Source: Candidatus Kuenenia sp. (GTDB lineage: Bacteria > Planctomycetota > Planctomycetia > Pirellulales > UBA1268). From it: a stretch of DNA of 11,332 bases. Shown here piece by piece: positions 1 to 11,332 of this stretch. The number at the start of each line of letters is the position of its first letter. Within the stretch, counting starts at the first letter, position 1. The notes under the pieces were generated by a model that saw nothing but the letters and a program-made list of their open reading frames with translations, was not told the origin of the DNA and ran no database searches. The DNA is taken from contig JAYQOK010000126.1 of assembly GCA_038144795.1 (NCBI GenBank), positions 1-11,332 of the forward strand. Reading direction: 5' to 3'. A program made the translations under genes and the position numbers.

Positions 1-2095
1 ACTGTGCATTCGTTACCTCATACACCCCAAGATAAAAAGGCTTCGTCAGCGTCACCTCGTGGGCATCTTCGTCTTCCCCCATCATGAACGTGCCCGCCGG
101 TAAGAGCTTCAACTGCATCCCAAGCGAATTGCGTAGCAGAGGCCGTGCAAGAATGTGTTCCCGTTTCAAGGAAAGTCGTAAGGGCTCCGCAATTCTCCGT
201 GCCTGAGCCACCAGTGCCTCTATTCCCGCATGGTTAGGATTGAGCGCTAGGTACTCCTCGCCCACGTCGAGAATCGTCAGCGCCTCCTCAGCACTGATCA
301 CCCCATCTGCCTTTGCGTCCTTGACGATCAAGACAAGCCGACTCTCAATCTCACCAATCTTCCGCACGCGACGGACCACCTCCAGCCCGGCTTCATCCAA
401 ATCCTCATCCACCACGCCCTTCACCGCCGCCAAGGCCGCTCGCGTGTCTCCCGCCTGCAGGGCGGTTTGTGCCCTGGTCACTCGGCCATCCCGGCGCTCC
501 ACCAACTGGCTCTGGATCTTTGCGATGTCCTTGCGATCGCCACGCAGGTCGCGGGCACGCGTCACCAACGGCAAAAGACCGTCATACTCCTTGCGCCCGA
601 TTCGATTCGTGATCTCATCAATAACATGAACGGATTCTGAGTACTGTTTTGCGCAGGTATCAAGCAAACGCGACACGTCACCAGTGCGAAGCCGCTCCGG
701 AATCGTCTCAAGAGCATGAATCGCAGCAAGGTAGTCAAACGCCTCGTGATGGGCTTTCGCTTCGCGAACCTTCTCCGCCACCGCCCGCTCCTGCCGAACC
801 CGCTCCTCGGCTACCTGTGTGCCAAACGACTGTGCCCACTCGGCAAGATCACTCAGGTGGGGTAACGCCTTCGACGCAATTTCTGCCGCGATTCTCGCCG
901 CCTCATCAAATGATAAGTCGGCCAGCAGGGCTTCTGCGGTCGACCGCTTCGCTATGAGCGACTCCCGCAACTCACCCAATAGCTGCGGCTGATTCCCACC
1001 GCATTCACCACACACAAGATCCCAGACCGGGATCTGAGACTCGCACTTCAAGCACGCCGTCCGCATCGCGGCTCCGCACGCCGGATTCCGGCAGAACTTC
1101 CGGGAGAAGTCGGTGTTGACCGTGCCGCAAGAAGAGCACTGCCCCTCTTGAAGTTCCCCTTCAGTCGCGGCCGGTGGCGGCTTCGTACCCGATGGGGTGT
1201 GCTGGACGCCTTTCAGCGCATCCCGCAACTCTCTTGCTGTCTGATATCGATCATCTTTGCGGTCCTCCAGTGCTTTTGTGAGCACATCTTCGAGCTCTGA
1301 AGGAACGTCCCTAAACCGAATGATCTTCGGGCTTCTGCCCGTCACCATCTGGTAGATAGTGGCGGCGAGGCTCCAGAGATCACTGCGGGCATCAACTTCA
1401 CTCGCATCCCGCCGCTGCTCTGGCGGCATGAAGTCGGGCGTGCCCATCACCGCGCCCGTCATCGTCATCTGGTGATCGGTGGCCTCAGCCTTGGCGAGAC
1501 CAAAGTCGGTAAGCTTGGGCAAACCATCCTTGTTAAGCAGCACATTCGCCGGCTTGATGTCGCGATGAATGATCCCGAGGTCGTGAGCCTTGGCGAGGCC
1601 GTCGCAGAGCTGGCAGGCCAGAGCCACGGCGTCTTCTAACGACAAAGCTCCTTCGCGGCAGCGGTCGAGCAGACTCCCGCCGTCCACGTATTCCATGATC
1701 AGAAACGGCCCGTCCTTGGCGCGGCCGTAGTCGTAGATCTGCACGATGTTTGGATGGTTCAAGGCGGCAATGGCCTTGGCCTCGGTGAGAAACCGCATGA
1801 TCGCGGTCTTGCTCCGGGCCGCTTCGCCCAAGATCCGCTTGATTGCCACCTTGCGGTCGAGCCGGGTATCGGTCGCGAGCAGCACCGCCCCCATGCCGCC
1901 TTGACCGAGCGTGCCCTCGACCTTGTAGCGGGCCTCAAGATCGACGACCTCGATGTCGTCGATCACCGTGTCTTGATCACCCAACCGGTCGCCAAGCGTC
2001 CGCTCGTCGCCCAGGCTCATCTCAGCGGTAGAGCGCCGCTTGGCTGCTCCAGCGAACGTGGCTTCGTCGCTAAGGCTTTTTTCGATGTCGTCCAT
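1..2095 (-). CDS. Hanks-type Ser/Thr protein kinase with a double zinc ribbon and a C-terminal FGE-sulfatase (formylglycine-generating-enzyme / SUMF1-like, C-type-lectin fold) domain. Partial: the 3' end lies beyond the window start.
   Basis: Minus-strand translation from ATG (complement of cat 2093..2095) gives MDDIEKSLSDEATF..., then GQGGMGAV (glycine loop), VAIK, HRDIKPANVLL (catalytic loop, complement of about 1554..1586), TDFGLAK (DFG motif, complement of about 1500..1522), then CSSCGTVNTD...CRNPAC...CLKCESQ...CGECGG (complement of about 1000..1150). It reaches the window edge as ...LKLLPAGTFMMGEDEDAHEVTLTKPFYLGVYEVTNAQ, a typical FGE-sulfatase domain start, with no stop through position 2. 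The plus-strand ORFs at 240..629 and 649..957 are low-complexity antisense artefacts. Confidence 0.9.
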   Translation of the reverse strand, partial: MDDIEKSLSDEATFAGAAKRRSTAEMSLGDERTLGDRLGDQDTVIDDIEVVDLEARYKVEGTLGQGGMGAVLLATDTRLDRKVAIKRILGEAARSKTAIMRFLTEAKAIAALNHPNIVQIYDYGRAKDGPFLIMEYVDGGSLLDRCREGALSLEDAVALACQLCDGLAKAHDLGIIHRDIKPANVLLNKDGLPKLTDFGLAKAEATDHQMTMTGAVMGTPDFMPPEQRRDASEVDARSDLWSLAATIYQMVTGRSPKIIRFRDVPSELEDVLTKALEDRKDDRYQTARELRDALKGVQHTPSGTKPPPAATEGELQEGQCSSCGTVNTDFSRKFCRNPACGAAMRTACLKCESQIPVWDLVCGECGGNQPQLLGELRESLIAKRSTAEALLADLSFDEAARIAAEIASKALPHLSDLAEWAQSFGTQVAEERVRQERAVAEKVREAKAHHEAFDYLAAIHALETIPERLRTGDVSRLLDTCAKQYSESVHVIDEITNRIGRKEYDGLLPLVTRARDLRGDRKDIAKIQSQLVERRDGRVTRAQTALQAGDTRAALAAVKGVVDEDLDEAGLEVVRRVRKIGEIESRLVLIVKDAKADGVISAEEALTILDVGEEYLALNPNHAGIEALVAQARRIAEPLRLSLKREHILARPLLRNSLGMQLKLLPAGTFMMGEDEDAHEVTLTKPFYLGVYEVTNAQ

Positions 2096-2263
2096 GATTT
2101 TGCACTCTCCGACGAGTTTCCTCGTCGTGATTCGTGGCTTCTCCCCGCGGCAGGCACACTCAGCCCTCGCTTCCCTCCAACGGGGGTCTTGGTTATAACC
2201 GTTGGATCGGTCTTACGCGATTGGATGGCTCTGGTTTCGCCCCACAAAGCAGGGAGCAAAGGG
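2096..2263. promoter_or_regulatory. Divergent intergenic or promoter region between the kinase (minus) and the SPFH gene (plus). It contains a perfect 7-bp inverted repeat, cgacgag-tttc-ctcgtcg, at 2110..2127.
   Basis: A 168-nt non-coding gap lies between two divergent start codons. The palindrome sits 15 to 32 nt upstream of the kinase ATG. An AGGGAG Shine-Dalgarno-like sequence (2251..2256) lies 7 nt before the 2264 ATG. Confidence 0.35.
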
Positions 2264-4414
2264 ATGTCTGCACCGCTCAAAAATCACCGCTGGTCAACGC
2301 CCGATGAGATCTTCGCCCGCAGCCTTACGCTGGGCGATGCCGAACTCCCCCGCGGCTGGACGAAAAACAGCGTCGTCATCGAGCCCGGCACCAGAGCTTG
2401 TGCCGTAGTCGATGGCAACTTCATCGGCGATCTCCCCGCCGGCGAGTTCACGTTTCATGACTTCCGCGACAAACTGCAGTTTTGGCGGAAAGGCGAAGCC
2501 ACGCTGCTGCTCACCCGAACCGACGTGGTGCGACTGCCGGTCGATTGCAAGGGCATCGTCAGCGCCGACGAGGTGCCGATGGATATCCGCGTCGATGTCG
2601 GCGTGCAGATCGACAACCCCGTCGCGTTCGTCAAGAACATGATGGGCCCTCGAAAAGACTACTCGGTCAAGGAGCTCGCCGAGCGGCTCACCCCGACGGT
2701 GCGGCAGGAGGCCTGGGCGGCTACGGCCCGGATGCGGGTCGATGATCTGCGGGGCCCCGCGATGGTGACGAGAGTCTCCCAGCAGATCGGCTCGGCGATC
2801 TCCGACACGTTCAAGCGGTACGGGCTGAAGGTCTTCAGCATCGAGGGCGTGCTTATGCAGCCCACAGGGATGGAGCGGCACTGGGACAAGGTCAAGGAAA
2901 ACAATATCGAGGTCGCCGACGAACGGCTGACAAACAAGCGGCTCGGCCAGGACATCGGCATCCAGGAAGAGCGGCTGCCACTCGAGGGCAAACTTCGCGA
3001 CCTCCAGCACACTGGCGAGCGGGCCGCCATGGAGTCAGATACGACCCACGAGACCGCCAAGCTTGCCCACGAGGTAAGTACGCTGAGTGACCGGATTCCG
3101 CTCTTTGAAAAACTTCGCGACGCCGCGATCTCCAACGAGTTTGACAAGGCAAAGAGTGCCGAGGAGCTCAAGCAGCTCCTCGCCGCCGTAGACAAGCAGC
3201 GGCTGCTCCGCAAGGAGGAAATGGAGCAGTTGGCCGAAGGCTTCGATGAGAGAAAGGCCGATCGACAGTCGCTGCGGGATCATATCGTCACTGTGCTCGA
3301 CATCAATCGGGAGCAGGAAGTTGATGCCCTCCGGCTCGCCGTCGAACACTCGCTCGCGATTGCCGCTAAGAAAAATGAACTAGAACTCGCCGAGGCGACC
3401 AACTCGGTGGAAAACCTGGAGTGGCGCAACGAGATCGCCCGTGAGATCGAACTCGCCGAGAAGCGTCGCGAAGAGCGGAAGAAAGATCTCGCTGCGAAGT
3501 GGGAACGCATCCGCGAGACCCAGCGGCAGAAGCAGGATTCGTCATGGGAGAAGCTGCTTCATGAGCAGCGTGAGGAGTCGATCCGCACCGAACTGGCCTA
3601 CAAGGAGGCGGAGCGAAAGCGGCGACTGCAGCTGCTCGAGGTGGAAAATGCCGCCGAGGTCGAGCGGCAGAAAATCGTCGCCGAGCGTCTGCGGCGGGAG
3701 TTCGAACTGGAAATCGGTTCCCGCGAGTCCGACGCCCAGTTTGACCGGCTGAAGCGTGTTCAGGACATGAACTTCGAGGGTCACGCCCGCCAGGCCCAAC
3801 TCGACGCCGAGCTCAAGAGCCAGGCCGAACAGCGGGCCAACACGCACGAGCTCGAGCGGCTGAAGACGATGGGCACGTTGAGTGCGGAAGCCCTGATCGC
3901 CACCAGCGGCACAGACAATGCCAAGGCTCTGGCCGACCTCAAGATCCAGGAGGCCAAATCACAGGCGGAGATTCAGGCGGCCAGTCGTGGGGATCAGGAG
4001 GCTCTCAACCAAGAACGGCTTCGTATGTATGAAAAACTCCACGAGGCCGAGCGGGGCAAGGCCGACGCGATCGCGAGCGTCTTCAATCAGGCGCTCAAGG
4101 GCCAGCAGGATGCCGTCGCCCAGATGATCGGCGGGTTGGCTGCGGCCCACACCCCGCCGCGGCCGGTTTCGCCAGCGGCTCCGCCTCCGGTCGGCACCGC
4201 GGTGGCAGAGTGGCATATCGCCATTGGCGGCAATCAAAGTGGTCCCCATTCCGCCCGGCAAGTTCAGGTGATGGTGCAGCAGGGCCAGCTCGGCACCGAT
4301 GTCCTCGTCTGGAAGGCCGGCATGGCCGGGTGGGTCGCGATCGTGGAGTGCGCGGAGTTTTCGAGTGCCTTTGCGACGGTGCCACCGGTGCCGCCGCCAC
4401 CGCCACGGGCGTGA
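2264..4414 (+). CDS. Soluble flotillin-like protein: N-terminal SPFH/band-7 domain, long E/R/K-rich coiled coil, proline-rich linker and a C-terminal DUF4339/GYF-like domain.
   Basis: Start chosen as ATG 2264 with an AGGGAG RBS. The ORF-track start at 1754 would overlap the opposite-strand kinase. SPFH-like segment: NSVVIEPGTRACAVVDGNFIGDLPAGEF...LLLTRTDVVRLPVDCKGIVSADEVPMDIRVDVGVQIDNPVAFVKNM...YGLKVFSIEGV. About 350 aa of heptad-like E/A/R/K/Q-rich sequence follow (about 2900..3950), then PPRPVSPAAPPPVG. The C-terminus reads WHIAIGGNQSGPHSARQVQVMVQQGQLGTDVLVWKAGMAGWVAIVE (DUF4339-like: W..GP...L..G.I..T.VW..GM..W). No TM segment was seen. Stop TGA at 4412..4414. Confidence 0.8.
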   Translation: MSAPLKNHRWSTPDEIFARSLTLGDAELPRGWTKNSVVIEPGTRACAVVDGNFIGDLPAGEFTFHDFRDKLQFWRKGEATLLLTRTDVVRLPVDCKGIVSADEVPMDIRVDVGVQIDNPVAFVKNMMGPRKDYSVKELAERLTPTVRQEAWAATARMRVDDLRGPAMVTRVSQQIGSAISDTFKRYGLKVFSIEGVLMQPTGMERHWDKVKENNIEVADERLTNKRLGQDIGIQEERLPLEGKLRDLQHTGERAAMESDTTHETAKLAHEVSTLSDRIPLFEKLRDAAISNEFDKAKSAEELKQLLAAVDKQRLLRKEEMEQLAEGFDERKADRQSLRDHIVTVLDINREQEVDALRLAVEHSLAIAAKKNELELAEATNSVENLEWRNEIAREIELAEKRREERKKDLAAKWERIRETQRQKQDSSWEKLLHEQREESIRTELAYKEAERKRRLQLLEVENAAEVERQKIVAERLRREFELEIGSRESDAQFDRLKRVQDMNFEGHARQAQLDAELKSQAEQRANTHELERLKTMGTLSAEALIATSGTDNAKALADLKIQEAKSQAEIQAASRGDQEALNQERLRMYEKLHEAERGKADAIASVFNQALKGQQDAVAQMIGGLAAAHTPPRPVSPAAPPPVGTAVAEWHIAIGGNQSGPHSARQVQVMVQQGQLGTDVLVWKAGMAGWVAIVECAEFSSAFATVPPVPPPPPRA

Positions 4415-4444
4415 TCACTGCATCGCTGATGACGGAAGGCTTGT

Positions 4445-5461
4445 ATGGACGCGGTTGATCTGGTGGTTTTACGCCCACGTCTGCTCGTTGACTGGGGCGA
4501 ACTGCCCCAGCTTGGCCGCGTGGCTAGGCCGCTTTTTAGCCTGCTCGGCCCGAGTGCCGCAGGGCGGCCAAGCGTGCAGGTGACCGTCGATCGCGGGCTC
4601 GATCATGACGCCACCGACCCCCTTCGGCAGGTGCGAACCGAGGAATCGGGTTTGTGGACTTTTTACGTGCCGTTCAGCCTCACAAGCAACGGCCTGCCGG
4701 CGCTTCCCGGGCTCTATGTGATCGATGTCGCCGTCACGTTTCCCCATGCGCTGGCCGGGCAGCCGCGATTCCTGCAGACGCGGATTCGCCTCAACATTCC
4801 AGACGCCAGCAGCGGTCAGCGGGAGCTCGTCATCGACGGCGATGGCCAGTCGGTAGTCAATCTCGCCGGCCACGATCTGCGGTCATTCAGCCGCGTCGTG
4901 CTCAAGGGAGACGACAGCGCGATCATCAACCTGCAAAACTTTTCACAGCAACAGGAGGAGGCGAAAGCGACCGAAGCACCGGTCGTCTTCGAATACGAAC
5001 TCAAGGTCAATCACGACATCCACGAGCGATTGCCCGAGATTGTCGAGGTCTCCCAGCCGAGCAAGACAGATGCTCTCTCGCTCATCTGTGGTGACCGCCG
5101 CATCCATGTGATCGCCAAGAAGCGTGCCACGCTGGGCCGGCAGCGGCGGCCGGAAAACGACATCTGCCTGCGGTTTCTTCCCCGGTCCGCCGAGCATGAT
5201 GAAGGAAGCCGCGCCATCTCAAGGACCCACATCGCTCTTGATCTCACCGACGACGGGCTGGTGCTGGTCGACGAAGGCTCCGCGAAGGGGGTTGACGTCG
5301 ACTGCGACCCCGTGAAGGGCGAAAAGACATTCACGTATCTCGACGCCCACGGCAGCCGCCACATCGACTTGCCATCCCCACTCTCGTCATCGCTGTCGCT
5401 CGAAATGAGCTCACGGTTTTTGGCCGTGATCCCGACGATCCAGATTTTCGTTCTGATCTGA
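4445..5461 (+). CDS. Protein with a C-terminal forkhead-associated (FHA) domain. The N-terminal roughly 210 aa have unknown function.
   Basis: FHA signature in the C-terminal third: ATLGRQRRPENDICL...GSRAISRTHIALDLTDDGLVLVDEGSAKGVDVDCDPVKGEKTFTYLDAHGSRHIDL. This gives the GR, the SR.H and the D.gS..G..V-like motifs in the expected order. GGAAGG lies 5 nt upstream of ATG 4445. GC3 bias is strong through about 5400. The last roughly 20 codons are S/L-rich and low-bias, so the exact C-terminus is uncertain. Confidence 0.65.
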   Translation: MDAVDLVVLRPRLLVDWGELPQLGRVARPLFSLLGPSAAGRPSVQVTVDRGLDHDATDPLRQVRTEESGLWTFYVPFSLTSNGLPALPGLYVIDVAVTFPHALAGQPRFLQTRIRLNIPDASSGQRELVIDGDGQSVVNLAGHDLRSFSRVVLKGDDSAIINLQNFSQQQEEAKATEAPVVFEYELKVNHDIHERLPEIVEVSQPSKTDALSLICGDRRIHVIAKKRATLGRQRRPENDICLRFLPRSAEHDEGSRAISRTHIALDLTDDGLVLVDEGSAKGVDVDCDPVKGEKTFTYLDAHGSRHIDLPSPLSSSLSLEMSSRFLAVIPTIQIFVLI

Positions 5462-5568
5462 AGTGGGATGACGTCTGCTTCGAGACGGCAGGCGAACCAG
5501 CCTCGAGGCTCTGGCAGGTCGCAAAATCGTCCGGCATCGAGACAGTTCGCCTGCGCAGGCTCAATAAT

Positions 5569-8500
5569 GTGGCCGATGAGGAATATGTCGTCCGCTACCG
5601 TCACGCCACGCTTGGCCGATCCGCCAAGGACCATGCGATCGCAATACCGATCCCCGATCACTTGAAGGGGGACCTGCGGCTGATCTACGCCGGGCGGATG
5701 TTCTGGTTGCACTCGGGGGGCCGAGCCGAGGTGGCAGTCGATGGCGAGCCGATCTCGGGGCCGTGCCTTGTGCCGCTGAGGTTCGGCCAGTGTCTGTCCA
5801 TCGATTCGCTGGTGATCCACGTAGCCCGTATGGCCCAGTGCCAGCTTGACGAGAATCCCATCCTGAAGGCCCCACCAGTCAGGCGCCCCGTTGTCCCCGC
5901 GCCACTGACACCGTCAGCCGCGATTCCTCCGCCATTGCCGCCGGCGATCGCAATCAAGGCGGGGCATTCCGAGCCGCCGCCATTGCCTCCGGTGACGCCG
6001 CTGCGGTCGGGCGGCCCGCCGCCCAGCGATCTGGCTCCAGTGGCGGCATCCTCCGGTGGCGCCCAGGCCGCTGCTGCCGATTCGATGGCCGTCGCCCCGC
6101 CCTCGAGTTCCATCGATCCGGTTCGCGATGCGCTCGCCTCGGTCGCCCTCATCACCTGCCGCGTGGGGCACGGGTCGGCCTTCATCGCAAAGCCCGGCCT
6201 GCTCGTTACCAACTACCATGTCATCGCCGACGATGCTGTCGAGGATCTCGCGGCGCTGTTTATTGATCCGGTGACCCACGCCCGCCGCGAATTCTGCGTG
6301 TCGCTTCTCGGTGAAGATCCCGAGCATGACATGGCGTTCTTGGCGGTCGATGCAGACCTGCCGCCGCTGGGGATCAGTTCACACTTCCAGCATCAAAACG
6401 GCCACCGCATCGTCGTCATCGGCAGCCCCGGGGTGGGCGGCAACGGCGAGCGGCTCGAAAATGTCGTCACCGACGGTCGGCTCGGGCCTGTGTACTCTGA
6501 TTTTGCATCGCCTTCCCGCTGGTCGCTCAGCATCACTCTCAATCCCGGCAACTCCGGTGGGCCGGTGCTCGACGCGCAGACGGGCGAAGTGCTAGGGGTC
6601 ACCGTCGCCAAGTTTACGACCGTGGAGGGCTTGGCTCTGGCCGTCCCCCACGACGTACTGACCAAGGGCCTTGAGCAGGCGGCCACCGCATCGGGTGACG
6701 AGATCGGCCGGGCCGAGTCAGCGCACCGGCAGCGCTATTGCCTCCGGAAGATCTCGGCGTTTGTGGCGAGCGCGAATGTCGCCTTGCACGAGTTTGCCGA
6801 GCATTGCGATCAGATCGAATACGGCATGACGACCGTCTCGGGCAACTCGCTGATCGGCAACGTTGGCAGCGGGTTTGCCAACAATGTTGTCGCCGCCCTC
6901 AATAACCTTGCGGAGGAGGTCGCCGGGCAGATCAATCGCCTGCAGGACGATCGCTGGTGCCGCACGGTGATCCGGGACGATTTTGCGCAGGCCTGGGCGA
7001 GCCTCGACGATCTGCGATACGCCCTTGCCGATGTTGCGCCATCCCGATCGCGGGCCCTGGTGCTCGAAAGTTTGGGGGCCACGCTCGCCGCGGTCGAGGA
7101 ACTGTGTGAATCGATCCGGATCGAAATTGATGGCTCGCTGCTCAGTGGCAAGACCGTCTTTGACGCCGCCACGGAATCATCGGCCGGCCATTCGCTCGCG
7201 CTGCAGCAGATCGCCATGGGGGGACACGTCGCCCGGAAGAAGCCCAAGCGGCGGTATCTCACCAAGTCGCGATTTACGATGGCCTGCACCTGCCCGACAA
7301 AGCTCTTCTACACGGCCAAGCCGGGAGAATACGCGAGCGTCTGGACCACCGATCCCTTGATGGAATCCCTCGCCAACGAGGGCAACCGGGTCGGGGCCCT
7401 GGCACGGCTCTATTTTCCTGAAGGCGTGCTCGTGGACACACTCGAGCATGACGAGGCGGTGCGGCAGACCGGTGCACTCCTCGAACAGCCTCAGGCGACG
7501 ATCTTCGAGGCGGCGATCCGCCACGGTGATCTCTTCATTCGGGCCGACGTGCTCGGTAAGACACCGACCGGCATCGATCTCTACGAGGTGAAGTCGAAGG
7601 GCTACTCCGAAGACGACGACGGCGACTTCACGACGAAGTTTGGTGTCGCCGCCGATTGGCTCCGATATATCCGCGACATCGCCTTCCAGAAGCATGTCGT
7701 GTCGCAGGCTTTCCCCGGTGTTTCTGTCCGGGCCCACCTTTACCTGCCGGATAAGTTCCGGGCGGCCGTCTCCGATGATCTCGCCATGAAGGCGGCGGCC
7801 CTGTTGAACGGTGAAGAAGCCTCCCTGACCGCCGAGGAGCTGGCGAGCCCGCTCTTGCGGGCGATCAATGTCGATGCCGTGTGTGATCTCGTGCTCAACG
7901 ACTCGTACACGCTCGGTGACAAAACCCTGTCGTTCGTTGAGTACGTGGCCGCCCTTGCCGACCACTACTGCCAGGATCAGAAGTTTCCGCCGCAGCTTTC
8001 CCCGACCTGTTTCACGTGCGAATTCGACGCGTCGGCGTTTGCCCTGGCCACGGGCGAGAAATCCGGGAAACGGGAGTGCTGGGCAAGCCTTCTGGGCTGG
8101 ACGGATCGAGACTTCGCCACGCCGCAGGTCTTCGAGATTGGCAATCTCCCGGCCGCCAAGAAGCGTTCGCTCCTCGAAGAGCGACGGCTTCACATGCACC
8201 AGCTCGAGGAGGCCGATATCGCACCACAGGCCGATGGGGAGCCGGGGCTGTCGCAATCGCAGCGGCAATGGATGCAGGTCACCAAGGCCGTCGGCGGCGA
8301 CACATCTTCGCACCTGGACCGCAATAATCTGCGGGCGGTCATGGTCGGCTGGAAGTATCCGCTCCACTTCATCGATTTCGAGACCTGCCGGGCCGTGATT
8401 CCGTTCCACCGCGGCAGTCGCTCCCGGGAGTTGGTGGCGTTTCAGTTTTCGCACCATGTGATGCATGCCGACGGGGCAGTCGAACACGCCGGTGAGTTTT

Positions 8501-9186
8501 TGTGTGCCCAGCACGGCGTTGATCCCGGCGTCGCCTTTGTCGAGGCATTGCAGCGGGAGCTGGGCGGAGATAACGGAGCAGTTTTGCACTATGCCCCGCA
8601 CGAGGTTTCCACGCTGCGGGCCCTCGCGGCCCAGATTCGTTCCCATCGCTCGGAGATCCCCAATGCGGATGAGTTGCTTTCGTTCATCGCCACGCTCGCC
8701 CCGTTTGGCGACGAGGTTGCGAATCGGCAGGTCATCGATCTCTGCAATCTGGTGAAGCGGTTCTACTACTCGCCGAGCATGCGGGGATCTAACTCGATCA
8801 AGGACGTCTTGCCGGCGGTACTCGACGAGTCGGAATTCCTGAAGCAAAAATACTCGCAGCCGATCTACGGCGCTGTGGGCGGGATTCCCAGCCGCAACTT
8901 CTCCGGCATGCGGTGGGTGGAGGAATACGACGGCCACATCCGCGATCCGTACTCCCTGCTGCCCCCGATCGACGGCGTTCATAATCCTACAGAAAAAGGC
9001 AATGGGCAGGTTCCCCGACTGCTCCGGAATGGCGGAGCCGCGATGCAGGCCTACGCCGATCTGCAGTTGGCCAGTTGGACTCCGCAGCAGCGGCAGGCCG
9101 TGGAACAGGCTCTGCTGCGATACTGCGAACTCGACACGCTTGCGATGGTCTTCATCGTCGAGGCGTGGCGGGAGTGGTGTCGGTAG
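5569..9186 (+). CDS. Large multidomain protein. Domains in order: N-terminal FHA-like domain, proline-rich linker, trypsin-like serine protease (S1/Trypsin_2 type), helical region, PD-(D/E)XK nuclease fold (DUF2779-like), and a C-terminal RNase-H/DnaQ-like region with a DFET motif.
   Basis: GTG start at 5569 (MADEEYVV...). The reading frame is open back to 5296 with no ATG/GTG/TTG, so the true start is uncertain. Residues 1-88: an FHA-like fold pattern (TLGRS...HSGGRAEVAVDGEPISGPCLVPLRFGQCLSIDSLVIHV) lacking a clear SR.H. Residues 100-185: a P/A-rich linker. Protease: LLVTNYHVIADD (His codon 6217..6219), EHDMAFLAVD (Asp codon 6328..6330), TLNPGNSGGPVL (Ser codon 6553..6555). Nuclease fold: RRYLTKSRFTMACTCPTKLFY...FIRADVLGKTPTGIDLYEVKSKGYSEDDDGDF (D...D/E-x-K arrangement, about 7250..7760). 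Later come CFTCEFD and GWKYPLHFIDFETCRAV (DFET, Asp codon 8374..8376), then LHYAPHEVSTL. Strong GC3 bias throughout. Stop TAG at 9184..9186. Confidence 0.85.
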   Translation: MADEEYVVRYRHATLGRSAKDHAIAIPIPDHLKGDLRLIYAGRMFWLHSGGRAEVAVDGEPISGPCLVPLRFGQCLSIDSLVIHVARMAQCQLDENPILKAPPVRRPVVPAPLTPSAAIPPPLPPAIAIKAGHSEPPPLPPVTPLRSGGPPPSDLAPVAASSGGAQAAAADSMAVAPPSSSIDPVRDALASVALITCRVGHGSAFIAKPGLLVTNYHVIADDAVEDLAALFIDPVTHARREFCVSLLGEDPEHDMAFLAVDADLPPLGISSHFQHQNGHRIVVIGSPGVGGNGERLENVVTDGRLGPVYSDFASPSRWSLSITLNPGNSGGPVLDAQTGEVLGVTVAKFTTVEGLALAVPHDVLTKGLEQAATASGDEIGRAESAHRQRYCLRKISAFVASANVALHEFAEHCDQIEYGMTTVSGNSLIGNVGSGFANNVVAALNNLAEEVAGQINRLQDDRWCRTVIRDDFAQAWASLDDLRYALADVAPSRSRALVLESLGATLAAVEELCESIRIEIDGSLLSGKTVFDAATESSAGHSLALQQIAMGGHVARKKPKRRYLTKSRFTMACTCPTKLFYTAKPGEYASVWTTDPLMESLANEGNRVGALARLYFPEGVLVDTLEHDEAVRQTGALLEQPQATIFEAAIRHGDLFIRADVLGKTPTGIDLYEVKSKGYSEDDDGDFTTKFGVAADWLRYIRDIAFQKHVVSQAFPGVSVRAHLYLPDKFRAAVSDDLAMKAAALLNGEEASLTAEELASPLLRAINVDAVCDLVLNDSYTLGDKTLSFVEYVAALADHYCQDQKFPPQLSPTCFTCEFDASAFALATGEKSGKRECWASLLGWTDRDFATPQVFEIGNLPAAKKRSLLEERRLHMHQLEEADIAPQADGEPGLSQSQRQWMQVTKAVGGDTSSHLDRNNLRAVMVGWKYPLHFIDFETCRAVIPFHRGSRSRELVAFQFSHHVMHADGAVEHAGEFLCAQHGVDPGVAFVEALQRELGGDNGAVLHYAPHEVSTLRALAAQIRSHRSEIPNADELLSFIATLAPFGDEVANRQVIDLCNLVKRFYYSPSMRGSNSIKDVLPAVLDESEFLKQKYSQPIYGAVGGIPSRNFSGMRWVEEYDGHIRDPYSLLPPIDGVHNPTEKGNGQVPRLLRNGGAAMQAYADLQLASWTPQQRQAVEQALLRYCELDTLAMVFIVEAWREWCR

Positions 9187-9217
9187 TCGGCTGCCTGCCG
9201 CTCTCGTGACGGGTGGC

Positions 9218-9289
9218 AAAAAACCGCCCGGAGCGGTCGGCCGGCATGCTCGCCGTCTACTGGCACCGGGCGGTTTTAGAGATGTTTTT
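9218..9289. terminator. Bidirectional intrinsic terminator between the convergent plus operon and the minus-strand DGR transcript.
   Basis: A perfect 12-bp stem, aaaaccgcccgg (9220..9231) / ccgggcggtttt (9266..9277), encloses a 34-nt loop that has its own 4-bp inner pairing. It is followed by ttttagagatgtttttt on the plus strand and preceded by aaaaaa at 9218..9223, which reads TTTTTT after the stem on the minus strand. It sits 32 nt after the plus-strand stop and about 100 nt downstream of the minus-strand TR. Confidence 0.55.
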
Positions 9290-9375
9290 TCCACCAGGGC
9301 TTTCACTGGCCGCGGCAGACGGGACGGCGATCTGTTCCGTCTGGACTCCGGGGATACTTCCCGGCAAGGCGGAAT

Positions 9376-9503
9376 TCAGGGCAAGGCGGAAGCCCAGGTT
9401 GTTGTTGCGGTTCGACGGGTCGTTCCTGTTGCGGTTCGCCGACCGGCAGTTCCTGGCGGTGTTGTTCCAGCTGCCGCCCCGGTTGACCCGGTCGGAGGCT
9501 CAT
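9376..9503 (-). repeat. DGR template repeat (TR), minus strand. The 5' boundary is at about 9500 or beyond; homology may continue into the RT 3' end.
   Basis: Read on the minus strand, 9376..9500 translates to GGSWNNTARNCRSANRNRNDPSNRNNNLGFRLAL, with nine AAC codons. It aligns base for base with 11205..11332 (offset 1829). About 25 of about 30 differences are at TR adenines (plus-strand T), and five TR adenines are unchanged. The 23 nt at the 3' end, minus-strand cctgggcttccgccttgccctga, are identical in both copies. Confidence 0.85.
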
Positions 9504-10510
9504 GGATCGCCCACCGGCAGGGATTTAATCACAGCATCGCGGTAGCGCCAACTCCGTGTATCGGCGCCCCGGGCAAACGCGGTCACCGCCTCAAGTCGGG
9601 TCTGCAATCCCCGCTCATCGAGCAGGCCGAGCCGATAAGCCTTGCAGAGGGTGCGGACCCGGCGAAGGTATCGCCGTCGACTGCGTTTCGAGAGAAGCGT
9701 GTGGGTCGGCAGGATCCTACAGCCGAGAAAATCAACGCCTCGCAATGACTCGACGACGCCCGCGGGTTTGAACTCCAAGCCGAGGCTGTTCGCCAGAAAC
9801 TCCCGGCAGCAGGCCTCAGCGGCGACGAGTCTACTGCGATCATTACTCCAGAGCACCAGGTCATCCATATAGCGGACATAGCCCCGAATCCGAAGATGTT
9901 CTTTGACATACCGATCAAGGAATCCCAGATAAAAATTGGCAAAGTGCTGCGACATGAGGCTGCCGATTGGGAGACCGCGGCCGATGCCGCCGCGAAAGCC
10001 GGCTATGATCGCGGTAAAGAGTTTAAGGAGCCGGCGATCCTTGAAACGGGCTGCGAGCCTATCGCGCAGCTGGGCATGCGGTATCGAATCAAAGCACTTC
10101 CGCACATCGAGGTGCACCCTCCACGAGAATGTTCGCGCAAATCGTGCTGCCCTCACCACTGCCCGCTCCCGTCCCTTACCCGGTCGACAGGCAAAGGAAT
10201 CGGCTATGAGCCACCGCTCGAAGTGTGGTTCACAGACGTTGATAATTGCGTGATGGAGAACCCGCTCCGCGAACGCCGGGGCCGTGATAATCCTTCGCTT
10301 GGGGTCGTGAATCTCGAACTGGTGAAATTGACCCACCGGATACGTGCCGCCCCGCAGGCCAGCCGCCATCTCCCCCAGCCGATTGTCAAGGTCATCGGTG
10401 AAGGCGATCACCTCGCGGCGCTGCCGCTTCCCTCGTGCCGCGCGCCAGAACCCACGGCGGAGGTTTTCCATTTCGATAATCGCTTCAAACAGATTGCTCG
10501 CCCGCCGCAT
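9500..10510 (-). CDS. Diversity-generating-retroelement reverse transcriptase.
   Basis: The minus-strand ORF contains MRRASNLFEAIIEMENLRRGFWRAARGKRQRREV (N-terminus typical of DGR RTs), ...RGLPIGSLMSQHFANFYL (the DGR-diagnostic IGxxxSQ motif), and GYVRYMDDLVLWS (YMDD catalytic motif). Start chosen at ATG 10510 (complement of cat 10508..10510), giving 336 aa. The track's start at 10969 adds 153 low-complexity residues overlapping the upstream gene and is rejected. Stop TGA is the complement of 9500..9502. Confidence 0.9.
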   Translation of the reverse strand: MRRASNLFEAIIEMENLRRGFWRAARGKRQRREVIAFTDDLDNRLGEMAAGLRGGTYPVGQFHQFEIHDPKRRIITAPAFAERVLHHAIINVCEPHFERWLIADSFACRPGKGRERAVVRAARFARTFSWRVHLDVRKCFDSIPHAQLRDRLAARFKDRRLLKLFTAIIAGFRGGIGRGLPIGSLMSQHFANFYLGFLDRYVKEHLRIRGYVRYMDDLVLWSNDRSRLVAAEACCREFLANSLGLEFKPAGVVESLRGVDFLGCRILPTHTLLSKRSRRRYLRRVRTLCKAYRLGLLDERGLQTRLEAVTAFARGADTRSWRYRDAVIKSLPVGDP

Positions 10511-10988
10511 CGGTCGCCTCAGGAACCGCCACGTCAGGTAAGCTGGCCAGAATGCCGAGCAACTGGTCAGCGTATTTCTCGACTCGGGCATGCCCGACGC
10601 CATCGATTCGCCCGAGATCCGTGGCGGATCGGCACCGCTGCTGCACGGCCTGCGCCAGTTGCTCATTCGTAAACACGGCATACACCGGAACGGCCTCGCG
10701 CTGCGCGATTTCTTTTCGGAGCTCTCTGAGCCGCGAGAAAACCACAAACTCATCGGCCGACAGCACCTGCTTGTAGTCGATCCGACTGCGGCCAAGCGGC
10801 AGCCCGCGCCGACTGTCGCCAGCCCCGGACGGAAGATGATCGACACAGACCGCCCAGAAAGAATCGGAGCCCTGTTCGACAAAGCGCCGGTCGATTGCCA
10901 CGACTCGGAGGCTGCCGAGAAACGCGTTGATTTCAGACTCGATGGTCGCCGGATCAAGCACCGGAACAATAAAAAACTTTAGCGGCAT
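10485..10988 (-). CDS. DGR accessory protein with a C-terminal HRDC domain (HRDC-type accessory instead of Avd).
   Basis: Minus-strand ORF MPLKFFIVPVLDPATIESEINAFLGS...DEFVVFSRLRELRKEIAQREAVPVYAVFTNEQLAQAVQQRCRSATDLGRIDGVGHARVEKYADQLLGIL. The last about 70 residues fit the HRDC pattern (F..LR..R..LA....VP.Y.IF.D..L..MA...P.T..EL..I.GVG..K...YG). Start taken as ATG 10988 (complement of cat 10986..10988). The track's 11174 start adds an R/G-rich low-complexity stretch that overlaps the target-gene stop. The gene overlaps the RT start by 26 nt. Confidence 0.7.
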   Translation of the reverse strand: MPLKFFIVPVLDPATIESEINAFLGSLRVVAIDRRFVEQGSDSFWAVCVDHLPSGAGDSRRGLPLGRSRIDYKQVLSADEFVVFSRLRELRKEIAQREAVPVYAVFTNEQLAQAVQQRCRSATDLGRIDGVGHARVEKYADQLLGILASLPDVAVPEATDAAGEQSV

Positions 10989-11166
10989 GAGCACAGCACC
11001 GACAAAGGGCACGGCCAAACGGCTTTCGTGGTTACGATTTTTTCGATTGCGCGCTTCGCTGCGCTCAGCGCCGCGGCTGCCGCCGCATACGTCTTTCCCA
11101 TCTCCCGCTCCGCTTCGGCCCCTCCGGTCGCCGGCATCCGCCGGACTCCCTCCGAGCCTCGCTTTG

Positions 11167-11332
11167 CTACTCAACCGCCTCCGCCGGACTTGCTCCAGAC
11201 GGACTCAGGGCAAGGCGGAAGCCCAGGATGACGTCGCGGAACGACGGGACGCCCCAGTAGCGGTCCGCCGACCGGCAGAGCCCGGCGGCGGAGCGCCCGC
11301 TGCCGCCCCCGAAGACCCCGGCGGCGGCACCA
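11167..11332 (-). CDS. 3' end of the DGR target gene: C-terminal C-type-lectin / FGE-like fold carrying the variable repeat. Partial: most of the gene lies beyond the window end.
   Basis: Minus-strand frame: GAAAGVFGGGSGRSAAGLCRSADRYWGVPSFRDVILGFRLALSPSGASPAEAVE, stop TAG (complement of cta 11167..11169). The ...CRSA.RYW......R...LGFRLAL ending is the common CLec-fold DGR VR terminus. Each AAC codon of the TR is replaced by D, Y, G, F, V, I, L, S or R codons. Confidence 0.8.
   Translation of the reverse strand, partial: GAAAGVFGGGSGRSAAGLCRSADRYWGVPSFRDVILGFRLALSPSGASPAEAVE
11205..11332 (-). repeat. DGR variable repeat (VR), truncated by the window end.
   Basis: Position-by-position alignment to the TR at 9376..9503 shows adenine-specific differences, detailed in the TR entry. 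The invariant GC-rich 23-nt 3' block at 11205..11227 is a candidate IMH-like element. Confidence 0.8.

What the first reader, a model, noticed from the sequence alone, without database searches (positions are those of the whole stretch)
1..9186. Candidate phospho-signalling module: Ser/Thr kinase divergent from an operon of SPFH scaffold, FHA protein and FHA-like protease-nuclease
FHA domains read phospho-threonine produced by Hanks kinases. Here a kinase gene shares a 168-nt divergent promoter region with an operon in which two of three products carry FHA or FHA-like domains, and the third is a flotillin-like SPFH scaffold of the kind that organises protease complexes. One plausible logic is a kinase-gated protease/nuclease effector, a possible defence or stress-triggered self-targeting system.

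Two caveats. Kinases with FGE domains and FHA proteins are individually abundant in Planctomycetes, so the adjacency could be coincidental. The N-terminal FHA-like domain of the large protein lacks an obvious SR.H phospho-binding motif and may be a non-phospho variant.
Basis: inference. Interest (0 to 1): 0.6.

Follow-up and report, generated by a model that had tools for sequence, protein, structure and literature searches.

The report
Kinase–FHA–SPFH module beside hypermutation cassette
A planctomycete gene cluster that recurs across genomes pairs sensor-like protein kinases with a flotillin-like scaffold and a phospho-reading protease–nuclease, probably a new wiring for bacterial conflict or defence systems, although here the effector gene is broken by a one-base deletion.

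Summary
The genes are real and their linkage is not chance, but the anatomy needs correcting.

- **One gene, not two.** The "338-aa FHA protein" and the "1205-aa protein" are one ~1580-aa gene in all 32 full-length homologues. Here a 1-nt deletion splits it (ATGGAG→ATGAG, 5405-5409). GTG 5569 is an internal Val codon.
- **Effector.** Ig-like domain, FHA1 (GR…SRxH kept), degenerate FHA2, PPPLPP linker, trypsin-like protease, then a complete DUF2779 protein (Cas4-like nuclease plus DEDDy exonuclease).
- **Upstream gene.** An SPFH fold (Foldseek prob 1.0), a coiled coil and a GYF_2 domain.
- **Conserved neighbourhood.** Kinase(s) | SPFH | Ig-FHA-FHA recurs in every locus with enough flank. At 26–45% identity the FHA module stands alone or is fused to TIR.
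- **Kinase tail.** All linked kinases share an N-terminal tail with near-invariant Thr13, Thr33 and Thr43 (DTVIDD), candidate FHA ligands.
- **DGR.** Directly downstream lies a diversity-generating retroelement: reverse transcriptase (RT), HRDC protein, template repeat (TR) 9376-9499 and variable repeat (VR) 11205-11328, with 23 of 27 mismatches at TR adenines. Linked kinases elsewhere carry VR-like FGE/C-type-lectin (CLec) ends.

Best reading: a kinase-to-FHA relay gating a protease/nuclease, probably a conflict system. No function has been tested.

The parts
2..2095 (-). Hanks-type Ser/Thr kinase, truncated at its 3' end by the contig end. Order: N-terminal Thr tail, kinase domain, double zinc ribbon, helical region, start of an FGE/CLec domain.
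   Evidence: Pkinase 161.9 bits and DZR. Catalytic motifs intact and no transmembrane segment. FGE-like 'LPAGTFMMG...' at the end of the translation. Homologues are Pkinase+DZR+FGE-sulfatase.
1928..2095 (-). Conserved about 55-aa N-terminal tail of the kinase: SLSDEAT13F...SLGDERT33LG...DT43VIDDIEVVDL. These are candidate phospho-Thr docking sites.
   Evidence: Across 28 module-linked kinase N-termini: T13 in 28/28, T33 in 27/28, T43 in 22/28, D46 in 27/28.
2096..2263 (.). 168-nt divergent intergenic region between the kinase and the SPFH gene.
   Evidence: Start codons fixed by comparison with homologues. GGGAG lies upstream of ATG 2264. The sigma-70 scan was uninformative.
2264..4414 (+). 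SPFH, long coiled coil and GYF_2 protein (716 aa), with no transmembrane segment.
   Evidence: AF2 model m5f997a30c96c. Foldseek hits to stomatin, prohibitin, HflK/C and flotillin at prob 1.0. GYF_2 56 bits. Profile hit to the GltJ GYF domain 7z3c at 8.5e-13. Kyte-Doolittle hydropathy (19-residue window) maximum 1.32.
2498..2863 (+). SPFH (band-7) domain, residues about 79-200.
   Evidence: pLDDT about 80-88. TM 0.70-0.76 and rmsd about 3.2-3.4 Å to isolated stomatin SPFH domains.
4211..4360 (+). GYF_2 domain.
   Evidence: PF14237, residues 650-699, E = 2.9e-15.
4445..9186 (+). One effector gene (about 1580 aa when corrected), interrupted by a 1-nt deletion. Order: Ig-like domain, FHA1, FHA2, Pro-rich linker, trypsin-like protease, helical region, Cas4-like nuclease, DEDDy exonuclease.
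   Evidence: 32 full-length homologues at 100% query cover. tblastn runs in frame 2 over 4445-5368, then frame 1 over 5407-9183.
4472..4909 (+). N-terminal all-beta, Ig-like domain of unknown function.
   Evidence: AF2 pLDDT 71-88 for residues 10-120. Only generic Ig-like Foldseek hits, all with E > 0.01.
5117..5404 (+). FHA1, with the canonical GR...SRxH phosphopeptide-binding motifs.
   Evidence: PF00498 19.8 bits here and above the cut-off in relatives. Motif conservation shown.
5405..5409 (+). Frameshift site: ATGAG where homologues have ATGGAG (loss of one G).
5566..5838 (+). FHA2, an FHA-like domain. It keeps GR but lacks SxxH.
   Evidence: The equivalent domain matches Pfam FHA or Yop-YscD_cpl in distant relatives such as P0208, P0193 and P0194. 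Alignment.
5926..6000 (+). Proline-rich linker with two PPPLPP motifs. It is a candidate ligand of the GYF_2 domain.
   Evidence: Direct repeat D11. A Pro-rich stretch is present in 33 of 37 effector-fused homologues and is rare in stand-alone forms. The GltJ GYF domain binds a Pro-rich sequence (PMC11135422).
6172..6600 (+). Trypsin-like (S1C/HtrA-like) serine protease domain with an intact His/Asp/Ser triad and no PDZ domain.
   Evidence: Trypsin_2 75.4 bits. PDB profile hits to DegP and HtrA down to 2.5e-14. TNYHV, HDMAFL and GNSGGP present.
7231..9186 (+). A complete DUF2779-family protein fused in frame. It comprises a Cas4-like PD-(D/E)xK region (D1035, E1048, K1050, Cys residues) and a DEDDy-type RNase H-like exonuclease.
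   Evidence: More than 4000 hits, of which the best listed are stand-alone proteins at 41-46% identity and 96-100% cover. DUF2779 75 bits. Motifs. Family description in PMC13621843 and PMC3985635.
9376..9499 (-). DGR template repeat (TR), rich in AAC codons.
   Evidence: (D1).
9500..10510 (-). DGR reverse transcriptase. The start is approximate.
   Evidence: RVT_1 63.9 bits. PADLOC RT 141 bits. Start region. Relatives all carry the HRDC-RT cassette.
10485..10988 (-). HRDC-domain DGR accessory protein. The start is approximate.
   Evidence: HRDC 61 bits. Conserved upstream of the RT in most relatives.
11167..11332 (-). 3' end of the DGR target gene, holding the variable repeat (VR 11205-11328). 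The gene runs off the right contig end.
   Evidence: 23 of 27 TR/VR mismatches fall at TR adenines. The protein ends ...ILGFRLAL....

Best explanation
The window carries a conserved planctomycete module that relays a signal from Hanks kinases to an FHA-bearing effector.

**Components**
1. One to six paralogous, soluble kinases per locus. Each has a kinase domain, a zinc ribbon and a variable helical region, and most end in one or two FGE/CLec ligand-binding domains. Each has the same short N-terminal tail with three conserved threonines.
2. A soluble SPFH, coiled-coil and GYF_2 protein.
3. An Ig-like-FHA-FHA protein. It stands alone in most relatives. In this clade it is fused to a trypsin-like protease and a whole DUF2779 nuclease. 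In one relative it is fused to TIR.

**Proposed mechanism (inferred, not shown)**
- Ligand binding by a kinase's CLec domain activates the kinase. In this genome at least one CLec domain is rewritten by the adjacent DGR.
- The kinase phosphorylates the conserved Thr tail, on itself or on a neighbour.
- FHA1 of the effector reads the phospho-threonine and is recruited or oligomerised.
- The SPFH-GYF protein acts as the assembly platform, possibly by holding the effector's PPPLPP linker.
- The protease and nuclease are then unleashed. The likely outcome is degradation of invader or host macromolecules, an abortive-infection or conflict type of response.

In this contig the effector carries a 1-nt deletion. 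It is therefore either inactivated or mis-assembled.
For: **Shown directly**
- Domain content and intact catalytic motifs.
- A single effector gene in 32 homologues.
- The kinase | SPFH | Ig-FHA-FHA neighbourhood recurs in about 11 fused-clade loci and in three distant lineages, although kinase orientation and number vary.
- Linked kinases form one family, with 46-95% identity over the first 110 residues (tail plus start of the kinase domain) against 28-44% for the kinases beside the TIR variant. They share the tail, with T13 in 28/28, T33 in 27/28, and T43 with D at +3.
- FHA1 keeps GR and SRxH across the family.

**Supporting a conflict role**
- A bona fide DGR lies next door.
- VR-like 3' ends of FGE domains occur in linked kinases. 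They differ from the window TR at 53-64% of A positions but only 18-28% of other positions.
- A TIR-fused variant exists.
- An integrase fragment sits at the island edge in L090, and integrase and DUF3987 genes occur in L003.
- An MmeI-type methyltransferase with an SNF2 helicase is a neighbour in L094.

**From the literature**
- DGR-diversified kinase-CLec proteins and DGR-linked conflict systems with trypsin-like effectors are described (PMC7517822, PMC7159879, PMC10907252).
- A bacterial GYF domain binds a proline-rich sequence (PMC11135422).
Against: - There is no experimental evidence for any step.
- The SPFH and FHA proteins match no PADLOC model.
- The module was not found in viral contigs or plasmids.
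- Relatives of the DGR reverse transcriptase (47-57% identity) never carry the SPFH or FHA genes in their flanks. None of the other module loci showed a reverse transcriptase within 10 kb. DGR adjacency is therefore specific to this contig, and diversification of the linked kinases elsewhere is only suggested.
- The left-hand kinase's FGE domain is cut off, so its VR status is unknown.
- The window's FHA1 is just below the Pfam cut-off, and its AF2 model was low-confidence.
- Most stand-alone Ig-FHA-FHA relatives have no Pro-rich stretch, although the upstream SPFH proteins checked (L009, L010) keep a GYF domain. This weakens the GYF-linker idea.
- DUF2779 proteins are widespread stand-alone proteins and quasi-essential in a minimal Mycoplasma. 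The nuclease part need not be a killing effector.
- No phosphatase gene is present.
Confidence: 0.55

Rival explanations
1. The module is a housekeeping or stress quality-control unit, not an immune system. An SPFH cage regulates a serine protease, as HflK/C does for FtsH or stomatin for its partner protease. A DNA-end-processing nuclease is tuned by Ser/Thr phosphorylation in response to envelope, membrane or DNA stress.
For: - The fold matches SPFH proteins that are known to partner proteases, such as HflK/C-FtsH and QmcA-YbbJ.
- DUF2779 is a very widespread stand-alone protein (more than 4000 hits at 41-46% identity).
- DUF2779 is quasi-essential in JCVI-syn3.0 (PMC13621843).
- Most Ig-FHA-FHA relatives carry no effector domain at all.
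- Kinase-FGE proteins are generally common in Planctomycetota (PMC11032199).
Against: - Distribution is patchy. Only a handful of the species genomes scanned have the module.
- Island-like context, with integrase genes or fragments beside some loci.
- Kinase copy number varies from 1 to 6 per locus.
- A DGR and VR-like ends are present, and a TIR-fused variant exists.
- There is no transmembrane anchor or membrane protease partner.
- The effector is dispensable or broken here.
Confidence: 0.2
2. In this particular genome the module is a decaying relic. The frameshift is a real inactivating mutation of a costly effector, so nothing downstream of residue 321 is made and the locus is non-functional here.
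For: - A one-base deletion lies in a non-slippery context (ATGGAG to ATGAG) and is absent from five homologous loci.
- No ATG, GTG or TTG occurs in the new frame before 5569, which is an internal Val codon in the homologues.
- No database protein is identical to the 1205-aa ORF, although the neighbouring SPFH protein is on record from NCBI. This is consistent with a pseudogene call.
- The window also lacks the Zn-ribbon and 187-aa accessory genes seen in relatives.
Against: - There is a single lesion. Both reading-frame halves are otherwise intact, with all catalytic motifs preserved at 84-93% identity to intact homologues.
- That pattern fits a very recent mutation equally well as a consensus or assembly error in a metagenome-assembled genome (MAG).
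- No reads are available to decide.
Confidence: 0.4
3. The adjacency of kinase and FHA genes is coincidental, because both are abundant in Planctomycetes.
For: FGE-linked kinases are among the commonest kinase architectures in the phylum (PMC11032199).
Against: - The same kinase family, with the same N-terminal tail, flanks the SPFH and FHA genes in every locus with enough flank.
- This includes three lineages at 26-45% identity and different effector fusions.
Confidence: 0.03

Closest known systems
DGR-associated conflict systems with CLec/FGE sensors and trypsin-like, caspase-like or TIR effectors (Kaur et al. 2020, PMC7159879; Doré et al. 2024, PMC10907252)
   Same: - A hypervariable C-terminal FGE/CLec domain with a TR/VR pair and an HRDC/RT cassette.
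- Multiple paralogous targets, with tandem CLec domains in some.
- Trypsin-like or TIR effectors nearby.
- Found in bacteria with complex lifestyles.
   Different: - The switch in those systems is an NTPase (STAND, MoxR-vWA or a GTPase), and coupling is through effector-associated adaptor domains.
- Here the sensor output is a Hanks kinase, the coupling element is an FHA pair, and an SPFH-GYF protein is present.
- None of those features appears in the passages retrieved by term searches of those papers.
- The DGR is adjacent only in this contig.
DGR-diversified Ser/Thr kinase-CLec proteins of cyanobacteria (Vallota-Eastman et al. 2020, PMC7517822)
   Same: The kinase plus C-terminal CLec/FGE architecture serves as a DGR target, with many paralogues per genome.
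   Different: That work proposes regulatory tuning. The passages retrieved from it name no FHA partner and no partner genes. Here a fixed downstream partner set (SPFH-GYF and Ig-FHA-FHA) is conserved.
Kinase-FHA activation pathways: PpkA-Fha1 of type VI secretion and PknF-Rv1747 (PMC3953482, PMC3138270; titles and abstracts listed)
   Same: A Hanks kinase is encoded next to an FHA protein whose phospho-Thr binding triggers assembly or activation of a machine. Rv1747 also carries two FHA domains.
   Different: - Different output: a protease and nuclease, not a secretion system or transporter.
- No PP2C phosphatase.
- Several kinases per locus, each with ligand-binding CLec domains.
- No sequence relationship beyond the domains themselves.
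SPFH-protease assemblies: HflK/C-FtsH, stomatin or QmcA with NfeD/YbbJ, flotillin cages
   Same: The SPFH domain followed by a long coiled coil matches these structures, and it is encoded next to a protease.
   Different: - No transmembrane or hairpin anchor.
- The protease is a cytoplasmic trypsin-like domain inside a multidomain protein.
- A C-terminal GYF_2 domain is added.
- The SPFH Pfam models are below threshold.
DUF2779 (PF11074) solo Cas4-like and exonuclease proteins
   Same: The C-terminal 650 aa align end to end with stand-alone family members (41-46% identity, 96-100% cover). The D/E/K and DEDDy motifs are kept (PMC13621843, PMC3985635).
   Different: Here the protein is fused behind FHA and protease domains. 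Only this clade shows the fusion. The biochemical activity of the family is untested.
Kinase-based anti-phage systems (PD-T4-6, Stk2, the MADS kinase MAD6, the KKP kinase-kinase-phosphatase module)
   Same: The kinase domain scores highly against the PD-T4-6 and mad6 models.
   Different: Those hits cover only the generic kinase domain (residues about 53-256). PD-T4-6 is listed as a single model with no partner. Nothing else in the locus matches PADLOC.

Membership tests
FHA domain (PF00498) | Score at or above the Pfam gathering cut-off (20.7 bits) | tested here: inconclusive
   The window's FHA1 scores 19.8 bits. Orthologous domains score 21.5-60 bits, and 56 of 67 family members match at E <= 0.001.
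FHA domain (PF00498) | Conserved phosphopeptide-binding residues (GR; S-x-x-H) | tested here: met
   FHA1 has GR...ISRTH, invariant in the fused clade and kept in most relatives. FHA2 lacks S-x-x-H, so this is not met for FHA2.
FHA domain (PF00498) | Binding of phospho-threonine peptides | not testable with these tools
   Needs isothermal titration calorimetry (ITC) or fluorescence polarisation (FP) with pT13, pT33 and pT43 tail peptides.
SPFH / band-7 superfamily | SPFH alpha/beta fold followed by a coiled coil | tested here: met
   The AF2 model has pLDDT about 80-88 over residues 79-200. Foldseek gives prob 1.0 to stomatin, prohibitin, HflK/C, flotillin and QmcA, with TM up to 0.76.
SPFH / band-7 superfamily | Pfam Band_7 or Band_7_1 above the gathering score | tested here: not met
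   Band_7_1 scores 19.6 against 24 bits. Band_7 is only 'weak' in homologues. The profile against PDB sequences found no SPFH hit.
SPFH / band-7 superfamily | Membrane anchor (N-terminal transmembrane segment or hairpin) | tested here: not met
   The maximum 19-residue hydropathy is 1.32, so no transmembrane segment is predicted.
S1C / HtrA-like trypsin peptidases (PF13365) | Trypsin_2 match and a His-Asp-Ser triad | tested here: met
   75.4 bits against a cut-off of 27.6. The triad motifs are invariant. PDB hits to DegP and HtrA. No PDZ domain was found, unlike HtrA proper.
DUF2779 (PF11074) Cas4-like and exonuclease family | PF11074 match, full-length collinearity with family members, and conserved D/E/K and DEDD residues | tested here: met
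   75 bits against 23.3. Cover of 96-100% against stand-alone members. FIRAD, YEVKSK, FIDFET and RYCELD present. The Cas4-like part gives no Pfam or PDB sequence hit of its own.
Hanks-type Ser/Thr kinase | Pkinase match with Gly loop, VAIK Lys, HRD and DFG | tested here: met
Diversity-generating retroelement | Reverse transcriptase, a TR/VR pair with adenine-specific mismatches, and the VR at the 3' end of a CLec/FGE target | tested here: met
   RVT_1 63.9 bits. The 124-nt pair has 23 of 27 mismatches at TR adenines, and the TR is rich in AAC. An HRDC accessory is present. Only 54 aa of the target are visible, so the CLec fold of the target is inferred from its '...LGFRLAL' end.
Catalogued anti-phage defence systems (PADLOC 2.0) | Matches to all components of a catalogued system | tested here: not met
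   The SPFH and FHA parts give 0 hits. The protease domain hits only RT-Protease_XI and PDC-M35A models, and the kinase hits only generic kinase-domain models.

The most novel reading that the evidence does not exclude
The module may be an anticipatory, repertoire-based sensing system built on phospho-signalling. A DGR hypermutates the ligand-binding CLec domains of an array of cytoplasmic Hanks kinases. Whichever variant binds an invader-derived ligand phosphorylates a shared N-terminal Thr tail. A single FHA adaptor or effector on an SPFH-GYF platform reads that tail and then executes the response through a protease, a Cas4-like/DEDDy nuclease or TIR. That would be a receptor-repertoire, kinase, phospho-reader, executioner logic not described for prokaryotic immunity.
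Probability: 0.3. Interest if true: 0.85.

Novelty: new variant of a known kind. Interest (0 to 1): 0.66.

Why it matters
**If the relay works as proposed**
- Hanks kinases and FHA domains would join NTPase switches (STAND, MoxR) as a signal-transduction core of DGR-linked bacterial conflict systems.
- DGR-diversified kinase-CLec proteins are widespread and their function is debated. This would give them a concrete downstream partner.

**Testable handles**
- Three conserved threonines in the kinase tail.
- The FHA1 GR/SRxH pocket.
- The PPPLPP-GYF pair.
- Three catalytic centres in the effector.

**Also of note**
- This would be a soluble SPFH-GYF scaffold outside the usual membrane context.
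- It places the uncharacterised DUF2779 nuclease family as an effector module.

**Practical point**
The split "FHA protein" and "protease-nuclease" in this contig should be annotated as one frameshifted gene.

Tried and rejected
- An exact-sequence look-up of the window's SPFH protein found no contig. Yet P0052 is identical on an 11,332-bp NCBI contig, so no extra flank exists.
- A profile search of the SPFH alignment against PDB sequences found only the GYF domain. The SPFH call had to rest on a fold search.
- AF2 of the N-terminal 320 aa was confident only for the Ig-like domain. FHA1 had pLDDT below 50. Foldseek then gave only generic Ig-like hits with E > 0.01.
- Pfam at E <= 10 on the Cas4-like segment, the helical middle and FHA2 gave nothing useful.
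- A PDB profile search of the C-terminal 650 aa gave no hit.
- PADLOC and NCBIfam gave nothing for the SPFH or FHA parts.
- The GTDB genome scan returned mostly unrelated HtrA-like proteases. Only L006-L010 were relevant.
- Viral contigs and plasmids gave no relatives of the Ig-FHA module.
- Rfam gave no hit.
- The promoter and terminator scan was at background level.
- Programmed -1 frameshifting was considered and rejected. GAAATGAG is not a slippery heptamer, and homologues simply have one more G.
- I tested whether the DGR is a constant part of the module, and it is not. 34 RT relatives carry HRDC-RT with FGE or distant kinase targets, but no SPFH or FHA genes.
- The Zn-ribbon (53-61 aa) and 185-187-aa accessory ORFs seen in relatives are absent from the window.

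Full report
**1. What is in the window**

The window is a complete 11,332-bp NCBI metagenomic contig. P0052 is 100% identical to the SPFH protein and lies on an 11332-bp contig. The closest relatives are annotated as Planctomycetia MAGs.

On the minus strand, 2..2095 encodes a Hanks kinase.
- Pkinase scores 161.9 bits and a double zinc ribbon is present.
- The GQGGMG, VAIK, HRD and DFG motifs are intact, and no hydrophobic segment is present.
- The 3' end, where an FGE-sulfatase/C-type-lectin (CLec) domain begins, runs off the contig.
- The 168-nt spacer (2096-2263) and both start codons agree with homologues.

**2. The first plus-strand gene (2264..4414, 716 aa)**

- Pfam gives only a sub-threshold Band_7_1 hit (19.6 against 24 bits) and a clear C-terminal GYF_2 domain.
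- A profile search against PDB sequences sees only the GYF domain of Myxococcus GltJ (7z3c, 8.5e-13).
- An AlphaFold2 model built on 21 homologues is confident (pLDDT about 80-88) for residues 79-200. It predicts about 400 residues of long helices and then the GYF domain.
- Foldseek against the PDB returns only SPFH proteins at the top: stomatin, prohibitin, HflK/C, flotillin and QmcA. Probability is 1.0, with TM 0.70-0.76 and about 3.3 Å rmsd to isolated stomatin SPFH domains.
- The "flotillin-like scaffold" is therefore supported at fold level.

**3. The second and third "genes" are one gene**

- All 32 full-length homologues of the 1205-aa ORF are 1578-1654 aa and cover the query 100%.
- By tblastn they align to frame 2 over 4445-5368 and then frame 1 over 5407-9183.
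- At 5405-5409 the window reads ATGAG. Five homologous loci read ATGGAG or ATGGAC, which encode Met-Glu or Met-Asp.
- One G is missing. The GTG at 5569 is an internal Val codon, and there is no other start codon in the new frame before it.
- The context is not a slippery site, so I reject programmed frameshifting.
- Whether this is an assembly error or a real, recent inactivation cannot be decided without reads. Everything else in both halves is intact.

**4. Anatomy of the corrected effector (about 1580 aa)**

- **Ig-like domain.** An all-beta domain (AF2 pLDDT 71-88 for residues 10-120) with no specific structural relative.
- **FHA1.** It scores 19.8 bits in the window, and the orthologous domains score 21.5-60 bits. 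56 of 67 relatives match Pfam FHA at E <= 0.001. The GR and SRxH motifs are conserved.
- **FHA2.** It is homologous to domains that score as FHA or Yop-YscD_cpl in distant relatives.
- **Proline-rich linker.** It holds two PPPLPP motifs.
- **Protease.** A trypsin-like domain with an intact triad and no PDZ domain.
- **Helical region.** It follows the protease.
- **DUF2779 nuclease.** The last 650 aa align end to end (96-100% cover, 41-46% identity) with stand-alone DUF2779 proteins among more than 4000 hits from many phyla. That family is described as a Cas4-like PD-(D/E)xK nuclease followed by an RNase H-like 3'-5' exonuclease (PMC13621843, PMC3985635). The D/E/K triad, the Cys residues, DxE and Yx3D are all present here.
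- The Cas4-like part gives no Pfam or PDB sequence hit of its own. That assignment rests on family membership and motifs.

**5. Is the neighbourhood more than chance?**

Yes. Every related locus with enough flank shows kinase(s) | SPFH-coiled-coil(-GYF) | Ig-FHA-FHA(-effector).
- Fused-effector loci: L001, L003-5, the P0009 contig and L086, L088, L089, L090/91, L094 and L095-97, at 61-84% effector identity.
- L087 is a protease-only variant without DUF2779.
- Kinase number (1-6) and orientation (divergent, co-directional or convergent) vary, but adjacency does not.
- The pattern persists where sequence identity has fallen to 26-45%. In L009 (a Mariniblastus MAG) and L010 (a Pirellula MAG) the Ig-FHA-FHA unit is a stand-alone protein of 521 or 527 aa.
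- In L093 the unit is fused to an N-terminal TIR domain.
- The short contig L092 (4.4 kb) shows the SPFH gene but no kinase.
- A scan of 1.84 billion cluster representatives finds 141 relatives of the Ig-FHA1 unit. Most are stand-alone proteins of about 520 aa. The protease/nuclease fusion is therefore a derived state of an adaptor-like module.

**6. A feature that ties the kinases to the FHA reader**

- All module-linked kinases share a roughly 55-residue N-terminal tail: SL[SG]DEAT-F..., SLGDERT-LG..., D-T-VIDDIEVVDL.
- Thr13 is invariant (28/28). Thr33 is present in 27/28 and Thr43 in 22/28. Asp sits at +3 of Thr43 in 27/28.
- pTxxD is a classical FHA ligand pattern. This is established knowledge of FHA specificity and was not tested here.
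- The tail also occurs as small stand-alone ORFs or fragments in L003 and L094.
- These sites make the kinase-to-FHA hypothesis directly testable.

**7. The DGR next door (outside the finding's coordinates)**

- On the minus strand the order is: target gene 3' end with the VR (11205-11328), an HRDC protein, the reverse transcriptase, and the TR (9376-9499).
- 23 of 27 TR/VR mismatches fall at TR adenines. The TR is rich in AAC codons, and the VR protein ends ...ILGFRLAL, as FGE/CLec targets do.
- In homologous loci the gene convergent with the effector is a kinase-DZR-FGE protein, with tandem FGE domains in some.
- Segments matching the window's TR occur at the ends of those FGE domains. They differ at 53-64% of TR-adenine positions against 18-28% elsewhere.
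- This suggests, but does not prove, that the linked kinases are DGR targets.
- Conversely, 34 relatives of the RT (38-57% identity, most 47-57%) nearly all have the HRDC-RT cassette, with FGE-only or distant kinase-FGE targets. None has SPFH or FHA genes nearby, and no other module locus shows an RT within 10 kb.
- The DGR is therefore an associate of the kinase-FGE genes, not a fixed part of the module.

**8. Mechanism**

Shown:
- the domain set and the intact active sites;
- the single-gene structure of the effector;
- the conserved three-part neighbourhood;
- the shared Thr tail;
- the DGR.

Inferred:
- CLec-domain ligand binding activates a kinase, which phosphorylates the tail.
- FHA1 reads the phospho-threonine and recruits or activates the effector.
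- The SPFH-GYF protein provides an oligomeric platform. It may bind the PPPLPP linker, by analogy with the GltJ GYF domain binding the AglZ proline-rich sequence (PMC11135422).
- That last link is weak. Stand-alone Ig-FHA-FHA proteins mostly lack a Pro-rich stretch.

Evidence for a conflict or defence role is contextual:
- the DGR;
- the TIR variant;
- an integrase fragment at the island edge in L090, and integrase plus DUF3987 in L003;
- a neighbour pair of MmeI-type methyltransferase and SNF2 helicase in L094;
- patchy distribution.

Against it:
- no PADLOC match for the SPFH or FHA parts;
- the DUF2779 family is widespread and possibly housekeeping.

**9. Comparison with what is known**

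- DGR-diversified kinase-CLec proteins are described (PMC7517822).
- DGR-linked conflict systems with trypsin-like or TIR effectors are described (PMC7159879, PMC8195603, PMC10907252).
- Those systems switch through STAND, MoxR or GTPase NTPases and effector-associated adaptor domains.
- In term searches of those papers, FHA appears only as a sporadic effector-side domain. I found no SPFH-GYF plus Ig-FHA-FHA plus kinase-array architecture in the retrieved passages.
- Full-text literature searches for it also found nothing.
- Functionally the closest analogues are the PpkA-Fha1 (type VI secretion) and PknF-Rv1747 kinase-FHA pairs.
- I therefore rate this a new variant of a known kind.

**10. 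Verdict**

Functional linkage of kinase, SPFH and FHA-effector genes is well supported by comparative genomics. The gating mechanism and the defence role remain hypotheses.
- In this contig the effector is disrupted.

Noticed in passing
window 9376-11332 (minus strand): A complete DGR cassette lies outside the finding's coordinates. It comprises the TR (9376-9499), the RT (about 9500-10510), an HRDC accessory gene (about 10485-10988) and the VR (11205-11328) in a target gene cut by the contig end. 23 of 27 mismatches fall at TR adenines.
   Followed up: yes
window 5405-5409: A one-base deletion (ATGGAG to ATGAG) splits the effector gene. It may be an assembly error or a recent pseudogenisation.
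   Followed up: partly
L003 1243-1482 and 19950-20096; L094 7125-7301: Small ORFs or fragments encode only the conserved kinase N-terminal Thr tail, with at most the first residues of the kinase domain. They could be remnants of kinase duplication or free decoy or docking peptides.
   Followed up: no
L087 4123-4308; L088 1049-1210; L095 4092-4277; L001 8434-8997; L088 8208-8771; L095 11424-11981: Two further conserved accessory genes occur in many related loci. One is a 53-61-aa zinc-ribbon protein between the kinase and the SPFH gene. The other is a 185-187-aa protein with no Pfam hit, just downstream of the effector. Both are absent from the window, where the DGR occupies the downstream position.
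   Followed up: partly
L093 3631-5745 (P0217): A distant relative fuses a TIR_2 domain to the N-terminus of the Ig-FHA unit. An SPFH-coiled-coil gene (without a GYF match) lies upstream, and kinase fragments lie at both contig ends.
   Followed up: partly
L094 1-6942: The module sits next to an MmeI/Eco57I-type methyltransferase and an SNF2-family helicase, a defence-island-like neighbourhood.
   Followed up: no
L010 259-7042: Upstream of the Pirellula-MAG module lie three genes: a protein with two GYF_2 domains, a Mg-chelatase/ComM-like AAA+ protein, and a protein with HIRAN plus sub-threshold TerB and GYF_2 matches. GYF domains recur in this neighbourhood.
   Followed up: no
L006, L008: Contigs carrying near-identical or closely related copies of the module are binned as 'Candidatus Kuenenia sp.' and 'Cyanobium sp.' MAGs. 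All other relatives are Planctomycetia or Pirellulales-like, so L008 at least is probably mis-binned.
   Followed up: no
L097 2918-7795: In one relative the effector is called 95 aa shorter (1533 aa), with an 84-aa opposite-strand ORF between it and the SPFH gene. This may be another disrupted copy.
   Followed up: no
L001 9685-10656; L086 9809-11707: Some linked targets carry tandem FGE/CLec domains, each ending in a VR-like segment. L086 also has a 251-aa FGE-only gene.
   Followed up: partly

Follow-up and report, generated by a model that had tools for sequence, protein, structure and literature searches.

The gene at 4445–9186 of the window (the whole 11,332-nt stretch of DNA analysed here) encodes a protein in which phosphothreonine readers are joined to a serine protease and a two-domain nuclease (Table 1). 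Given its position among sensor kinases, this combination has the appearance of a new defence or self-destruct effector triggered by a kinase. In our best explanation, a kinase would signal through FHA domains to a protease/nuclease conflict effector, and the protein would be the effector-bearing version of an SPFH-GYF/double-FHA/kinase cluster that is conserved in Planctomycetota. The architecture can be read directly; for the function, we consider the chances that this explanation is right or wrong to be about balanced.

Table 1. Features of the window
Feature	Position	Strand	Basis and details
Ser/Thr protein kinase, double zinc ribbon, coiled region, start of FGE-sulfatase (C-type-lectin fold)	1..2095	-	Pfam
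SPFH/Band-7 + coiled coil + C-terminal GYF_2, 716 aa	2264..4414	+	Pfam: GYF_2 5.9e-15, Band_7_1 6.8e-4
Full gene, ~1580 codons once one base is added; domain order: N-terminal beta-sandwich, FHA1, FHA2-like, Pro-rich linker, Trypsin_2 protease, helical domain, Cas4-like nuclease, DEDDy exonuclease	4445..9186	+	Repaired translation; split into ORFs 4445..5461 and 5569..9186
N-terminal beta-sandwich, no family assigned	4472..4849	+	AlphaFold model mf34ff1b4e933; repaired aa ~10-135
FHA1, canonical FHA domain	5057..5433	+	G231-R232 and S259-R260-x-H262; repaired aa ~205-330; interrupted by the frameshift
Frameshift site	5405..5410	+	One G absent after 5407 (5407/5408); ATG-AGC vs ATGGAGC in relatives
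FHA2-like beta-sandwich	5536..5838	+	Model, weak Pfam matches in relatives; ORF aa ~1-90
Proline-rich linker, conserved short motif PPPLPP ... PPVxxLRAxG	5839..6138	+	Family alignment
S1C-type (Trypsin_2) serine protease, no PDZ	6139..6678	+	Pfam 1e-20; triad H217, D254, S329
Helical domain accompanying the protease, no family assigned	6679..7239	+	No Pfam, PDB or PHROG match
Cas4-like PD-(D/E)XK nuclease domain	7240..8268	+	D660, E673-x-K675, Q707; C575, C814, C817, C837
DnaQ-like DEDDy 3'-5' exonuclease domain (Pfam DUF2779)	8269..9183	+	D936, E938, E1012, Y1185, D1189
DGR template repeat (TR)	9376..9499	-	124-nt repeat vs variable repeat (VR)
DGR reverse transcriptase (RT), homologous core about 9503-10519	9500..10969	-	Pfam RVT_1 2.2e-17; IGSLMSQ (IGxxxSQ)
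HRDC-domain DGR accessory gene	10485..11174	-	Pfam HRDC 1.1e-16
DGR target gene, 3' end, FGE-sulfatase/CLec C-terminus	11167..11332	-	VR 11205-11328; remainder beyond right window end

A single missing base splits the gene

The sequence-only reading had described a protein of 1205 aa. The corresponding ORF (5569–9186, plus strand, GTG start) exists at this length, and all motifs quoted for it are found at their ORF positions: NYH (215–217), HDMAF (253–257) and GNSGGP (327–332), followed in the nuclease half by KSRFTMACTCPTKLFY (566–581), D660, E673, K675, HFIDFETC (933–940) and LHYAPHEVSTL (1006–1016). It is not a complete protein, however, but the 3' three-quarters of a gene of ~1580 residues that is frameshifted in this copy. 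We found 32 close relatives (53–93% identity). The complete ones (P0002–P0029 and P0032) are single proteins of 1580–1650 aa, which correspond to the upstream ORF 4445–5461 and ORF 5569–9186 joined; three others, P0001 among them, are end-truncated.

The gene is split because one G is missing in the contig. According to blastn and three-frame translations, the related loci L003, L004, L005 and L006 read ATGGAGCTC, where the window has ATG-AGCTC at 5405–5410, a 1-nt deletion. The repaired translation (1580 aa) is collinear with P0002 (1581 aa) and P0003 (1582 aa), and the alignment to locus L049 spans 4386 nt with one gap only. Compared with a locus of 90% DNA identity, gene 4445–9186 has a dN/dS of 0.10, so that the ORF is a true coding sequence and not a high-GC shadow ORF. 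In the repaired frame, the bridge from the frameshift to the GTG at 5569 is under strong purifying selection (dN/dS 0.03). Since the gene is frameshifted, the GTG start and the length of 1205 aa are artefacts.

Two other readings of this ORF have to be weighed. That the 1205-aa ORF encodes a complete protein of its own, a single-gene abortive-infection effector bearing one FHA-like domain at its N-terminus, is very improbable. The frame is uninterrupted and none of its motifs is damaged, but no complete relative begins at that GTG, and P0001, the sole end-truncated relative of sufficient length, reads through the site. Moreover, the coding frame reaches 160 nt further upstream than the GTG, and this extension is under strong purifying selection; the gene is always found with SPFH-GYF and kinases. 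The length of the relatives, the 1-nt deletion and the dN/dS of the bridge refute this version in practice. A more serious possibility, if still clearly the lesser one, is that the copy in the contig is a dead gene, with a deletion that is real rather than an assembly error. The organism would then make no full protein and at most fragments: one of 338 aa in which FHA1 is incomplete, with a protease-nuclease truncated at its N-terminus as a possible second. The deletion is indeed present in the deposited contig, the upstream fragment is recorded as a separate 338-aa protein (P0171), and programmed frameshifting is unlikely since the site is not slippery and no relative requires a frameshift. 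As the frameshift falls inside FHA1, the window copy may be inactive. However, it is the sole lesion in 4.7 kb, with no other decay and with the low dN/dS values given above, including the stretch right after it. Single-base indels are frequent in short metagenome-assembled pieces such as this contig, and the absent base is one G out of a GG dinucleotide.

The reader arm

In the AlphaFold model, the N-terminal beta-sandwich has a pLDDT >90 at aa 10–130 and is followed by a disordered stretch (aa ~136–180, pLDDT <50 at aa 138–168). Many of its residues are invariant among 101 relatives; a Pfam search gave no match for it. The closest structural matches of FHA1 are GarA and FhaA.

The domain at the start of the 1205-aa ORF had been called FHA-like. 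It is a beta-sandwich (10 strands over repaired aa 365–461, pLDDT >90 in the model), and we regard it as a weakly supported, degenerate second FHA-like domain. The SxxH phosphothreonine-binding motif is absent; the GR is kept in the window copy, and its Arg is not conserved across the family. A Pfam search found nothing in the window copy, while 5 of 23 relatives gave FHA and 2 of 23 YscD-like matches (best E 0.0011). The whole domain aligns to the DgcB FHA domain in a PDB profile search (E 0.43), and hhalign against FHA1 was not significant. The functional-looking FHA is FHA1, which lies 5' of the start assumed before and had been left out.

The protease and its flanking regions

Pfam places Trypsin_2 at ORF aa 202–344 (75.4 bits, cut-off 27.6). 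The catalytic triad, read as intact from the letters, is invariant in all 33 long and all 6 short forms, and the dN/dS of the protease is 0.04. The linker motif occurs in the ~1600-aa and ~950-aa forms of the family; free-standing ~527-aa forms stop before it. The helical domain is partly common to the ~950-aa short forms and to 440–560-aa Zn-ribbon-protease proteins. In the window, PADLOC matches only the protease domain (RT-Protease_XI), and beyond this domain no known defence-system model fits; PHROG gave no matches.

Both HtrA/DegP (S1C) proteases and the RT-Protease_XI protease have the same Trypsin_2 fold, H-D-S triad and GNSGGP oxyanion loop. Unlike in RT-Protease_XI, no reverse transcriptase is fused to the protease here. 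In a PDB sequence search, the best matches are DegP, MucD and HtrA, which would suit an ordinary HtrA/DegP-type periplasmic quality-control protease adjoining a nuclease gene by chance. However, NCBIfam scores are far under the family cut-offs (about 50 bits vs 250–470), there are no PDZ domains, the PDZ position being occupied by the family-specific helical domain, and no signal peptide or membrane segment was seen in the protein sequence. A periplasmic protease is excluded by the architecture, which places the protease between cytoplasmic FHA and nuclease domains in a single polypeptide, and we give this reading hardly any probability.

The nuclease half

DUF2779 is found by Pfam at ORF aa 933–1076 (75 bits, cut-off 23.3). 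Judged by its sequence, the nuclease half reproduces in full a free-standing DUF2779 protein, which is a predicted nuclease. The closest known proteins are the free-standing members of this family (PF11074, ~660 aa; family F.17 of the RNase H-like superfamily), e.g. MMSYN1_0389 of JCVI-syn3.0. The C-terminal ~648 residues of the window protein are collinear with them end to end at 42–46% identity, with the invariant D...ExK, DxE, E and Yx3D in common. The acidic residues proposed from the letters are all invariant, including across 118 free-standing DUF2779 proteins. The four Cys listed in Table 1 are identical as well and could bind an Fe-S cluster. Here, in contrast, this module follows FHA domains, a protease and a helical domain in one fused polypeptide; of the best 120 relatives listed for the nuclease half, those that are complete and come from outside the fusion family have about 620–720 aa and PF11074 only.

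The proposed dual nuclease therefore stands as regards its key residues and its complete two-domain copy, but the pairing is not new. It is the standard DUF2779 architecture, already read as Cas4-like plus DEDD/3'-5' exonuclease (Majorek et al. 2014, PMC3985635; a 2026 mSphere paper, PMC13621843). Sequence similarity to PD-(D/E)XK nucleases of the Cas4, AddB or RecE type and to DEDDy exonucleases is undetectable; a PDB profile search returned nothing. Compared with Cas4, the last Cys is spaced differently. Unlike Cas4/AddB/RecE nucleases and the DEDDy proofreading exonucleases of family-B DNA polymerases, the protein has no partner of the Cas1/Cas2, helicase or polymerase type.

Neighbouring genes and the diversity-generating retroelement

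In 28 of 31 loci, the immediate 5' neighbour of the FHA gene is the SPFH-GYF gene. The start of the latter in the window was set by homology; the 886-aa ORF listed from 1754 starts too early and covers part of the antisense strand of the kinase gene. A Ser/Thr kinase is nearby in 23 of 26 loci. The one in the window (Pfam: Pkinase 5.3e-38, DZR 3.5e-5 and the start of FGE-sulfatase) has legible VAIK, HRD and DFG motifs, and its C-terminus is beyond the left window end. The sensor domains of the cluster kinases vary (FGE-sulfatase, WD40, TPR, Sel1, PDZ), and the kinases flanking the gene represent multiple paralogues between which these domains are swapped. Neither a phosphatase nor a phospho-acceptor site was found.

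To the right of the gene lies a diversity-generating retroelement (DGR). TR and VR differ at 27 of 124 nt, and 23 of these 27 mismatches are at TR adenines. The TR is identical at 122 of 124 positions in L049; in the closest relative, the TR is conserved and the VR diverged. From these sequences, the DGR looks active. Orthologues of its RT (336 aa) and HRDC gene (167 aa) are present in L049, and both genes recur in the distant locus L046. The listed HRDC ORF is probably over-extended at its 5' end. The target gene is cut off by the window, so its identity rests on synteny with L005, which makes a Ser/Thr kinase with FGE-sulfatase domains the probable target.

Distribution of the family

The sequence-only reading knew of no characterised architecture with this domain combination, and the fusion is indeed rare: in a set of 1.84 billion representatives, the whole family falls into a single cluster at 50% identity. 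The N-terminal module exists in three versions, all with the same gene neighbourhood: by itself (~527 aa), joined to the protease (~950 aa), or joined to both protease and nuclease (~1600 aa). Protease and nuclease are optional add-ons, limited to one narrow clade. Integrase, resolvase and toxin-antitoxin genes are found near several fused-form loci. However, the gene is not obviously the accessory, defence-island gene that had been suspected, as its N-terminal FHA module together with SPFH-GYF and kinases is a widely conserved Planctomycetota cluster. This core cluster (SPFH-GYF, double FHA, kinase) is present in 37 species-level Planctomycetota genomes, and in Neorhodopirellula lusitana it has housekeeping neighbours such as valyl-tRNA synthetase.

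Proposed mechanism and alternatives

The intact protein, read as cytoplasmic, has two arms: a reader arm made up of the beta-sandwich, the canonical phosphothreonine-binding FHA and the degenerate FHA-like domain, and an executioner arm made up of the proline-rich linker, the HtrA-like protease without PDZ, the helical domain and the complete DUF2779-type nuclease (Cas4-like, putative Fe-S PD-(D/E)XK plus DEDDy 3'-5' exonuclease). The cluster supplies an SPFH/coiled-coil/GYF scaffold, the double-FHA protein and at least one Ser/Thr kinase with a C-terminal ligand-binding domain; the DGR would rewrite an FGE/C-type-lectin domain assigned by synteny to a kinase of this kind. A ligand may be bound by the variable C-terminal domain of the sensor kinase, which would then phosphorylate a threonine on itself, the scaffold or the FHA protein. 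Docking of this phosphothreonine to FHA1 could recruit or oligomerise the protein, activating the protease and unleashing the nuclease, possibly via cleavage of the preceding ~40-residue linker. The nuclease would degrade DNA from both ends, so that most likely either invading DNA would be destroyed or the infected cell would kill itself. A role in defence or abortive infection is plausible.

The broad conservation of the core cluster and its housekeeping neighbours in N. lusitana fit lineage-specific signalling as well as immunity. It is conceivable, though we think it rather unlikely, that SPFH-GYF, double-FHA protein and kinases form a non-immune Planctomycete regulatory circuit, e.g. for envelope/membrane stress, development or DNA-damage signalling, in which the fused protease-nuclease acts on endogenous substrates (DNA repair, turnover) under phospho-control. 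SPFH proteins act as scaffolds that organise membranes, and in other bacteria metabolism and cell-wall synthesis are controlled by FHA-kinase pairs. MMSYN1_0389 is quasi-essential in the minimal cell (PMC13621843), which argues for a housekeeping DNA role of some DUF2779 members. However, the DGR points to a changing ligand being recognised, the sensor domains of the kinase paralogues are swapped, protease and nuclease are optional in a single narrow clade, and mobile-element genes adjoin the fused loci. A protease fused to a processive-looking dual nuclease would also be an odd design for a repair factor.

DGR-diversified FGE/CLec (FGS) sensors with trypsin-like effectors have been proposed as a class of conflict systems, in a literature that also mentions Planctomycete GYF-trypsin fusions (Kaur et al. 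2020 eLife, PMC7159879; Dore et al. 2024 PNAS, PMC10907252). The logic is the same, with a DGR rewriting a C-terminal CLec/FGE sensor and a trypsin-like protease encoded alongside, and the hosts are complex bacteria including Planctomycetes, as here. However, those systems use STAND, MoxR-vWA or GTPase switches and effector-associated adaptor domains, whereas here we find a Ser/Thr kinase switch that would be read by FHA, an SPFH-GYF scaffold and an added DUF2779 nuclease. No description of this combination of kinase/FHA switch, SPFH-GYF scaffold and DUF2779 effector was found in the literature. Kinase-FHA signalling pairs (mycobacterial PknB-GarA/FhaA, human ALPK1-TIFA) are comparable in that here, too, a canonical FHA (GR + SxxH) goes with Ser/Thr kinases, which are encoded beside it. 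To our knowledge, none of the FHA proteins of these pairs carries a protease or nuclease. In ALPK1-TIFA, phosphorylation drives FHA oligomerisation, a plausible activation mode for the protein described here.

A split gene for an FHA-protease-nuclease fusion

The central gene of the window, in its intact form, encodes a cytoplasmic protein in which a phosphothreonine reader, a serine protease and two nuclease sites all look competent. The sequence-only reading had described part of it, an ORF of 1205 aa with a GTG start. This ORF is present, and the motifs quoted from it were all found in place: NYH (aa 215–217), HDMAF (253–257), GNSGGP (327–332), KSRFTMACTCPTKLFY (566–581), D660, E673/K675, HFIDFETC (933–940) and LHYAPHEVSTL (1006–1016). 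The window DNA has a G+C content of 62%, at which the length of an ORF is by itself weak proof of coding. The frame is nevertheless real, because it is backed by homology and by a comparison with a locus of 90% identity, which gives a dN/dS of 0.10.

The ORF had been taken for a complete gene and turned out to be a fragment. We found 32 relatives with 53–93% identity that span 100% of the query, yet are 1580–1650 aa long, and their N-termini match an ORF upstream. Upon three-frame translation, the frame of the 1205-aa ORF already reads ELTVFGRDPDDPDF... from about position 5408, while the upstream ORF ends in ...SLSLEM and then leaves the frame. Four related loci carry ATGGAGCTC where the window has ATG-AGCTC. 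The addition of one G restores a protein of 1580 aa that is collinear with two intact relatives (P0002 and P0003, 1581 and 1582 aa); residue n of the ORF becomes n+375 in this repaired protein. An alignment of the window with its closest related locus, L049, shows exactly one gap over 4386 nt, and the 160-nt bridge that lies outside any ORF of the window has a dN/dS of 0.03. The lesion is therefore recent or an assembly error. NCBI, where the window is the entire contig, records the upstream piece as a separate protein of 338 aa (P0171). Programmed frameshifting is unlikely and was dropped, since there is no slippery site and the relatives are all in frame. A literal stand-alone protein of 1205 aa is excluded by the data.

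Features of the window and their positions
Feature	Position	Strand	Remarks
Ser/Thr kinase, double zinc ribbon, start of FGE-sulfatase (C-type-lectin fold) domain	<1..2095	-	looks active
Intergenic region	2096-2263		168 nt, between the divergent kinase and SPFH-GYF genes
SPFH/Band-7 + coiled coil + GYF_2 gene (SPFH-GYF)	2264..4414	+	divergent from kinase gene
Three imperfect 37-nt direct repeats	3089-3125, 2969-3005, 4013-4049		68-73% identity
FHA-protease-nuclease gene, repaired	4445..9186	+	1580 aa
Upstream ORF	4445..5461		N-terminal piece
ORF of the sequence-only reading	5569..9186	+	1205 aa
Antisense ORF	7177-9306	-	709 aa
GC-rich hairpin	9220-9278		A-run and T-run on its flanks
Complete DGR cassette	9376-11332	-	right side of window, convergent with nuclease gene
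Template repeat (TR)	9376-9499	-	
Variable repeat (VR)	11205-11328	-	3' end of truncated FGE/CLec-domain target gene

Domains of the repaired protein

Residues 10–135 of the repaired protein form a confident beta-sandwich in the predicted model that belongs to no known family and is followed by a disordered stretch. The FHA domain that we call FHA1 lies outside the 1205-aa ORF; it has a profile match, the GR and SxxH residues that bind phosphothreonine, and the FHA fold. The "FHA-like" domain of the sequence-only reading (FHA2, repaired residues ~365–465) is a predicted beta-sandwich with a weak FHA signal. Five of 23 relatives match Pfam FHA (best E 0.0011), but Pfam gives no match for the window copy and the SxxH residues are absent. 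The Arg of GR varies across the family, and the FHA domain of DgcB aligns with FHA2 end to end, weakly (E 0.43). FHA2 is probably a degenerate FHA domain that does not bind phosphothreonine. Comparisons with hhalign were not significant for FHA2 against FHA1 or for the N-terminal domain against either, and the sequences thus give no grounds to claim a duplication. A proline-rich linker holds the conserved motif PPPLPP...PPVxxLRAxG.

The intact Trypsin_2 triad that had been read from the sequence was borne out. PF13365 matches aa 202–344 with 75.4 bits (cut-off 27.6), and H217, D254 and S329 are invariant in every one of the 33 long and six short relatives. The closest matches of the protease are HtrA-type enzymes. 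No PDZ domain was detected in the protein, and the NCBIfam HtrA and DegP models reached about 50 bits against cut-offs of 350–470, which does not amount to membership. An ordinary periplasmic HtrA is excluded by the data. The protease is followed by a helical domain of no known family, which travels with it in the shorter relatives. A PDB sequence search with the whole ORF matched proteases only. Among free-standing proteins, those most closely related to the protease (440–560 aa) start with a zinc ribbon.

The last ~648 residues, from about aa 558, constitute the nuclease module. PF11074 (DUF2779) matches aa 933–1076 with 75 bits (cut-off 23.3), and the module searched alone gave more than 2300 protein matches. 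The best of these are free-standing "DUF2779 domain-containing proteins" of 640–690 aa from Firmicutes, Deltaproteobacteria, Spirochaetes and others, collinear over their full length (~660 aa) with 42–46% identity over 99–100% of the query. Both pattern-based calls, PD-(D/E)XK and DnaQ-like, proved right. D660, E673 and K675 are invariant in 33/33 relatives and in 118/118 aligned DUF2779 proteins, and D936, E938, E1012, Y1185 and D1189 vary little or not at all in the same two sets. D936/E938 represent the DxE of Exo I, and Y1185 and D1189 the Yx3D motif of Exo III. The Exo II residue E1012 is a Glu at a position that is usually Asp. The anticipated folds were found as well, a restriction-endonuclease-like fold in the PD-(D/E)XK domain and an RNase H-like exonuclease fold in the DEDD domain. 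Four cysteines conserved in the 118-protein alignment (C575, C814, C817 and C837) have a spacing unlike that of Cas4 and form a candidate Fe-S site. A search of the PDB with a profile of 118 nuclease-module sequences returned nothing.

The pairing of the two nuclease domains is not new: it is the known architecture of DUF2779 proteins, and the domains of the fusion are all known. Majorek et al. (2014, PMC3985635) placed PF11074 in the DnaQ-like exonuclease clade and remarked that it is fused to a PD-(D/E)XK domain, and a 2026 paper interprets MMSYN1_0389 likewise (PMC13621843). The literature that we found demonstrates no activity for any DUF2779 member. The neighborhoods of two free-standing DUF2779 genes showed no consistent partner: one gene has recombinases and a helicase of SNF2-like type nearby, and the other is located amid metabolic genes. 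In Desulfosporosinus sp. FKB (locus L008, 8001-16050), a free-standing gene adjoins two serine recombinases and a gene that resembles a small terminase, after which come three unknown genes and an SNF2-like helicase. Such surroundings may place the stand-alone nuclease in a mobile or defence setting.

A conserved cluster with three grades of FHA gene

The repaired gene begins 30 nt after the SPFH-GYF gene, and this arrangement recurs. Scanning species-representative genomes for the N-module (N-terminal domain, FHA1 and FHA2) gave 37 loci, all from Planctomycetota save a few likely mis-binned contigs. When the proteins of the window were mapped onto all loci, SPFH-GYF was directly upstream of the FHA gene in 28 of the 31 loci with enough sequence, and 23 of 26 loci contained a Ser/Thr kinase. 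Multiple paralogous kinases are frequent, with C-terminal domains that vary between FGE-sulfatase, WD40, TPR, Sel1 and PDZ.

The FHA gene occupies the same slot in three grades. The ~527-aa grade is the free-standing N-module without an effector, which is common in Planctomycetota; Neorhodopirellula lusitana is one of the species that carry it. The ~950-aa grade adds the protease and the helical domain (as in locus L007), and the ~1600-aa grade the nuclease too. This last grade is limited to one clade and forms a single cluster among 1.84 billion representatives at 50% identity. Integrase, resolvase or toxin-antitoxin genes are found near several fused loci. We could also observe a 61-aa zinc-ribbon gene between the kinase and SPFH-GYF genes of several related loci (L007, 4123-4308, and those of GCA_041445565.1 and GCA_041447055.1), for which the window has no room.

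A diversity-generating retroelement next to the cluster

The DGR belongs to the context of the ORF and not to the ORF itself. Its RT carries IGSLMSQ, a form of the IGxxxSQ motif, and an HRDC accessory gene takes the place of Avd. Between TR and VR, 23 of 27 mismatches fall on TR adenines, and the peptide encoded by the TR matches the C-terminus of an FGE-sulfatase domain, a CLec-fold target. When the window was scanned with Rfam for a group II intron in the region of the RT, no family attained its threshold; we rejected an intron maturase, and the RT is that of a DGR. In L049, the TR is identical at 122 of 124 positions and the VR differs, with flanks that are ~88% identical. Of the 39 ungapped differences in the L049 VR, 20 lie at TR-adenine positions, and the remainder mostly follow a 9-nt indel. 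A conserved TR with a differing VR is the signature of ongoing diversification. The target gene leaves the contig; by synteny with locus L005, it probably encodes a kinase that carries FGE-sulfatase domains.

A DGR RT and an HRDC gene with 52–54% identity to those of the window were also seen in the Pirellulales MAG STL-PLA34 (L046, 80-1532). They are located ~8 kb upstream of a distantly related form of the cluster, in which the N-module is 38% identical and lacks an effector, and the three downstream kinases include two C-terminal matches to FGE/CLec.

Possible mechanism and function

These genes suggest a chain of events in which ligand binding to the sensor domain of the kinase would lead to threonine phosphorylation. 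FHA1 would dock on the phosphothreonine, and recruitment or oligomerisation would turn on the protease. Cleavage of the variable ~40-residue linker before the nuclease may then free the nuclease, which would degrade DNA from both ends. GYF domains bind proline-rich peptides, and the GYF_2 domain may thus hold the PPPLPP linker motif. We give this route from kinase through FHA to protease and nuclease an even chance of being correct. The coupling of kinase and FHA is more certain than a purpose in defence or abortive infection, which we infer.

An immune role would make the cluster an undescribed type of bacterial innate-immune pathway. Receptor-like Ser/Thr kinases, with ligand-binding CLec domains that a DGR keeps rewriting, would signal to a protease-nuclease executioner, and the docking of phosphothreonine and FHA would take place on an SPFH-GYF scaffold. 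We consider this full version less likely than not. A serious rival, itself not probable, is that the cluster is a non-immune signaling module specific to the Planctomycete lineage. It is favored by the broad conservation of the core cluster, by housekeeping neighbors in at least one genome and by the fact that known defence models match the protease only. In PADLOC-DB 2.0, the protease domain alone has a match (RT-Protease_XI, 4e-14), and there is none for the nuclease half, for the N-module or for SPFH-GYF; PHROGs likewise gave no match for these three.

The idea of DGR-diversified CLec/FGE sensors combined with trypsin-like effectors in complex bacteria has been published (PMC7159879, PMC10907252). 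Our literature searches for the architecture or the cluster found no description of the kinase/FHA switch, the SPFH-GYF partner or a full DUF2779 nuclease fused to an FHA-protease.

If the proposed pathway is true, it would be a prokaryotic counterpart of kinase-FHA-effector pathways such as ALPK1-TIFA or Rad53/Chk2, and phosphothreonine signaling from Ser/Thr kinase to FHA would take its place beside nucleotide second messengers and STAND/MoxR ATPases among the bacterial switches for lethal effectors. It would also assign a first biological role to a DUF2779 nuclease and give a functional context to this widespread uncharacterised family (Cas4-like plus DEDDy, thousands of members). The SPFH-GYF, double-FHA and kinase genes would be identified as a Planctomycetota-wide cluster, and the graded architectures (no effector, protease, protease plus nuclease) would form a natural series for effector acquisition by a signaling module. 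A DGR tied to the diversification of receptor kinases would amount to an adaptive-like tuning of the signaling input.

Minor features of the window

The SPFH-GYF gene was listed as an 886-aa ORF from 1754 (+), which begins too early: the first ~170 codons form an antisense shadow of the 5' end of the kinase gene, and the true start by homology is the ATG at 2264, with GGGAG before it. The 37-nt direct repeats sit within the coiled-coil region of this gene and are probably repetitive, heptad-like coding sequence. The 709-aa ORF on the strand opposite the nuclease-coding region most likely represents a shadow that the high-GC coding strand casts. A long hairpin, AAAAAACCGCCCGG...CCGGGCGGTTTT, separates the nuclease gene from the DGR, which is convergent with it. 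A terminator scan under a strict consensus rule made no call, here included, and the 104-nt stretch that contains it (9187-9290) folds with -50.5 kcal/mol (z -3.1). The hairpin looks like a bidirectional terminator.

Follow-up and report, generated by a model that had tools for sequence, protein, structure and literature searches.

A probable chromosomal diversity-generating retroelement of the HRDC-accessory class, with a conserved structured RNA 3' of its template repeat

The window analysed here, a whole contig of 11,332 nt, carries towards one end a reverse transcriptase (RT) gene, a small accessory gene and two diverged copies of a repeat, which raises the question of whether these parts form a system that diversifies a gene and, if so, of what class and by what machinery. 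The first-pass annotation had read the region as a diversity-generating retroelement (DGR), and this reading is borne out by a DGR-type RT, adenine-specific differences between a template repeat (TR) and a variable repeat (VR), a VR at the 3' end of an open reading frame, an HRDC gene and mutually consistent orientations. We consider the element very probably a chromosomal DGR of the HRDC-accessory class, and Planctomycetota the most likely host phylum. The limits first given, 9376-11332, enclose both repeats, the RT and the accessory gene, but the functional unit reaches down to about 9218. On the minus strand the cassette runs from the VR-bearing 3' end of the target gene through the accessory gene, the RT, the TR and a structured RNA to a U-run:

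11167..11332, minus strand: last 54 sense codons of the diversified gene and its stop TAG (11167-11169)
11205..11332, minus strand: VR, ungapped match to the TR, cut by the contig end
10485..10988, minus strand: accessory gene, 167 aa, pI 5.2, N-domain plus HRDC
9500..10510, minus strand: DGR reverse transcriptase, 336 aa, Pfam RVT_1, E = 9e-18
9376..9499, minus strand: TR, ungapped match to the VR, 29 adenines
9218..9382, minus strand: structured RNA downstream of the TR, counterpart of the phage 'spacer', from RNAalifold and a covariance model

The repeat pair was recovered by a repeat search as a direct repeat of 124-128 nt with an offset of 1829 and 78% identity over 9376-9499 and 11205-11328, in agreement with the earlier description (at least 125 nt, copies 1829 nt apart), and ungapped homology continues to 9503 and to the window end at 11332. 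The copies differ at 30 positions, 25 of which are adenines of the RT-proximal copy read on the minus strand; with 31 adenines in the 128 nt of that copy, the hypergeometric probability of this bias is 3e-16, and the statement that differences fall almost only at these adenines stands. Mismatches are distributed over codon positions 1/2/3 as 18/10/1. The TR copies the target's last ~41 codons, is itself non-coding and invariant, and has most of its adenines in AAC codons, of which there are 11 in the target frame rather than the nine first counted. It sets 17 variable codons, corresponding to ~1e16 possible proteins, and a stop codon is unreachable from any TR codon through changes of A. The 3' end common to TR and VR, GGCTTCCGCCTTGCCCTGA, is A-poor and G+C-rich, and its one adenine is the last base.

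The VR belongs to an open frame that closes 35 nt past it, and the translation ends with GLCRSADRYWGVPSFRDVILGFRLALSPSGASPAEAVE before the stop. Because the window is the whole contig, the contig end cuts the target gene within its VR; the earlier placement of the diversified gene off-window to the right holds for the gene body, whereas the stop, the last ~55 codons and the VR lie inside. Exact-sequence look-ups with the RT, the accessory protein and the latter's 229-aa database version (P0001) found no longer contig. The target fragment, being too short, gave no match in a Pfam scan; its tail, CRSA.R....GFRLA, is typical of FGE-sulfatase/C-type-lectin targets, and full-length targets of related loci have the same ending together with an FGE-sulfatase domain (E = 1e-28 to 1e-52). 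These relatives' targets are Pkinase, Peptidase_C14 (caspase) or nSTAND1 proteins with a C-terminal FGE-sulfatase lectin-type domain. A hairpin expected downstream of the VR has no folding support (z = 0.29, weak and not significant); a short CCGCC-GGA-GGCGG stem is present at this place in loci L015, L017 and L005 and is imperfect in the window.

At its left end, the contig holds a kinase gene on the minus strand (2095 down to 2) whose last encoded part is the beginning (~45 residues) of an FGE-sulfatase-like domain; the right-end fragment, encoded on the same strand, supplies the closing ~55 residues of a domain of this kind. Both ends could accordingly belong to one target gene, on a small circle or in a tandem with ~0.5 kb unassembled, and L003, L038 and L020, in which a kinase-FGE-sulfatase target immediately precedes the accessory gene, fit this arrangement. 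However, the contig ends share no sequence overlap, repeated FGE-sulfatase domains are an obvious source of assembly breaks, and two separate same-strand targets, which are frequent in relatives (L003, L088, L068), explain the picture equally well. We regard a single gene as unlikely, though by no means far-fetched.

The cassette layout recurs in dozens of loci, mostly from Planctomycetota and Verrucomicrobiota MAGs and from metagenomes. In the closest relative, L015 from sample 3300042197, where a 336-aa RT gene is called likewise, the TR differs from that of the window at 2 of 124 positions and the surrounding 2.4 kb is 88% identical. The VRs of the two loci differ at 16 of 25 columns that are adenine in the TR and at 6 of 93 other columns (Fisher p = 4e-9), and near-identical TRs with differing VRs read, at the level of sequence comparison, as evidence of past DGR activity. 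In keeping with a DGR, 37 of 69 metagenome contigs break off in or near the VR, at 60-520 nt from the accessory gene on its upstream side. The five non-adenine mismatches between TR and VR in the window lie at 11283-11330, all within the last 50 nt of the contig, and turn the conserved RV.RGGSW motif into GV.GGGSG, which suggests either an assembly error at the contig end or a decaying VR. If the latter, the target would no longer be diversified and the VR would drift by ordinary mutation; the clustering of these changes in the 5' part of the VR, where they destroy the conserved R, R and W of the lectin fold, is what such decay could produce, and the contig end within the VR hides the integrity of the target gene. 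Against an inactive element, the RT keeps all catalytic motifs, the accessory gene is intact, conservation against L015 is far higher in the TR than around it, the RNA retains every helix, and the non-adenine changes lie no more than 50 nt from a contig end, where assembly errors are common. Moreover, the aligned 94-nt VR core of L015 has 12 of 12 mismatches at adenines and keeps RVLRGGGW. Decay of the window's DGR is on balance improbable.

The RT has both motifs noted earlier, IGSLMSQ at 9947-9967 and YMDD at 9860-9871, in addition to the RVT_1 match, and its motif 4 fits the DGR-clade pattern [ILV]GxxxSQ. Among solved structures it comes closest to 8ub7_A (E = 2e-45 over residues 2-319, compared with 2e-17 for group II intron RTs), which we take, from its 328 aa, nine entries and IGSLTSQ motif, to be the Bordetella phage DGR RT (bRT); on this assumption the RT of BPP-1 is homologous to that of the window over the full length. 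That a group II intron, retron or defence-associated RT stands here beside a chance diverged duplication of a gene's 3' end can be dismissed almost entirely, since the NCBIfam matches that would favour it (group II RT/maturase at 100.7 bits against a cut-off of 300, Drt3a, retron RT) are, like all scores of non-DGR RT models in that collection, far under their cut-offs, the solved DGR-type RT leads the other matches by 28 orders of magnitude, an Rfam search returned no intron or retron RNA, and neither the adenine bias nor the repeat's fixed place after the RT stop in dozens of loci is expected of a chance duplication.

The accessory protein of the element comprises a conserved beta-alpha-beta-beta N-terminal domain (aa 1-52), a disordered linker and an HRDC domain (aa 72-147). 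Pfam and fold both give HRDC, as first proposed, rather than Avd; no Avd-family Pfam match occurred among the proteins scanned, and the interval between VR and TR has no room for such a gene. Accessory gene and RT overlap by 26 nt in different frames. This composition is close to that of the Treponema denticola and Architecture C DGRs (PMC5758913, PMC4891356), in which a ~160-aa HRDC accessory likewise lies immediately upstream of the RT, overlapping it by 47 bp in another frame in Treponema, in which an avd gene is similarly absent, and in which, as is probable for the window too, the VR lies at the C-terminus of an FGE-sulfatase/C-type-lectin target. The order differs, being VR-TR-HRDC-RT in Treponema (PMC5758913, PMC4891356) and VR-HRDC-RT-TR in the window, and the hosts of window-type loci are, unlike Treponema, of the Planctomycetota/Verrucomicrobiota type. 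HRDC was recorded in 14 of 372 DGRs in the 2018 GenBank census (PMC5758913), against which the layout is indeed less common, as first annotated, but metagenomes hold at least 414 relatives of the accessory family. Within 2.9 million viral contigs the family occurs in just 3, and a phage origin was therefore rejected. The window cassette is a well-preserved example of a known but little-studied HRDC subtype and no new kind of system.

The TR begins at 9499, the base directly after the RT stop TGA (9500-9502), within the 0-3 nt reported earlier. The abutting layout is kept across the clade of related loci: in ~25 of 41 such loci with a TR/VR call, the TR lies 0 to +1 nt from the RT stop or overlaps it by 16-19 nt, and in ~10 others it starts 66-151 nt before the first in-frame stop, so that the RT frame reads in, or 10-25 nt after it. 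On the other side of the TR follows an RNA of ~160 nt that ends in a U-run. Its model is based on an alignment of 13 loci with RNAalifold, followed by a covariance model search, and consists of these elements:

9370-9379 with 9332-9339, minus strand: P0, the TR end paired with CGGAACAG (9332-9339), from RNAalifold
9346-9365, minus strand: P1 hairpin
9506..9515, minus strand: proposed 5' strand of the stop duplex, GGUGGGCGAU, in the last RT codons (V-G-D), from covariation
9322-9331, minus strand: 3' strand of the stop duplex
9290-9319, minus strand: P3 hairpin
9285-9290, minus strand: A-run
9266-9277 with 9218-9231, minus strand: P4 long stem, then U6
9257-9267, minus strand: GGUGCCAGUAG, inside P4
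9239-9256, minus strand: inner hairpin, inside P4
9230-9239, minus strand: CGACCGCUCC, inside P4

The covariance model matches 47 sources, namely the window and 46 loci, and the matches lie on the RT strand just 3' of RT and TR in all of them but L074, where the strand is opposite. In an alignment that was fitted to the model, 91.6% of cells are paired, against 69% in shuffled and 32-49% in slid controls, and 36 of 39 pairs vary on both sides. P0 pairs in 89-94% of cells, with covarying pairs such as UA:19 GC:10 CG:5 and GC:23 AU:8. The P3 hairpin covaries and is followed by an A-rich run (CAAAA or CGAAA) in the 13 aligned seed loci, which in the window reads AAAAAA. An Avd-binding stem-loop of the BPP-1 kind was not recognised, the P1 loop of most relatives being of GGAU type rather than GNRA or UNCG. 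All helices are kept in the window. Rfam at permissive thresholds gave nothing in the window at E <= 1, a sigma-70 promoter scan found no site, and a simple terminator scan missed the long P4 stem. One hairpin, CAGACGG...CCGTCTG, from the single-sequence fold of the window was rejected, as it competes with P0 and is out of register in relatives.

Nearly all of 33 loci form 8 to 10 of the 10 pairs of the proposed stop duplex, and compensatory changes occur, among them GAU:AUC, GGU:ACC and GAA:UUC. The figures for this duplex are somewhat inflated because the register was picked to maximise pairing: with that register, 85.5% of cells pair (68.6% shuffled, 37-64% slid), 9 of 10 pairs have changed on both sides, and cognate strands pair better than non-cognate ones (p = 3.6e-5). 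The duplex would explain why the TR abuts the RT stop, since its 5' strand consists of the last RT codons.

To our knowledge, everything understood about DGR mechanism comes from the Avd-dependent Bordetella phage element. As in BPP-1 (PMC5703328; bioRxiv 10.1101/2023.10.23.563531), the structured RNA downstream of the window's TR is predicted to fold back onto the end of the TR, and the window follows the element order of the BPP-1 RNA as taken from the cryo-EM description of the RNP (bioRxiv 10.1101/2023.10.23.563531; PMC5703328): a fold-back, 0-2 nt later a duplex with the segment just upstream of the TR, a stem-loop and unpaired adenosines. In both, the TR comes straight after the stop codon of the preceding gene, but the gene that provides the stop-duplex strand is avd in BPP-1 and the RT itself in the window. 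The accessory protein is a basic Avd barrel in the former and an acidic N-domain plus HRDC protein (pI 5.2) in the latter. For the 3' half of the window RNA (P4 with GGUGCYRGUAG and CGAACGCUCC, and the U-run) no counterpart is described for BPP-1, and whereas BPP-1 is phage-borne with a tail-fibre target, the window element is chromosomal and its target is no tail fibre.

By analogy with BPP-1, the 3' untranslated part of the RT mRNA (TR plus ~160 nt) would fold such that CGGAACAG pairs onto the TR 3' end, P0 thereby forming a putative template:primer duplex, with the priming nucleotide predicted to be G9332 or A9331 or a neighbour of these. The next 10 nt and the last RT codons upstream of the TR would form a stop duplex that confines cDNA synthesis to the TR. 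The RT may then self-prime, copy the TR into cDNA and misincorporate opposite adenines, probably aided by the HRDC protein in Avd's place. The cDNA would replace the VR, with GGCTTCCGCCTTGCCCTGA as a candidate homing anchor, and the predicted outcome is an FGE-sulfatase/C-type-lectin domain whose ligand-binding face can take up to ~1e16 forms.

A broader proposal, for and against which we would put equal weight, is that HRDC-type DGRs of Planctomycetota, Verrucomicrobiota and related groups share an undescribed RNA family that Rfam lacks, with a BPP-1-like 5' half and a clade-specific 3' half that docks the N-domain plus HRDC protein. The 5' half would comprise the template:primer duplex, stop duplex, stem-loop and A-run, and the 3' half the GGAU-capped P1 and P4 with its GGUGCYRGUAG and CGAACGCUCC loops, P4 doubling as terminator. 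If such a family exists, a self-priming RNA core would be ancestral to DGRs with the accessory protein as an exchangeable module, and the last RT codons would be doubly constrained, as protein and as stop-duplex strand. The RT, the 167-aa accessory protein and the ~300 nt RNA make up a well-delimited construct with which Avd-independent DGR function can be studied, and natural covariation variants can guide mutagenesis.

As genome annotation, the element is an ordinary one of an already catalogued type. Cellular 'clade 5' DGRs diversify putative antigen sensors of conflict systems (PMC8144416; PMC10907252; PMC7159879), and the relatives found here are alike in their target domains (Pkinase, Peptidase_C14 or nSTAND1 with a C-terminal FGE-sulfatase domain) and in that some loci have two targets; the same papers describe neither the HRDC accessory nor the RNA of the window's group. 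Genes for trypsin-like, FHA and GYF-domain proteins lie in the neighbourhood of the element. Cellular DGRs that act on lectin domains linked to kinases, caspases or STAND proteins, domains thought to be sensors, gain with this element a Planctomycetota-type case.

The coding part of the diversity-generating retroelement (DGR) cassette reads as follows.

Stop TAG at 11167-11169, minus strand: target gene fragment, an open frame that holds the variable repeat (VR), ends 35 nt downstream of it and encodes a product ending in CRSADRYWGVPSFRDVILGFRLALSPSGASPAEAVE.
10485-10988, minus strand: accessory gene, 167 aa, with Pfam HRDC at residues 82-147 (E = 5.8e-17).
9500-10510, minus strand: reverse transcriptase (RT), 336 aa, overlapping the accessory gene by 26 nt (RVT_1, E = 9e-18).

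These domain matches agree with the first-pass annotation, which had proposed an HRDC-type accessory gene and an RT with IGSLMSQ and YMDD motifs, both of which are present. The best solved relative of the RT is 8ub7_A (a 328-aa 'Reverse transcriptase', nine entries), matched over nearly the full length at E = 2e-45, while group II intron RTs reached only 2e-17 at best in the same solved-structure comparison. We take 8ub7 to be the bRT of phage BPP-1 on the strength of its length, its IGSLTSQ motif and how many entries contain it. The NCBIfam group II, retron and defence RT models all scored far below their cut-offs on the RT. In the AlphaFold model of the accessory protein (52 homologues, pLDDT 82), residues 3-52 form an N-terminal beta-alpha-beta-beta domain, which a disordered linker connects to the HRDC helices. 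This conserved N-terminal domain was found in 675 representative clusters, and among the 150 listed it almost always sits at or near the N-terminus. The protein is acidic, with a computed pI of 5.2, and HRDC accessories have been described as near-neutral (pI 6.9 +/- 1.3) compared with about 9.5 for Avd (Wu et al., PMC5758913). A database protein, P0001, matches the accessory ORF identically with a longer TTG start, its sole source being the window's NCBI contig.

A repeat search of the window yielded a direct repeat (9376-9499 and 11205-11328) of 78% identity with a start-to-start spacing of 1829 nt, whose ungapped similarity extends to the window's last base (9503 versus 11332). The earlier claim that the copies differ mostly at RT-side adenines is borne out, as 25 of the 30 differences fall at adenines of the 9376-9503 copy (31 A in 128 nt, minus strand; hypergeometric p = 3e-16), and codon positions 1, 2 and 3 receive 18, 10 and 1 differences, respectively. 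Because the differences are located at adenines, the RT-adjacent copy is the template repeat (TR) and the window-edge copy the VR. The TR holds 29 A within 9376-9499 and, in the VR frame, 11 AAC codons rather than the nine first counted; its 17 variable codons allow about 1e16 possible peptides, and A substitutions yield a stop in no codon. As had been noted, the TR abuts the RT stop, starting at 9499 next to the TGA at 9500-9502.

The window is the complete contig, and the target gene is therefore truncated inside the VR by the assembly end. Exact-sequence look-ups found no longer version of the contig, and thus the body of the gene was not recovered. The placement of the diversified gene off the window to the right is correct for this body, but not for the VR-bearing 3' end and its stop, which lie inside. 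The five mismatches outside adenines (T>G, C>G, C>G, T>G and a fifth) are confined to the contig's last 50 nt (11283-11332, minus strand) and turn the conserved lectin-fold RV.RGGSW into GV.GGGSG, while the closest relative, locus L015, retains RVLRGGGW; they represent either a contig-end assembly error or decay of the window's VR.

Comparison with L015 (88% identity over 2.4 kb) bears on activity. The two TRs differ at 2 of 124 positions, while between the VRs 16 of 25 TR-adenine columns differ, versus 6 of 93 others (Fisher p = 4e-9). Near-identical templates combined with adenine-column differences indicate, at the level of sequence comparison, that the VRs have been rewritten at adenines since the lineages diverged. 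Among the 69 metagenome contigs with a visible upstream end, 37 break off 60-520 nt ahead of the accessory gene, in or beside the VR. Such breaks fit population heterogeneity at the VR, and could also arise where assembly confused the TR with the VR. Assemblies ending in or beside the VR include L001, L015, L016, L019, L034, L037, L048, L052, L077, L081 and the window's own right end.

Downstream of the TR, the cassette continues into a structured RNA with the following elements.

9218-9382, minus strand: structured RNA, about 160 nt from the TR to a U-run, with blocks of conservation across loci that share only about 50% RT identity.
9370-9379 with 9332-9339, minus strand: P0, pairing of the TR end CUGAAUUCCG with CGGAACAG.
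9346-9365, minus strand: P1 hairpin, between the two P0 strands.
9322-9331 with 9506-9515, minus strand: proposed stop duplex, pairing of AUCGCCGUCC, the ten bases right after P0, with GGUGGGCGAU, which codes for the final RT residues, V-G-D.
9290-9319, minus strand: P3, a covarying hairpin followed by an A-run.
3' half of the RNA, minus strand: P4, enclosing GGUGCCAGUAG and CGACCGCUCC, then the U-run.

An alignment of 13 loci gave a consensus structure with compensatory changes in 19 of 40 pairs. The covariance model built from it detected the motif in 46 loci besides the window (47 sources in all), with matches on the RT strand just 3' of the RT/TR in 46 of the 47, and had zero matches in four distant RT loci lacking the accessory gene; Rfam gave no match to the RNA after the TR. 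In the covariance-model alignment, 36 of 39 pairs had changes on both sides and 91.6% of cells were paired versus 69% when shuffled and 32-49% with slid partners, figures that are inflated by fitting the alignment to the model, although the margin is large nonetheless. The stop duplex is conserved as well: across 33 loci, 8-10 of its 10 positions are paired in nearly all, with compensatory series such as GAU:AUC, GGU:ACC and GAA:UUC, or GGGCG:CGCCC, GAGCG:CGCUC and CAGUG:CGCUG. Double changes occur in 9 of its 10 pairs, cognate pairings are stabler than non-cognate ones (p = 3.6e-5), and 85.5% of cells are paired versus 68.6% when shuffled, in a register picked per locus for maximal pairing that still lies 3-8 nt upstream of the TR start wherever this is known.

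The BPP-1 DGR of Bordetella phage offers a close comparison. Its spacer 3' of the TR pairs back on TR 117-129, and cDNA is primed by spacer A56 (PMC5703328); two nucleotides on, the 'stop' duplex is formed by spacer 59-70 and the avd 3' end, which lies directly upstream of the TR, and a short stem-loop and unpaired adenosines come next (bioRxiv 10.1101/2023.10.23.563531). The window RNA has the same order of TR fold-back (P0), stop duplex, hairpin (P3) and A-run, whereas the stop-duplex strand 5' of the TR comes from the RT gene end in the window's clade and from avd in the phage. This would offer a reason why the TR directly follows the RT in this clade: the stretch right before the TR would belong to the working RNA, and here that stretch is the end of the RT gene. 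The 3' half of the RNA (P4 and the U-run) is without a described counterpart and, together with P1, is a candidate for HRDC-protein binding. By inspection (alignment A4, columns 18-100), most relatives have a GGAU-type loop (CGGAUG, UGGAUA, UGGAUG), which may bind protein, at the tip of P1; the loop deviates in the window and L015 (GAAGUAUC, GAA). A 66-aa minus-strand ORF (9303-9503), probably spurious, opens with an ATG that shares bases with the RT stop (ATGA) and translates the TR in a different frame into a P/Q/E-rich product. At the 3' boundary of the TR and VR (9368-9379 versus 11197-11208, and the same place in relatives), fixed, clade-consistent non-adenine differences lie just beyond the common G+C-rich end, where the TR has GAAUUCC or AGCUC and the VR GAGUCC, AGUUC or AGGUC. 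Judged by sequence, they resemble the IMH/IMH* distinction, the source of homing direction.

An RT search returned ten genome loci (45-56% identity) in MAGs of Planctomycetota, Pirellula, Planctomicrobium, Zavarzinella, Verrucomicrobiales and Kiritimatiellae, and the accessory-protein profile gave at least 414 metagenome matches, with 80 loci retained. Only three accessory matches occurred among 2.9 million viral contigs; in the putative viral contigs L097-L099 (IMG/VR), the accessory protein is 48% identical. The RT directly follows the accessory gene in almost every locus, and an adenine-biased TR/VR pair was detectable in 41 loci, window included, with the VR ending 126-384 nt upstream of the accessory gene. 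In about 25 of the 41, the TR begins 0 to +1 nt past the RT stop or shares 16-19 nt with the RT 3' end; in five it begins 10-25 nt past the stop; and in about ten it precedes the first in-frame stop by 66-151 nt, which leaves the RT frame open into or across the TR. The RT-match frame is open in this way in L008, L034, L070, L071, L075, L076, L081, L085 and L093, and the listed RT ORF of L008 (5184-6335) covers the whole TR. HRDC accessories were recognised as early as the first DGR surveys and characterize 14 of 372 DGRs ('Architecture C') in Wu et al. 2018, the type being Treponema denticola (PMC5758913, PMC4891356), with the order VR-TR-HRDC-RT as opposed to VR-HRDC-RT-TR in the window. Planctomycetes-Verrucomicrobia-Chlamydiae DGRs were included in a survey of 31,007 elements (Roux et al. 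2021, PMC8144416). With both groups already catalogued, the window element belongs to a known category; the accessory N-terminal domain and the RNA analysis add to published descriptions and leave that category unchanged.

In the relatives, complete targets end in an FGE-sulfatase domain (E = 2e-28 to 2e-52) fused to a protein kinase, caspase (Peptidase_C14) or kinase-nSTAND1, the target type of conflict-system-linked cellular DGRs (PMC7159879, PMC10907252). One TR matches two VRs in several loci, either inside one large gene (L008, L044) or in two genes (L003, L068, L088), the second of which is encoded on the same strand as the RT, 1-4 kb downstream. The remainder of the window holds the following genes.

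2-2095 (frame open from 2212), minus strand: kinase ORF running off the left contig end, and for that reason absent from the ORF listing.
About 2225-4414, plus strand: SPFH/Band-7 and GYF_2 protein, convergent with the cassette.
4445-5461, plus strand: FHA-domain protein, convergent with the cassette.
5569-9186, plus strand: Trypsin_2 and DUF2779 protein, 1205 aa, convergent with the cassette.

The kinase ORF combines a Ser/Thr kinase domain (Pkinase, E = 2.6e-47) with a double zinc ribbon and a long helical linker and is cut off ~45 residues into an FGE-sulfatase-like domain, whose beginning shows 48% identity to its counterpart in the L003 target; both contig ends thus fall within FGE-sulfatase-type genes. 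As it shares the architecture of the relatives' targets, this ORF is a candidate second target or, if the contig ends join, the candidate body of the truncated one. GYF and trypsin genes have been reported near FGS-domain systems in planctomycetes (Kaur et al. 2020, PMC7159879), and a functional link of the convergent neighbours to the DGR target is possible; the Trypsin_2/DUF2779 gene also adjoins the cassette in L015. The listed start of the SPFH/Band-7 ORF at 1754, which overlaps the kinase gene, is probably wrong.
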